This document shows positions 1 to 64,000 of a DNA stretch of 64,000 nt, one piece after another (positions within the stretch are counted from its first letter, which is position 1; every line of letters begins with the position of its first letter). Under the pieces are notes generated by a model. That model was not told the origin of the DNA, made no database searches, and saw only the letters and a program-made list of their open reading frames with translations. Source of the DNA: Candidatus Binatia bacterium (GTDB lineage: Bacteria > Desulfobacterota > Binatia > Bin18); assembly GCA_963666315.2 (NCBI GenBank), contig CAXXHG010000043.1, positions 320,001 to 384,000 on the forward strand, read 5' to 3'. A program made the position numbers and the translations under genes.

Positions 1-9
1 TCACGGGGT

Positions 10-225
10 ATGATTGCCCTTGCTGCTGGTCTTTGTATTGGTATTGCGGCAGTTGGTGCGGGATTGGGCCAGGGGCGTGCGGTGGCCGCCGCCATGGAAT
101 CCATTGGTCGCAATCCAAACTCGGCTGACCGGATCCAGACCCCGATGATCATCGGTATCGCCTTTATTGAGGCGCTGGCCATTTATGCTTTAGTTATTGC
201 CTTTACGCTATCTGGAAGCGTATAA
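10..225 (+). CDS. atpE: ATP synthase F0 subunit c (true start may lie upstream of the window)
   Basis: GxGxGxG glycine zipper (GAGLGQG), RNP loop and conserved carboxylate in FIEALAIY. Confidence 0.95.
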
Positions 226-248
226 TTCCCTAACCGATAGGAGAGACG

Positions 249-277
249 AGGGGCGCAGCATGCTGCGCCCTTTTTTT
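249..277 (+). terminator. Intrinsic terminator after atpE
   Basis: Perfect palindrome GGGCGCAGCATGCTGCGCCC (251-270) followed by T7. Confidence 0.85.
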
Positions 278-1676
278 ACAATAAATGCTGCCCCAGCCGA
301 ATGACCGAAAAGACAGCAAAGACAATATAGAAGCAGCTAATCGCAACTAACAGGGCCGTTTTTGCCGGACCTGGCCGCAATGCTGGAGGAAGCAGTTTCC
401 GATTGATTACGAGTATCAGTGGTGTGTAGATTGCCATCGCAATCCCGCCAAAGAAGGCTGATCCCATCAGAAAGAGAAGGGGCGGAAGGCTTTCATACAG
501 ATAGGTCAAGAAAGTCCCAACTACAATCCAGCCGACCGCGATCACGCCATACCACCAGCTCAATGGCTTCTTCTGGGCCCAGGCGTAGTTGGTATGCAAA
601 ATATCCGCACCCGAACGGGCTACTCCATCGATCAAGGTGAGTTGGGTGCTGAACAAACACCCAATACCAACCAGCAGGAAGAGAATTTTTCCGAGCACGC
701 CTCCCAGACTGCCTAGAATCTCTGCCTCTTCCCACACCAGCATCTCCTGGCTAGGCACAATGCCTTGCGGGTGCAGAACCGCCAGTGCGCCAAAGATAAA
801 CAACACAATGGTGAAGGTATTCAGCAACCAGAAAAACAAAATTTGGTCTACATACAAATGTCTAAACCATTCGCGCCAGCGGACCAGGTTGGGCTCGGTT
901 GTGTCAATCTGGAATGCCTGCTCTGACACCACTTCCTCTTTGTCGCGGAGCGGGTTCACGACCTTGGGCATAAGCGCGCCCATCCCCCAGCCCTTGTCGC
1001 GGATATAGAATGAGAAAAAGAGGTTGGCGGTGCCGCCAGCACCGGCAAAGACGATAGAGGAGAACAGAATATAGGTCGGCATATCGGGATGCTTAAACGG
1101 GAAGTTCAGCATCCCGCGCCCCAGCTCCGCCCAGGTTTCCCTATTTCCAACAACAAACGCAACCAGCACGAGGCCTACTGTGACCAAGACAACGAGGACT
1201 TCTGTCGTTTTCTCAACGGAGGCATATATGCGTTTTGGTCCGAACAGTACAAAGGCAACCCCAAGAAACGTAATAGCCGTCCATATCCACGGATCACCCC
1301 AACCGTTTGGCCCGACTAATAAGGCTTTGAGTGCCCCGCCGCAGGCACGCGCCCAGCCGGGCAGAATCCAGCCCACTATATTGAGAACAATGAAGATCCA
1401 AGCAAAGTGACGTGAGACTCTGCTAAAGCCGGCGTAAATACTCTCACCTGTAGCGAGGGTATAACGCCCAATCTCGCAGTTGATCCAAAATTGCAGAAAG
1501 ATCCCCAACAGGGCGGCCCAGGTCATGCCGGCCCCGAATTGAGCGGTATTCCGAGGCCAGACGATCAGCTCGCCCGCACCAATAGACAGTCCTACGAGAA
1601 CTGCCCCAGGCCCAGCAAGTTTCCAAAATCCTCTCGCTTTTGGTGGCAGGTCTGCGGTTTGAAAGGCTAGTGGCAT
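276..1676 (-). CDS. Nramp-family-like (APC superfamily) membrane transporter
   Basis: 466 aa, about 11 hydrophobic segments, N-terminal GPGAVLVGLSIGAGE motif. Confidence 0.75.
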   Translation of the reverse strand: MPLAFQTADLPPKARGFWKLAGPGAVLVGLSIGAGELIVWPRNTAQFGAGMTWAALLGIFLQFWINCEIGRYTLATGESIYAGFSRVSRHFAWIFIVLNIVGWILPGWARACGGALKALLVGPNGWGDPWIWTAITFLGVAFVLFGPKRIYASVEKTTEVLVVLVTVGLVLVAFVVGNRETWAELGRGMLNFPFKHPDMPTYILFSSIVFAGAGGTANLFFSFYIRDKGWGMGALMPKVVNPLRDKEEVVSEQAFQIDTTEPNLVRWREWFRHLYVDQILFFWLLNTFTIVLFIFGALAVLHPQGIVPSQEMLVWEEAEILGSLGGVLGKILFLLVGIGCLFSTQLTLIDGVARSGADILHTNYAWAQKKPLSWWYGVIAVGWIVVGTFLTYLYESLPPLLFLMGSAFFGGIAMAIYTPLILVINRKLLPPALRPGPAKTALLVAISCFYIVFAVFSVIRLGQHLL

Positions 1677-1795
1677 ATGAGGCGGGCTACTGTCTTAAGT
1701 CCGGTACTGTCCAGCCGGAGCCAACATCACAAACTTGACGGTGAGAGGGCTAGAGTGCGGGGAGTCGAAAAGAAAGGCGTCCCTTACAGGATGCA

Positions 1796-2875
1796 TTAGA
1801 CATACCCCTGCTGGTGTAGATATTCTGCCGTAAGCACCGCGCCCTTGGCTGCCCCCATCTTTGTATTGTGACTCACCAGGACGTATTTGACCGCATTGTC
1901 GAGCGTGTGGTCTGGACGCAGACGACCGACTGACGTGGCCATGCCGTCTTCCGCATCACGGTCAAGACGAGGCTGGGGGCGAAATGGGTCATCGTGTACG
2001 ATGATCATGTGCTGCGGAGAAGACGGGAGCTCCAGCTGGATAAACTCTTTGCCAAATCCGATCATGGCTGCTCGTACGTCATCGACAGAGCAGGGTTGCT
2101 GCATAGAAGCCAGCATCGCTTCGGTATGACCTTCAAGAACAGGCACCCGGGTACACGTCGCGCTGACGAGAAAGTCTGCCGGTGTAATAGCCCCGCTGTC
2201 GAACGTCCCCAAAATCTTGTGATTTTCCTTTTCGACTTTTTCTTCTTCACCGGGAATAAACGGAATGACGTTGTCTATGGTGTCCATCCCCATAACACCA
2301 GGTGAACGACCCGCGCCAGACAGACCTTGCATAGATGTCATAATGACTTTCTGAAGACCAAATTGGTCAAATAATGGTTTCAGCGTAATTGCCAGTCCAA
2401 TGGTGGTACAGTTAGGCTGAGTGACAATATAACCTCGCCAGCCGCGCTTTTTCTTTTGGGTATCAATCAACTGAATGTGGTCGAGATTAACGCCTGGAAT
2501 CAGTAGCGGAACATCTGCCTCATAACGAAAGGCTGAGGCCGTGCTGACCACTGGTGTTGTCTTAGCGTACAGCGGCTCAAGGTCTCGGGCTGGCCCCGAT
2601 TCAACGGCCGTGAAGACAAGGTCTATCCCGTCAAGGTTGAGCGACGAGGCTTCATGCACAGGCAGCATCAATGTTCGTGGAGGTGGTTCTTCCTGACACC
2701 ACCAGCGTCGTTCTCCTGTTTTTGGGTCACGAATGGCTTCTGCATAGCTTTTGCCTGCCGAGCGTTCTGAGGCAGCGAGCAGGACAACTTCAAACCAGGG
2801 ATGGTTTTGAAGAGCAACCAGGAATTGCTGGCCGGCAATCCCGGTTGCCCCAACAATGGCAACACGCTTTTCCAT
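1796..2875 (-). CDS. asd: Aspartate-semialdehyde dehydrogenase (archaeal/fungal-like subtype)
   Basis: GATGIAGQ Rossmann motif, QPNCTT catalytic Cys, QGLSGAG, RVPVLEGH, HNTKMGAAKG. Confidence 0.93.
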   Translation of the reverse strand: MEKRVAIVGATGIAGQQFLVALQNHPWFEVVLLAASERSAGKSYAEAIRDPKTGERRWWCQEEPPPRTLMLPVHEASSLNLDGIDLVFTAVESGPARDLEPLYAKTTPVVSTASAFRYEADVPLLIPGVNLDHIQLIDTQKKKRGWRGYIVTQPNCTTIGLAITLKPLFDQFGLQKVIMTSMQGLSGAGRSPGVMGMDTIDNVIPFIPGEEEKVEKENHKILGTFDSGAITPADFLVSATCTRVPVLEGHTEAMLASMQQPCSVDDVRAAMIGFGKEFIQLELPSSPQHMIIVHDDPFRPQPRLDRDAEDGMATSVGRLRPDHTLDNAVKYVLVSHNTKMGAAKGAVLTAEYLHQQGYV

Positions 2876-2991
2876 AGCAGGTAAATCAACGCGAGGTGGG
2901 TCTACTTGTCAACACCCTACACCGAGCAGTTGACTTCCACAGCACAAGCACGCAGACTTCTAGAACTCCTTTGCGCGCAGGAGCAATACCC

Positions 2992-3075
2992 ACGGCACTT
3001 GAGTATTTTGAAGAATATGGAATCGGCGTGGAGTTTGCGACCAAAGCCCGTACAATTACCGAAGCCGATATCGTC
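2992..3075 (+). pseudogene. 5' relic of a MaoC-family dehydratase
   Basis: AGGAG RBS (2979-2983), ACG in place of a start codon, then ALEYFEEYGIGVEFATKARTITEADIV, matching the MaoC N-terminal pattern YFED..G..F.T..RTITEADIV; truncated just before glcD. Confidence 0.6.
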
Positions 3076-3097
3076 GAGAAAAACAATAGGTATTCCT

Positions 3098-4522
3098 ATG
3101 GATGAAAAAGTTGTGAATCGGCTGTGTGAACTGGTCGGCCCGGATGGGGTGGTGGCCAACAAAAACGCGCTCTCGGTCTATGACTGCGACGGATATACGC
3201 TGGAAAAATCCATCCCTGAGATCGTGGTCCTGCCGCACTCAACCGAAGAAGTTTCAGCGGTTGTTAAATTTCTGAACAAAGAAAAGATCGCCTTTGTTCC
3301 TCGCGGGGCTGGGACGGGACTGAGTGGTGGCTGCCTGCCGGTCGAGGCACCGGTCATGATAGGCACGAGTCGGCTCAATAAGATTGTGCATATCGACGTG
3401 CTGAATCGCTACGTTGTTGCCCAGTCTGGAGTGGTAAACCTGTGGGTGAGTAACGCCGTAAAAGATCAGGGCTTACAGTATGCACCTGACCCGTCTAGCC
3501 AGCAGGCGTGCACCATAGGCGGCAACGTGGCCGAGAACTCTGGTGGTCCACATACGCTCAAATACGGTGTTACGACCAACCATGTGCTAGGCCTGGAAGT
3601 CGTTCTGCCTGATGGAGAAATCGTGACCTTAGGCGGAACTGTGGAAGACGTCCCTGGTTATGACCTGCGCGGCATTACCATTGGTTCAGAAGGTACGTTT
3701 GGCATTGTCACCCAAGCTGCTCTACGACTGACGCGTCAGCCGCAAGCCTACCGGACCTTTCTGGCCGTATTTGAGTCCGTTCACCAGGCAACCCAAACAG
3801 TATCGGGCATTATTTCCTCCGGCATTGTTCCCGCCGCTCTGGAAATGATGGACACGCTTATCATCCAAGCTGTAGAGGAAGCCTTTCATTTCGGCTTTCC
3901 AACCGATGCCGGTGCTGTGCTGATCATCGAAATTGACGGCCTTACCGCCAGCCTTGATCCGCAGACAATCAAGATTCAGGACGTTTGTAAGCAGAATAAC
4001 GCCCGTGAGGTCCGTATCGCCCGCGACGATGCCGAACGTATGGCGTTATGGAAGAGTCGTAAGCGTGCGTTCGGGGCAATCGGGCGTTTATCTCCGAATT
4101 ATTGTACCCAAGATGGTGTTGTCCCCAGAACAAAAATCCCTGAGATTTTGCGGCGTATCATCGCAGTGGCGGACAAGTACCAGCTTCGGATTGCCAATGT
4201 TTTTCACGCCGGAGACGGGAATATTCATCCGATTCTGTTGTATGATGAGCGCGATGCCGACGAAACCCAGCGTGTGGTCAAAGCGGGCCAGGAGATCTTG
4301 GAGGCCTGTATCGATCTGGGTGGAAGTCTGACCGGCGAGCACGGCATCGGCATAGAAAAAATGAACCTGATGCCGCTCATGTTCAGTCCAGAAGATCTTC
4401 TGGTCATGACCCAGCTCCGCTCTGTCTTTAATCCCGATAATCTGTGTAACCCGAACAAGATCATTCCGACACCAGGCGGGTGCATTGATGTCAAAACCCC
4501 TAGACGTCAAGTCCCGCTGTAG
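3098..4522 (+). CDS. glcD: Glycolate oxidase FAD-linked subunit
   Basis: PRGAGTGLSGG, PDPSSQQACTIGGNVAENSGG, HAGDGNIHP, GEHGIG; start taken at ATG 3098 rather than 2906. Confidence 0.9.
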   Translation: MDEKVVNRLCELVGPDGVVANKNALSVYDCDGYTLEKSIPEIVVLPHSTEEVSAVVKFLNKEKIAFVPRGAGTGLSGGCLPVEAPVMIGTSRLNKIVHIDVLNRYVVAQSGVVNLWVSNAVKDQGLQYAPDPSSQQACTIGGNVAENSGGPHTLKYGVTTNHVLGLEVVLPDGEIVTLGGTVEDVPGYDLRGITIGSEGTFGIVTQAALRLTRQPQAYRTFLAVFESVHQATQTVSGIISSGIVPAALEMMDTLIIQAVEEAFHFGFPTDAGAVLIIEIDGLTASLDPQTIKIQDVCKQNNAREVRIARDDAERMALWKSRKRAFGAIGRLSPNYCTQDGVVPRTKIPEILRRIIAVADKYQLRIANVFHAGDGNIHPILLYDERDADETQRVVKAGQEILEACIDLGGSLTGEHGIGIEKMNLMPLMFSPEDLLVMTQLRSVFNPDNLCNPNKIIPTPGGCIDVKTPRRQVPL

Positions 4523-4552
4523 CACGGGATCCTGCCCGAGAAAGCGAGACGC

Positions 4553-5836
4553 ATGAGCGAGGCTGAAGATCGCCAGAAATTTATTATTGATGGGAAAGAA
4601 CCGCAAACGGTTGCCTATCCCACATCCATCGACGAAGTTTCGCAACTTCTCAAAGAGGCGAATGAACAAGGCCGAGCGGTGAGCCCTATTGGGCACGGGA
4701 CGTTTCTGCATATTGGCGGGGTACCGAAACGCTATGATCTGGCGCTTTCCACCAAGGCCCTCAATCATATTGTTGACTACCATCCGATTGACATGACGGT
4801 AAGGGTTGAAGCAGGCATGACCCTGGCTCAGCTCCAAGCGACGCTTGGAGAACATGCTCAGTGGTTACCGCTCGACCCCCCCCTTCCTGAGCGAACGACT
4901 ATCGGCGGGATCATTGCTGCGAATTTGAATGGACCAGCCCGACTCTCCCAAGGGACCGTCCGTGACTTTTTGATTGGTTTGGGAGTCGTTCGGTCGGACG
5001 GGACATTGATCAAAGGTGGCGGCCAGGTGGTCAAAAACGTTGCCGGCTATGATCTGCCCAAGCTGTATTGTGGCTCGTTCGGCACGCTGGGCGTTATTGT
5101 CGAAGCCACTTTTATGGTGCGTCCGCGACCCGAGACGCAAATAACACTGGCATTCACGTTTCCCTCGGCTGAGAAAGCCGGGGAGGCTGCACTCAAGATC
5201 ACAGGCTCAGATTTGCAACCCTTTTTCCTTGAGCTGGCCAATTTCTCTCCTTGGACTCATTCGCCAGATCAGGTAGGCCAAGGGGAGAAAGAGAAGGAAT
5301 ACTGTCTGTTCTTGGGTTTTGCCGGCATCAGAGAAGAGGTGGATGATCAACGCGCACGCATCCGTGACATAATCGGTGAAGGGGAATATCAAGTTGAAGA
5401 GCTGGCGGAAGATACGGCACGGACGCTCTCGCAAACCTTGCGAGATTTTCCTGTATCCGGAAAGGCCGCGTTACGGTGTAAAGTCGGTCTTTTATCAACC
5501 CAGCTGGCAACGTTCTGTGCCGACCTGGATACAGAAGCGCAGCGCCGCCAGATTCCCGGACGTCTCTTAGCCCGGGCGGGCAATGGTGTCCTGTACTGTG
5601 CTTTTGATGCAGAAGCCGTTGCCAACGATCAGCTCTTGGGTCTGGTTGACTGGATACGTGTACATGCAACGCGAAACAATGGATTTGCCGTTGTTGAAGA
5701 GATCGCCTCGGCGCTTAAAGGACGAGCCGATGTGTGGGGTAACGTGGGAAAAGCGTTTCCTCTGATGCGAAAGCTAAAAGAAACCCTTGACCCGAACGGT
5801 ATTTTGAATCCCGGCCGGTTTGTTGGTGGGATATAA
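4553..5836 (+). CDS. glcE: Glycolate oxidase FAD-binding subunit
   Basis: GGQVVKNVAGYDLPKL, DPNGILNPGRF; lies between glcD and glcF. Confidence 0.88.
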   Translation: MSEAEDRQKFIIDGKEPQTVAYPTSIDEVSQLLKEANEQGRAVSPIGHGTFLHIGGVPKRYDLALSTKALNHIVDYHPIDMTVRVEAGMTLAQLQATLGEHAQWLPLDPPLPERTTIGGIIAANLNGPARLSQGTVRDFLIGLGVVRSDGTLIKGGGQVVKNVAGYDLPKLYCGSFGTLGVIVEATFMVRPRPETQITLAFTFPSAEKAGEAALKITGSDLQPFFLELANFSPWTHSPDQVGQGEKEKEYCLFLGFAGIREEVDDQRARIRDIIGEGEYQVEELAEDTARTLSQTLRDFPVSGKAALRCKVGLLSTQLATFCADLDTEAQRRQIPGRLLARAGNGVLYCAFDAEAVANDQLLGLVDWIRVHATRNNGFAVVEEIASALKGRADVWGNVGKAFPLMRKLKETLDPNGILNPGRFVGGI

Positions 5837-7096
5837 ATGGAAAACGTATCTTTTGTTGATCACGAAAAATTCTTTGACTGCGTGCATTGCGGCTTATGCC
5901 TGGCTGCATGTCCGACCTATGTCGAACTAGGCACAGAGATGGACTCGCCCAGGGGGCGTATTGTGATGATGCGTGCGCTCCAGGAGGGACACGCCGAGCT
6001 CAACGAGGAGGTCGTCCATCATCTTGACCTGTGCCTTGGCTGCCTGGCGTGTGAAACAGCCTGCCCGTCCGGGGTGCAGTACGGCAAACTCATCGAGGGT
6101 GCTCGGTCGTTTATCGAGCAGCATTACCATCGGTCGTTGCTCGAGCGGATCAAGCGCTGGACAATGAATAAGGTTTTCCCCAATACGTTGGCCATCCGCC
6201 TCTTCGCCCTGGTCCTGAAGACTGGGGCCGCACTCGGACTTGGCCGTTTTGCTCGGTCAGAAGTGATGCCACCGAAACTGCGCTACTGGTGTAGCCTGCT
6301 GCCGGAGCGCGGAACAGTGTCTTCTGCTTCCCTGCTTGAGCGCTATGCAGCGATTGGTGAGAAACGCTATACCGTCGCCGTCCTCTCTGGCTGTGTGATG
6401 CCGGCTCTATTTGGCGCAACGAATCAGTCCACAGTCAAGGTGCTGCGCCACAACGGCTGCGAAGTCCTTGTCCCCAAGGCTCAATCATGCTGCGGGGCGC
6501 TGCTGCTGCATAATGGCGATAAAGACTCGGCCCTGTCTCTGGCCAAACACAATATTGACGTCTTTAGCAAGCTTGAGTTTGATGCCCTCATCATCAACGC
6601 CGCTGGGTGTGGGGCGATGATGAAAGAGTACGATGACCTGTTCAAACACGATCCTGCCTACCGGGAAAAAGCTGAACGCCTGACGGAAAAAATGAAAGAT
6701 GTGGCCGAGTTTATTGGCAGCCTGCCGCTCAAGACGCCGACGCGTGAGGTGAGAGCGAAGGTCACCTATCATGATGCCTGTCACCTGGCACATGCACAGG
6801 GCGTCCGAGAGCAGCCGCGCGCCTTGCTTCAGCAGATTCCCGGCCTGACACTAACCGAGCTCCCTGAATCGGACTGGTGCTGCGGCAGTGCCGGCACCTA
6901 TAATCTGACCCAACCCGAAATGGCGGCCCAGCTGCTCGAGCGGAAAGTCGGCAATATCCAGACAACCGAGGCCGACGTCGTAGTGACCAGCAATCCGGGC
7001 TGTTTAATGCAGATCCGGGCTGGTCTGCAGCAGCGCGGATTGCCAATAAAAGCCGTGCATGCCATTGATCTGCTGGCTGAGGCCTACGAGGAGTAG
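5837..7096 (+). CDS. glcF: Glycolate oxidase iron-sulfur subunit
   Basis: Two CxxCxxCxxxCP ferredoxin motifs and two CCG domains (CCGAL; YHDACHLAH...CCGSAG). Confidence 0.92.
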   Translation: MENVSFVDHEKFFDCVHCGLCLAACPTYVELGTEMDSPRGRIVMMRALQEGHAELNEEVVHHLDLCLGCLACETACPSGVQYGKLIEGARSFIEQHYHRSLLERIKRWTMNKVFPNTLAIRLFALVLKTGAALGLGRFARSEVMPPKLRYWCSLLPERGTVSSASLLERYAAIGEKRYTVAVLSGCVMPALFGATNQSTVKVLRHNGCEVLVPKAQSCCGALLLHNGDKDSALSLAKHNIDVFSKLEFDALIINAAGCGAMMKEYDDLFKHDPAYREKAERLTEKMKDVAEFIGSLPLKTPTREVRAKVTYHDACHLAHAQGVREQPRALLQQIPGLTLTELPESDWCCGSAGTYNLTQPEMAAQLLERKVGNIQTTEADVVVTSNPGCLMQIRAGLQQRGLPIKAVHAIDLLAEAYEE

Positions 7097-7143
7097 CCTA
7101 CCATCAACTGCAGATTCCCGGCGATGCAAATTGGCAAAGCGGG

Positions 7144-8304
7144 TCACTTCACTTTAAGCATTTCCTGTTCGTCAAAGTCGTATAAGCGGAGACAGTTTTT
7201 CCACATGATCTTTTGTTTTGAGTCTAGTCCCACCCCAGGTAGCTCTAGAAACTCTTTGATCCCGTTCGGGAAAGGACCGTCGGCATGCGGATAATCCACA
7301 GACATGACAATATTATCGTCGCCGACCTTATCGACTGTGACAGCTAAGAGCTCTTCGTCGACGTCAGTACCAATAAAGCATTGGCGCTTAAAATATTCGC
7401 TCGGCTTAGCCGAGAGTTTTATTTCCTCGCCGCCACCATACTTCTTCCACTGGTCGTCGAGACGGTCTAACCACCATGGCAGCCAGCCACAATTGCCTTC
7501 CAGAAAACCTACCCGCAGGTCTGGAAAACGCTCAAGCACACCGCCCACAGTCATGGCACCCATCGCCAGCATCAGCTCCATGGGAAAGGCTGAGGAGTGG
7601 TTCAGCGTCCGGAAATTGGGATGGCCGCGATACCGATTCGTGGCGTAATCCTTAGACGCACCACCGCTGGTCCCGTGGAACGCCAGAGGCACGTTCAGCC
7701 GAGCGATCTCCTTCCACAGCACATCGCACTCGCGAGCGTTGAAATAGCGTCCATTGCAGGGCATGGGCAGGAGCACGACGGCAACATGGCCCTTGTCCTC
7801 TACCGCCCGCCGCGCTTCGGCTGCCGCGAGTTCAGGATCGTGCAGTGAAACAATGGCAGACGCTTTGAGACGCTGCGCGTTAGTCTGACAGTAATCGGCC
7901 AGCCAATCATTAAACGCTGCGCAATACGCAGTAGCATACTCCGGCTCTAAGTCATCAATCGAGACGACCATGTGGGCAAAGGTGCGATAGACAATGCCAA
8001 TATCGATGCCTTCGGCATCCATGGCTTCGAGCGTCGAGGCCGGCTCATACTTGCGCTCACGGACCGACTTATACAAATGCTCGGTTGGTGCGTCGAGGTA
8101 TTTCTGAGCCTTCACGACGTCTTCTGACTGGGCCCAGGGTGGAATCATTTGTCCCTGCACATCCCAATGCGGAAAATTGGTCGGGCTCCAACCCAGGTAA
8201 CGCGGCATCTTGTCACGGTATTTTTCGTCTATGTATTTTTCGTAGACCTCACCCGTCTCAATAACGTGGAGGTCGCTGTCCATGACATGAAAGCCTTCTC
8301 GCAT
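7144..8304 (-). CDS. Amidohydrolase_2 family protein
   Basis: DSDLH metal motif, PLAFHG, FLEGNCGW, SVDYPHAD; probable start MREGFHV at 8304. Confidence 0.88.
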   Translation of the reverse strand: MREGFHVMDSDLHVIETGEVYEKYIDEKYRDKMPRYLGWSPTNFPHWDVQGQMIPPWAQSEDVVKAQKYLDAPTEHLYKSVRERKYEPASTLEAMDAEGIDIGIVYRTFAHMVVSIDDLEPEYATAYCAAFNDWLADYCQTNAQRLKASAIVSLHDPELAAAEARRAVEDKGHVAVVLLPMPCNGRYFNARECDVLWKEIARLNVPLAFHGTSGGASKDYATNRYRGHPNFRTLNHSSAFPMELMLAMGAMTVGGVLERFPDLRVGFLEGNCGWLPWWLDRLDDQWKKYGGGEEIKLSAKPSEYFKRQCFIGTDVDEELLAVTVDKVGDDNIVMSVDYPHADGPFPNGIKEFLELPGVGLDSKQKIMWKNCLRLYDFDEQEMLKVK

Positions 8305-8467
8305 ATTTTTCTGTCCTCTCTGGGGCACAGTGATAATGTCTGACTAACATATCGGTTGTGCCGTTTGGCTCAAGAGGGCCGTCTACCCCCGATGAGCACC
8401 GAGGAGAATGGTCTTTGACGCCGGAATCCGGCACGATTTGGACCTGGAAAAAAGAAAAGAAAGGACA

Positions 8468-8512
8468 TGCCCCCGGCGCGATTCGAACGCACGACCCCCG
8501 GATTAGGAATCC
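8468..8512 (-). pseudogene. 3' half of tRNA-Arg(CCT), att-site-like remnant
   Basis: Minus strand reads GGA-TTCCTAA-TCC (anticodon arm, CCT), GGGGGTC, GTGCG-TTCGAAT-CGCGC (T arm), CGGGGGCA; no D arm or 5' acceptor strand upstream. Confidence 0.8.
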
Positions 8513-8661
8513 ATCCGTCCAAGTTTTGCGCCTATTCTGTGCCCTATTTTATAGGTAGTTAGAGACTAGTGCCGCATTCCTGTCCAGTCACTTGGGTCCA
8601 TTGCTAAGAAACTCCAGGGGCGGTCTCAGAAGGTGGGGCGCGGTCAGATTCTGCTCAAGGC

Positions 8662-8844
8662 AAGGTTGACTGGGCGGTGGAGATGGCGGAACTGCTGCGG
8701 ACACGTTACGCGGACGCGACCAGAGTCCTCTTAGTTTGCAACAACCTGAACACGCACCCGATGGGCACGTTTTACGAAGCGTTTCCCGCCGAGCAAGCCC
8801 GGGAGCTTGTGCGGCGGGTGGAGTTTCGGTACACCCCCAAGTAG
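8662..8844 (+). mobile_element. IS630-family transposase fragment
   Basis: Translates KVDWAVEMAELLRTRYADATRVLLVCNNLNTHPMGTFYEAFPAEQARELVRRVEFRYTPK*, the IS630 DNLNTH...YTPKHGSWLN region with D>N and a premature stop. Confidence 0.8.
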
Positions 8845-8877
8845 GGCTGTTTAGACAATTTAAAGAACGATATGAAC

Positions 8878-8947
8878 GGGTGTTGGGGAGTGGGTATTAC
8901 GGGTTAGTGAAATCCAACCCCCAGCCCCTAAATCCTAATCCCTTTTT
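8878..8947. repeat. Imperfect heptamer-repeat hairpin at the 3' end of the HpaB-like gene (possible terminator)
   Basis: G-rich units (GGGGAGT GGGTATT ACGGGTT) facing C-rich units (AACCCCC AGCCCCT AAATCCT AATCCCT). Confidence 0.45.
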
Positions 8948-10397
8948 ATTGTCCCTCTTTGATTCCCGCCAACTCACGAGCGTATGCCGCCGCGGCAGCA
9001 AAATCATATTCGCGGTAGGTCTGAATCTTTTCCGCTTCGAGCGACCCCTCGGCATGGACGGCTAAGACTTCTTGATAGCCGCCATAATCAGATGCGGTCA
9101 GATCAGAAATCAGATTCATCATCCGCAACCGGTGCTCGGTTGAGGTGCCCTTTTTTCCACCGAGATATTTCTGGACATACGGGCCGGTCGCTTCACTGCG
9201 CCAATCCTCGACACTCGGACCAGTGACGAGTAGCCCTCCGCTGACATCCTGTACCATCTGTACGGCCTGGTGATAGTTGGCCGCAAACTGGTATTTGGCC
9301 ACATTGGTCATCAGCGTGTTCGGCATCGCGATGCCCGGCGGCACAACTGAGTGCTGGTGGGCTGCTGCCAGAATCAACCCTTGGACGGTAGCGTGGTAGC
9401 TGGCCAATTTAGTCAGCTTCTCGCGAATATGACCGGCTTTCTCGATGCCGTTGTACTCGGCAATTGCCTGGGATGCGCCAGCCAGAAGTTCCAGCAAAGG
9501 CAGTTTATAAGAGACGGCAGTAAAGCGGTGAAATTTCACGAAGGTCAGGGCCATCAAACCCGCGGCTGCCACCTCGCCGGCCAAGAAAACGCGCTCCCAG
9601 GGGACAAACACATCGTCGAAGACCGTCAGCGTCTCCATCATTTTGTGCTTGGCGCTAATCGGATACTCGAAGGCATCTCTCTCGAAGCCACCATAGGAGC
9701 TGGCTAGGAGCTTCAGCCCTTTTGTGGCAGCAGGCACGGCAAATGCCACTGCGTAGTCTTCATCACCTTCGCGCATAGCGCGGGTAGGCAGGACAATGAT
9801 TTCGTCCGTATTCGTGGACACTGAGGTATGGATCTTCGCTCCGCGGACGACGATACCGTCGTCACGCCGGTCCACAATCCGTAAATAATAATCTGGATGT
9901 TCCTGCCCCTGGGGGCCCAGGCTACGGTCGCCTTTTACGTCGCTCTGTGCCACGGCAACGGCGTAATCGTTGTCGCGACACAGTTCATAATACTTTTGTA
10001 CCCGTTCACGATATTGTCCCGCGCCGTGTTTGGCCATCTCTTCGGCGACAATATGGAGAGCGAAGAGTGCGTCCGTACCGATTTCTTTGATCAGAATCAC
10101 CAAGGTCGCGCCCTCGCGGGTGCCGGCCGCAATCAAGCGACTGCGTTGGAGAAGATCTTCGGTATTGCGCGGGATATGGTAAAAGCGCGAATATACTACG
10201 CCGGTCTCGGGATCCGTGACAACGGCGAGATCACGATAGCGTGGGTCTTCGGCCATCTGATAGTCGATGCAGGCGTGTTCAACCGCCTTCCTAATCACAG
10301 GATGGGTGGTAACATCGTCGACCTTCTCGCCCCGATAATAGACCTCCCGGCCGTCTCGCAGACTCTCTTTATATTGCTCCGGTGTGCGCAAACCCAT
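8946..10397 (-). CDS. 4-hydroxyphenylacetate 3-hydroxylase / 4-hydroxybutyryl-CoA dehydratase family flavoprotein
   Basis: RTPEQYKESLRDGREVYYRGEKV N-terminus, QSDVKGDRS, GIVVRGAKIH, FDDVFVPWERVF. Confidence 0.88.
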   Translation of the reverse strand: MGLRTPEQYKESLRDGREVYYRGEKVDDVTTHPVIRKAVEHACIDYQMAEDPRYRDLAVVTDPETGVVYSRFYHIPRNTEDLLQRSRLIAAGTREGATLVILIKEIGTDALFALHIVAEEMAKHGAGQYRERVQKYYELCRDNDYAVAVAQSDVKGDRSLGPQGQEHPDYYLRIVDRRDDGIVVRGAKIHTSVSTNTDEIIVLPTRAMREGDEDYAVAFAVPAATKGLKLLASSYGGFERDAFEYPISAKHKMMETLTVFDDVFVPWERVFLAGEVAAAGLMALTFVKFHRFTAVSYKLPLLELLAGASQAIAEYNGIEKAGHIREKLTKLASYHATVQGLILAAAHQHSVVPPGIAMPNTLMTNVAKYQFAANYHQAVQMVQDVSGGLLVTGPSVEDWRSEATGPYVQKYLGGKKGTSTEHRLRMMNLISDLTASDYGGYQEVLAVHAEGSLEAEKIQTYREYDFAAAAAYARELAGIKEGQ

Positions 10398-10631
10398 GCT
10401 ATACTCCTCGTCTGGAAAAGTGCAGTGAGTATAACCGTGACCCGGCTTATTTGTCCATCTCCCCCTACAGCCCGCGCTAAGATAAGGAGACAGCGGTGCT
10501 CAGCAAGCGATGTTGAGAAAAAGCTGTGGAAAATGGCGAGGATTGCCGCTACCAAGCATGCCTCACAGAGGAAGACCTTCATGCGAGACATACAAGACAG
10601 ACAAGATATAGATGGGTCGTGTATTCCGAAA

Positions 10632-10856
10632 CTACTCAGCGGTGGGAAAACCCAAAAGAGTTGACCAGGTTCGTTCAGGAAAGCTGTCTAGCGAATGGGA
10701 CACGGAGATCTTTGCTCCGGCAAAATTCCCCCGGAGCCGGACTTTGCCGCTGTTTATCAATGCGGTCACTGCGGTAGCCACCTCCTGATCGTCGTCAGTG
10801 ACCCGATTAACCCCTTGCAGTAAATCAATCAATGTACATTCAATCTGCTTTTGCAT
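10632..10856 (-). CDS. Small hypothetical protein (74 aa, MQKQIECTLIDLL...)
   Basis: Strong RBS (GGGGGAGG) before ATG 10856 and a sigma54-type promoter upstream. Confidence 0.65.
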   Translation of the reverse strand: MQKQIECTLIDLLQGVNRVTDDDQEVATAVTALINSGKVRLRGNFAGAKISVSHSLDSFPERTWSTLLGFPTAE

Positions 10857-10891
10857 TGTTTCCTCCCCCTTTGTTCGTAGAGGAAAGTTAA

Positions 10892-10906
10892 GCAAATTTC
10901 AAGCCA
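10892..10906 (-). promoter_or_regulatory. Sigma54 (-24/-12) promoter
   Basis: Minus strand TGGC-TTGAAAT-TTGC has exact TGGC-N7-TTGC spacing; AT-rich tract and the palindrome GGCAAAATATTGCC (about 11003-11016) lie upstream. Confidence 0.7.
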
Positions 10907-11036
10907 AAATAAACATAGCCAATGACATACACAATATATTCTCCAATGTTTCAATATTGCACATGAATTTATTCTGTCAGCTGTCCTCCACACAAAAGGT
11001 ACGGCAAAATATTGCCACCTCTCTGTGCTCTTTTTG

Positions 11037-11546
11037 TCACTTCTCGCGCACAGTTTGCAGAGATAGAGACTGCAGGGTGAGCCGGAGCAGTGTTGTTGGA
11101 GCCTTTGGTACAGAGGAGGATTCCGAACTCGTCACTGTTCCCAATTCCTCCAGCTTGTCACGCAGCTCGGTCAATTTTGCAGAGGGGACAGAGAGAACGA
11201 TCAGGTCTTTTTCATCTTTCACCAATACCGCTGCCTCAAACTGCTGGATAACGGCCCGCACCTCGGCATGCATTTCTGCCGGGCCTTGCTGATCTTTTTG
11301 ATCTTGCTGATCTTGGCTCGAGAACTCCCAGGAAAGGGTAATGATAATACTACCACTCCCCTCAGGAAAAGCGGAAGCGCCGTCTTGAGACCAGCCTGGC
11401 AGTGCTGAACTGAACGTCAGCACCAATAGAGTCAGGCCCAAAACAAGACAGACAAGACGGGATTGATATTTCCTTTGCATTTGTTTTTCCATACCTGCGT
11501 CCCCCATTCTCATTGTGCCGTCTTCTCTAGCCCGAGAAAAGACCAT
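11037..11546 (-). CDS. Hypothetical exported protein
   Basis: Signal-peptide-like LVCLVLGLTLLVLTFSSALPG; start uncertain. Confidence 0.55.
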   Translation of the reverse strand: MVFSRAREDGTMRMGDAGMEKQMQRKYQSRLVCLVLGLTLLVLTFSSALPGWSQDGASAFPEGSGSIIITLSWEFSSQDQQDQKDQQGPAEMHAEVRAVIQQFEAAVLVKDEKDLIVLSVPSAKLTELRDKLEELGTVTSSESSSVPKAPTTLLRLTLQSLSLQTVREK

Positions 11547-11642
11547 CTTTTGGTCAGCGCTACTCCTCGTGTCTCATTTGCGTTGCAATCAAACACAGCG
11601 TACTGTCTGCGGCATACTCACACGTAGCCAGCCCACTCTTAT

Positions 11643-12143
11643 ATGGCAAGACGTCAACCCAAGAACGTCAAGGGACGTACGCAACAAGACAAAAGAATCG
11701 GGGCAACACTCCTTCGTATTCTGGGCGGACTATCGACCGAGGAACTCAGTGACCCCGACAAGACAGCCCGCTCGATAGACCGAACCGTTCGTATTATTGC
11801 GGCCTATACTGTCGTGGCCGCATTCGCGATTTTCTTTTTATCGATTCCCAGTTTTATTCGACCGGACGGCAGTCTACACGTAGAAAATTTTGCAGCATTT
11901 TTCCGGATTGGAAATCAGTTCGCTGATTGCCTGGCGCTCCTCTCGCTGAGCCTTTTTCTTGCACGCTCAAAAAACCTGCCCATTGCAGTTATCCTCGCAG
12001 GCCTCGCCGGCTTTGAATCGTATGTCTACGCGCAACACTTCGTAATGCACGATTTTGTCATGCTGCTGATGAGTCTCATGGTCCTGGTGCACGCCCTCCA
12101 GATTCTGGGACTCCTGATCTTCGGACACAAAAACGCCGCGTAA
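11643..12143 (+). CDS. Hypothetical membrane protein (about 4 TM)
   Basis: Basic N-terminus followed by hydrophobic segments; ends 16 bp before the symporter gene. Confidence 0.7.
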   Translation: MARRQPKNVKGRTQQDKRIGATLLRILGGLSTEELSDPDKTARSIDRTVRIIAAYTVVAAFAIFFLSIPSFIRPDGSLHVENFAAFFRIGNQFADCLALLSLSLFLARSKNLPIAVILAGLAGFESYVYAQHFVMHDFVMLLMSLMVLVHALQILGLLIFGHKNAA

Positions 12144-12159
12144 ACAATAGAGACGATGT

Positions 12160-14075
12160 ATGACCATCTTTATTGCCTCCATTCTCTCCTTGATGGCTAT
12201 GCTGTGGGCCTTGGGCTGGTATGCCAAGCGCTGGGTCCATACCGACAGTGACTATCTCCTGGCCGGGAGACAGGTCAGTCTGATTCCCGGTATCGCCAGC
12301 ATCTGCGGGATCGCTTTTGCGGGCAGCATGACGAGCATCATCCCTGGCTTAACCGTCCAGTACGGCTTTCTCGGCTGGATCTTAGGCGGCAGTCTGCCCT
12401 TGGTGATTGGCTATATTTTGTATGGCGTCTTCGCCTGTCCCTATATCCGACGCTGTGGGGCGTACACGATTCCTGAGTGGCTGGAAATGCGATTTGATAC
12501 CCGCACTCGTGTGGTGGTGAGCATTGCCACGCTGCTCGGTGTCACCGGTATTGTGGCCATGAACGTTGTCGCCATGGCGTTCATTATGCAGGGCTTTCTT
12601 GACGCTCCGCTGTGGCTCATGATTACTATTGTCCTGGCTGGGCATCTGGCATTTATTTTCATGGGTGGTCTGTGGGCGCTCACCCTGACCGATGTCGTTC
12701 AGGTCCTGCTGGGGTTTCTCTTCCTGCCAGCGCTGGCGGTGTACTGTCTCGTCACTTTTGGCGGCTGGGAGCTGATTAAGACGCAGTTTGTCAGCCCGAC
12801 TCCCCTGTCAGCCGGCCTGCTGGGACCTTTTCCTTGGTTCCAGTTGAGCTATCCGAGCGTACTCACCGCCACGCTGTTGCTGTGCATCTTCATCCAATGG
12901 GCGGGAACTATTACTGGCTGCGCGCCGCTGCTGCACGCACAGAACCGGTCGCGCAGTGGCAATTTATTATCGGCGGACTGCTCGTGCTCATCATCCATGG
13001 TTCTATGGGCGTGCTTGGCCTATACGCGGGCAGTGTGTACCGCGAGGCATTTCTCGATAGTGCGAACCCGGCCAACCCAATGAGCGCGTATGGTCTCCTG
13101 ATGCGGGATTTTCCTGCAGGCATCGCATTATTAGGTTTGGTTGCCGCACTTGCCGCGACGATCTCAACCACGAGCAATGCGCATATGGGCATCACGTCAA
13201 CGCTGGCGCGTGATATCTATCAGCGCTTTATCCGCCCCAACGCCACGCCAGAAGCGGTGCTGCAAACGAGCCGCATTCTCACCCTGCTCAGCGGCATTGT
13301 CATATGGCTGCTGTGTTTCTACCCAGGCGGGCCGTATTTTCTCCTGGGCGTGAGTTGCGCCATGCTCGGTCCGACGGCTTTTGTTTTTCTGCTCGGGCAT
13401 CGTTGGACGTATATCACCTCTGCTGGAGCGTTTTGGAGTACGCTGGTCGGGGCAGTGGCGATGCTTGTATACGAAATCCTCAAACTGACCGGGGTACCCG
13501 TTGGATCGGTGCATACCGTTATTATCGGTACCGTCATCACGCTGCCGACCGTACTCGGCGTGTCTTTCTTCACCCAACAAAAGCCGGACGGCACTCTTGC
13601 CGGAGACCAGTCACATACCGTCGCCCTCAGTCCCGATCAGCAGCGCCTGCTGAGGCTCATTCGCACCGGCTATACAACTATGGTCGAACTGAGCGACTTC
13701 ATGGCGCTGCATGCAGTCGGGTGTCATCGTCTCATCACAGAACTCGAACGCATAGGCCTGATCCAGCGCTGGGGATCACGTGGACTTGATTTTTTCACCT
13801 TTGCCTTAACGGCAAAAGGAGACGCCCACCTCTCCCAGTTCCCCAATTCGCCGGCCGGTTTTGTGACGCAAGACGCGGATAGCCGTACCGTTCTGGAGCA
13901 GCTCAAACACGAAGCCAAAAATCTCCAGACGCTGAGTACGACCACGGGAATGGCCCCGTCGATGCTCAGCGTGGTCGTCAATCGGCTCGACCAGCTCGGC
14001 TATGTGAGCGGGTCTGGCATATGGCAACGGACCATCACCCTGTCAGAAAAAGGGCGCGTGCTGGTGTCCCCCTAA
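12160..14075 (+). CDS. Sodium:solute symporter (SSS) fused to two C-terminal winged-helix domains; single-base frameshift at about 12900
   Basis: DYLLAGRQ, YTIPEWLEMRFD, GGLWALTLTDVVQ, AATISTTS...TLARDIYQRF; ORFs 12160-13083 and 12834-14075 join as IQW-GGNYYWLR if one G is added to the run at 12899-12901. Confidence 0.8.
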
Positions 14076-14156
14076 TGCGCACCGATCGTACCCCACAAGC
14101 ACGAAAAAACGGCTAAAAAAACCTGTATCGAACAAATTGAAAAAGAGGGAACGCCG

Positions 14157-15269
14157 ATGTCTCACACTATTGTCGATACCATACTGCCAACAACCATGGT
14201 GGGCTCTTATCCCCGACCGCACTGGTTTACCTATCAGCTCCACGGGCGAGATATTTGGGATGCATTCAAGGACGTCAACCACGCCGAAGCCTTTGAAGAT
14301 GCCGTGCGGACCGTGCTGCGAGACCAAGAGCAGGCCGGTCTCGACATTCTCACCGACGGCCAGATGTGGTTCGACGACTACGGCGGCTGCATTGGGTCCT
14401 TTGTGTGGTATTGGTACGAACGCATTCACGGCTTTGTCCCGGTCAAACATAGCCATCCGCTTGTCGAAGGCGGGAATGTGTCACAAAACGATGCCGCCTG
14501 GTTAACCGACTGGGGCGCAACATCGGTAACAGACACAGTCAGACGCGGACCGCTGCGGTTGGCCGACCTATACCATATCGCCCAACGTAATACGCATAAG
14601 CCGGTGCGGTGTAGCGTGGGAGCCGGACCGATTAACCTCACCTATCATGTCCATCTCGAACACTACAAAACCCAGAAAGATCTCGCCTACGCTTTGGTGC
14701 CTATCTTTAATGCTGAGATGAAAGAAATGGTGGCCGGCGGGGCGACCTTCTTACAATTAGAAGACCTTGGAGTGTGGCTGCCCGTGTTGAGCGGGAATAC
14801 CGATGACTTTGACTGGGTAGTGGACGTCATCAATAAAACCGTTGACGGCGTTGAAGCGAAGCTCTCGTTGCATTTCTGCTTTGGCGCCGCATGGGGCAAT
14901 ACCTCACGAGGCTTATTCCCGTCAGACGCAGGCTATGGTTCTCTCTTACCGCATCTGCATGACATACAGATTGAACAGTATGTGCTCGACTTTGCCGTCC
15001 GAGAAATGGAAGATGCGCATATTCTGAAAGACCTTCCCCAGGACAAAGAAGTCGCCGTGGGTGTCATTGATGTGCGCAACCTTCAGATTGAAACACCCGA
15101 ACAAGTCGCACAACGCATCCGTAAGGTGCTCAAGTTCATCCAGCCGGAACGCCTCACCCTCACCACCGACTGCGGTCTGCGTGCTCTGCCCCGCTTCTGT
15201 GCCTATAATAAACTGCGCGCCATGGTTGAAGGCGCACGGATAGTTCGAGCTGAGATTGCAGGCGGCTAA
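14157..15269 (+). CDS. Cobalamin-independent methionine synthase II family (MetE C-terminal-like) Zn thiol-alkyltransferase
   Basis: PTTMVGSYPRP, QEQAGLDILTDG, Zn ligands HFC and TTDCGL, GVIDV; no N-terminal folate-binding barrel. Confidence 0.88.
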   Translation: MSHTIVDTILPTTMVGSYPRPHWFTYQLHGRDIWDAFKDVNHAEAFEDAVRTVLRDQEQAGLDILTDGQMWFDDYGGCIGSFVWYWYERIHGFVPVKHSHPLVEGGNVSQNDAAWLTDWGATSVTDTVRRGPLRLADLYHIAQRNTHKPVRCSVGAGPINLTYHVHLEHYKTQKDLAYALVPIFNAEMKEMVAGGATFLQLEDLGVWLPVLSGNTDDFDWVVDVINKTVDGVEAKLSLHFCFGAAWGNTSRGLFPSDAGYGSLLPHLHDIQIEQYVLDFAVREMEDAHILKDLPQDKEVAVGVIDVRNLQIETPEQVAQRIRKVLKFIQPERLTLTTDCGLRALPRFCAYNKLRAMVEGARIVRAEIAGG

Positions 15270-15301
15270 GAAGAGACCGCCGGTGTGAAAAAGCCACCGG
15301 C
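15270..15301. terminator. Hairpin between convergent genes
   Basis: GCCGGTG-N9-CACCGGC (15279-15301), T-rich tail on the minus strand. Confidence 0.5.
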
Positions 15302-15328
15302 AATCACTAAGAGCTGCGCCTTGAGTGG

Positions 15329-16186
15329 CTAACAGAACGATAGGCTGGCTGGTGTTGTGTTTCCATTGTGCGACACGCGGGTTGGTGCAACGTTTTTTGA
15401 CGCAATCTTAATATGCCAGGGTTCAAAGCGTACGCCGAACAGATTGTTTTTCGGATATCGAATTTCAATATACCCAAAGGCCGCCAATTGTTTGAACACC
15501 TCCGTCTTGGCAAACTCGGAGGTAAAATTTCGCCCACCGAGGCCCTGCTCGCCTACATCAAAATCGCCGATGGCATGATACGAATAGCCCGGTGGGGCAA
15601 GCGAACGGAAGGCCATAGACAGATTCCCCCGTGTCTGGGCTACCTTGGCGAGAAACAGATGGGTCTGTTTAATAATCCCGCGGACGCCGGACGTGAGCAG
15701 CAGCTGGTCGCCGATGACGTACTGAATTTCTCGATACTCGCTAGTCGCCTCCTCATAAAAGATACGTTCCAAAAAATCGATCTCACGGCGCGGAAAGCGC
15801 CCCACTCGGGAATAGCGACGGGCCACGCGGAGGGCATGATCAAAACCGAGGATTTGAAAATTCCCGTGTCCGACTATGACTTGTAACCGGCCTAAACGCC
15901 CCACAACACTATGCAGGAGTGTACGCTCGCTCAGACTCAGGTGTATGTCGGACGGGTGGGGCCGGTTAAAGCGGGTAAGCTTTTGGAAATACTCTTGGCC
16001 GTATTGTTGTTTTGCCGCAAGCTGGCGTCCGGAGGATAGGTGTCCGGAGGACAGATTCAGAGAAGGACCGAGCGGTCCTTCTCTGAGGCCGCCATCCACA
16101 GCGTTGAGGGACACGTGGACAAACCAGGCTTCCCCTATGGCCACCACCCCGCCTACCACCGCCTTCAAAAAACCACGTCTTTCCAT
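15329..16186 (-). CDS. M15B (VanY-like) D-Ala-D-Ala carboxypeptidase with Tat-like signal, possibly internally deleted
   Basis: RRGFLK twin-arginine motif; TSGVR, APPGYSYHAIGDFD, EPWH motifs. Confidence 0.75.
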   Translation of the reverse strand: MERRGFLKAVVGGVVAIGEAWFVHVSLNAVDGGLREGPLGPSLNLSSGHLSSGRQLAAKQQYGQEYFQKLTRFNRPHPSDIHLSLSERTLLHSVVGRLGRLQVIVGHGNFQILGFDHALRVARRYSRVGRFPRREIDFLERIFYEEATSEYREIQYVIGDQLLLTSGVRGIIKQTHLFLAKVAQTRGNLSMAFRSLAPPGYSYHAIGDFDVGEQGLGGRNFTSEFAKTEVFKQLAAFGYIEIRYPKNNLFGVRFEPWHIKIASKNVAPTRVSHNGNTTPASLSFC

Positions 16187-16505
16187 ACAGGTAACGGCCG
16201 CAGCACGTCAGAATATTCTGGAGCAGCCCACTATGCAGGGGAGTTCTGCAGTCCGGAAATTCTACGTTTCCCTCTTTCTGTCCCAGTAATTTGCTATCGT
16301 AATAGCACAGTGTCCAGTCTCCCAGGTCCTTTTCCTGACAGGCTCTCTGCTTTTGTTCAAAATTGGCGACTCATTTGGCGACCACTCAAGAGCCGCATCA
16401 ACTCCCTCGGGCAAAGACAGAACAGATATCGTCCTGTACTCTTATTCAGTGTGACATGATGAGGATCACTTCAAAACAGTCATGCTGGTGAAGGAGAAAT
16501 AACTT

Positions 16506-17441
16506 ATGGCAACAAGTACTATTCCGTGCGGTATTTCTGTTCCTCAAGTCTTTCCCGACACACCGCTTGACACTCCGCTTGATATGGCCTTCATCCGGAA
16601 TTTCGTCCAACGGGCCGAAGCCCTAGAGTATGAAAGTCTGTGGGTGCAAGAGACGATTGTCAGCGACTACCCCATTCTCGAACCAGTCAGTCTGCTCAAC
16701 TATATTGCCGCCCTCACCTCAAAAGCGCGGCTGGGCACGTCCGTCCTATTGACGGTCCTGCGGAATCCAGTCCAGCTGGCCAAAAGCCTCTCGAGTTTAG
16801 ATCACATGAGCGCCGGCCGGCTCACGGTCGGTGTCGGCATAGGTGGCCACGTCCCGGAATCCATCTTTGGTTATACGAGCGAACTCCGCGCGCGACGGTT
16901 TGTTGAGGGCATCAAGGCCATGAAAGCCCTCTGGACGGAACCCAAAGCCACAGTCAGCGGGACGTTCTGGAATTTTGCAAATATCGCTATGGAACCCAAG
17001 CCGATCCAGAAACCCCATCCTCCGATCTGGTTTGGCGCGCGCCAGGAAAAGCCGCTCAAACGGGCAGTCCGGCATGGCGATGGCTGGATGGGTGCCGGTT
17101 CATCCTCAACCCAAGATTTTGTCAAGCAAATACACATGCTGCGCCAATTCCTGGACGAAGCCGGCCGTGACCCGGCAACGTTTACGATCTCGAAACGGGT
17201 CTATGTCGCCATTGATAATGACCGCGATCGGGCTGAACGGCGCCTGCGGGCATGGTTTGGCGTGCGGTATAAAAATGCAGACATGGCCTCGCAAGTGTCT
17301 GTCTGGGGCAGCCTGGATGAGTGTCGTAACAAGCTCGGCGAGGTCGTCCAGGCCGGGGCGCAGCACCTCTTACTCAATCCGGCTTTTGACGACATGGAAC
17401 ACCTGGAGCTTCTGGCGAAAGAGGTTATTCCGCATCTCTAA
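16506..17441 (+). CDS. LLM-class flavin/F420-dependent oxidoreductase
   Basis: AEALEYESLWV, RLGTSVL, SLDHMSAGRLTVGVGIG, PKPIQKPHPPIWFG. Confidence 0.9.
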   Translation: MATSTIPCGISVPQVFPDTPLDTPLDMAFIRNFVQRAEALEYESLWVQETIVSDYPILEPVSLLNYIAALTSKARLGTSVLLTVLRNPVQLAKSLSSLDHMSAGRLTVGVGIGGHVPESIFGYTSELRARRFVEGIKAMKALWTEPKATVSGTFWNFANIAMEPKPIQKPHPPIWFGARQEKPLKRAVRHGDGWMGAGSSSTQDFVKQIHMLRQFLDEAGRDPATFTISKRVYVAIDNDRDRAERRLRAWFGVRYKNADMASQVSVWGSLDECRNKLGEVVQAGAQHLLLNPAFDDMEHLELLAKEVIPHL

Positions 17442-17600
17442 AGTCCCAGGGAAACGCGGGCAGAGCATCTCCTTCTCAAGCCTCGTCCTCCGAAGCAATA
17501 GTTTGCTCCGAGTTCAGGTTTCCGTGTAGCAAGGGGAAGAATCCCCTTTTCTTTGTCCACATTTTCTGTCACAGGGTATGTCGCGAGGAGGACATCCAGC

Positions 17601-18830
17601 ATGATCACGATGAATGAACACTACCTCAAGCTTCAGGCATCTTATCTGTTTTCCGATATTGCCAAGCGCGTCAACGACTACCAAGCCAACAATCCAGACC
17701 AAACCATCATTCGGTTAGGGATCGGGGATGTGACCCGTGCCCTGCCGGACGCCTGTATCACCGCCTTTCACAAAGCCGTTGATGAAATGGCCGACGATGC
17801 CACTTTTCGTGGGTATGGACCCGAGCTGGGTTATGACTTTTTGCAAGAAGCCATTGTTGCTGGAGATTTCCAGCCACGCGGCGTCGACCTGACCCCGGAT
17901 GAAATCTTTGTGAGCGACGGTGCGAAGTGTGATTCCGGGAATTTCCAAGAACTTTTTTCTGCGGATATTCGCATTGCCGTTCCGGACCCGGTCTACCCGA
18001 CCTATGTCGATACCAATGTCATGGCAGGGCGAACGGCAGCCTGGAAAGACGGCCGATATGAGGGACTCGTCTACCTTGAGTCCACACAGGCCAACAATTA
18101 TGTCCCGGACTTACCCCAGGAAAAAGTAGACCTGATCTATCTGTGTTTTCCTAATAATCCAACCGGCAGCATGGTGACCAAAGACCAGCTATGTCCTTGG
18201 GTAGAGTACGCGCGCGCAAACAAAGCCCTCATTCTGTACGATGCCGCCTATGTGGAATTTATCCGTGACGACAGTTTGCCGCACAGCATTTATGAAATCG
18301 ACGGAGCCAAAGACGTGGCCGTAGAATTCCGGAGCTTGTCAAAAACTGCCGGCTTTACGGGTACGCGGTGTGCCTACACAATCGTACCAAAAGCGTGTCG
18401 GGTATATGATACGCGAGGCAATACCCATGCGCTTCATGCACTCTGGGATCGGCGTCAATCAACGAAGTTCAATAGTGTCTCTTACCCCGTCCAGCGCGCG
18501 GCTGAGGCAGCGTTCTCGCCCGAAGGAAAAGCCCAGGTCCGTGAACTGAGTGACTATTATCTCGGTAACGCCGCCTTGATTCGGGAGACTGTCAACAGGC
18601 TGGGCTACCAATCTGTCGGCGGCCAACACTCGCCCTACGTATGGATCAAAACCGATACGGACTCGTGGCAGTTCTTCGATCTGTTGATGCAGAAAGCCGG
18701 CGTGGTGTGCACGCCGGGATCCGGGTTCGGCAAGTGCGGTGAAGGCTATGTGCGACTCAGTTCTTTTAATAGTCGAGAAAACGTTGAGACTGCGCTGCAG
18801 CGAATCTCAGCCGCGCTTGGTAAAGCATAG
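17601..18830 (+). CDS. dapL: LL-diaminopimelate aminotransferase
   Basis: YLFSDIA, IRLGIGDVT, SDGAKCD, CFPNNPTG, SLSKTAGFTGTRC, TPGSGFG; RBS GAGGAGG before ATG 17601. Confidence 0.95.
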   Translation: MITMNEHYLKLQASYLFSDIAKRVNDYQANNPDQTIIRLGIGDVTRALPDACITAFHKAVDEMADDATFRGYGPELGYDFLQEAIVAGDFQPRGVDLTPDEIFVSDGAKCDSGNFQELFSADIRIAVPDPVYPTYVDTNVMAGRTAAWKDGRYEGLVYLESTQANNYVPDLPQEKVDLIYLCFPNNPTGSMVTKDQLCPWVEYARANKALILYDAAYVEFIRDDSLPHSIYEIDGAKDVAVEFRSLSKTAGFTGTRCAYTIVPKACRVYDTRGNTHALHALWDRRQSTKFNSVSYPVQRAAEAAFSPEGKAQVRELSDYYLGNAALIRETVNRLGYQSVGGQHSPYVWIKTDTDSWQFFDLLMQKAGVVCTPGSGFGKCGEGYVRLSSFNSRENVETALQRISAALGKA

Positions 18831-18838
18831 ACGCAGGG

Positions 18839-18864
18839 AGAGGGCAGCCGAGACGCCCTTTTTT
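18839..18864 (+). terminator. Intrinsic terminator after dapL
   Basis: AGGGC-N9-GCCCT followed by a T run. Confidence 0.6.
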
Positions 18865-18881
18865 CTGTGTAGGCAAGAGGT

Positions 18882-19412
18882 ATGCATTATCTCTTTACCT
18901 GGGAAACAGGCCATCCGACGCTGGACGTCCGGCTCCGGCAGGCCAGGCAACACTGGGAAGAATTGACGCTCGGCACTAACCCCGCAGCCAAGCGCGAACT
19001 CTCCCAGCTTTCCCACTCTGCCCAACCTGCTCTACCCATTCCGCCGAGCTGGATGGCAACATTCTACCTCTTGCCGTATCCAGAGCAGATTCTCCTGGCC
19101 TTTGTCTGGCTGCACTGGTGGCAGCAGTCAGCAGAAGAGGAAGCAGGCTTTGGGGGCTGGTTGATTCAGGGACCAGGACTCGTGTTGAACCACGTTTCTC
19201 TCCTCAAGGTACTGACGGAACAACAGCCCGGCATTCTCGGCAGCCTGCACGGATTCCTCGAAAAAATCGTCGAGCAGGCTGGGGACTGGAATGGCGACCG
19301 AGAAAGTTACCCGCATATTGTCCAGCTCCTAGAAGAGCTCAACACCGAGTACCGCTCTCATATTCATGCCCGCGAATTATGGCCCGCCATCCTGCAGCTC
19401 ATACAAGACTAA
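18882..19412 (+). CDS. Hypothetical protein
   Basis: 176 aa ORF with GAGG RBS; no recognisable motif. Confidence 0.55.
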   Translation: MHYLFTWETGHPTLDVRLRQARQHWEELTLGTNPAAKRELSQLSHSAQPALPIPPSWMATFYLLPYPEQILLAFVWLHWWQQSAEEEAGFGGWLIQGPGLVLNHVSLLKVLTEQQPGILGSLHGFLEKIVEQAGDWNGDRESYPHIVQLLEELNTEYRSHIHARELWPAILQLIQD

Positions 19413-19638
19413 TCATTATTACACTGTTGATAGGCGCCCCTCGTAGCAGCCCGTTCGCATGGACAGAGAGGAGCTGCAAGAGAGCATTGACCGCCTTGCT
19501 CGACATGCGGTATTTCTAGCAACCGCATTTCTTTTCCCGACCTACCAGAGGAAGGCTGTCTGAGAATGCCTGATGCGGCGGGGTATCCACCTATCCACCT
19601 GGGGTGGTGAGGCTGGTGAGGAATACAGAGGGGACCAG

Positions 19639-21291
19639 GTGAAACTTCGGACGCATCAGGAAGCCTTGCGCTCGTTGGTGATGGACCACATCGCCCACAA
19701 CACTATCCAAGGCCAACAGATTTGGGCTGAGGTCGAGCCGGGAGGAGGAAAAAGCTTGCTTCCCGTCTTAGCCTATGTCCCACTTCGCACTGCCGGTATC
19801 GTGGATAAAGTGCTGTGGGTCGTCCCACGCCGTCCGCTTGCCAGACAGGCAGTTGAATCCTTCCTCGAATCACAACACGCGCTCAAGCACGACTATGCGA
19901 TTCGGCAAGGAGGGAACCGCGCCAACCCAACCCGCGGTCTGGACGGCACAGTGGTGACCTATGATCTGCTGCGGCATGACGACAAAGGAATTTACCCCAA
20001 AGAGCTCCGCAAACACCGCTATCTTGTCTGCCTGGACGAGAGTCACCACTGCGCTGAGGGCGAAGTCTTGGCCCAGGCCGTTGACCCCCTCGTCCAGGCA
20101 GCCGTGGTCACGATTCAGATGAGCGGGACCTTCCAGCGCCATGACCGCAAGCCCTTGGCATGGGTTCCGTATACACGCGATGATCAAGGTGATTTGCATA
20201 CGGCATTCTCGGAGGCCACGCACATTCTGTACACCTTTGAGGACGCGCTCCAAGACCACGCGGTCGTCCATCCCTACTTCATTTTTTGCGATCGCGCGGC
20301 CCGTTGGCGCGATCTGAATACGGGTACCGATTTGTCCTTTGACAGCTTACACCAAGGCGGGCGAAGAGGTCTGAATATCGCCCTGCATAGTGGGTATGCC
20401 CGGCAGCTTCTGCTGACGGCGGTTGCCGGCTGGCAAGAATGGCAACAACGAGAACCCAACGCCCAGCTCCTGGTTGTGTGTGCCACCATCGGCCAAGCTA
20501 AGCGGGCGCTGGGGTGGCTGCAAACGGCCGACATCATGTCGAGTCAAATTGCCACGACGGACGAAACGAAAATGGCCCTGGCCACGATCCAAGAGTACCG
20601 TACAGGCAATCTGTGCGCTCTGGTGACTGTCGGCATGGCGTATGAGGGCCTTGATGTTCCAGGCATCACCCACTTAGCCTGTCTGACGCATATTCGTTCC
20701 ATTCCGTGGCTCAAACAAATGTTCGCACGCGCCGGCGGTTTAATCCCCGTTCCGCCTTGCCCTATGAGCACCAGGAATGGTCCTATTACGTACCTGAAGA
20801 CCTCCAGATGGGCCACGTGGTCTCCGGGCTGAAAGAGCAAATCAACGACATTCGGCCGCGATCTTACTCAAGCGGGCAATTCCAGAATCAACTGGTCCAA
20901 GCCGACCTTTTTGGACCGACGGCGGAACCGAAGCCGCCCGACTTTATCCCCCTCGACGGTCGTGTGACCGGAAGAAGGATAACCACCCTGCCAGAGGTTG
21001 AGGGTATCCTCGGCAACGGCACGTCGGCTAGGCAAAGTGAGCATATTGAGCCGCTCATAGCGCCGGACGATCAAGAGGTCCAATTACGTGAAGACATCGT
21101 CAGTTTGGTCAAGCAACAGGCGCATTATAATAGGGCGTTACACTGCAGCGCGCGGGAGCTCGCGAGAGGCGGCGCTCGAAATGAAACGGATTAACCCTAT
21201 GCTGCGCCAGCAATTCGGCAAGGCTCGTGCGCATATGACCCTTTCCGAGCTGCAGCAGCTCAAACGGCATCTCAGGCGGCTGGTCAAATAA
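19639..21291 (+). CDS. SF2 DEAD/DEAH-box helicase-like protein, frameshifted at about 20736 and about 21160
   Basis: LRTHQ Q-motif, Walker A PGGGKS, DESHH, MSGT, EGLDVP, motif VI QMFARAG[R]; continues in ORFs 20706-21194 and 21088-21291; GTG start at 19639 with RBS. Confidence 0.78.
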
Positions 21292-21324
21292 GACACACTG
21301 TACACTCCGTCTTGTCCCATATGC

Positions 21325-21351
21325 CTGGATGCCTGCTTGCGCAGGTATGAC
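21325..21351 (-). repeat. REP-like palindromic element (VIPAQAGIQ type)
   Basis: Minus strand GTCATACCTGCGCAAGCAGGCATCCAG; a sister copy on the plus strand is split by the IS30 element. Confidence 0.65.
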
Positions 21352-21384
21352 ACAAGAAAGACTGTCATGCCCGTGGAAACGGGA

Positions 21385-22402
21385 CCGTGGATTCACATTT
21401 GAAGTGCAACAGTTGCTGTAAAAGAACCTCTGCAGGAGTGTGGCAGGCAAGACATTTTCGGGGTGTGTTGTTGTAGGCACGGATGAGGGCATTAAAGCGG
21501 TTTGTGCGCAGGCTGGCGAGGGCGGTGTTGCGCGGGATGGTTCGCCGCATGCGACCAAGGGCATTTTCAATGCCGCCCTTCTGCCACGGCTTATGGGGGT
21601 CGCAAAAGAAGGTCTGAATGGCCAGGGGATGCAATTGGTAGTGCTGGACGAACTCGGTGCCATTATCGAAGGTCAGGGTTTGGCGCAAGCTTGGGGCAAG
21701 GGTTTGAGGAGCTGGACCATCAGCCGGGCCATGGGCTGAGCCGCCTTGCTGGGCGGTCGGGCCGCGAGGAGGACCGGGGAGTGGCGTTCATGCATGGTCA
21801 GGATGGCCGGTCCGTAGTGGGCGAATACCATCAGAGCGGCTTCCCAGTGGCCGGGGACCTGGCGGTCGGTGGCGCAGGGCGGGCGGTCCGAGAGGGGCCG
21901 GCGGGCTTTCGAAGAAGCGGACCGGAGAGCCGCGCTTCTTGCCGCGCCCGCCGCGTTTGGATTTGGCGCGGGGCAGATAGAGCCGCCAGCGGTCATCCTT
22001 GGTGCGCGCCAGTTGTGCATAGAGAAACCGGTAGATGCTCTCGTGGCTGATCACCTGGCTGCCGGGCTCAACCGCCAGCCGGCCGGCCACCTGCTCCGGC
22101 GCCCAGGGCCTTGACGCGCAGCTCCTTCTTGCGTTCCAGCTTCGAGCCGTTCCACCTCCGGGCGCAAGCCTGCTGATCGGCATAGGCCGGGGTGTAGGCC
22201 CCCTGGGTGCCCTGGTTCCGCTTTATCTCGCGAGCAATGGTCGATGGCGCGCGATCCACAACTGCTGCAACTTGCCGGAGCGAGCTCCCCGCGCCTTGAA
22301 GACCGGCAATCTTCCACCGCTCCTCAACTGAAAGTTGTCTGTATCTCTTGTCCATGACAACACCTTATCCAGCTCGTGTTGCACTTGGTTTGTGAATCTA
22401 GA
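21385..22402 (-). mobile_element. IS30-family insertion sequence with a frameshifted transposase
   Basis: Fragments MDKRYRQLSVEER...STIAREIKRN, WAPEQVAGRL...ISHESIYRF, PGHWEAAL, TLTFDNGTEF...PWQKGGIEN; inverted repeats GATTCACAnnnnAAGTGCAACA at 21390-21411 and 22377-22398. Confidence 0.92.
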
Positions 22403-22478
22403 GAATCCAGGGGAGAGGGGGCTCGTCCCGCATGAGTGGTGTCCTGGACTTCGCTTCGCTACCTCCAGGCTACACGAC

Positions 22479-23285
22479 TTATTTTTTGGCTCCAGCACCT
22501 GCCGGCAACAGTGCCTCGGCCTTGGCTTTGACCTCTTTTGCCAGGTCTCGCCGACCGGTGAGAAGGTAGCGCCGAATCGCCTGGTCAAAGGACTGCTGGG
22601 CTTCCTGTTGCTGTCCTTGGTGAAAATACGCTTCTCCCAGCCCGGCATATGCCTCAGCCTTATCAGGATTGCCGGCCAGGACGGCAGTAAACGCAGTCAC
22701 CGCCTGGATGTACTGCTGCGTCGCGACATAGCCCTGTCCCAACTCGAGTTGCGTTTCAATACTGTGTGGGTCGGCTTGTGCCGAAGCCTCATAAGCCTGT
22801 ATGGCATCGTCTACGCGGCCGTCGGCTTCGTATGCCCGTCCGAGTTCAAGCTGGGCAACGCTCGATCCTGGATCAACGCGTACCGCCGCTTCTAACTCCT
22901 GGCGTGCGGCGCTCGGACGGTTCTGCTGCCTGGCGATCGTACCGCGATTGACGTGATAGGTGCTGAGCGCACGCTTTGCGCCGGGATGATTCGCATCGAT
23001 ATTGAGTGCATCCCGAAACTTTTGAGCGGCAAAATCATTATTCCCCAATTCATTGGCTAAAGCACCGATACGATAGTGCGCCTCCGCATTATTGGGGTCT
23101 TCCTTTATCGCTTTTTCATACTCACCCATAGCCGGGCCAAACAGTGTCCGTCCTTCATATTTATGGGCCGTAGCCATGAAGTCCGGGTTTTTTTCCGCAG
23201 CGCAGGCCGAGAAAAGGACACCGAAAGCGAGAGCCAGGACAAGAACAAGGAACAGCAAGGGAATGTCTTGAAAGCGTGGTCTCAT
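22479..23285 (-). CDS. TPR-repeat lipoprotein
   Basis: Lipobox-like FSAC after a hydrophobic stretch; several TPR units (DPNNAEAHYRIG, AYAGLGEAY). Confidence 0.85.
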   Translation of the reverse strand: MRPRFQDIPLLFLVLVLALAFGVLFSACAAEKNPDFMATAHKYEGRTLFGPAMGEYEKAIKEDPNNAEAHYRIGALANELGNNDFAAQKFRDALNIDANHPGAKRALSTYHVNRGTIARQQNRPSAARQELEAAVRVDPGSSVAQLELGRAYEADGRVDDAIQAYEASAQADPHSIETQLELGQGYVATQQYIQAVTAFTAVLAGNPDKAEAYAGLGEAYFHQGQQQEAQQSFDQAIRRYLLTGRRDLAKEVKAKAEALLPAGAGAKK

Positions 23286-23462
23286 AGCGTCTATTAGGCG
23301 GTGTCGAGACCTTGGTGTCAAGGAAGGATGGTGACTCGAATATCGTCCGGTCGTGTCTCAGTAGGATTGTTTCGTATGGTTTTTCAACGCGGTCGCTCAA
23401 CGGGAAAGAGGGGCACCTACTTGCTTCCTCCTGGGCCGATATAGTATCGGTTCTCTTCTATT

Positions 23463-24695
23463 ATGACAGTCACGGCCGCGCTGATTTCGACCGCGCTTCC
23501 TGAAGCGCTTTCTCCACTCACACAATTTGGTGGATTATCCCTCCTCAAGCGCGCGCTCCTCACTGCGCAGCGCTGTGGGGCAAAAACTTGTTATGTCTTG
23601 ATAGACAAAAATGCTCAAAAAGAGCTGCAGCGTGCGCTCTTTAATGACAAGCAAGACAAGCGGCTGACTGCCCAGGTTGTCTGGGTTCCGCACACAACCT
23701 CGCTCGCGGAAACGTGCGTAGAACGGCTGCCTTCCGGCGAGGGGCACTGTTTGGTGTTTTCGTGTGATACGCTTTTCCAGCCGACTTTGGCTCAGATGCT
23801 CGAGCAGCATGTGGGCCAACAAGAAAAGGAAGAAAGCTGGCAGGTGCACGGTGGCACGAACAACGCCGCCCTCTCCCTCGTGCCGCTTGCACGGCTCCAA
23901 AAAGAAAAAGAAGAAAAGACTGACGGACTCAACCCCCTCTCACCTGGTGAGCACTTTTTCTATCGTTTGACTGCACAGAGCTCTTTGGCCAAGGTCGAGA
24001 AAACCTTGCTCTTCGCCCTTGAAAATCCGCACGACGGCCTGGTTGACGCCTATCTCAATCGAAAGTTTTCGCGTCTTCTGACACGCTTCTTCCTGCGTAC
24101 TCCGCTCACCCCAAATCAAATCACTGTGCTCTCGTTTTTGACTGGCCTCATTGGGGCAAGCTGCTTTCTGTTGGGGAGTTATGCTTGGGCCGTGGCGGGT
24201 GCCCTCCTCCTCCAGTTTTCAACCGTTATGGACTGCGTGGACGGTGAGGTCGCGCGGGTCAAAATGCTTGAATCGCCGTTTGGCGAGTGGCTGGACATCA
24301 GCCTAGACACGGTTGTCCATATTGCAATCTTTCTGGGCGTCGGCGTGGCTGTCTGGGAACAAGATGGACTTGCCGCAGCACCACTTCTGGGTGGGATGCT
24401 GGCCGCTGCTGCGTGTATCTCGTTTCCGCTCATTACCATTGCTGAGAAGACCGAAGAACAGGGACGGCAACGTGCCGGCTGGGCAGATGTGTGGCTTGAC
24501 AATATGGTCGCTGGGCTGACCAGTCGCGATTACTCCTTGCTGGTCCTGCTGTGTGCTATTGCGGGCAAGCTGGCGTGGTTCCTTTGGGCTGCGGCCATAG
24601 GTGCCCAAGTGTTCTGGCTGACCCTGGCCCTGCTGCTGTGTAAGGCAGGTCGCTTGCGCACGTCTGTCCTGTTTGCCTCTTCTCCTGAGGGGTAA
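23463..24695 (+). CDS. CDP-alcohol phosphatidyltransferase with a degenerate N-terminal nucleotidyltransferase-like region
   Basis: TPNQIT and DCVDGEVARVKMLESPFGEWLD signature (DxxDGxxAR...GxxxD). Confidence 0.85.
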   Translation: MTVTAALISTALPEALSPLTQFGGLSLLKRALLTAQRCGAKTCYVLIDKNAQKELQRALFNDKQDKRLTAQVVWVPHTTSLAETCVERLPSGEGHCLVFSCDTLFQPTLAQMLEQHVGQQEKEESWQVHGGTNNAALSLVPLARLQKEKEEKTDGLNPLSPGEHFFYRLTAQSSLAKVEKTLLFALENPHDGLVDAYLNRKFSRLLTRFFLRTPLTPNQITVLSFLTGLIGASCFLLGSYAWAVAGALLLQFSTVMDCVDGEVARVKMLESPFGEWLDISLDTVVHIAIFLGVGVAVWEQDGLAAAPLLGGMLAAAACISFPLITIAEKTEEQGRQRAGWADVWLDNMVAGLTSRDYSLLVLLCAIAGKLAWFLWAAAIGAQVFWLTLALLLCKAGRLRTSVLFASSPEG

Positions 24696-25883
24696 TTAGG
24701 CTATCGTTCCAGCTGCGTGCAGTTCAGCCAACTTTTGTGCAGAAACGCCGAGCTCTGCAAGAATCGCATCCGTCTGCTCGCCGAGAAGGGGAGCCGGCTG
24801 ACGGAGAAGTTCGGACGGTGTTCCGTCAAATCGAGCTGCCGGACGCGCTTGGCGCATCTTGCCCGCATGCGGGTGCTCGGATTCAACAATTAAGTTGTTG
24901 GCCAGGACTTGGGGATCGGTCAGCACGTCTGCCTTACGGTTGACCGGAGCACATGGCACTTGCTCAGCGTCAAGTCGTTCCAACCATTCAGTCGAGCTTC
25001 TGTCTTTCAAGACCTCGGCGGTCATCTCCAACCGAACGTCCGCATATTTGACTCGACCTGCGGGGGTGCTGAATCGCTTGTCTTCTAACCATTCCGGTCG
25101 GTCCAAGGCGCGAACCAAACCCTGCCATTCCTTGTCGGAGACCGCGGCTGCAGTGATATAGCCATCCGTGGTTTCGAAAATAAGGTCACGGGTATCCGGC
25201 GGTCGAGCCACTCCAATATCCGGACCCATAAACGTGTATTGGGCCATGCCCTCATGCCACAGAAAGGACACCACGGCATCCAGCATGGCTAGCCGGACAT
25301 GTTGTCCCTTCCCCGTCCGTTCCCGTGCGAGGAGCGCCGCAGTCATGGCTTGGGCGGCCGTGAGCGCGGTTACCTTGTCCGGAATGATGAGGCGCATCAT
25401 ACGCGGCCGACGCGTTTCCGGGTCGGCCTGAATATCCGTCAAGCCGGACAGCGCCTGAATGACCGGGTCGTAGACGCGTTTGTGAACATACGGCCCTTTT
25501 TCGCCAAAGCCGCTAATCGACACATAGATGAGATCCGGTTTCACCCTTCGCAGGACCTGCTCGCCTATGCCCATGCGCTCAGCCGCACCAGGTCGGAAAT
25601 TCTGTACAAATACATCTGCGCCGGCGACGAGCTGTTTGAGCAACTCGACCCCTTTTTCATCTTTCAGATTCAATACAACCGAGCGCTTATTGCGATTTAA
25701 AGTGGAAAAGAAGGGTGACACACCACGTGACTTTCCACCTAATGCACGGGTCAGGTCGCCCGTGCCTGGGGGTTCGACCTTGATGACATCAGCACCCTGG
25801 TCTCCCAGCATCATGGTGGCCATAGGACCTGATAACATCTGGGTCACATCGATGATTCGATAACCAGCCAACGGTCCAGGCAT
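24696..25883 (-). CDS. CaiB/BaiF (family III) CoA-transferase
   Basis: PLAGYRIID, GADVIKVEPP, NRNKRS, QNFRPG, ISGFG; start MPGPL at 25883. Confidence 0.92.
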   Translation of the reverse strand: MPGPLAGYRIIDVTQMLSGPMATMMLGDQGADVIKVEPPGTGDLTRALGGKSRGVSPFFSTLNRNKRSVVLNLKDEKGVELLKQLVAGADVFVQNFRPGAAERMGIGEQVLRRVKPDLIYVSISGFGEKGPYVHKRVYDPVIQALSGLTDIQADPETRRPRMMRLIIPDKVTALTAAQAMTAALLARERTGKGQHVRLAMLDAVVSFLWHEGMAQYTFMGPDIGVARPPDTRDLIFETTDGYITAAAVSDKEWQGLVRALDRPEWLEDKRFSTPAGRVKYADVRLEMTAEVLKDRSSTEWLERLDAEQVPCAPVNRKADVLTDPQVLANNLIVESEHPHAGKMRQARPAARFDGTPSELLRQPAPLLGEQTDAILAELGVSAQKLAELHAAGTIA

Positions 25884-26002
25884 GGGCGTTCTCCTGTGCA
25901 CTGTCCGGCAGTAAGACTTGCTCTGGTTTTGCCCCAATCAGTCCTGACCTGTCAAGCGCTAGGGAGGGACGAAAGAAAAGGAGAGAAAATGCTACAGCGT
26001 GT

Positions 26003-26416
26003 TTAGGCAGCCGTACGCACCGAGTGTTGGTTTGGAAAAACTCTTTTGAGCTGGTCGGCAAGAATGTCTGCTGTAAAGGGTTTGAGTAAATAGCCGCTTA
26101 CCCCCGCCAGAGCGGCTTCCAGGACTTCATCCCGGGTGGCTGTACCGGTCACCAGAAGGAAAGGAATAGCCTTGAGTTTCTCATTCGCACGAATGGTGCG
26201 CAGGAGCTCAATGACCGTCATGCCCTCGAGACTCCAATCCGCGATGACGAGATCCGTTCGGGCACCCTTCAGTGCTTCAAGAGTGCCGGCTCCGTCCTCG
26301 ACTTGTCGGATGTGTGTGATCCCCTGCTGCCGTAAGAGCCCGCACAAGGTCTCGCGCGTCGAGCGCAGCTTGTCCACCACAACGACGTGAGGGGAAAAGG
26401 TGGAACGGGTGGACAC
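26003..26416 (-). CDS. CheY-like single-domain response regulator
   Basis: VVDK, DLVIADW, FLLVTG, YLLKPF. Confidence 0.8.
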   Translation of the reverse strand: MSTRSTFSPHVVVVDKLRSTRETLCGLLRQQGITHIRQVEDGAGTLEALKGARTDLVIADWSLEGMTVIELLRTIRANEKLKAIPFLLVTGTATRDEVLEAALAGVSGYLLKPFTADILADQLKRVFPNQHSVRTAA

Positions 26417-26498
26417 TGAAGGTTGTGTTGTTTGCTGGGCTGACGATTTTTCCTTTTGCTGCCGGAAGCCGAAGAGGACTTCCTCGAGAACTTTGAGC

Positions 26499-27158
26499 TC
26501 ACGCTCTCATTCTGTCAGCGCGTCCGGGGCTTTTCCCCCAATTCTCTGCTCGTCCAATCTGTTCAAGCCGGAAGGCCACCTCATATCTCGCTGTTGCATC
26601 GAGATTCGCTGCCGCTCCTTTGATGGAGTGTGCTTCACGCTCCAGGGTCTGGGCATCCTGGTCTGTGAGTGCGGCGTAGAGTCGAGCCAGAATTTTGGGA
26701 TGCTCCTCGAGAAACAGTTCGACCGTCGCTCTGAGTAATGGTCCGTCCCCATCCATATGAGATAGGGCTTGCTCGACATCGAAGAACTGGACCACTTCCT
26801 CAGATCGGACGGAGTCAGCGTCCCAGTGCCAATCGATGTATTCTGGCGCTGAAGGCTTTTCCCGGTCTGGCGTTTCCGGCTGCGGTTGCTCTGCCGGTGG
26901 AGACTCGGCGACGTGGCTTCCCGTCCCCCGCGTGTTCTCAGCGTCGTCCGGTTTGTTTTGCTCTGGGTCGACGTCCTCACCCATCTCAGTATCAATATAG
27001 ATTTCACCCGCCCCACAATCTTTTACGGCTTGGACTTCATCCTCCTCCTTGATGAGATGCTGATTACGGAAAAAAGGATGTTTTATCCACGAAATATTCT
27101 TGATTTCCGCGATACACATGCCCGGTTTGAGTTGGTCGATAGAGATCTGCCTTTTCAT
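26499..27158 (-). CDS. DUF3391-like N-terminus fused to an Hpt domain (C-terminus probably disrupted)
   Basis: MKRQISIDQLKPGM...SWIKHPF...IYIDT, then an acidic linker, then AHSIKGAAANL Hpt motif; real start probably ATG 27158. Confidence 0.7.
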   Translation of the reverse strand: MKRQISIDQLKPGMCIAEIKNISWIKHPFFRNQHLIKEEDEVQAVKDCGAGEIYIDTEMGEDVDPEQNKPDDAENTRGTGSHVAESPPAEQPQPETPDREKPSAPEYIDWHWDADSVRSEEVVQFFDVEQALSHMDGDGPLLRATVELFLEEHPKILARLYAALTDQDAQTLEREAHSIKGAAANLDATARYEVAFRLEQIGRAENWGKSPGRADRMRA

Positions 27159-27196
27159 ATCGTTGCTCAAGAAATAGTTACTATTGGCTATCCTAT

Positions 27197-27977
27197 ACCT
27201 AATGTGCAACTCGTAAGGTCATGATCCATTGGGCACTTTCTTCGTAGAATAGTGGCTACCACACTCGCTATTCGCAGAAGGAGTCCTCCAATGGATCGAG
27301 ATGAGTTTATCATTCTTGTGGCAGATCAAAGCAGCTATCCAGCAGCGCTTGACCCGTGTGAGCGGGCAAGCTGCCGACCCCGTCCAGAGCATTGATATTC
27401 TACCCCTGCCGGTCTGCGGCTACACCCGCAGCCGCCGCGACCGCTGTTTCAAAGCGGTCACCGACTACGGGCATTGTGCCGCTAAGCAACTGGATTACTA
27501 CGGGTTTAAGCTGGGCCTGCGCATCGCCCGGTGCGGGATGATTACCGATTTCCCCTTGTTGCCCGCCCGGCCCCATGACATCCGAGTGTTGGATGAGCTG
27601 CTTGAGGGCTTTGCCGGCCTCGTGCGTGCGGATAAAGGCTTTATCGACGCCTTCCGCCACGCCCTGCTGGCCGACCGGGATGGCGTCGTGGTGGTGACCC
27701 CGCCTTGCAAAGGGATGACGACCCCCCACAGGCCCCCGCTGTTCAAGGTCTGTGCGCGGCTGCGTAAGGTAATCGAAACGGTCGGCTCGCACCTGACCGA
27801 ACGGTTTGCTGTGACCCGCATTCGCGTTCATGGTCTCTGGCACTTTCAACATCGGCTCATCCGTAAAGTGCTGGCCCACACCGTCGGGGTGTTTCTCAAT
27901 CTGCACCTGGGGCGACCGCCCCTTGACCTCGATGGCCTCGTGGGAGGATAACTTCGAAAAGAGTCGCACATATAGGT
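27197..27977 (+). mobile_element. IS982-family element with an internally deleted transposase
   Basis: MDRDEFII start jumps directly to LWQIKAAIQQRL; YYGFKLGL, ADKGF, RKVIETVGSHL; imperfect IRs ACCTAATGTGCAACTC (27197-27212) and GAGTCGCACATATAGGT (27961-27977). Confidence 0.8.
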
Positions 27978-28103
27978 GTCCTAGATATAAATTAGCTAAC
28001 GGCGGGCAGTCGGAAAGATTAAAGATGGCCCGCCAGTGAGCCGTAACGTGAAGAGCCGAGAGGAATGGCGGAAGGGGAGAACTAAAGAGGACGTGATGCT
28101 TCC

Positions 28104-28607
28104 TTATTCCGGTACTTCGGGCGAATGAGCAAAATCGTCCGAGGTAAAGGCCTGGAAGGCGAAGATCCATATCGAAGCAAGACCCCAGATCAGGCCGACA
28201 ACAACCCCAGCGTCAACAATTCCTCGCCAAGGCTGGGCCAAGTATGGCAAAAAAATGACAAACAGGACTATCATTGTTGTGAGGGCGAAAATGAACATTT
28301 GGCGACGTCTCTGAACATGAAAATAGCCCATGCAAAATATAGGGGCCAAAAGAGTATGCAACAGATTTGGGTGCTCGAACAGATATTTTGCGCGTGCTAC
28401 TACCCGAGGCGAAAAGCCGCGTTGAAAGCCGGAGTAGCCCTCGGAGTAAGCCATATAGATCACATTCAGTACCAGAGCCAGCCAATGGTACCAGCTGAGC
28501 TCGTAACGCAATGCGTCAAGCGCAATAGAAGACAGTCGAACTGTTGAATAGCTCAGTAAGAGGCTCACGCCGGCAACACCCCACACCGCTCCAAGACGTC
28601 CTAACAT
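28104..28607 (-). CDS. Conserved hypothetical membrane protein
   Basis: Hydrophobic 167 aa ORF, YSEGYSGFQRGFSPRVV, QPWRGIVDAGVVVGL; RBS GGAGG upstream. Confidence 0.7.
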   Translation of the reverse strand: MLGRLGAVWGVAGVSLLLSYSTVRLSSIALDALRYELSWYHWLALVLNVIYMAYSEGYSGFQRGFSPRVVARAKYLFEHPNLLHTLLAPIFCMGYFHVQRRRQMFIFALTTMIVLFVIFLPYLAQPWRGIVDAGVVVGLIWGLASIWIFAFQAFTSDDFAHSPEVPE

Positions 28608-28787
28608 GAATCTGTGTGTGCCTCCGAATGTGTTGTGAGAGCTATTCCCAAGAATATTCCCAGCGCTACTCTATAGCCGGGTTTTCAGCAAAGGCTTGTC
28701 CATCTCTTCTTGTTGGTTCCGGCTCCAGGCCGGAGCATAATGTCCTGCCGTTTGGGAGAGGTCAAGAGGTGGCCCACTCTCTCTTAC

Positions 28788-29606
28788 TTAGCTCGCAGCG
28801 GGCTTCCGGGCGCGGACAAAGGCGCTTCCGAACTTGCCGTCTATCTGTGCAGCCGCTGTCTCAATATCGATGCCTCTGTCGAACAAATACTCACGCGCAT
28901 CTTCCATCCTGTAGATGCGCGTGGATTCAATATCGATGGAGGTAAAGCCAGCGCAAGTAAGCTTGGTGCGATACTCCTGTTCTGCCAAGACTCCGGCGAT
29001 ACAGCCGATCCACAATTCGATGTTGCGGCGAATTTTGTCTGGGACCTCGCCTCGTACGACAATGTCAGAAACCGCAAAGCGTCCGCCGGGTCGAAGCACG
29101 CGAAAGGCTTCAGCAAGGACGCGATCTTTAACTGACGATAGGTTGATGACACAGTTTGAGATAATGACATCGACCGAGTTGTTAGGAAGCGGAATCTGCT
29201 CAATCTCGCCCTTGAGAAACTCGACATTCTCGGTTCCAGCCTTGCGCTGGTTTTTGCGTGCTAAGTCCAGCATTTCGTCCGTTATATCCAGGCCATAGGC
29301 TTTTCCTGTGGGGCCGACTCGTCGGGCAGACAGCAGTACGTCTATGCCACCGCCCGAGCCGAGGTCAAGCACGATCCCACCTGGATGGAGCTGAGCGAGC
29401 GCTGTTGGATTGCCACACCCGAGCGAGGCCGCAATGGCCTCTATGGGGAGTCCGGCAACCTGGTCATCTGAGTACAGGTTTGAGGTAATGGGATCGTTGC
29501 TGACTGCGGTCGCTTCACCACAGCTGGCCCGATTGCCCTGAGCCGCCTGCAAGGCCGCCTTGGCGTACACTACCTGAATTTGCTGTTTAATATCTTGGCT
29601 GTGCAT
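28788..29606 (-). CDS. arsM: Arsenite S-adenosylmethionine methyltransferase
   Basis: SLGCGNP, LDLGSGGGID, ISNCVINL, WIGCIAG conserved Cys motifs. Confidence 0.9.
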   Translation of the reverse strand: MHSQDIKQQIQVVYAKAALQAAQGNRASCGEATAVSNDPITSNLYSDDQVAGLPIEAIAASLGCGNPTALAQLHPGGIVLDLGSGGGIDVLLSARRVGPTGKAYGLDITDEMLDLARKNQRKAGTENVEFLKGEIEQIPLPNNSVDVIISNCVINLSSVKDRVLAEAFRVLRPGGRFAVSDIVVRGEVPDKIRRNIELWIGCIAGVLAEQEYRTKLTCAGFTSIDIESTRIYRMEDAREYLFDRGIDIETAAAQIDGKFGSAFVRARKPAAS

Positions 29607-29687
29607 GGCGTTCTCCCTCTAAAGTACAGTGCTGGCTGTGCTGTTTTCAGGGGGCGAAACAGCCGGCGTCCCCGCGACCGAGGGGGC

Positions 29688-30332
29688 TTACGTGGGTGGA
29701 GTGCCGGTTGCTTCGAGCGGTGCGTTCCGCTGCCGCTCGCCTCGCAGCCATGACCGCAGGGCTTGAAAGCCGCGCTTGGCAAGGCGGAACAATTTGGGAA
29801 TAAACCAGACGGCAAACAGGAGGAAGAGGATAAGAAAAGTTACCATAGTCCACGGATGCTGGAAGCTCAACCACAGGCCGGCGATAACTGCCAGGTCTTC
29901 CCCAATACTCACAATCCAATTACTGAACGGTTCGGGGCTGGTATTCACGGCAAGACGGGCCGTTGCCTTCGTCCCGTGTGAAACCAGGGCGACGGTACCG
30001 CCGCCCAGCATGGCTGCCAGCTCCAATGCCGGAGCGGTATCCCCGACCGCGCCTGCTGCGAGTAACGCGCCTGCCGGTATGCGAATAAAGGTATGGATGC
30101 TGTCCCAGGCATTATCGACATACGGAATTTTGTCAGCAAAAAACTCTACCAGATACATGAGGCTGGCAACGCCGATAACGAACGGGTTGGCGACCGTCTC
30201 CTGGAGTTCCGGCGGAAGATCGATCATCCCGGCGTGATGTGCCAGCCCAAGGACGGCAACGGTCGCGTACAGGTTGATGCCGGAAGTCCAAGCCGTTCCC
30301 ATGGCAAGGGCCAAGGTCTCGACAGTACCCAT
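29688..30332 (-). CDS. DUF4126-family membrane protein
   Basis: SGINLYA, EFFADKIPYVDNAWD, SPEPFSN. Confidence 0.85.
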   Translation of the reverse strand: MGTVETLALAMGTAWTSGINLYATVAVLGLAHHAGMIDLPPELQETVANPFVIGVASLMYLVEFFADKIPYVDNAWDSIHTFIRIPAGALLAAGAVGDTAPALELAAMLGGGTVALVSHGTKATARLAVNTSPEPFSNWIVSIGEDLAVIAGLWLSFQHPWTMVTFLILFLLFAVWFIPKLFRLAKRGFQALRSWLRGERQRNAPLEATGTPPT

Positions 30333-30519
30333 GAAATACTCGTCCTTTCTGTCAGACCTAGTCTCTCAGACCTGGTGGAATGAGCCCACATGCCGTTGGG
30401 TGCAGTAGGACAAGGTATACCACCCTCAAGATGAAAAGAGCAATGCTGAATGGCTGAACGAGAAAAGTCGCCTGCCTGCCAGGCCAAGTCAGACTCGGAC
30501 GAGAGAGGCGGAATGCTGG

Positions 30520-31254
30520 CTAGGTTTTGTGTACTGCCGGGGATGTTGCTGATGCTGCTGCGGCAAATTGTTGCAGATGGCATTCGGAGGGATATGTTGC
30601 TTGGTCGGGAAAGACCGCAAGCTCCTCTGCGGAAAGAGGATAGCGGAGAACCGGACGGGAGCGAAAAGTGGCGGAGCGGATCTGTTCCTGTCTCATCAGA
30701 ATTTGGCTGACATAAAGTTGGGTCACTACATAGGGGTGATACTCGCGCTGTATCAGGCGAACCGGACCCATATTATAGGCCGCCAATGCGGTAGGCAGAT
30801 CAGAAAAGCGGGTCAGCATAGTCTTCAGATACAGGATGCCGCCGTACACGAGAAAAGGAAGCTGTTGAGCATCCCGCGACAACCCCACTTCTTCCAGTGC
30901 AATAGGTTTAATCTGAAAGGGTCCACGACTATCCCCTTTGCCAATCCGAAAAGGATCTGTGGGGTGACTCTCTTGTACCAGAACAGCGAGTGCTAAAGCC
31001 TCATCGACCTCAAGCTGTTTGGCGAGACAGCGTGTGTAGCCCTCCAAAGTCAGAGGGGACTGAACCGAGGCAGGGAGCTTCGGTGTGGGCATTCCCTCTA
31101 TTTCTTTCCGTTCCTCTTGGAGCATGCCTAGACTGGCAGGGTGCAACGGGGCCGTATCCTGTTGCACTGCCAGAGAAAAGAGTCCTTGTAGTGCCAGCCC
31201 TAGAACAAGGCAGCGAGAGAGAAGTGGACCGGTGGAAGAGCTGGAAGCAGCCAT
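30520..31254 (-). CDS. Lytic transglycosylase (SLT domain) protein
   Basis: VLVQES catalytic Glu, GPFQI, GILYL, ALAAYNMG. Confidence 0.8.
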   Translation of the reverse strand: MAASSSSTGPLLSRCLVLGLALQGLFSLAVQQDTAPLHPASLGMLQEERKEIEGMPTPKLPASVQSPLTLEGYTRCLAKQLEVDEALALAVLVQESHPTDPFRIGKGDSRGPFQIKPIALEEVGLSRDAQQLPFLVYGGILYLKTMLTRFSDLPTALAAYNMGPVRLIQREYHPYVVTQLYVSQILMRQEQIRSATFRSRPVLRYPLSAEELAVFPDQATYPSECHLQQFAAAASATSPAVHKT

Positions 31255-31329
31255 AATACTACGCCCCTTTAGAATAAATATACCCTTTCTCAGGCGGAGA
31301 ATGAAAGTCTTGACCTCTTACAAAGCATC

Positions 31330-31472
31330 GGGGAGAACCGTGGTTAGTAAGCCGAGCGGTTGTACGTAATCCCGCAGGCCGAGCGATTATCGCCGAAGCC
31401 GTGCTGCCTGATCCGTCTGCGATAACCTTTGCCACGCGTTCACGACGCGATGATCAGCCGTCTGGTTTTCTC
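31330..31472. ncRNA. Candidate structured RNA (multibranch), family unassigned
   Basis: Terminal pairing GAGAACC/GGTTTTCTC; internal helices TTATCGC/GCGATAA, CGCGT/ACGCG and GCGG/CCGC. Confidence 0.3.
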
Positions 31473-31533
31473 ACTAAAAGATCTACTGATCCCGTGGCTC
31501 GCAACTGAGTGGTTTGGCTGTCTGGCGGTTAGA

Positions 31534-32247
31534 CTATAACGAAAACCACATTGTCTCGGGAAGAAAACGGTCGGCAATGTTGAGGTAGGTCTGCTTATTC
31601 ATAATCCAGGCGGTAAAAGGTTGGGCGCGCGGTGTCATGAAAAAAGCAAGCAAGGTTGCTGCGGTCATCATCAGCGAGGTGCGTGCATTATTGAAATCTG
31701 CGATTTTGAATGCCGTACCAAATGAGCTTTTGAGCCGCGTATTGAGAAAATCCACGCTAAACAGTTCGTCGAGCAGCAGATGCAGGATATAGCCAAAAAG
31801 GATGAAGAAGCCGATCGACCAGGCGAATAAGGCGTTGAGCTCAAACACAAAGTGGCTGAGACTCGTGGCCAGGAAGCAGAAAAAGAGGGCGGCGACAAGT
31901 GAATGAAAGATACCGCGGTGGATGGTGAGTTGGGCAAACAGGCGACAGGCCAGATAGCGTATCGCCCCATACGACACAGCCCAGACCAGCCAGAGTTCGA
32001 TGATGGAATAATGGGCCGCCCGGTTGAAGGCAACTAAAAATGCAAACACGATGGCCAACGCAGTAAACATCAGCTTGGTCGGACTGGAGTGGTCGAGATC
32101 AACGTCCGGCAGCAGGCCGCCAATGGTGCCGACTGCGGATAATGTCACGACCTCTTGGGGATCGCTCATCCCAGCCCCCAAGCACACCGTTGCCAGCAGG
32201 CCGCTGCCAACGGCCGCGACGGCGAGATGGGTTTTAAAATTAGCCAT
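31534..32247 (-). CDS. YdjM-like inner-membrane metal-dependent hydrolase
   Basis: FKTH, LLPDVD, HRGIFHS, HLLLDE. Confidence 0.85.
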   Translation of the reverse strand: MANFKTHLAVAAVGSGLLATVCLGAGMSDPQEVVTLSAVGTIGGLLPDVDLDHSSPTKLMFTALAIVFAFLVAFNRAAHYSIIELWLVWAVSYGAIRYLACRLFAQLTIHRGIFHSLVAALFFCFLATSLSHFVFELNALFAWSIGFFILFGYILHLLLDELFSVDFLNTRLKSSFGTAFKIADFNNARTSLMMTAATLLAFFMTPRAQPFTAWIMNKQTYLNIADRFLPETMWFSL

Positions 32248-32253
32248 GCACTT

Positions 32254-33366
32254 CTACCAACCCTGTACTGCTGTTCTCCGTTCGCCTGAGGTGGACTCAT
32301 GCGTGGATAGGCGAGACTGGGGAGAAGAGACTGGAGACTTTCGGCTATGGGTCAATCGGTCGATCACACTTGTAAGAAACTCCGCATACACGGCTGCTTC
32401 AGGATAGCCTGGAGCGCGCTCCAGGCCGGACTCTTGCTTGGATATCTCAAAATTATAGACGCGCAGCAGCCAGAGCGCCTCGTACAAGACAAAGGTCTCT
32501 GACTGGACGATCTCAGTCCCACTTGGACCATAGCCGTCAACAAAGGCGCGAAATAAAGCGGGTTCGTGGCTGAGCTGTCCGCGGCCATCCTTGGCTGTCC
32601 AATACTTCATTTTCACAAAATCGAGTGGAGCTGCATCCACGACTGCATTATCCCAGTCAATGACGGCAGTGAGATGCCCATCCTGCACCAAAATATTGCC
32701 TGGGGAAAAATCGTTATGGATAAGACAAGGAGAGTAGGGAGTACTAGACGGAATCGAGATCGTTCCCAGAGCAGCAGTCAGAGAACGGCTCAGTCGGCCT
32801 TGAACATCCGCCACTTCCTTGTCCAGCGCGGCTCGAAAGCGATCAGGCCAGTGTGCCGGTATTTTTCCAAGAGCTAAAAAATCGGCATAGAATGCCTCAA
32901 ACTGTACGCTATGGATGCCGGCGAGTGCCTGCCCGGCCAAAAAATACAGCTGCGGCGTCGGCTGGTTCCAGAGTGGCTCGCCGTCGATCCACTCGTACAC
33001 AAAATAGGGATGCGGTAGACACTGCCGGGTCCAGTCAAAAGCTAATCCGTGAGGCTCGATGCCATTCCCACTTTGGCCCACACCCTGTTTCTCAGTAAGG
33101 ATGTGAGCCAGCGCGGTTGCTTTTTCCTCATCATTTTTTTCCCAATTGTCTGGATCAAGCAGCCAGCTCATGAACACTTCTTTGACGAGGTCAGGTTCAT
33201 AGCGATAGACGTGTTCCTGGGTGCGTATGCGCAGACCATATAAATGATCTCCCACCTCGATTTTAAGAATGGTATTGATATTGCCTAACAACGTTGCACA
33301 TACGCGCAGTGGCTGATCTCCACTAATCGGGGCAAATATCTGTCTCAGCTGCTGCTCAGTAATCAT
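32254..33366 (-). CDS. Aminoglycoside phosphotransferase / choline kinase family protein
   Basis: HNDFSPGNILV and IDWD kinase motifs. Confidence 0.85.
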   Translation of the reverse strand: MITEQQLRQIFAPISGDQPLRVCATLLGNINTILKIEVGDHLYGLRIRTQEHVYRYEPDLVKEVFMSWLLDPDNWEKNDEEKATALAHILTEKQGVGQSGNGIEPHGLAFDWTRQCLPHPYFVYEWIDGEPLWNQPTPQLYFLAGQALAGIHSVQFEAFYADFLALGKIPAHWPDRFRAALDKEVADVQGRLSRSLTAALGTISIPSSTPYSPCLIHNDFSPGNILVQDGHLTAVIDWDNAVVDAAPLDFVKMKYWTAKDGRGQLSHEPALFRAFVDGYGPSGTEIVQSETFVLYEALWLLRVYNFEISKQESGLERAPGYPEAAVYAEFLTSVIDRLTHSRKSPVSSPQSRLSTHESTSGERRTAVQGW

Positions 33367-33449
33367 GAGTCTCCTAACGCGAGTCTCTCAACGAATCTCT
33401 ACACGGTGCTCCAAAGACCTGCTTAATCGGGTTTGTTTATCGGACTTGT

Positions 33450-34616
33450 TTAATCAGCAACGGCGGCCAGGACGAGATCCGACAAGCGTTGGAAACGATC
33501 CATGCTGTACGATTCTTCTAAGGCCCCGGAGGTCAGACAGACAAAGGTCACATCACGCTCTGGATCGATCCAGAACAAGGTAGAACCCGCTCCGACCCCT
33601 CCAAAGGTGCCAGGCGAGGCCATGCTGCCAAGATACGTGGGACAAATTCCTGTTCCTCGCATAAAGAAGCCGAGTCCGAGAAAAGCGGGAAACTCGTCCC
33701 AGCCACGCATCTCTCTGGCATAGTTCCACAGATCATTGGGCTGCAAGCCGGTATGGTTTGTTGCCGCCAAGCGGACAATGGCAGGTGATAAAATCCGTGC
33801 ACCATCCAGCTCTCCACCCCGGCGGAGCATTTCAGCAAAGCGGAAGAGATCGCTCGCTGTTGCCACCCCACCGCCGCCAGGAATCTCGGCATCTGCCTGG
33901 AGCAGGGTATTAAAGCCTTCGATTACTTCCGGCGGAAACAGTCCTTCGCGGCGGTCGCGGACAACAATGGGGACTTTTCGCGCCGCAAGATCGGACCGTA
34001 CGCCGAGGGCCGTATCTTTCATGCCTAGGGGGGTAAAAATATCATCTGCGAGTATTTGCCGCAGTGAACGCTCTTCCCGGTCAAGACGTCGCACCACTTC
34101 ACCCAACACGGAGTACGCCGTGATCGGGCTATAACTCACTGTCTCTCCGGGTCTGGCATCAAGCCCTTGGGCGCAGATAGCAGCGACGACTGCTTCAAGG
34201 TTGCCCAGCAGCTCCTGCGGGACGGGGGGGGGGAAACCGGCCGACATGCCTGCCGTATGGGTAAGGAGCTGAGCAATGGTGACACGGTGTTTTCCCTTGC
34301 TGGCAAACTCGGGAATGATTTCGGCAACCCGTGTAGTCAGTGTCAATTCGCCCCGATCAACACACGAAAAGATAGCGGTTGCTGTAATCGGCTTGGTGAC
34401 GGAGAACAGACAAAATACATCGTCCGTTCGCATAGTCCGCCCACTGGCCCGTTCGGCAAAACCAATCGCCTCATGCAGTCCTACCTTACCGCCCCGGGCG
34501 ACAATAACGACCGCCCCGTCGTATTGCTCCCGTTCAATATCGCTCTTGATGCTGGTAACGAGATGATCGATCCGCCTTGGGTCGAACCCACATTCTGAAG
34601 GGTGAACTGTTTCCAT
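33450..34616 (-). CDS. Serine hydrolase (beta-lactamase/esterase family)
   Basis: FSVTK (SxxK), LLTHTAG, YS, IDPERD. Confidence 0.88.
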   Translation of the reverse strand: METVHPSECGFDPRRIDHLVTSIKSDIEREQYDGAVVIVARGGKVGLHEAIGFAERASGRTMRTDDVFCLFSVTKPITATAIFSCVDRGELTLTTRVAEIIPEFASKGKHRVTIAQLLTHTAGMSAGFPPPVPQELLGNLEAVVAAICAQGLDARPGETVSYSPITAYSVLGEVVRRLDREERSLRQILADDIFTPLGMKDTALGVRSDLAARKVPIVVRDRREGLFPPEVIEGFNTLLQADAEIPGGGGVATASDLFRFAEMLRRGGELDGARILSPAIVRLAATNHTGLQPNDLWNYAREMRGWDEFPAFLGLGFFMRGTGICPTYLGSMASPGTFGGVGAGSTLFWIDPERDVTFVCLTSGALEESYSMDRFQRLSDLVLAAVAD

Positions 34617-34830
34617 GCGCCTGCCCCCTTATGGGATACTGGTCAGGAGCATAGCGCTATGTATGCCAAGGAGTAAAGAGAAAGGTGGAACGGAGAAGGT
34701 GGAGAACCGCTTCTTACGATGATCCAGGCAGGCTTGTACGATAATTGCCGCCTTTGTGCAAAGATGGAGGCTCTTATACAGAGAGTCGTCACCTCTCTAT
34801 ACAGAACAGAGATGAAGACGGGGAGAGACA

Positions 34831-36765
34831 ATGGCTGACACAAAAATTGCCGCCTGTGGTTCATGGAAATCGCCCATTACCTCAGATCTCATTGTTGCTG
34901 GGACGGTGGGGTTGGGACAGGTCCGGCTGGACGGGGAAGATGTGTATTGGATTGAACAGCGTCCGACAGAAGGCGGACGGAATGTGGTGGTTCGGCGGAC
35001 GCCGGATGGCAAGATAACCGATAGAACTCCGTCGCCGTTTAATGCTCGGACACGAGTCCATGAGTACGGCGGCGGGGCGTATGTGGTACACCATGGGGTG
35101 ATCTATTTCTCCAATTTTGCGGACCAACGCGTGTACTGCCTGGTCGGGCAGGTAGAACCACAAGCACTGACGTCTGGGGCAGCGTTGCGCTATGCGGACG
35201 CTGTTGTAGATTCAAGTCGCAATCGCTTGATTTGCGTGCGCGAAGATCACCGCACTGAGGGGCAAGAAGCGCTGAATACGCTGGTGAGTATTGACCTGAC
35301 GAATGGGGAAGAGACCGTCTTGGTTGCTGGGAATGATTTCTACTCAAACCCACGCCTGAGCCCTGATGGCTCACAGCTCGCCTGGCTGACCTGGAAACAT
35401 CCGAATATGCCGTGGGATGGCACAGAGCTATGGGTTGGTAAAATCCAGGCCGATGGTGCACTAGCCGAAATTACTTATATTGCTGGTGGGGACACAGAAT
35501 CTGTCTTTCAGCCGGAATGGTCTCCTTTTGGTATTTTGTATTTTATCTCTGACCGCTCCGGCTGGTGGAATCTGTACCGGCTGCGTAACGGCAATATTGA
35601 GGCATTGTGTGAAAAAGACGCCGACTTCGGCCGCGCCCAGTGGGTGTTTGGCATGGGGACGTATGCCTTTGCGTCAGCCAGCCAGATCATCTGTACCTAC
35701 ACTGAAAACGGCACCTGGTATATGGCTAGCCTCGATCCTGGGACACTCAAATTCGACCCTATTGCACTGCCGTATACCGAATTAGGTGATGTCCACATTC
35801 AATCAGGAAACGCCTTCTTCCTGGCTGGATCGCCGACCGAACCGATTTCTATCGTCCGGCTGGATCTGGAAAAACAGCACGCGATTGTCCTGCGTCGCTC
35901 CAGTGAGCTCACTCTTGCGCCAGGCTGTCTCTCCGCACCTCAAGCGGTCGAGTTCCCGACTGAGCACGGCCGGACTGCCTACGGGCTTTTTTACCCGCCG
36001 CAGAATACTGACTTTTCGGCGCCGGCAGATGAACGCCCACCGCTGGTAGTGAAAAGTCATGGCGGGCCGACGGCGGCCGCTCAGACTGCTTGTGATCTGC
36101 GTATCCAATACTGGACGAGTCGTGGGTTTGCCGTCCTCGATGTGAACTATGGTGGCAGTAGTGGCTATGGCCGTGCCTATCGGCAACGTCTGAACGGACA
36201 GTGGGGCATTGTTGATGTTGACGACTGTGTGAACGGTGCACACTTCCTTGTCGAGTGCGGCGATGTGGATGGCACGCGTCTCGCCATCACCGGGGGCAGT
36301 GCTGGGGGATATACGACGTTATGTGCGCTGACTTTCCGTGACACTTTTCAGGCTGGGGCGAGTCATTATGGTATTAGCGATCTTGAAGCCCTGGCCCACG
36401 ATACGCACAAGTTTGAATCTCACTATGAAGAAAGCCTCGTCGGCCCATACCCGGAACGACAAGACCTGTACCGGGAGCGTTCCCCCATTCACTTTACGCA
36501 TCAGCTCTCCTGTCCATTGATTATCTTTCAAGGCTTGGGAGATAAGATTGTACCACCCAACCAGGCAGAGCTTATGGTCTCCGCGCTGCGTGCAAAAGGG
36601 CTAGCGGTCGCCTATGTGCCGTTTGAGGGTGAACAGCATGGTTTTCGCAAAGCGGAAAATATCAAACGTGCGCTCGATGGCGAGCTATATTTTTACTCTC
36701 GAATCTTTAATTTTACGCTTGCTGATGCAGTTGAACCTGTCGCGATTGAAAATCTGCCAGATTGA
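34831..36765 (+). CDS. S9-family peptidase (prolyl oligopeptidase / acylaminoacyl peptidase)
   Basis: GSWKSPI, HGGPT, GGSAGG nucleophile elbow, DKIVPP, EQHGF. Confidence 0.93.
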
Positions 36766-36845
36766 AAAACGGTACACTCTTTCAAACCGGCTTGCGTTGG
36801 TCTATTGGCACAGAAAGGCTTTTCACACAAGGAGGCAGCGCGATG

Positions 36846-38399
36846 TTACCTCCTCAACGGCTTTTCCAACGGCATAATCCACTCTGCGTGCCCCCACCAA
36901 GGATACGCGACCTGGGTGAGATCAACTGCTGGGTCAATAAGATACTGTGCTTCGCGTCCATTCAGCGCAGCGGTGATCCGTGCACGAATCTCAACATTGC
37001 CATAGCCGTCCAGCTGTAGTCGCTGTTCCAAGTAATGGGCCAGCTGCACAATCATATGCGGGCGAGAGAGCATGTGGATCAGTTGTATCCGCGTCAGGTA
37101 CCGGCGGGGGTTGAGTTCCCATTCGCTTCCGGTTGTAGGGTCAGTTACTACAAAAAAGCCTTCGGCCTCTTTTTGACGCAGCATCATATGCCAGGCAAAA
37201 TTATGCCCTTCCTCCGTCCAGTGGACATTGCCCGGAATCATAAAATGGCGAAAGGGCAGAAGGAGTTGAATTGCAACCCAAAGGCCGAGGAAAACGAGGG
37301 TCGCTTGCTGAAGACCGGTCAAACGTATTAAGGGGGGCGCTTGCGCCTGTGGCACTGGTGCCCGTGGCGCTGGTTTTTTCTGAAACGGCTCATCAAGATG
37401 ATACGCCATGACTCCGACGCCGAGCGCACCGATACCCGCTCGCACCCAGGAGAACTGCCAGGTAATTGCCCCGCTCAAGAGACCAAGTAGGCTGCCAAAA
37501 GTCAGACGCTGAACCCGGCGAGAGTAGCCCCTTTGGACATCGTGTAGAACCCGGCGTGGCCAGTCGGGTGCGAAGAATATGGGCGTGGCGGCAATCATCA
37601 GCCAGGCGAAAATACCAACCCCGAACATGCGCACATTCGTAAAGTGAAAAAACAGTGCCACCGCATAACAAAATACGCGCGTACGACGGTTGAGCAGAAA
37701 AAAGACTGCGGTCAGATCAAACAGCAACGATCCATACGTCATGCCCCAGACGACACTCTCGTAGTTGAAAAGTGGACCGATGACGGGGATCGCCGCCCGT
37801 TCGGCCAGCCAGGTGCGGAGCGGCTCGCCTTGCAGCCAGTCGGCATTGATCTTGGCTAAGCCGCCAAAGAAATATGGGACGCCAATTTGAAATCGCAGCA
37901 GCCACAGCGCCCAGGCGGGAACCGTGTTGCTGCGTCTGTCCGATTTACGCAAGACATCGAGTGAAAAGGTGCACTGCGCTGGTACAAAGATCATGAGAAA
38001 AGAGAGTAGGCAGACCAGGTAGAGGTGATTGATATACAGCGCCTTCTCTAACAGAAACAGATACGTCCAAAGAAGAAAGAAGAGGCTTGCACTCAGCCGA
38101 TAAAAAAGTCCGCAGGCCGCACACGCCGCGAGCAGTCCCAGAGCATAGATGTGGAGGGTCATCCACTCTACCGGCCAGGGATGAACAAAATCAAACGGCC
38201 AGTACGTGAAATAAAACTCTTTATCTGAGTAATATAGGCCGACCATATTCTTGTGGGTGAACTCGGAGGCCTCCCAGACCATGATGGCGTAGAAAACGAT
38301 TCGAAAGTAAACGAGGCTAGCGGCATCTACAGGAGTGAAGAGTGCCGTTACGATCCGTTGGTGGCGCGGTTGTTGATTGGAGCGTGAGTTACTTTGCAT
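36846..38399 (-). CDS. HTTM-domain, vitamin-K-dependent gamma-carboxylase-like protein
   Basis: YINHLYL, YFFGGLAKINADWLQG, WTEEGHNFAWHMML, LNGR...IDP..DL. Confidence 0.85.
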   Translation of the reverse strand: MQSNSRSNQQPRHQRIVTALFTPVDAASLVYFRIVFYAIMVWEASEFTHKNMVGLYYSDKEFYFTYWPFDFVHPWPVEWMTLHIYALGLLAACAACGLFYRLSASLFFLLWTYLFLLEKALYINHLYLVCLLSFLMIFVPAQCTFSLDVLRKSDRRSNTVPAWALWLLRFQIGVPYFFGGLAKINADWLQGEPLRTWLAERAAIPVIGPLFNYESVVWGMTYGSLLFDLTAVFFLLNRRTRVFCYAVALFFHFTNVRMFGVGIFAWLMIAATPIFFAPDWPRRVLHDVQRGYSRRVQRLTFGSLLGLLSGAITWQFSWVRAGIGALGVGVMAYHLDEPFQKKPAPRAPVPQAQAPPLIRLTGLQQATLVFLGLWVAIQLLLPFRHFMIPGNVHWTEEGHNFAWHMMLRQKEAEGFFVVTDPTTGSEWELNPRRYLTRIQLIHMLSRPHMIVQLAHYLEQRLQLDGYGNVEIRARITAALNGREAQYLIDPAVDLTQVAYPWWGHAEWIMPLEKPLRR

Positions 38400-38480
38400 G
38401 AGGAAGTGGATCGTCCTCCGACTGGCTCAGGACGATCGAGAGCAGAGACAGGCAGGTATCTAGGTGCGGAACGCCGTTTC

Positions 38481-39296
38481 CTATTTCAGGATGAATTCAA
38501 CCACTGCCCCACCACTCCCGTATAAGGGTCCGTACGCGTGGACGTTTGCGCTCTTGAACGTGCCGCCCAGTGCGCCCAACACCCAGGCCGCATGCTTAAA
38601 GCCCATGTCTGCCTTGCCTTGGGTGGCAAAACCGGGAAGTGCCGCATCTAGCCCTTTGACATCCCCGCTCGTCATGAGCTTGAGAATCTTTTTATTCCAG
38701 CGGTCGTATTTGGGCGCAGCGATTTTATCTTTCGCAATATCAATGACGCCACGAAAGAATGCACCCGAAAAATTCCCTACCCCAACAACGGCTACACGCT
38801 TCTTCTGTTTACTGGCTTGGGCTGCAGCCGTGCGGCCGAGTTTCTCGGTCAGAGCAAAGTCGTGATACAGATTGTTTGAAGCCAGGACCATGGGAATCTT
38901 GCCGCCTGGATTGAGAAAGTTGGTTGCTACAATAGTCCCTGTATCAATGGGAAAACTGTCATAATTGACGGCTTTCGACTTGACCCCGATTTTGCTCGTT
39001 GCCGTCACACACGCGTTTGCCAGCTTGGTGTCAATCTTGAGGTCGTAGGGCAGCTCGCCGTATTCATGCCAATTTTCGTCAACGTGCAGCCCGGCCACGC
39101 GTGGCCGCGTCTGCCACAGTTGGTCTAAGACCGCGATCCACTGGGTCGAATACAGCAGGATCACATGTGGTTTTGATGCGACGAGCGCCTCGCCTGCGGC
39201 TTCCATGCCCGCAGCGATCTTGCCCCAGGGTTTGTTGTCACGTCTGACATACGGGAGCGGCGAGCCCGGCACCAAAAAGGCGGAAACTACAGCCAT
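38481..39296 (-). CDS. amnA: 2-aminophenol 1,6-dioxygenase alpha (non-catalytic) subunit
   Basis: MAVVSAFLVPGSPLP, YSTQWIAVLDQLWQTRP, HVDENWHEYG; follows the beta subunit. Confidence 0.85.
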   Translation of the reverse strand: MAVVSAFLVPGSPLPYVRRDNKPWGKIAAGMEAAGEALVASKPHVILLYSTQWIAVLDQLWQTRPRVAGLHVDENWHEYGELPYDLKIDTKLANACVTATSKIGVKSKAVNYDSFPIDTGTIVATNFLNPGGKIPMVLASNNLYHDFALTEKLGRTAAAQASKQKKRVAVVGVGNFSGAFFRGVIDIAKDKIAAPKYDRWNKKILKLMTSGDVKGLDAALPGFATQGKADMGFKHAAWVLGALGGTFKSANVHAYGPLYGSGGAVVEFILK

Positions 39297-39319
39297 CGTA
39301 TCGCCCTTCAAGTATGCGG

Positions 39320-40282
<963 letters not shown>

Positions 40283-40296
40283 TCAGAAACTGCTTC

Positions 40297-41763
40297 TTAC
40301 AGCTTGAGACATACGTTGCGCAATTCAGTGTAAAATTCGAGCGAATGGGCGCCACCTTCGCGCCCAATACCGGATTGTTTTGCACCGCCAAAGGGTGTAC
40401 GCAGGTCGCGTAAAAACCAACAGTTTACCCAAGTAATCCCCACATGCACCTGGCGTGCAACCCGGTGGGCTCGCGCCGCGTTTTGAGTCCAAATGGAGGT
40501 CGCTAAGCCATACGGTGTGTCATTGGCCAAACGAACGGCTTCGTCTTCAGTGTCAAACGGTTGCACGTGGCAACATGGACCAAAGATTTCTTCTCGCACA
40601 ACAGCCGAACTTTCCGCTAGCCCGGTCCAGATCGTTGGTTCGACCCACGCCCCGCCGGCATAGGCAGCAGGCATATCAGGAATCCCGCCCCCGGTGACGA
40701 TTGTTGCGCCGTCGTCTTTGGCCTTTTCGTAATACGAGAGTACTTTGCGGCGATGCTCCAAACTAATCAATGGTCCCATAGTGGTGGATTTTTCATGCGG
40801 GTCGCCAAGCGTGAGCGACTCTGCTTGCGCTTGTAAGGCTGCTAGAAAATTATCAAAGATGGGCCGCTCAACATACACTCGTTCTGTGCCCAGGCACACC
40901 TGGCCGGTATTGGCAAAACAGGCCCGGCCTATGCCTTCGATGGTCGCGTCAAGATCGCAGTCGGCAAAGATGATAGCCGGGTTCTTGCCGCCGAGTTCAA
41001 ACGAGACGTCGCGTACGCCGACTGCCGCGTTCTTCATAATGGCTACGCCCGTGATTGTCTCGCCAGTAAAGGTAATCGCATCAACGCCGGGATGACTGAC
41101 CAGAAATTCCCCTGCCGAGTGAGGACCAAAGCCATGTACGACATTATAGACACCTTTTGGCACGCCGGCTTCATTCATCACCTCACCAAGCAGTGTGGCT
41201 GTACTCGGCGTTTCCTCCGAGGGTTTGACCACAACTGCGTTGCCGCATGCTAAGGCCGGCCCAACCTTCCAGGTCATGAGTAACAGTGGCAGGTTCCACG
41301 GGCACACAACGGCCACCACGCCTTTCGGGACGCGCAGGCTATAATTAATGGCGCCCGTCCCATCCGGCGTTGGTGTGTCAAAATACTCACCAGAGACATT
41401 CTTGACGACATCGGCAAAGATGCGGAAGTTGGCCGCACCACGCGGAATGTCAATATGGGAAGCCAAGCTGACCGGCTTGCCCGTGTCTGCGACCTCGGCT
41501 TCAAGGAATTGGTCGAAGCGCTGCTCGATGCCTGTGGCAACGGCGTACAATATTTGTGTCCGCTCTGCGAGCGCCATATTGCGCCAGGGTCCGCTGAGTG
41601 CCGCGTTGGCCGCTTGCACGGCTGCATGCACGTCAGCTTGGTTGGCCTCACTCACTCGGCTGATCAACGCATTATCTATCGGTCGGCGATTCTCGAAAGT
41701 TTTGCCGCTCGTCCCCTCGGTGTAAGCACCATCGATGAAGTGCTGAGTTGTGCGCTCGCTCAT
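40297..41763 (-). CDS. amnC: 2-aminomuconic / 2-hydroxymuconic semialdehyde dehydrogenase
   Basis: DIPRGAANF, PWNLPLLL, ELGGKN, GQVCLG, EEIFGP, WFLRDLRTPFGG; directly upstream of amnBA. Confidence 0.85.
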   Translation of the reverse strand: MSERTTQHFIDGAYTEGTSGKTFENRRPIDNALISRVSEANQADVHAAVQAANAALSGPWRNMALAERTQILYAVATGIEQRFDQFLEAEVADTGKPVSLASHIDIPRGAANFRIFADVVKNVSGEYFDTPTPDGTGAINYSLRVPKGVVAVVCPWNLPLLLMTWKVGPALACGNAVVVKPSEETPSTATLLGEVMNEAGVPKGVYNVVHGFGPHSAGEFLVSHPGVDAITFTGETITGVAIMKNAAVGVRDVSFELGGKNPAIIFADCDLDATIEGIGRACFANTGQVCLGTERVYVERPIFDNFLAALQAQAESLTLGDPHEKSTTMGPLISLEHRRKVLSYYEKAKDDGATIVTGGGIPDMPAAYAGGAWVEPTIWTGLAESSAVVREEIFGPCCHVQPFDTEDEAVRLANDTPYGLATSIWTQNAARAHRVARQVHVGITWVNCWFLRDLRTPFGGAKQSGIGREGGAHSLEFYTELRNVCLKL

Positions 41764-41848
41764 GTGCTGAAGCCCTTGTCCGACTCCTGAGTGACCTTGA
41801 TAGAGTGCCGCCAGTCAGGCCTGAATGTATACCACACAATAGACCAGA

Positions 41849-42510
41849 TCAGTCATCTACCGAGATAATTTTTTTACGGATCGAATATTTGACCAGACCC
41901 GGCAGCGTATGAATATCGAGCTTTTTCATCAGATTGTGCCGATGCGTTTCCACCGTACGCGGGCTGGCGGTCAGTCGTTGGGCAATTGCTTTGCTGCTGA
42001 GGCCCTCGGTCAAGAGTTGTAAGACCTCGCGTTCTTTAGGCGTGAGTGGATCTTCTATGAGCCGGGCCGGACTGGATGGACGCTTGAGATACGATCGGAC
42101 GACTGAGCGAGAGATAGCCGGACTCAAATATATATTCCCAGACAATGCTGCTTCAACCGCATCGAGTAACTCTTTGCCCGCTCCTTGCTTGACCACATAG
42201 CCTGCGGCACCGGCCTCAAGGGCGCGGTTGACATAGGCTTCATCCGTATGGACAGATAGAACAAAGACCTGGACGCGTTCATGCTTTGCCCGAATGCGGC
42301 CTAGGGCTTCGTTGCCATTCATCCCTGGAATATTGAGGTCCATGACCACAATGTCAGGCCGTAGCGCGTCGGTTTTTCTATGGCTTCGTGGCCGCTTGCA
42401 GCCTCACCGATAACGGTGACGCCTTTGCGTTGGGACAGGATCGTCCGGCATTCCTGACGCACGACGCTATGGTCATCGACCAGGAGGACGTTTATGTTTT
42501 TCTCGCTCAC
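41849..42510 (-). CDS. NarL/LuxR-family response regulator, frameshifted at about 42375
   Basis: LLVDDHSVVR receiver start (42510) joins VMDLNIP...LTPKEREVL...SPRTVETHR if one A is added to the A5 run (plus-strand T5 at 42373-42377). Confidence 0.8.
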
Positions 42511-44275
42511 TGCGGTGCTCCTGTTGTGTCACGAGCGGGTGGTGCTGGAACGCAAGATCGCGCACTTCATCAATTGCGTTCTCAAGGAGAGTATGGATCT
42601 GGGTCATAATTTCGTCATATTGCAGCGCTGTCGACAGGGTGCGCCGCTCTGCCAGCGCGTCCTCGAGACGCTGGTTGGTCTCCTGAAGTTTCTTTTCTGC
42701 TCGTTTCCGTTGGGTGATATCACGAGCAATCCCAACCAAACGGTAGACACGATCTGAGGCGTCGCGAATCGGAGCCAGTACCATTTGTGCAACCCGATGC
42801 CCTATGCCCCCTGCGGAAGATCGACTTCTTCCTCGTAGCGCAGAGCTTCTCCCGACTCAAGGCAGGCCGTGTAGCGCTCAGTGATGTGGCTTGCCGTCTC
42901 GGATGAAAAACACTCTGCGGGCGTTTTGCCGCGCACCTCTTCGCTAGAAAGGCCGGTTAGTGCCTGTTGGGGCGGATTGAATTCCTCATACACGAAGGTT
43001 CCATCTGCATTGACCCCAACCAGAAAGATAGGCTCTACCGTATTGTGAAATATGCCTGCATAGCGTGCTTCACTAGCCCGCAGCGCGTCTTCGGCCTGTC
43101 TGCTTTGAGTGATATCGCGAATAAAAGCAAACCCGAATGCTTCCCCTCCAAACTCGAAATAGTTCATCGAGACTTCGACAGGAAAGAGATGTCCGTTCTT
43201 CCTGCGATGGTGTGTCTCAATCACCAGAGTCTTCTGCTGCTGTACCTCCTGCCAGCGTTTCGACCACATCTCAGGAGAGTCGTCAGGGGCCAAGCTGAAA
43301 ATTCGCATAGACAGCAGCTCGGAATGGGAATAGCCATGCTGCTGACACAGAGTATCGTTCATAGCCAGAATGCGCCCTTGGATGTCAAAACGCAGCATAC
43401 CCTCTGCGGCGTTCTGGACGGCAAAACGGGTAAACTGGAGGTCACGTTCCATCTGTTTACGGGCGGTAATATCGGTGTGGGTGCCCACGATACGGAGGGG
43501 TTCTCCGGTTGCTGTCCGGGTCAGCACCTTACCCCGATCCAAGATCCACTTATACGTCCCATCCTTACACCGGAGGCGGTGCTCGCTGATATACTGCGCA
43601 GTCTTCCCCCCAAGATGAGTGTTGAGCAGGAGTAGGACGCGGTCTCGATCGGCAGGGTGAATACGCGTTTCCCACGCACTGTAGCTAGCCTCAAGTTCAT
43701 CCTCTGCATACCCGAGCATGGTCTTCCAGCGCTTGGAGAAGAAAAGGCTGTTTGCTTTTTGGTCCCAATCCCAGACACCGTCATCATTTCCGGCAAGCGC
43801 ATACTGCCAGCGTTGTTCGCTGTCCTGGAGTTGCTTTTCTATCCGCTTGCGCTCCGTGATGTTTTGGGCAGTGCCCAAGACGACTTTGACCGCACCAACA
43901 GGAGTGCGGCTGAAGACGGTCTCCCGACTCTGTAACCAGCGCCATTCCCCATCTGCATGACGCATCCGATACTCATACTCCCGGACTTCCCCATCGGCCA
44001 TGTCTCTCAGTTGCTCGTGCTTTGTAGTCCCGAGCATGTCATCCGGATGGAGCAATCGGGCTGCCATCTCTGACCCCATCAGCGCAATGTCTTCAGGTGT
44101 ATAACCGAGGATCGCGCTGACCTGCTTGTTGACATACACGTTGCGCTGCTTGGTGTAATCACACAGATACAAAATCATTGGGATTGTATCCGCGATTTTT
44201 TCGATAAAATATTGCCTCTCTCTTAAGGCTTCTTCCGCCTCTTTCGTATCCGTAATATCGGTGAGGAATTCCCGT
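42500..44275 (-). pseudogene. Multi-PAS sensor histidine kinase relic
   Basis: About 4 PAS/PAC repeats (LHPDD, GVWDWD, DITARKQ); stop at 42802, kinase core nearly all missing, N-terminus truncated. Confidence 0.8.
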
Positions 44276-44299
44276 CGGAGTTGAAAACGGCTGCACGTA

Positions 44300-45125
44300 A
44301 GAAAGGCTGTGTTCTACGCACTGCCCGTCTCTTCACGGTCTTGCTGGTTCACCTCATAGAAAATACTCTAATGTTCGTTGCGCTTTCGGTGTGAGCGCGC
44401 TCAAGAGTTCTCTTTCGTCCAAGTCAGATGCCGCTGTCTGCTCAGTGGCAGAGATGTCGGCCTGCCTCAGTGTTGCGCCGATGTTCCGCAGGATCGATTC
44501 TAAAAACTGGATGCGAGTTCGGAGCTCCTCTTCCGTCTCTCTCGTCATATAGTTGCTCCAGTTGCTCTTGGCTAGGCTTGGTATAGGGGTGCTGTCTCGC
44601 TCGAACGAATTGGGCTGACGAGGAGAGCAGACACGCTCCAGGTGAAGCGCTCCTATTAGCCTGCTGAAAATAGAGTGTCGTACTATTCATCTCGCCTGAG
44701 GGAAACCGGGGCTATCCCGTGCCCGCATGAACCGAGATGCGCGCGTGCTCTTGGGGCTGACTAGTCAGAACAGTACGGATATAGGCGAGCAAGGCATCAA
44801 AGGGAAACGGTTTGATCAAGGCGGAGGCAATATGAGGTTCAATAGCAAGGGAAAGAGTCAGACGGGTCGGCGCACCTGTGACGAGAATAATTGGTAATTG
44901 GGGATAACGCTAGATAACGTTAGTAATGAATTCGACCTGGCGATTTCCTGGCATGTTGATGTCACTGATGAGCAGGGTGTACAAGCCTGTGTGGAGGAGG
45001 GCGGTGGCCTGGGTGACATTTGACGAGCTGTCGCACGCATAGCCATGGCTGTGCAAGAGCGCTGTCGTAGAGAGACAAAACATCTCGTCGTCATCAACAA
45101 GGAGCAGCCGATCATGTGTATGCAT
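44300..45125 (-). pseudogene. Response regulator / LuxR-type relic
   Basis: LLLVDDDE, ISDINMPG, LIKPFPF pieces broken by stops; LTPKAQRTL HTH remnant. Confidence 0.55.
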
Positions 45126-45293
45126 GCCTCTGCCTGCAATTCCTGCAATCACACTGCCCGATTGTGCTGTGATGAGTAAAGGAGAAGCTTGCGTGGGATT
45201 GCGGATGTCTGCTGAAAATTACACGCACAGAGATATTTTTTGTCTTTTTGGGAAATTCAAAAAGACAGCTCGCAGGACCGACAATGCGGGTTC

Positions 45294-46853
45294 CTACGGT
45301 CGAATGGTATATGTACGCGGGCCGGAGTGTTGGGTGAGCTGAGGCTGAATCCACTCCACCCAATCACACAGCACTGGACGTGTCTGCCTAGGGTCAATGA
45401 GGTCGTGGACGGCGAATCCTTCTGCACGCGTATAGGCTGAACGCTTACTTGCAAGCTGCTCTTCGATCTCGCGCCTCTTGGCTTCTGGATCTGGGGCAGC
45501 GGCGATCTCGCGCCGATAGGCGATGGCGACGCCGCCTTCAAGCGGCAGTGCTCCGCTCTCTGCTGACGGCCAAGCAAAGACCATCCCGGCAGGACCAAAA
45601 TGGGCGGCTCCAGCAACGCCATACACCTTTCTGACGATCACTGAGACCCAGGGGACGGTGGACTGCATAATAGCAAAAAGGGTGGCTGTCCCGTACCGGA
45701 TTGTTGCCGTTTGTTCGGCTTCTGGTCCAATCATAAATCCGGGTTCGTCAACGAGGCTCACAATCGGTAAATGAAAGGTGTCACACAGGTCAACGTGGCG
45801 CTTCACTTTTTGTGCGCCATGTGCGGTCATGGCTCCCGCATACCACTGCGGATCGTTGGCCAGGATGCCGACAGATTGGCCGTTCAGCCGAGCGAGTCCG
45901 GTAATTTGGGAAGGCCCATAGAGTGGGGCAATCTCAAAAAACGATTCCTGGTCGACAATACATTCAATGAGGCGGCGCATAGAGTAGGCACGCCGCCGGT
46001 TGCGCGGGATAATCTTCAGTAACTCATCCTCTTGTCGTTTCGGATCATCTTGGCAGGCGTGCACAGGGGCCGCCTCCCACACATTGGTCGGCAGATAGCT
46101 TAAGAACTGCTGAATCTGTGCAAACACACCTAACTCATCATCCGCGATATTGTCCACCACTCCGCTCCGGAGATGAATATGCGGGCCACCCAGCTCTTCC
46201 TTTGTAATAGGCTGTCCGAAGGCGCGCTCAACCAGCGCAGGGCCGCCTATCATGACCTGGGAGGAGTTTTTCGTCATAACCGAGAAGTGAGAGGCGACTA
46301 AACGTGCAGCTGGGAGGCCGGCTACTGCCCCCACGGCGGCAGACGCAACAGGTACCATAGACATCGCCTGCATAATCGACAGAAAGCGTGGCGGTGTGTT
46401 GACGGATTCAGTACTGCCGGTGGTTTCGCCCTTCTTGTTCCCGCGCGGGACACTGCCTCCTCCACCCTCGAGAAAACGGATCAAAGGAAAACGATAGCGA
46501 CACGCCAACTCTTCTGCCCATACGCTCTTGCGAAAGCCAGCCGGGGAGGGCGACCCACCCTTTAGGGTGAAATCTTCTCCACCCACAACGCAGGGTCGTG
46601 CATTGATTTTGGCAAAACCGACAACATAATTGGCTGGCGTAAACGAGCCCAGTTCTCCTTGCTCATCAGTTTCGGAGTAGCCGGCAATGGAACCCTGTTC
46701 ACGAAAAGAGTCAGGGTCAACTAACTGATCGACGCGTTCGCGGATGGTGAGTCGTCCCCTGTCGTGGTGCTTGGCGATGGCATCCGGACCGCCAAGTTCG
46801 CGTGCCAATTGTTTGCGTTGCGTGATGCCTGCGACTTCCTTTTCCCAGCTCAT
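45294..46853 (-). CDS. Acyl-CoA carboxylase carboxyltransferase subunit
   Basis: GRLTIRERV, DFTLKGGS, IGGPALVE, VDEPGFMIG, DLIDPRQTR; start MSWEKEV at 46853. Confidence 0.88.
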   Translation of the reverse strand: MSWEKEVAGITQRKQLARELGGPDAIAKHHDRGRLTIRERVDQLVDPDSFREQGSIAGYSETDEQGELGSFTPANYVVGFAKINARPCVVGGEDFTLKGGSPSPAGFRKSVWAEELACRYRFPLIRFLEGGGGSVPRGNKKGETTGSTESVNTPPRFLSIMQAMSMVPVASAAVGAVAGLPAARLVASHFSVMTKNSSQVMIGGPALVERAFGQPITKEELGGPHIHLRSGVVDNIADDELGVFAQIQQFLSYLPTNVWEAAPVHACQDDPKRQEDELLKIIPRNRRRAYSMRRLIECIVDQESFFEIAPLYGPSQITGLARLNGQSVGILANDPQWYAGAMTAHGAQKVKRHVDLCDTFHLPIVSLVDEPGFMIGPEAEQTATIRYGTATLFAIMQSTVPWVSVIVRKVYGVAGAAHFGPAGMVFAWPSAESGALPLEGGVAIAYRREIAAAPDPEAKRREIEEQLASKRSAYTRAEGFAVHDLIDPRQTRPVLCDWVEWIQPQLTQHSGPRTYTIRP

Positions 46854-46906
46854 AGGTTGTGTTCTTTCACGTTGCTCTCGAACAGCAGTCGTCCCCAGAT
46901 ACTGAT

Positions 46907-47521
46907 CTACTGCATTGGCGAAAATGCTGCAGGCAGAACAATTTTGCTTTCCTGCCTGATGAGAAACTCTCCGATAGTAGGCGGCCAATCTGACAGGTGG
47001 GCGGCTTCTGCTCGGATACGCGCGCGCTCTTCTAAACTGACGTAAGGCCATATATGGACAAACTTGTTGAGTTCGCCCAGGCCGCTATACCAGCAGGCGG
47101 CAAGCGGGGAGAGTTGGGTGCGCTGAGGAATGGCTTTTGCCCATTGTTCCAGGATGGTCGGTAGGCTGCCTGGCCGACACATATAGGTTCGAATCTCGTA
47201 GATCGGTCCAAGCTGGTGTTTTACCAGCGGGTCCATAAAAGCTGCAGGCAGGAAGATTTCGGACTCCATATGCTCGATGAACTTGCCTATCGGCGGTGGC
47301 CATTTCCCGCTTTTTATGGCTTGGCTGCGTGCGTCAGTCCGGTGCTGTAAGCTTTCATACGGCCAGACGTGGATGATCTGGTTAAGCGGGCCGATCTCGG
47401 TATGCCAGAAGGCTCCCAGCGCGGAGAACGGCTCGCGCTGAGGGAGTGCCTCGGCAAAGCGTTGTTCACATTCGGCCAACGTGCCTGGTTTCAAGCGGTA
47501 GGTACGTACTTCATAAATCAT
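46907..47521 (-). CDS. Tandem NIPSNAP-domain protein
   Basis: Two copies of YE(V/I)RTY...HxWPY.S...R. Confidence 0.9.
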   Translation of the reverse strand: MIYEVRTYRLKPGTLAECEQRFAEALPQREPFSALGAFWHTEIGPLNQIIHVWPYESLQHRTDARSQAIKSGKWPPPIGKFIEHMESEIFLPAAFMDPLVKHQLGPIYEIRTYMCRPGSLPTILEQWAKAIPQRTQLSPLAACWYSGLGELNKFVHIWPYVSLEERARIRAEAAHLSDWPPTIGEFLIRQESKIVLPAAFSPMQ

Positions 47522-47578
47522 GGTCGCCCTCCTTTGACCTTGTCCCCACAACGAACCCCATTGTGACTTGTGTATGAT

Positions 47579-48562
47579 TCACGGTTGCGGCGGTGGGGCA
47601 AGTGCACATTCGTCAAGGGCCCGCCGCAGGGCAGCACGGTCAAAGCCCTTGCCGATAAAGACCACATGCTCGGGCGGTTCGGGTAATAGATCTAGCCATT
47701 CCATGTCGAACTCTCCCGCCACATACTGGAACATCCACTGCTCATCAGAGTCCGTAAGCCGCACAAACCCCTTTGCTCGCCACACTGTGTCCGGCAAAGA
47801 ACGCATCATCTGTTCGAATCTTTCTCGTACGAGTGGAGCTTCACATAAATACGTCAAGGTGTGAAAATGGTCGTGAACCGGAGCCTGACGCCGCGAGGCG
47901 CTCGCCTGGGAGGCGCTCGGCTGCGAGATCTCGCCTGCCCGGTTGAGGAGACGAGCGTAGTCGGTCTCCGCACGTTCAGTCCGGATAATCTCCGCGCGCG
48001 GATTGAGCTGACGAATCTGTTCCTCTAATCGAGCCAAAGTTTGCTCGTCAGCCAAATCACGCTTGTTCAGCAAAACCACGTCTGCCAGCACAGTCTGTTG
48101 CCGAATACCCGAGTGGACCTCTTCGGACAACCGGTTGAAGTTGACCGGATCAAGGACGGCAATCAGTGAGGCGAGCCGGACGAGAGGTAAAACTTCTTCT
48201 TTGGTGGCTTGATCAATGAGTTCGACCGGATCTGCCAACCCAGTTGCTTCAATGAAGATCACGTCCGGCTTCAACGCTACCACGTCTTGGAGCGCGAGTC
48301 CCAGCGTTCCTCCAATGGTGCAGCAAATACAGCCGTTGGTCATCTCTCGAATGGAATAGCCTTGACCACGCAGCAGCTCACCGTCGATGCTGACCTCACC
48401 GTACTCATTCATCATCACGGCGGGCTTAAGCCCTTGGACAAGGCAATAATCCAGCAGGAGCTGGAGGAGCGTCGTCTTTCCACTGCCAAGAAAACCGGAA
48501 ATCAAGTGAACGGGAATACGCTCCGCATCAGCGAAGACCAGGCGCTCTTTCGGCTCATTCAT
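47579..48562 (-). CDS. CobW/COG0523 GTP-dependent metallochaperone
   Basis: GFLGSGKTT, NEYG, GCICC, EATG, NKRD, RAKG. Confidence 0.92.
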   Translation of the reverse strand: MNEPKERLVFADAERIPVHLISGFLGSGKTTLLQLLLDYCLVQGLKPAVMMNEYGEVSIDGELLRGQGYSIREMTNGCICCTIGGTLGLALQDVVALKPDVIFIEATGLADPVELIDQATKEEVLPLVRLASLIAVLDPVNFNRLSEEVHSGIRQQTVLADVVLLNKRDLADEQTLARLEEQIRQLNPRAEIIRTERAETDYARLLNRAGEISQPSASQASASRRQAPVHDHFHTLTYLCEAPLVRERFEQMMRSLPDTVWRAKGFVRLTDSDEQWMFQYVAGEFDMEWLDLLPEPPEHVVFIGKGFDRAALRRALDECALAPPPQP

Positions 48563-48595
48563 ACCGTCAACAGTATTCCAGGATTCACTGTCAGG

Positions 48596-48710
48596 GGGAA
48601 GGGAGGTAGGGGAGAATTACCTCCCTTCCCAGGTCCAGACGCAGAAAGGAGGGGAACCCGTCTGGACCAAACTACGACATGGACTGGGACGGACTACACG
48701 CCAGTCCATG
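48596..48710. ncRNA. Candidate triple-hairpin sRNA or leader
   Basis: Three abutting perfect stems: 48596-48630 (13 bp), 48632-48668 (10 bp), 48678-48710 (10 bp). Confidence 0.45.
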
Positions 48711-48751
48711 CAGCATAAACGCGGTCATTTCGTCGGCCATCTCCTCGGCTG

Positions 48752-49115
48752 ATGGTCATTATTATTCGAACAGTTAGCGGCCAGCTTTCGCTTGGCGATC
48801 TGACCTTTCTGGCAGGCTCGTTTAGTCGCCTGCAAACCTTGCGCCAGGACATTTTGAACCGCTTTACCTATGTGGCTGACGGAGCCCTCTATTTACGTGA
48901 TTTGTTTGACTTCTTCGAACTCCAACCCCGAGTGACCTGACCCGCGGCAAGGCCGCCGTCCTGATCTCGCACCGCTTTTCCACTGTGCGGATGGCTGACC
49001 GGATTCTCGTTCTAGAGAACGGGCAGACGCTGGAAATGGGGACACATGATGAACTGCTTGCTCAGGCCGGTCGCTACGCAGAGCTGTTCAATTTACAGGC
49101 CGTAGGCTATCGTTA
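48752..49115 (+). pseudogene. ABC exporter relic with a large internal deletion
   Basis: TMD end (SLGDLTFLAGSF...LYLRDLFDFF) joined near 48935 to the NBD C-terminus (LISHRFSTVRMADRILVLENG...GTHDELL...YAELFNLQA). Confidence 0.85.
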
Positions 49116-49140
49116 AAGAGCTACAACCGCAGACCGCGCT

Positions 49141-49548
49141 TCAGCGGGATTTTGAGCGCCATTCTTCATACAGGCGCTCAAAATTATCTTTTTGGCTTTT
49201 GGGCATTTGCAGGTAGAGCTCGTAGTTGCGCCGGATTCGATCTTTTTCTGCGTTAGGCAGCCTCTGCCATTTTTTATACTTATCTTCGAGGCTGCGCTGC
49301 TCGGTGGGAGACAGCTGGCGAAAGCGCTGGTAGTTCTCAAGCGCTCGTGAGCGTTCGTCCTGGGATAATTCGTCCCAGTTGCGGATAAGAATCTGAGGCC
49401 GTTCTTGGGCCAAGGTTCCGCTGCTCAGAACCACGATCGCTCCAAGGACGAGGGCTATTTTTCCAAAAGCGACAGGACGCACCACAAATCTCTTCTTTCC
49501 CGCTCTGCTAGCTATGCTGGCTTGCTCCTCCAACTCTGGAGGTCTCAA
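49141..49548 (-). CDS. DUF3106-like exported helical-repeat protein
   Basis: Signal-like segment then repeats WDELSQDER, FRQLSPTEQ, WQRLPNAEK, YLQMPKSQK. Confidence 0.75.
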   Translation of the reverse strand: MRPPELEEQASIASRAGKKRFVVRPVAFGKIALVLGAIVVLSSGTLAQERPQILIRNWDELSQDERSRALENYQRFRQLSPTEQRSLEDKYKKWQRLPNAEKDRIRRNYELYLQMPKSQKDNFERLYEEWRSKSR

Positions 49549-50197
49549 GAACAGACCCTAAATGTTGTAATTGTTCCATCTTTTTCAAAAGCTGGTAATG
49601 CATGAAAAAATTTGCATCCTCGCGCAGTGCGGAGGGAATATCCAGCCCACCGGGCCCCCCTCCCCTCCCTTCCATATAGGCAAAAGTCGGAATCTCATCA
49701 AAGTACGAAAATTTGTCGAGGCTGGCAAGAATCGCATAGTCAATAAAGAACTGAGGCTCTTGCTGCACTTGGACCGGGATGTTCGGACGTACTATCGGGC
49801 TTAGATGAGTGGCGCGTTGTGAAATAAACGAGCCGGAGAAGAAGTAGCCGGCAACAATCAGCAGACTTGCAGCGGCAGCAACAGCAGATCCGATCTGCCA
49901 GTTCGTCAACCACTCAAACTCCGCTATATGCCACCACTGGCTCGCCCGTTCGTCCAGAATCTCGGGCTCGCGTCTTCCTTCCTGCTCGAGACTTTTCCAA
50001 AATGTCGCAGCAAAATCCGGCGATGGGGAGACGCGTTCCAAGCTGGCCAACGCTTCATCAACAACACATCCAAGCTGGGCGCTCTCTTGTGTACAGGCCA
50101 TGCAGCTACGAAGATGCGCAGCGATCTGTACGCGTTTCGATGCGGAGAGTTCACTATCTCTGTAGGCAACAAGATCTTCTTGTAGAAGATGGCTCAT
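49508..50197 (-). CDS. Zinc-finger (zf-HC2) transmembrane anti-sigma factor
   Basis: HLRSCMAC (HxxxCxxC) motif, single TM; overlaps the sigma gene stop. Confidence 0.85.
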   Translation of the reverse strand: MSHLLQEDLVAYRDSELSASKRVQIAAHLRSCMACTQESAQLGCVVDEALASLERVSPSPDFAATFWKSLEQEGRREPEILDERASQWWHIAEFEWLTNWQIGSAVAAAASLLIVAGYFFSGSFISQRATHLSPIVRPNIPVQVQQEPQFFIDYAILASLDKFSYFDEIPTFAYMEGRGGGPGGLDIPSALREDANFFMHYQLLKKMEQLQHLGSVLETSRVGGASQHS

Positions 50198-50805
50198 GAT
50201 GTGTTCAGTATATCCTTGAGTCCAACTCGGAGACTTTGCGTAGCTCGAAAAACGAGGCTTTTCACTGCTTTCTCAGTACAGTCGAGCACGCCTGCCACCT
50301 CTTGATATGATAGCCCTTCGAGCCGGCTCAACAACAGGGCGGTCCGCTGCGAGTCCGGAATGCAGCCAAGAATATCTTGTATTCTATCCGCCGTCTCCTT
50401 AGCTACCAAGAGTTTGTCCCCCGGCCAGCCCTTTTGGTCCGGGAGTGCGCGTGGGGGGGCTTCGTCTTCACCGTCATAAGGCTGGTCTAGCGTATCAATA
50501 CTGACACGATATTCCCCTCTCCGTACCTCGTTTAAGCAGTGATTATTGGCAATCTTAAACAACCAAGTCGAAAACTTTGCTTGAGGCTCATACCGCTCCT
50601 GCCAGCGATACACCTGCAAAAACACATCCTGCGCAATCTCCTCGGCACGGGCGCGATTGCCAAGAAAGCGAAAAGCAAAATTTACCACGGACGCAGCGTG
50701 TTTGTTAAACAGTTGCTGAAACGCACCCTCCTCCCCATTCTGGAAGCGAAGCATGAGCTGCACGTCAGGATCGTCGTTTGGCGAGCGCCTCTCTTTCTGT
50801 TTCAT
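50194..50805 (-). CDS. ECF sigma-70 factor
   Basis: AEEIAQDVFL, FSTWLFKIANN, GLSYQEVA...VKSLVFRA; start MKQKER at 50805. Confidence 0.92.
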   Translation of the reverse strand: MKQKERRSPNDDPDVQLMLRFQNGEEGAFQQLFNKHAASVVNFAFRFLGNRARAEEIAQDVFLQVYRWQERYEPQAKFSTWLFKIANNHCLNEVRRGEYRVSIDTLDQPYDGEDEAPPRALPDQKGWPGDKLLVAKETADRIQDILGCIPDSQRTALLLSRLEGLSYQEVAGVLDCTEKAVKSLVFRATQSLRVGLKDILNTS

Positions 50806-50983
50806 TGAACACTTCGCAACCCAAAAAGTCTCAGCAGGAGGCGCTCCTCTTCGGCCCTCTGTGTCTCGATCAAGCGTGATCAGCATATAGAGGTGAATAG
50901 AGAAAATGAAGTAGAGGCAAGGGATAAGGGGGATTGCCACAAGGCATTGGAGGCGCTGGGGGGAGAAAAATAGGAGCGCGTAT

Positions 50984-52615
50984 ATGCAGCCTTTTTTTGA
51001 GGAATCTCTGACGGAACATTTGGCCCGCATCGAGCATTATATGCGGGGGTGTGAGTTACTTGATTTTCCCCGCGAGGAAAGTTCCTTGCGAACCGAGCTT
51101 GCCGCATTTTTGCGCGACCACGAGACGGCCGTCGTGCAGGAATGGGTTGCCCTTATTGCCCAGACCTTTCCCATTGCGATGGAACAGGTTCCCGAAGTTA
51201 GGAACGACATGGGGGCCGCCCTCCGGCGCTGGGCCCAGCATATCGAGAACCCGGAGGATACGCAGACCTATGAGTATCTGCGCCAACATGCCCGGCAAGG
51301 ATTTATCTCACTTTTTCCTGCCTCCCGTTTTCTTGCCAGCCAGATGAAAATCCGTCTGCTCATTGTTGAACGTTTACGTGGGGCATATGCCAAAAATCGG
51401 AAAAAGTTAGTCGCGTTGCTCACCTTGCTGGATCAAGAATTCTATGAGCGTATTCTGCATATCACTGACTTTTTCGTTGAAGCACGGGAAGAGGCACTAC
51501 GAGACGAAGAAGAGCGTCATCGCAAAATAGTTGATTATTCTCCAGCCCCGATTTTTCAGATTAGCGGTCAGGACGGCACAATTCAGCGGGCTAATAAAGA
51601 GGCTGAAAAAGTGACGAGAATGTCACAGACAGAGCTTGCCGGAAAGGCAATCTGGGACCTGCATCCACCGGAGGAGAGAGAGCAAGTCCGGCAACTCTAT
51701 CACGAGACCTTAAAGCAAGGATATCTGGGCTGGGAGGATCTGCGCTTGCTGACAAAGAACGCGGAGGGCGTTGTTCCGGTGTCGGTCTATTTTGGCGCTC
51801 TTGAGCATCGCGGAGAAAAAACAATTCAAGGAATTTATGTTGATATCTCTGTTCGACGCCAGTTAGAAAGCCAGCTCATTCAGTCAGAGAAAATGGCGGC
51901 TATTGGACAGCTCGCGGCTGGGATTGCGCACGAAATTCGCAATCCACTCGGCATCATTCGTAATGCGTTATATGACCTTGGTCAGATCACAGACGCAACG
52001 AACCCAGATATTCAGGAAGATCTGCACATTGCCAAAGGAGAAATTACCCGTGCGCAGGAAATTATCACTAACCTCCTAGAGTTCTCCCGCGAGAGCGGGA
52101 CCGACATGGAAGAGGTTAGCCTGGATGATCTGCTAGGGAAAACGCTCCAGCTCATGCGCAAATATTTGGAGACACACAACGTCCAGGTCGTGACGCACTT
52201 TGGCGATGTCGGCAGCTGTCTGACCAACCAAAATGCCCTGCGTCAAGTCTTTCTGAACCTCATTACCAACGCGGTCCAAGCCATGCCTGACGGAGGCGAG
52301 CTGCGCTTATACACCAAACGGAACGCCCAGAATCATGTGTCGATTGAATTCAGTGACACAGGCGTCGGTATTCCAGAGCACCAGCTGAACAGCATCTTCA
52401 ATCCCTTTTTTACGACAAAAGAGCCCGGACAGGGTACCGGACTTGGTCTATCCATCGTCCATTCAGTGATTAAGCGCTACCAAGGCAATATCTCTGTTCA
52501 AAGCAATGTGAATCACGGCACGACGTTTCTGATAGAGCTTCCCTGTCCATGTGCCAACGAATCGTCCGTTTTTGAAAATTCAGCCCCGGACATAACACCG
52601 CCGGTGCTCTCTTAG
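50984..52615 (+). CDS. PAS-domain sensor histidine kinase (NtrB-like) with an N-terminal helical RsbRD_N-like domain
   Basis: EKMAAIGQLAAGIAHEIRNPL H-box, NLITNA, DTGVGI, FFTTK, GTGLGL. Confidence 0.9.
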   Translation: MQPFFEESLTEHLARIEHYMRGCELLDFPREESSLRTELAAFLRDHETAVVQEWVALIAQTFPIAMEQVPEVRNDMGAALRRWAQHIENPEDTQTYEYLRQHARQGFISLFPASRFLASQMKIRLLIVERLRGAYAKNRKKLVALLTLLDQEFYERILHITDFFVEAREEALRDEEERHRKIVDYSPAPIFQISGQDGTIQRANKEAEKVTRMSQTELAGKAIWDLHPPEEREQVRQLYHETLKQGYLGWEDLRLLTKNAEGVVPVSVYFGALEHRGEKTIQGIYVDISVRRQLESQLIQSEKMAAIGQLAAGIAHEIRNPLGIIRNALYDLGQITDATNPDIQEDLHIAKGEITRAQEIITNLLEFSRESGTDMEEVSLDDLLGKTLQLMRKYLETHNVQVVTHFGDVGSCLTNQNALRQVFLNLITNAVQAMPDGGELRLYTKRNAQNHVSIEFSDTGVGIPEHQLNSIFNPFFTTKEPGQGTGLGLSIVHSVIKRYQGNISVQSNVNHGTTFLIELPCPCANESSVFENSAPDITPPVLS

Positions 52616-52639
52616 GTAGCGCTTATCGAGACTGCTCGT

Positions 52640-54001
52640 ATGCAGGGACACATCCTCCTCGTCGAAGACGAAAGCAATATGGCCAAGATGCAGGCAAAGA
52701 TCCTGCATCGCAAAGGCTACACGGTAGAGGCTGTTTGTAATGGGCAAGAGGCGCTACGCCTGCTCGATCAGACGAATTTTGACGTCGTCATCACCGACCT
52801 CAAGATGCCGGTCATGGACGGCATGCAACTCCTGCATGAGATGCGCGCACGCGCCTGCGAGTGTCCGGTCATTGTGCTGACCGGACACGGCACGATTGAA
52901 AGCGCTGTCGAAGCCATGCAGCGCGGGGCCACCGATTATCTGACCAAACCCTGCAACCCGGACGAGCTGTTACTCAAGGTCGAGAAGCTGGTCGAAACAC
53001 GCCGCCTGCGCCGGGAGCTTGCCCAGTTACGGCGCGAGGTCAAGAGCTATAAACGCTTCGGTGAACTCATCGGACAGAGCGCGCCGATGCGTCGCCTATA
53101 TACCACGATAGGCGCGGTTAGTGGCAACAAAAGTACCGTGCTGGTGACGGGGGAGAGTGGTACCGGAAAAGAATTGGTCGCCCGGACCATTCACCTGAAA
53201 GGCCCGCGGGCAGAGCAACCATTTCTTGCCATCAATTGTGGCGCGATGTCAGAAACCCTGCTCGACAGCCAGCTCTTTGGCCATAAGCGAGGCGCGTTTA
53301 CCGGAGCGATCGCAGACAATGACGGCATCTTTCAAGCTGCCAGTGGCGGCACCCTCTTTCTCGACGAAATTGCGGAGATCCCACTCGCCCTGCAGGTCAA
53401 ATTCCTGCGTGTCATTCAAGAGCGGGAGGTCACGCCTTTAGGCGTGAGCCATCCGGTCAAGGTTGATGTACGGATCATTGCTGCGAGTAATACGGATCTC
53501 GAAGAAGCGGTTGCTCTTGGAACGTTTCGTAAAGACCTATTCTATCGTCTGAATGTCGTCCCGATTCATCTTCCGCCGCTGCGGGAGCGACGCGACGACA
53601 TTCCGCTCCTGGTCGATCACCTTATTGCCGGGTTCAGCACGGAGTATAAAGTCGAACCTAAACGACTGACAGCCGATGCCCTGAACAAGCTTGTTGCCTA
53701 TCCCTGGCCGGGCAATATTCGAGAGTTACAAAATGTGATCGAGCGCATGTTCGCGTTGAGTCATAGTCAGGAGACTACGCTGGCCGATCTCCCGGATCCC
53801 ATTGCCGGGTTCGAGATGCCAGCGTCTCATTTTGATGCCTGGGCTGACCTGCCTTCCCTAGAGTCTATGGAAAAGTCACTCATATCAACCGCCCTACGTC
53901 GGGGACACGGTAATAAAAACGAAGCCGCCCGCCTGCTCGATATTGACCGCCAGCGGCTGTATCGGAAGATTGAAAAATATCGTCTTGATTCTGCAGGATA
54001 G
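52640..54001 (+). CDS. Sigma54-dependent response regulator (NtrC family)
   Basis: Receiver, [26 protein letters not shown], Fis-type HTH. Confidence 0.95.
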
Positions 54002-54240
54002 GCGATCATAAGGATAGGTGATCGCCCTGCCCCCTCACACAACGATGATGCCTATACTCCAAGACATGCCAAAGTCGGCGTAATGGTTATTCCCTAGATG
54101 CCCCGCCAAGCTGCGAGAATACGTATGGCCCGTCAGGTATGGTCGCCACCTTCGCCCCGGACGGGAGCTCGTTGCAAAAGGTAAGGAAACGGAGAGCACA
54201 CAGGAGTTGCTCTTTCACACAAGCGGAGAGTCCGGGGTGG

Positions 54241-55770
54241 TCACGCAATCTCAACCTGATCAGGTTTTTCGGCTTCGTCACTGTCTCCTGATCGGAACTG
54301 TCTCTTATCCAGGTCATACGCCTGCATCTTTCTGTAGAGCGTTTTCACATCAACGCCACACACATTTGCCGTCAGTCCGATTGTTCCCCCACATGCCTCA
54401 AGCTGTTGCGCGAGATAAAACTTTTCTTGTTCTGCAAGCCACTGACGAAGCGGAAGGGATGTAGGCCCATTGGGCTGCCCATTGCCCACCAGTGCAGCCC
54501 GCCGGTCAGGCAAGTCAACGTTTTCAATTACTTTCCCGCTGGACAGAACGATTGCCCGCTCTAAGATATTCTGCATTTCCCGCACATTGCCCGGCCAGGC
54601 ATGCTGCATAAGCTGATCCATAGCGTGTCGTGAAACACTCCGAATCCCTCTTTGGAGGGCCACTTGATGGTGCTGCAGGAAATCCTGGACAAGCAAAGGG
54701 ACATCCTCACGCCGTTGCCGCAAGGGGATGAGCTGAATCGGCACCACGTTAATACGGTAGTAGAAATCTCCTCGCATCTCGCCTGGTTCAACCAGTTGTG
54801 CAAGCGGGATATTACTCGCTGCAATGACGCGCATATCGATTTGCACACGCTTCGTTGAGCCGAGGCGCTGAACTTTTTGATCCTGTAAGACGAGAAGAAG
54901 TTTTGCGTGCATGGCCAATGGAATACTCTCGACCTCATCGAGAAAAAGCGTTCCTCTATGCGCGAGTTCAATCTTCCCTGGGCGGGATTGGTCTGCTCCG
55001 GTAAAAGCGCCCCGTTCGTACCCAAAGAGCTCGCTCTCAAGCAAGGTTTCCGGAACGCCGGCACAATTAATAGGAATAAACGGCCCGCTGCGCTGCGCGC
55101 TTTGCTGGTGGATAGCGCTGGCAACAAGCTCTTTTCCCGTCCTGGTTTCGCCCTCGACCAGAACGGTCACATCAGTCCCCGCAACCAGGCGGATGACCTC
55201 AAACACCCGGTGCATCTCCGGAGTCTTACTCAGCATGCCGCCAAATTCGTAGCGGTCTTTCAGAATCCGTCTGAGGTGTCGGATCTCAGTAAAGGCGCGC
55301 GCTTTCTCTAACACTCCTCGGGTCGATTCCTGAATCGCGGCGGCACGAAATGGCTTGACAATATAGTCGGTTGCGCTGAGTTTGAGGACCTCGACCGCAT
55401 TTTCGATCCCTGCGTGTCCGGTAATCACCACCACAGGAACATCAGGATAGAGTTCTTGGATACGTTTAGTCAGTTCGACACCACTCAATCCCGGGAGTTT
55501 GATATCCGTAACAACGAGATCGATATCCTTGGCTTTGAGGCGCTCAAGCGCGTCTTCCGCCGTCGCTACAGGAGAGACGGTATAGCCACTCAGGACATAC
55601 AGACGCTCAATCTGTTCGCGAATGAGTTCGTCATCATCAACGACAAGGATATGAGGAATGGGCTCCGGAAGCGAAACGTCCGGTTGCTCTCCCACGCGTC
55701 TTTTTGATCGCTCAGAAGCGGCCCGGGGCCTCTCGCCCACAGTTCCCCTTTTAAATCTCTCTACTGTCAT
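54241..55770 (-). CDS. Sigma54-dependent response regulator (NtrC family), variant Walker A
   Basis: Receiver, GETRTGKE, GAFTGA, WPGNVRE, HTH. Confidence 0.9.
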   Translation of the reverse strand: MTVERFKRGTVGERPRAASERSKRRVGEQPDVSLPEPIPHILVVDDDELIREQIERLYVLSGYTVSPVATAEDALERLKAKDIDLVVTDIKLPGLSGVELTKRIQELYPDVPVVVITGHAGIENAVEVLKLSATDYIVKPFRAAAIQESTRGVLEKARAFTEIRHLRRILKDRYEFGGMLSKTPEMHRVFEVIRLVAGTDVTVLVEGETRTGKELVASAIHQQSAQRSGPFIPINCAGVPETLLESELFGYERGAFTGADQSRPGKIELAHRGTLFLDEVESIPLAMHAKLLLVLQDQKVQRLGSTKRVQIDMRVIAASNIPLAQLVEPGEMRGDFYYRINVVPIQLIPLRQRREDVPLLVQDFLQHHQVALQRGIRSVSRHAMDQLMQHAWPGNVREMQNILERAIVLSSGKVIENVDLPDRRAALVGNGQPNGPTSLPLRQWLAEQEKFYLAQQLEACGGTIGLTANVCGVDVKTLYRKMQAYDLDKRQFRSGDSDEAEKPDQVEIA

Positions 55771-56960
55771 AAGGATCTCCGTTTTCTCCAGAAACTGCTC
55801 GAAAGCGCATTTTTAAGAGGCCCTGTTTCGGGCTTTTTCGATAGAAAGAGAGCTTGCCGCCGTACTGCTGTAGCAGCTCGTCGACAAGCACGAGGCTCAG
55901 GCCAATCTGATAGCCATTAATCCGGACAAAGGGCTGTAGTTCCCATTCTTCATCGAGCCCCAGCGGTGTCTGCGCACAGCAGTCGAAGCTGAGTGTAATT
56001 TCCTGGTGTGAAGACACGCGACGTGCTGCAACCGCTATCGGTATGTTCCCCGCCTCCGAAAAAAGCGCACTGCAAAATGCAAGACTGCGTTCAAGAGCCT
56101 TGCCGAATTGTCGCCAGTTGAGCCAGAGCGGGAGCGGATCGACTCGAGGTCGAACCACAATCAAGACACCCTTTTGTGTCCACTCTCGTTCCAAACGCTG
56201 TACCGTCTCGTCAAGAACGACGAACAAGTCTTCCGAAGAGCGTTGGATCTCTGGCGGACAAAAGTATTCCTGCGTCTCTCGAAGAAGCCGACTGGTGCGC
56301 TCAATCGCGTGTGCCACAATCTGCCCCTCAACTGGGTCGGACATAGTCATACTCAAGAGATCGACCCCCATCCCAATGCCTTACAGACTATTTTGTAGCT
56401 CGTGCGTCAGTCCATCGATCATTGCCGCCGTCGTCTGGCTCCATGTATCTTTCTCACCAGCCCGTCCTTTTTTGAGATCAGAAATATCCGTATAGACGCT
56501 CAGCACACCGCCCGACTTCCCATACAGGGCGCTGTATTGTGGATATCTCACGGAGCCAAATGGCCTGACGTTGTCCGTTGGGGAAAAAACGATAATCACA
56601 TCCAGCCCGCTTAAGACCGCGAAGCAATTCTCTCCGAGAGGCGGTAAAAATGGAACGATCTTGAGGATGAATCCGATCAGTCCACGCCGTCACGGTAGCT
56701 CCTTCACCTGTGACCACAGCAAACAATTGCCGGGCTTGGGGGTTCAGCATTGCTGTATCTTTTCCCAAATCCCATATCGCTGCGGCACAGGGGAGGAGAT
56801 CGAGCAGATCAAGATCAATATGTGGAGAGCCCGAAAGGGGCGTAAGAGCATTGTCCGCAACGGAGTGTTGGTGTCTCATCAGAAATCCGCTCCAGTCACC
56901 CTGGTCTGGAAAACGGGGGCAGTATGTCGCATAGAGATGCCTCTCGTCTCGCGCTTGCAC
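55751..56960 (-). pseudogene. PAS/histidine-kinase-like gene, fragmented
   Basis: PAS (IHPQD) piece, H-box-like GLTHELQNSL followed by a stop, degenerate HATPase piece, in different frames. Confidence 0.6.
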
Positions 56961-57298
56961 TGAGAGCTCCGGCTGTATCGTCTTCTATTCCGAATATCGG
57001 TCACCTCTCCCCGATCTTAATGATGGCGGCCCGTATTGTGCCCGAAAATTCCTCAGACATTATTCAAGCGGACTGCAAACGGACCAATGGAAAGAAAAGA
57101 AAGAAAGAGCGAGCGGGCAAATGGGGAGGATGAGAGGACGAGGGGAGGGAAATCGCCCTACAGGCTGGACCGGGGTCGAAGAAACCCTGGCAAAACGGGA
57201 AAGGCAAAAGCCAAGGAAAGCGTGCCCCTCAACACACAGGATAAGGGGCGGCGCCTTAATACACAAGACAAGAGGCGTGCAGGACTACTGGGGCACAC

Positions 57299-58276
57299 TT
57301 AACGCAACTGACCTTCAACAAACGGCACTTCGTAGACCTTCTCATGGTTGATAGGTCCGTGCCCAAAATACCCTTCCTCACCAAACAGCTCGCCGTGGTC
57401 TGCGGTTATGGTGATATAGGTATTCGGCGGCACGGCATCGAAAAGCCGTTCAAAGACACCGTCAAGATAGCGTACGGCATGCACCTGGCGCTCGCGTAAG
57501 AGGTCGAGTTTGTCTTGATCGAAGAACCGACCACTGTCCGCCTCGGTCTCAATCAGCTTGCCGCCAACCATTCCATCATCGAAATGTTTAAACACTCCAT
57601 GCACGCCATGAATTTTCGGCCATTCGTCGCTCGGCTCGCCGGGCAGAGCATAGGGATAATGGGTCTCTCCGACATTGAGCAAATAGAACGATGGGCGGTC
57701 CCCAGAGAAGGTCAACCGATCGACCATTGCAGCCATATCGTTATGCGTTGGCATAAGGGTAAAGGTGTCGAAATCCTTATTGATCAGCGTAGCTGGATTC
57801 AGCACTGGAAGGGAGACCATGGCATGGGTCCGATAGCCGAGTTTCCATTTCAAAAACGTGGGCAAAAAGAGTTGCGGAACGAAGCTTTTAAACTCAACCT
57901 TCTCTGCCCCCAGACGCTCTCGAAACTTGAGAAAGTCTTGCTTGTAATATTCGGAAGCATAGACTTGCTTTGGACTCGAATGTGGCAGCAACCCCATGAG
58001 CAAATTGTAGTGCGAAGGAGCCGTCCACGACGCATAGCTCCAGCAGCGCTGCACCTCACCCAGGGCACTGACCGTTTTCGGAGCCGCAGCCATAAAGGCA
58101 TCATAGCGACAACTATCGAGGATCACGATGATATAGTTGTTCGTGCCTTGAGGCTGAGGTAGGGCTTGCAGCGCTACGCTCTGGATCGTCCGGGCCACGG
58201 CGTCCTGCCGCGTCTCGGCAGACTGGGGCGAGGTCATAGACGTTTCCCGCTTGAAGATCCGGTCCAAAATGCCCAT
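57299..58276 (-). CDS. Alkaline phosphatase / sulfatase superfamily metalloenzyme
   Basis: ILDSCRYD, SWTAPSH, ETHYPY, ADHGE, GHG, EVPF. Confidence 0.8.
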   Translation of the reverse strand: MGILDRIFKRETSMTSPQSAETRQDAVARTIQSVALQALPQPQGTNNYIIVILDSCRYDAFMAAAPKTVSALGEVQRCWSYASWTAPSHYNLLMGLLPHSSPKQVYASEYYKQDFLKFRERLGAEKVEFKSFVPQLFLPTFLKWKLGYRTHAMVSLPVLNPATLINKDFDTFTLMPTHNDMAAMVDRLTFSGDRPSFYLLNVGETHYPYALPGEPSDEWPKIHGVHGVFKHFDDGMVGGKLIETEADSGRFFDQDKLDLLRERQVHAVRYLDGVFERLFDAVPPNTYITITADHGELFGEEGYFGHGPINHEKVYEVPFVEGQLR

Positions 58277-58340
58277 GCCTATCTCTCTCTATCGTTATGG
58301 CTACGCAACACTGCCAATTCTTCTGGGGAGACTAGCGTCC

Positions 58341-59744
58341 CTAGAGCCGCAAGATATGGGGATCACCAAAGTTCTGGAAGGCATTCCGGCAGTCAACGAT
58401 CAACGGACTGTGTTTGACGATCAGGTCGGCATCAAAAGCCGCGTGGTCAGTCAGCATGATAACGCAATCCGCCCAGGCCAGCACTTCGGGAGTCAGCTCG
58501 ACCGCGTGCAGCTCCATGCCACTGACTTCCACCTGCGGAACGTACGGGTCGGCATACTGTAAGGTCGCGCCTTTCTCATGGAGTATATGTAGCACTTCGA
58601 GCGCAGGAGATTCGCGCACATCATTCACATCGCGCTTATATGCCACCCCGAGGGCCAAGAGTTTTGCGCCGCGCAGGCTTTGGCATTTTTCATTCAGCAC
58701 ATCGGCAATCCGGCCCACCGTAAAGGCCGGCATTTGGCTATTAATCTGGCAAGCGAGTTCGATGAGTCTCGGCTCGACCCCGTTCATTTTCGCCTTCCAG
58801 GTCAGATAATGGGGATCAATAGGGATACAATGCCCTCCCAAGCCGGGTCCGGGATAGAAGGCCATAAAACCGAACGGTTTTGTCTTTGCCGCTGCAATGA
58901 CTTCCCAGACGTTAATGTCGAACGTAAGGCAGAGTTGCGCCATTTCATTGGCGAGTGCGATATTCACGCTCCGAAACGTGTTCTCCAGCAGCTTGACCAT
59001 CTCGGCCGTGCCCGGAGAGGAGACCGGCACGAGCTGTTCAATAAACTGCTGATACAGCAGGACCGCCAATTCGGTACACTGCGGGGTGATCCCCCCGACA
59101 ACTTTGGGAATCGTCCGGGTCATATACAACGCGTTCCCGGGATCGACCCGCTCAGGGGAAAACGCGAGAAAGAAGTCTGTCCCGACTTGCATGCCGGAGC
59201 GTTCAAGGATCGGCAGCACCACTTCCTGGGTGGTGCCTGGATAGGTCGTACTTTCCAAAATAATCAATTGCCCGGGCCGCAGATGGGTGCGCACCGCTTC
59301 TACGGCGGCAATAATATACGAGAGATCCGGGTCGCGGGTTTTCCGCAGCGGCGTCGGCACACAGATACTCACCGCATCCAGGGCTTCAATCGCAACAAGA
59401 GACTGGGTGGCCCGCAGCCGCTCCTGTCTGACGAGCTGCCCCATATCGGCACTGGGCACATCTAAGACATACGAGTGCCCGGCATTGACCGCCTCGACCT
59501 TCTTCGCGTCGATGTCGATCCCCGTTACCTGAAAGCCCTCCGTCGCCATCTCCAGGGCTAAAGGCAGTCCCACATACCCCAATCCCATCACACCCAGCTG
59601 CGCAGAACGATCACGGATCTTCTGTTTGAGCCTCGCTCCATCCTGTGACTGCGTGTGACCGAGGTCTTTCACATCATGCTCCTTTGCCCTCCCTACCATC
59701 GCACTCTCTGATTGAATACGGTCTTTCGACAACACATGTCTCAC
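58341..59744 (-). CDS. UDP-N-acetyl-hexosamine (nucleotide-sugar) 6-dehydrogenase; start uncertain
   Basis: GLGYVGLP, CVPTP, ESTTYPG, SPERVDPG, GGHCIPID, DVRESP. Confidence 0.92.
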   Translation of the reverse strand: MRHVLSKDRIQSESAMVGRAKEHDVKDLGHTQSQDGARLKQKIRDRSAQLGVMGLGYVGLPLALEMATEGFQVTGIDIDAKKVEAVNAGHSYVLDVPSADMGQLVRQERLRATQSLVAIEALDAVSICVPTPLRKTRDPDLSYIIAAVEAVRTHLRPGQLIILESTTYPGTTQEVVLPILERSGMQVGTDFFLAFSPERVDPGNALYMTRTIPKVVGGITPQCTELAVLLYQQFIEQLVPVSSPGTAEMVKLLENTFRSVNIALANEMAQLCLTFDINVWEVIAAAKTKPFGFMAFYPGPGLGGHCIPIDPHYLTWKAKMNGVEPRLIELACQINSQMPAFTVGRIADVLNEKCQSLRGAKLLALGVAYKRDVNDVRESPALEVLHILHEKGATLQYADPYVPQVEVSGMELHAVELTPEVLAWADCVIMLTDHAAFDADLIVKHSPLIVDCRNAFQNFGDPHILRL

Positions 59745-59919
59745 CTCTCCTCACTTGTACAAATGCTTCCGCCGAGAGGCATGGCAGGCATCCGGTTTCC
59801 GACGGGTTCCGATCACCCGTCTAGACCGGCTACATTCTTTACCCTCTCGTTAATCACAGCCAGAAAAAACTCGTAATGGAGGGCTATGCCCCGATCCTAC
59901 GAGGCCTCAAGGGAAGTTC

Positions 59920-60537
59920 TCAATGATCTCTCACACGGGCCATATTTGCTATAATACAGGCAGTCGTTGCCGTTTCTTCAGCTAAGTCAATCACATCGAC
60001 CGCTTCCTGAATCGTTTCGCCAAACGAGACAACACCATGCTGCTCCAAGACTAGCATTCGCGTGTTTTTATCACTAGCCGCGAGCGTCCTTTCTACGGCC
60101 GCTGCAAGTTCTCGTGTCCCAGAAGATGCGAGCGGAACGACGGGAGATCGACCGAGTCGCATTTCAGCCGTCACAGTAACCAGCGGTATTTCCTCGCCTC
60201 GTACTGCAAAACTCACGCAGTGCGGCGGGTGCAAGTGCGCAATCGCTCTAATTTCCAGGTGTGTAGCGTAAATAGCCACGTGCATGAGCGTTTCCTCTGA
60301 GGGCAGGTATTGATCAGGACCAGCAATTTTATTCCCCTTAATGTCTACAGTCACACATGTATCAACGCTGATTTCCCGCAACGATATCTGGCTTGGAGTA
60401 ATCAGGAATGTTGCCGAATCCCCAATTCGAGCGCTGATGTTTCCGCCTGTCCCAGACACCAGCCGCCTATGATATGAGAGCTGGCAGTAGCGGACCAGCT
60501 CTTCTCTCAGAGCCTGATCACTTATCATAGTCTCCAC
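59920..60537 (-). CDS. Class II aldolase/adducin family protein
   Basis: GGNISAR, PSEETLMH, HLHPP, QHG. Confidence 0.88.
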   Translation of the reverse strand: METMISDQALREELVRYCQLSYHRRLVSGTGGNISARIGDSATFLITPSQISLREISVDTCVTVDIKGNKIAGPDQYLPSEETLMHVAIYATHLEIRAIAHLHPPHCVSFAVRGEEIPLVTVTAEMRLGRSPVVPLASSGTRELAAAVERTLAASDKNTRMLVLEQHGVVSFGETIQEAVDVIDLAEETATTACIIANMARVRDH

Positions 60538-60629
60538 TTTCCCCTACGCATTCGCTACGATTTCGTATGTGCTGCCCTGCGGCCGCCAACGACGCTTCCT
60601 TCTACCCCTGCAAGCTGGGCGGGAAGGAT

Positions 60630-60818
60630 TCGTCCACGAAGAAATCGTCCATAAAACAGTAGATTACGGTCATCTGGTCCTCTATGGTGTCGAGCATGGG
60701 TCGTCGTCCTTTGATGGCAGCCGGGCCGGCTCACGTAATCCTACACACTGCTTCTGGACTGACGACCCTTCTCGGTCAGCTCAGGACTGTGGTTGACCGA
60801 GCCGTTTAAGCGCAAGGT
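60630..60818 (-). mobile_element. 5' relic of an IS982-like element
   Basis: MLDTIEDQMTVIYCFMDDF (ATG 60697 with AAGGA RBS) resembles the IS982 transposase N-terminus; ACC-starting end near 60818. Confidence 0.45.
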
Positions 60819-60945
60819 TACGTCTAAGGCAGAAAGGCGAAATTTTCACTGCAACACAGTTATACTCGGCAACCAGTGGATGCTCAAGCAGGATCTGCAG
60901 GATTTGCATCTGGTAGAGTACATACCGAAACACAGGAAAAACAAA

Positions 60946-61432
60946 ATGACAATGACTGTTGACATCTTCCATCCAGCCCAAGAACATGTCCGACTGCGTC
61001 AGACCGTTCGAGACTTCGTCAAAGAACACGTTGAACCCCAGGCATTAGAGCATGATCAGCACGAACGTTTCAATCTTTCCCTCTTCCGCCAGCTTGGCGA
61101 GCTGGGCCTGCTCGGGATTACCGTGCCAGAAAAATTTGGGGGAGCACGCATGGATGCGGTCGCTGCCGTGATCGCCGCCGAAGAGATCTCGGCTTCTGAT
61201 CCTGGTTTCTGCCTAGCCTATCTGGCGCATGCTATACTATTCGTCAATAACTTCTGTCGCAATGCCAACGACATCCAACCGACCCATGCGCCCGAAACTG
61301 ACCTGTGCTAAATACGTGGTCGAACGTTTATGGCGGGATGCCAAACTTCTTGAAATCGGAGGCGGCACGCTCGAAGCCCATCAAAAGAATATTACGAAGG
61401 ATTTAACCCGCCACATGGAACTCATTCGGTAA
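60946..61432 (+). pseudogene. Acyl-CoA (isovaleryl-CoA-like) dehydrogenase with a large internal deletion
   Basis: N-terminus (LGLLGITVPEKFGG...YLAH) joined near 61280-61310 to the extreme C-terminus (YVVERLWRDAKLLEIGGGT). Confidence 0.85.
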
Positions 61433-61442
61433 GGAAAGTATT

Positions 61443-61622
61443 ATGCGCAACCTATGGGACTGGATTATGATAGGCCTGATGCTGGCAGTCATTTGTTTTT
61501 GTCTGCTCGACGTCTGGAGCTCTCCGGCCCCCCTCCGCTGTGTCGTCGGCATCGGAGGGGCGATTGTCGTTATTTTTCTCAAAATGAACGCACTCAAGCA
61601 GGTACGGGAGGCAAAATCATAA
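61443..61622 (+). CDS. Small membrane protein (59 aa, not in the ORF track)
   Basis: AAGGAAAG RBS; MRNLWDWIMIGLMLAVICFCLLDVWSSPAPLRCVVGIGGAIVVIFLKMNALKQVREAKS, two hydrophobic segments. Confidence 0.55.
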   Translation: MRNLWDWIMIGLMLAVICFCLLDVWSSPAPLRCVVGIGGAIVVIFLKMNALKQVREAKS

Positions 61623-61630
61623 AATCCACT

Positions 61631-62176
61631 ATGCACCGCGCCCACAGGAAAGAAACACACCCAGCTGCGGCGCAACGGCCACGCGGAGCGTCCTCCAGGC
61701 AGGGCTTCACTTTTATTGAACTCATCCTTGTTCTCGTCATCGTGAGCATTGCCTTCTCCATTGTCGCGCCTGCCATTGGCAACCGCCTCAGCAGTGGAGA
61801 CCCCAAACGGACGGCGCTCCAACTGCGCTCGACAATGGAGCTGTTGCGTATTCGAGCACTCATAGAGGGGAAAGAGCAGCTTCTCATCGTTGACCCGCAG
61901 GGTAATCAGTATTGGCTCGAATCTGCCGGCCACACACCGGCACAGGACGAAGGGGAGCAGGACGAGGTACACCGGGTGCCGTCAGGCGGAGGCGAACTGT
62001 CGGCACGGGGTATTTGGGTTCGCGACAACGGCGAGGTCGAGTTCCGTTTTTATCCGGGCGGCATGAATTCCGGCGGAGATATTTTTATAGAGCAACGCCG
62101 CGGGCTTCATCTTATTACGTATACCGTTCACTTGAATCCTCTGCTTGGTACGGCAACGATCCAGTACGGTGAATAG
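61631..62176 (+). CDS. gspH: Type II secretion minor pseudopilin H
   Basis: Prepilin motif RQG-FTFIELILVLVI; FRFYPGG. Confidence 0.8.
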   Translation: MHRAHRKETHPAAAQRPRGASSRQGFTFIELILVLVIVSIAFSIVAPAIGNRLSSGDPKRTALQLRSTMELLRIRALIEGKEQLLIVDPQGNQYWLESAGHTPAQDEGEQDEVHRVPSGGGELSARGIWVRDNGEVEFRFYPGGMNSGGDIFIEQRRGLHLITYTVHLNPLLGTATIQYGE

Positions 62177-62708
62177 CCGGCCTGTGAAAATGTCTTCAGC
62201 AAAGAAAACGTATCTTCTGTCGGTCTTGCCGTTTGCCGATAGTGCCATGTGGCAGCGTACCTCCGAGCGCACTTCCGAGACAGAGGAAAAGGGGTTTAGC
62301 CTGCTAGAGGTCATTATCGCACTGGCGATCTTAGCCATTGGCCTTGTCACACTGCTTGAACTCTTTGCCGGCAGCTTGCGTCTAACCGGAAAAGCTACGC
62401 AGCGCACCCTAGCGGTTATTCATGCCCAGAACGTGATGGACAGCTTCTTTGCCCAAGACTTTCTCGAAGATGGAGAAGACAGCGGAGAGCTACCGGATGG
62501 TTATTTTTGGCAGGCAAATGTGCAAGAAATATTTCCAGATGAGGAAGGGGAGGGCTCTGCAACAGTATCGCCGGACAATCGTCGCACGGACTTTCATCTC
62601 ATGGAGATCGAAGTACGTATTGGCTGGGAAGAGGGTGAGAGGCAACGCAGCTTTGTCCTGCGCTCCATGCGCGCGCTCCTGGACAGTCCAATGAATACCC
62701 TGAGGTAA
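62145..62708 (+). CDS. gspI: Type II secretion minor pseudopilin I (true start probably about 62247)
   Basis: EKG-FSLLEVIIALAILAIGL. Confidence 0.8.
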   Translation: MVRQRSSTVNSRPVKMSSAKKTYLLSVLPFADSAMWQRTSERTSETEEKGFSLLEVIIALAILAIGLVTLLELFAGSLRLTGKATQRTLAVIHAQNVMDSFFAQDFLEDGEDSGELPDGYFWQANVQEIFPDEEGEGSATVSPDNRRTDFHLMEIEVRIGWEEGERQRSFVLRSMRALLDSPMNTLR

Positions 62709-62722
62709 GGCGAGGAATACAC

Positions 62723-63388
62723 ATGTCCCACCCGCGCGGCTTTACGCTGCTCGAACTCATCATCAGCCTCACCCTCATGAGTGCGGTGATCGTAGGTGTG
62801 TATGCCACACTCAGCCTTGGTACAGACGCATCCGAACGTGGTGAAGCACGGAGTATTGAAAACCAGCGGGTCCGGGCGGCGCTCTCGCTGATTGCCCGCC
62901 AACTGAAGTCCGCCTACCCACTGCTCCTCCAGACTGAGGGGGATACCTCTGTTTATTTCTTTGGCGAGTCGGATGAGCTGCATTTCATTGCTTCGTCGAA
63001 TCGGCCAGAGATTGGCGGATTGGAAAAAGTCTCCTATTTCATCAGGGAAGAGGATGGCCGACGCAGTCTCTGGATGCGCGTTTCCGCGCCCATACTGCCA
63101 GCAGACTTAGTGGAGGATCGCGAAGGCGGTTTACTCCAAGAAGCCGAGGTGTTGCCCGATATTGACGAGTTAGTGTGGGAATATTTCGGGGCGCAGCAAA
63201 CCGAGAAGGAATGGCAGAATCACTGGAGCGGCAAAGAGATGCGGAAACTGCCGCAAGCCATCCGGCTGTCGTGGCGGACGCAGGTCGGGACTCTGCCCAG
63301 TGAGTGGCATATTGAGGTACCGATTCATGTCCAATTTCCACATCAGGGCCGCACAGCCCCTCGAAGGCGTCGCGAGCCCAGAATATAG
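62723..63388 (+). CDS. gspJ: Type II secretion minor pseudopilin J
   Basis: PRG-FTLLELIISL; W...W...LPQAIRL C-terminal motif. Confidence 0.85.
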   Translation: MSHPRGFTLLELIISLTLMSAVIVGVYATLSLGTDASERGEARSIENQRVRAALSLIARQLKSAYPLLLQTEGDTSVYFFGESDELHFIASSNRPEIGGLEKVSYFIREEDGRRSLWMRVSAPILPADLVEDREGGLLQEAEVLPDIDELVWEYFGAQQTEKEWQNHWSGKEMRKLPQAIRLSWRTQVGTLPSEWHIEVPIHVQFPHQGRTAPRRRREPRI

Positions 63389-63392
63389 ATCA

Positions 63393-64000
63393 ATGAATAA
63401 CGAACGTGGTGTTATCCTGCTGGTTGTTGTCTGGTCGCTCATGGTGCTGATGGTCATCGCACTTGAACTCGGTCGTACGGCCCGTGTGGAGGGGATTAGT
63501 ACGGATGTGTATCAACAAGAGGCCAAAACCTACTATCTGGCAATGGCGGGACTCAACCGCGCACTCCATCAGCTTGTTCGTACCGGACACCGGGGTCAAG
63601 CGCGGCAGAAGCGAGGCCAAGACAGAGACGGAGGCGGTGGGCAACTTGACCCAAATGAGCAGGGTCCGCAGGAGTGTCCGGATGCCTGGCTTCTTGGCGA
63701 TGGTCAATGGAAAAGCGAATCTTTTGGTGAGGGCGGCTACCAGGTCCGCGTGAGCGACGAAAGCGGGAAGATCAATATTAATCAAGTAGATGAGATTATT
63801 TTACGCCAGACCTTCACCAATATTCTTCTGGACTACGATCCGGACTTTGGGGATGCGCTTGCCGATGCGATCCTCGACTGGCGCGATCCAGACGACTTAG
63901 AACGTCTCAATGGGGTCGAAAGTGACTACTATTTAGCCCAAGACATTCCTTATCCAGCCAAGAACGGACCGTTCGATGTCATTGATGAGCTGCTGCTGAT
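63393..64000 (+). CDS. gspK: Type II secretion minor pseudopilin K (runs off the window)
   Basis: MNNERG-VILLVVVW, DESGKININ, ADAILDWRDPD, YPAKNGPF..IDELL. Confidence 0.9.
   Translation, partial: MNNERGVILLVVVWSLMVLMVIALELGRTARVEGISTDVYQQEAKTYYLAMAGLNRALHQLVRTGHRGQARQKRGQDRDGGGGQLDPNEQGPQECPDAWLLGDGQWKSESFGEGGYQVRVSDESGKININQVDEIILRQTFTNILLDYDPDFGDALADAILDWRDPDDLERLNGVESDYYLAQDIPYPAKNGPFDVIDELLL

Follow-up and report, generated by a model that had tools for sequence, protein, structure and literature searches.

The divided symporter gene and its surroundings

The window (the whole stretch of 64,000 nucleotides of Candidatus Binatia DNA analyzed here) contains a sodium:solute symporter (SSS) gene that is split between two reading frames and that continues beyond the last transmembrane (TM) helix, TM13, into a tail of 157 aa (13602-14072), with a small predicted membrane ORF on one side and a MetE-like gene on the other (Table 1). 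Both halves of the gene matched the Pfam SSF profile (PF00474; cut-off of 22.8 bits), the N-terminal ORF (12160..13083, 307 aa, frame 1) with 57.8 bits over profile positions 1-231 of 406 and the C-terminal ORF (12834..14075, 413 aa, frame 3) with 46.4 bits over positions 243-406 of 406. The gene thus encodes a 13-TM sodium:solute symporter (PF00474, TC 2.A.21), which belongs to a distinct subfamily.

Table 1. Positions of the symporter gene, its tail domains and the adjacent genes in the window
Feature	Position	Strand	Remark
Predicted membrane ORF, 166 aa	11643..12143	+	16 nt upstream of symporter gene
Symporter gene, N-terminal part, TM1 to ~TM7	12160..12901	+	Frame 1, up to break
Frameshift site, GGG run, one G fewer than intact relatives	12899..12901	+	
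Symporter gene, C-terminal part, ~TM7 to TM13, tail and stop codon	12902..14075	+	Frame 3
Winged helix 1 (WH1), tail residues 11-69	13632..13808	+	AlphaFold2 (AF2) tail model
Winged helix 2 (WH2), tail residues 92-155, wing tip G-I-W-x-R	13875..14066	+	AF2 tail model
MetE-like (Meth_synt_2) gene	14157..15269	+	Pfam PF01717, 84.1 bits

The break was located by comparison with P0001, an intact homolog of 641 aa with 90% identity to the window symporter. The N-terminal part is collinear with P0001 residues 1-247; at the break P0001 reads IQWGGNYYWLRAA, where frame 1 of the window gives IQWAG and frame 3 gives GGNYYWLRAA, so that one G is missing from the GGG run, as a preliminary description of this DNA had proposed. 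In the family alignment, WGGNYYW occupies this site in P0001 and 52 other members. The suggestion in the same description that the frameshift may be a sequencing error now appears unlikely, because contigs from three runs of three studies (X15, X18 and X19) carry the same GGG; the frameshift is probably real. A near-identical sediment contig from run X1, which spans part of the stretch only, has GGGG at this site, with the extra G “put in behind 12898.” Programmed frameshifting or slippage was rejected, since restoration of the frame would need a −1 shift at CAA-UGG-GCG, where there is no slippery heptamer, and all of the aligned relatives (53/53) keep one frame. The window copy, divided by a 1-nt deletion and left with no intact reading frame, is a recent pseudogene, and an intact symporter paralog is found elsewhere in the same genome. 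The interest of the locus therefore rests on the family and not on the window copy.

Conservation of the fusion across phyla

Of 87 database relatives, 82 are intact proteins of 631-670 aa. Relatives are encoded at 187 genome loci in Ca. Binatia, Bacillota, Spirochaetes and Thermotogota, from which 80 genome stretches were kept whose match extends through query residues 635-641. Cultured hosts include Virgibacillus litoralis, Brevibacillus panacihumi, Bhargavaea and Pseudothermotoga. The SSF profile was matched by 53/53 aligned family members, and MarR_2 by 29 of the 53 (E ≤ 1e-3; best, 5.7e-12). The core fold was modeled on P0001 rather than on the broken window gene: the single-chain AF2 model had 13 long helices with a pLDDT of 89.8 and a pTM of 0.90 over 641 aa, the latter suggesting a fixed position of the tail. 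In Foldseek searches the nearest structures to the core were SiaT (E = 4e-13), SGLT1/2 and CHT1, and NIS was also matched; as modeled, the protein has a LeuT-type fold with approximately 13 TM helices. Architecture, fold and conservation together establish the fusion of an SSS protein with a C-terminal pair of winged helix-turn-helix (wHTH) domains as a conserved family. The preliminary description had named a tail that does not model as wHTH, homologous symporters lacking it, or a confirmed frameshift with no intact homolog as grounds for abandoning its proposal; as the tail models as two winged helices and the fusion is conserved in intact homologs, whose neighborhoods are compared below, none of these applies.

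Fold and surface properties of the tail

The AF2 model of the tail (pLDDT 91.8) comprises two repeats of ~70 aa, each a winged helix, at positions that agree with those proposed from the letters of the sequence. WH1 is formed by helices at tail residues 11-21, 27-34 and 38-50 with strands at 54-56 and 66-69, and WH2 by helices at 92-100, 108-115 and 119-131 with strands at 135-138 and 144-147. Both repeats superimposed on wHTH domains of the MarR family (Z of 11.9-13.3, rmsd of 1.3-2.0 Å over 70-72 residues), WH2 for example on BpsR (model residues 85-157; VIA Z of 13.3, rmsd of 1.3 over 71 residues) and WH1 on MepR (model residues 8-81; VIA Z of 11.9), so that the proposed fusion of an SSS protein to two MarR-like repeats is borne out. 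At the level of Pfam, the window tail stayed below the curated cut-offs of the MarR family (PF01047, PF12802) and of every other wHTH profile that it matched (bits, with cut-off in parentheses: MarR_2, 23.7 [27]; MarR, 20.4 [24.6]; HVO_A0261_N, 24.5 [35]; DprA_WH, 21.3 [22.9]; HTH_IclR, 17.2 [22]), and these sub-threshold matches fall on both repeats. Protein Atlas returned only generic wHTH clusters (PadR, TrmB/MarR_2; scores of 0.90-0.93) and no functional lead.

The WH2 wing tip is conserved, with G623 invariant, R627 kept in 91% and W625 in 74% of members. R627, the best-conserved wing arginine, stands where MarR proteins have their DNA-contacting wing arginine, and the tail may therefore have kept a DNA-binding residue. 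In the helix-turn-helix (HTH) of WH1 it is acidic residues that are kept (E513, 96%; D516, 100%; D521, 81%; E530, 74%), and the H3 helix of WH2 carries chiefly small or hydrophobic residues. D516 may be kept for the fold, possibly as an intradomain pair with the invariant R540, and not for an interface. Across 53 members the tail has a median net charge of −2 and a median pI of 6.2, with a pI of >7.5 in 18.

A split form in an archaeal lineage

On one archaeal metagenome contig (L083), an SSS gene of 558 aa, 28-30% identical to fused family members, overlaps by 8 nt a gene for a tandem winged-helix protein of 171 aa, and its neighbors are the same as at fused Bacillota loci (PF04199 cyclase, MBL and FAA hydrolase). 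The module thus exists in split form in at least one archaeal lineage. One split lineage, represented by two loci at 98% identity, was verified; only one was recovered because the metagenome scan used a single protein, P0117, as its query, an alignment of the stand-alone winged-helix proteins being too divergent. From 61 matches, 15 stand-alone homologs of 156-171 aa were fetched, and all 15 begin with M.

Predicted docking of the tail on the transporter

When the core (residues 1-478) and the tail were co-folded as two chains, ipSAE values of 0.75, 0.74 and 0.75 were obtained, against 0.01 for the best control, with contact agreement of at least 94% between runs, a partner pLDDT of at least 78 and 75-78 contacts. 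The ipSAE mark was reached by 58/80 solved complexes and 2/110 mismatched pairs, calibration counts that apply only roughly here because our own alignments were used. The docking is a prediction, examined as listed contacts, and its tail side comprises residues 26-42 and 59-66 of WH1 and residues 108-131 and 139-143 of WH2, so that the HTH and the wing of each domain take part. In the predicted complex, the canonical DNA-binding face of each winged helix is buried against the transporter. On the core side, positions with ≥90% conservation were enriched at the interface (12/35 versus 57/443 elsewhere; one-sided Fisher test, P = 0.0017); on the tail side, conservation was not significantly higher at the interface (4/28 interface positions versus 9/129 elsewhere, P = 0.18). 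The fused family and the archaeal SSS of the split form share W25, G100, W107 and R260, which are replaced in 3/3 tail-less SSS relatives compared.

Gene neighborhood

Homologs of the 166-aa membrane ORF, which had no Pfam match, form a cluster (c8) found directly upstream of the symporter at 23 loci including the window, and the ORF possibly encodes a small accessory subunit. The MetE-like gene (cluster c18) follows the symporter gene at 18 loci including the window and is syntenic in the Binatia group. At 35 loci outside the Binatia, a regulator gene of TrmB, sigma54-activator, MalT/LuxR or GntR type occurred within 6 kb in 29, and a PF04199 cyclase gene in 28. None of the Binatia loci, the window included, has a neighboring regulator gene, so a regulatory role of the tail would not be redundant there. 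When the 200-nt regions preceding the membrane ORF were aligned for 23 Binatia loci, a conserved block (ATTTGC.TTG...ACAC.GCGTA) but no conserved dyad was apparent, and no promoter was called there in a sigma70 scan; these upstream data consequently speak neither for nor against an operator. The neighbors, HpaB-like, amidohydrolase_2 and LLM genes in Binatia and PF04199 cyclase, BKACE, FAA hydrolase and thiolase genes at other loci, point to a catabolic pathway for an aromatic, heterocyclic or beta-keto acid compound.

Comparison with known systems

Like the family described here, the sensor kinases CbrA and MxtR/CrbS (SSS, STAC, PAS, HisKA and HATPase) combine a 13-TM SSS domain with C-terminal cytoplasmic domains of signaling type. 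In contrast, the tail consists of a MarR-type winged-helix pair that is predicted to fold back onto the transporter. No Pfam match to STAC, PAS, HisKA or HATPase was found in the C-terminal ORF or the tail (E ≤ 1), and the 16 families listed across the 53 aligned members include no STAC, PAS or kinase family. The fusions covered in a 2021 review of the SSS family are to sensor-kinase modules, in which STAC is embedded or a separate protein and whose coupling to the SSS domain is described as still “enigmatic”; the word “winged” has 0 occurrences in the review (PMC7918813). No description of an SSS-winged-helix fusion was found in the literature searched, and no SSS protein with winged helices was found there or among the solved structures matched.

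Each repeat of the tail shares its wHTH core with the MarR regulators (e.g., BpsR, HpaR, MepR and MarR), at a Z of 12-13 and an rmsd of 0.9-2 Å. MarR proteins form homodimers through N- and C-terminal helices that flank the wHTH. The tail, unlike these regulators, has no such dimerization helices or flanking helical bundle in the AF2 model (the alignment to BpsR, for example, spans only residues 42-117 of 139), holds its two winged helices in one membrane-tethered chain and bears conserved acidic residues in the HTH. A wHTH held on the cytoplasmic side of the membrane is also found in ToxR, CadC and TcpP, the idea behind the earlier proposal of a one-component system. In these regulators an OmpR-type wHTH at the N-terminus is combined with a single TM helix and a periplasmic sensor; the present architecture, by contrast, places MarR-type repeats at the C-terminus of a 13-TM transporter, and a DNA-binding role of the repeats is not supported. 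Other transporters also carry docked soluble regulatory domains or subunits, including the STAS domain of SulP/SLC26 proteins, the C-terminal domains of MetN and ModC, and GlnK on AmtB. They resemble the predicted arrangement in placing a soluble, modulating domain on the cytoplasmic face of a transporter, although folds and transporter families differ. For the two-domain tail as a whole, the best Foldseek matches were SelB (WH2-4), ScpB and AlkX/YcaQ (E of 9e-5 to 4e-4), in which tandem winged helices likewise occur and serve RNA, protein or non-regulator DNA contacts; however, the placement of one domain relative to the other was not matched (query-normalized TM-scores of 0.29-0.39, rmsd of 8-15 Å).

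Possible roles of the tail

We favor, with a probability of roughly 0.55, a model in which the tail is an accessory or regulatory module seated on the cytoplasmic inner face of its own transporter and most likely not a DNA-binding regulator. WH1 would clamp the TM3-TM4 loop (PYIRRCGAYTIPEWLEM), and the “recognition” helix of WH2 together with its wing would cover the cytoplasmic ends of TM2, TM6, TM7/8 and TM9/10, elements that, by analogy with LeuT-fold transporters, may constitute the inner gate. A module docked in this way could stabilize or gate the transporter, possibly triggered by a cytoplasmic ligand, as is often the case with MarR-type domains, and would represent an accessory subunit that is fused in bacteria and separately encoded in at least one archaeal lineage. 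A DNA-binding role for the tail is not supported, given the regulators at most non-Binatia loci, the near-neutral tails and the conserved acidic residues in the WH1 HTH. The one-component DNA-binding transceptor of the preliminary description accordingly loses ground to the alternative offered in the same place, a protein-interaction module, which is the better fit to DNA-binding faces buried in the model, separate regulators and tails that are not basic.

The transceptor nonetheless has a coherent form in which docking is the “off” state and the winged-helix module, tethered (fused) or free (split), binds operator DNA once released from the transporter, much as Mlc is sequestered by PtsG. The docked interface coincides exactly with the DNA-binding faces, as such a switch would need, both domains resemble DNA-binding MarR-type regulators at Z of 12-13, the wing arginine is largely conserved, a third of the tails (18/53) have a pI of >7.5, a soluble stand-alone form exists and no regulator gene lies beside the Binatia loci. 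Nevertheless, we regard it as unlikely: similarity to MarR proteins is limited to winged-helix cores of ~70 aa that lack the dimerization helices, the WH1 HTH carries conserved acidic residues and the WH2 H3 helix is mostly small or hydrophobic, the median charge is negative, and no conserved dyad was seen upstream at the 23 Binatia loci. Moreover, dedicated regulators from four families accompany most of the non-Binatia symporters (29/35) while the tail stays constant, and the 8-nt overlap at L083, read as coupled translation, would be more typical of a subunit than of a regulator. A switch gated by the transport state, with the DNA-binding faces held on the inner gate and freed by turnover or ligand to bind DNA, is a similarly doubtful proposition, as is its corollary that DNA would be bound at the membrane by the fused proteins and in the cytoplasm by the split archaeal form.

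That the tail acts as an adaptor, recruiting or sequestering a neighboring regulator (TrmB-like, sigma54 activator, MalT-like or GntR) or the PF04199 cyclase in the manner of the trigger transporters of MalK-MalT or LysP-CadC type, would account for the frequency of both gene types at non-Binatia loci (29/35 and 28/35) and for the top two-domain fold matches, ScpB and SelB, being tandem winged-helix binders of partners or RNA. It is nevertheless improbable, as a conserved tail is accompanied by partner families that vary by lineage, those regulators are lacking at the Binatia loci and the predicted transporter interface already takes up most of the conserved tail surface. Least probable in our estimation is a purely structural domain serving folding, stability or oligomerization with no regulatory input; the extensive predicted docking (75-78 contacts) and the constancy of the fusion across phyla would suit such a domain, but there are SSS relatives that presumably function with no tail, and the separately encoded version suggests a dissociable subunit.

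The SSS family is well studied (PutP, SGLT, NIS and SiaT), and the different subfamily found here spans phyla (from Ca. Binatia to cultured Bacillota and Thermotogota), is split in an archaeon and has a transcription-factor fold that is repurposed and that the models place with confidence over the inner gate. Should the docking be borne out, it would represent a new mode of regulating a LeuT-fold transporter, with wHTH domains drawn away from DNA; if the tail instead leaves the transporter to bind DNA, the protein would be a minimal transceptor, and a gated switch, if true, would make it a direct bacterial/archaeal one composed of an SSS protein and a single-chain MarR pseudo-dimer. As cultured hosts exist, the family is testable.

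Frameshift in the symporter gene

The sodium:solute symporter (SSS, PF00474) gene of the window is covered by two overlapping open reading frames (see the table), the first matching positions 1-231 and the second positions 243-406 of the 406-position Pfam SSS profile (57.8 and 46.4 bits, respectively; cut-off, 22.8 bits), while NCBIfam matches to SSS were at superfamily level only. The closest database protein, P0001 (641 aa; 90% identity to the window gene), is unbroken and reads ...IFIQWGGNYYWLRAAAART... at the break site, where the window reads IFIQWAG (frame 1) followed by GGNYYWLRAAAART (frame 3); one G has therefore been lost from the GGG run at 12899-12901. The split and its position agree in every detail with the preliminary description. 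That account had also considered a sequencing error, which was not borne out when contigs (not raw reads, and at low depth) from 4 of the 20 public runs containing the window stretch in whole or in part were aligned to window 12500-13300. One contig each from runs X15, X18 and X19 (word depths 7.2, 2 and 4.4), which belong to three studies and carry three different organism labels, matched the window at each of the 801 bases (0 differences, 0 gaps); as the assembly may derive from one of these runs, at least two are independent. A 539-nt contig from X1, a marine-sediment metagenome, carried six substitutions and an extra G behind 12898, the intact allele. The deletion is thus most likely, as judged from these contigs, a real mutation fixed in the lineage of the window and not an assembly error. 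The symporter copy in the window is a pseudogene. Programmed frameshifting is unlikely, since the site lacks a slippery heptamer and each of the 53 relatives in the alignment has a single reading frame. The same genome (92% complete; window on contig C43) carries a second, intact family member on contig C27. Marine sediment and seawater metagenomes contained 40-67% of the words of window 12500-13300. The recovery of window-identical contigs from three organism-labeled runs suggests that the bacterium may be host-associated.

Coordinates of the symporter reading frames, their neighbors and related genes
Feature	Position	Strand	Remarks
HpaB-like monooxygenase	8946-10397	-	Binatia synteny group
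169-aa ORF, divergent	11037-11546	-	N-terminal hydrophobic segment; conserved in 19 loci; no Pfam family above cut-off
166-aa membrane ORF	11643-12143	+	16 nt upstream of symporter; conserved in 23 loci; no Pfam family above cut-off
N-terminal symporter ORF	12160..13083	+	307 aa; overlaps second ORF
C-terminal symporter ORF	12834..14075	+	413 aa; overlaps first ORF
Intact symporter-WH paralogue (locus L082)	G000:C27:1486-3408	-	640 aa; adjoins histidyl-tRNA synthetase gene
SSS gene, split archaeal form	L083 4332-6008		558 aa
Tandem-WH gene, split archaeal form	L083 6001-6516		171 aa; 8-nt overlap with SSS gene; GGAGGG upstream of ATG

A family of fused and split symporters

A database search with the 413-aa ORF returned 87 proteins, 82 of them 631-670 aa long; for most, the alignment spanned 93-95% of the query and took in the tail, so that the search for SSS-winged-helix (WH) proteins proposed earlier yielded conserved, intact fusions. 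Among 53 aligned members, all matched SSF and 29 matched MarR_2 at E ≤ 1e-3. A genome scan (one genome per species) located 187 stretches encoding a relative, the best 80 of which fell in Ca. Binatia (two paralogues per genome, ∼75% and ∼62% identical to P0001), Bacillota (Virgibacillus litoralis, Brevibacillus panacihumi, Bhargavaea, Edaphobacillus, Geomicrobium and others), Spirochaetaceae, Pseudothermotoga/Thermotogota and Clostridia. When the tail by itself served as the query, an exhaustive search gave 61 proteins, comprising C termini of ∼650-aa SSS proteins, fragments and small proteins; all 15 of the small stand-alone proteins fetched (156-171 aa) have an initial M, and their alignments start within the first ten residues. 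One of the small proteins, P0117, assigned by one source to a Bathyarchaeota archaeon, was recovered on two metagenome contigs and lies on contigs of up to 1.69 Mb. At the archaeal locus L083, the SSS and tandem-WH genes are separate; the SSS shares 28% identity with P0001 and 30% with the database protein P0077, along with the YYW and KPKY motifs, and its neighbors (PF04199 cyclase, metallo-beta-lactamase, FAA hydrolase) are of the families flanking fused Bacillota genes. Fused or separate, the WH module is thus a functional partner of the SSS subfamily, in the manner of a Rosetta-stone pair. The L083 SSS has ∼60 extra C-terminal residues past KPKY that align weakly to part of the first WH domain (WH1) and, on this alignment, may be what is left of a third WH domain.

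Database names of family proteins are limited to “sodium:solute symporter family” or “hypothetical,” and no published description of an SSS-WH fusion was found in the literature searched; a 2021 SSS review has no occurrence of “winged” (PMC7918813). The fusion resembles transporters onto which a cytoplasmic regulatory domain is docked, or SSS proteins fused to a signaling-type domain, and no solved SSS structure has a tandem-WH tail.

Fold and predicted position of the tail

Both repeats of the tail (last 157 aa; 13602-14072) gave sub-threshold Pfam matches only, all to wHTH families (MarR_2, MarR, HTH_24, HVO_A0261_N, DprA_WH, HTH_IclR, LexA_DNA_bind). Its AlphaFold2 model (25-sequence alignment; pLDDT 91.8) comprised two H1-H2-H3-hairpin units, at tail residues 11-69 (WH1) and 92-155 (WH2), and in VIA-align comparisons against 48,161 PDB representatives the best matches of both were MarR-family regulators (WH2 to BpsR, Z = 13.3, rmsd 1.3 Å over 71 residues, and to HpaR, MarR-DNA and others, Z = 12; WH1, model residues 8-81, to MepR, Z = 11.9), which bears out the two MarR-type domains first proposed. 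Whole-tail Foldseek matches were tandem-WH proteins (SelB WH2-4, 9e-5; AlkX/YcaQ; ScpB) with TM-scores of only 0.29-0.39, so the two-domain arrangement is without a solved counterpart.

Full-length P0001 was modeled (53-sequence alignment) with pLDDT 89.8, pTM 0.90 and 13 long membrane helices. The known PutP topology, for which 13 TMs are noted (PMC7918813), places the P0001 C terminus in the cytoplasm. Were the 150-aa tail free, we infer, a model of 641 residues would not attain a pTM of 0.90. When the core (P0001 residues 1-478) and the window's tail were co-folded as separate chains from their own alignments, ipSAE was 0.75, 0.74 and 0.75 versus 0.00, 0.01 and 0.00 in three controls, with 75-78 contacts (each of expected error <8 Å), contact agreement between runs of at least 94% and partner pLDDT of at least 78; in the calibration set, 58 of the 80 solved complexes reached the mark, as did 2 of the 110 mismatched pairs, counts that hold only approximately with custom alignments such as these. 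The models support, without proving, binding of the tail to the core. Tail interface residues lay in the HTH (26-28, 31-32, 35, 37-39, 42; H2, turn, start of H3) and wing (59-62, 65-66) of WH1 and in the HTH (108-109, 119-120, 123, 127, 131; H2 and H3) and wing tip (139-143, G-I-W-Q-R) of WH2, the surfaces by which MarR-type domains contact DNA. The core contributed residues 25-43, 94-110, 175-176, 260-261, 355-364 and 414-417, at the cytoplasmic ends or loops of modeled TM1/2, TM3/4, TM6, TM7/8, TM9/10 and TM11/12, with the lowest-error pairs joining WH1 to core 95-110. By LeuT homology, SSS TM2, TM6, TM7 and TM9 presumably correspond to inner-gate helices 1a, 5, 6b and 8.

Core positions at least 90% conserved were enriched at the interface (12/35 versus 57/443 elsewhere; one-sided Fisher P = 0.0017); enrichment on the tail side was not significant (4/28 versus 9/129; P = 0.18). 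W25, G100, W107 and R260 were retained in 48-53 of the 53 members, and the archaeal SSS of the split form has them too; all differed in 3 of 3 tail-less SSS relatives, a small sample. In the WH2 wing, G623 was invariant (R627, 91%; W625, 74%), and the WH1 HTH had conserved acidic residues (E513, 96%; D516, 100%; D521, 81%; E530, 74%). Tails were near-neutral (median charge −2, median pI 6.2; pI >7.5 in 18/53), the window's own having a charge of +1 and a pI of 8.2.

We favor, at a probability of roughly 0.55, an accessory or regulatory role for the tandem WH module, which would be attached, as modeled, to the inner face of its transporter and may respond to ligand. A transceptor or sequestration model would fit the predicted burial of exactly the DNA-binding faces and the existence of a soluble WH form; DNA binding by the tail is unnecessary to explain any observation, and we regard this model as unlikely. 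Within 6 kb of the symporter, 29 of the 35 non-Binatia loci have a separate regulator (TrmB-like in 11, sigma54 activator in 9, MalT/LuxR in 5, GntR in 4); these families vary by lineage and the tail is constant, an argument for a tail in the service of the transporter, not of the promoter. A tail acting as an adaptor is more doubtful still, and a purely structural role is the least probable.

Genomic context

Clustering of ORFs from 80 loci and the window placed the latter in a Binatia synteny group that runs from the HpaB-like monooxygenase, 169-aa ORF and 166-aa membrane ORF through the symporter to a MetE-like gene, luciferase-like monooxygenase and aminotransferase; no regulator gene was seen among the clustered neighbors of this group. 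The 166-aa product may be a small transporter subunit. The second Binatia paralogue is flanked by amidohydrolase_2/DUF3237/BNR genes on one side and the HisRS gene on the other. Other neighbors within 6 kb of the symporter at the 35 non-Binatia loci were the PF04199 “putative cyclase” (28 loci), BKACE (12), FAA hydrolase (7) and thiolase (5). Window 2906-10397 and 15329-18830 together encode two FAD-linked oxidases and a CCG/4Fe-4S protein (glycolate-oxidase-like), an amidohydrolase_2, the HpaB-like and luciferase-like monooxygenases, an aminotransferase and a VanY-type peptidase; this gene content suggests oxidative catabolism.

Alignment of 23 loci showed a block ATTTGC.TTG...ACAC.GCGTA (window 11576-11603) conserved in at least 80% of them; it precedes the ORF at 11643 by ∼40-65 nt and was not called as a sigma70 promoter in a consensus scan. 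An insertion of ∼55 nt containing a perfect inverted repeat of 13 nt (AATGAGTAAACGT...ACGTTTACTCATT) separates the divergent genes further at 7 of 23 Binatia loci (L003, L007, L009, L010, L011, L013 and L021), upstream of the small membrane ORF, but is absent from window 11546-11643; a small mobile repeat and a regulatory hairpin are both possible.
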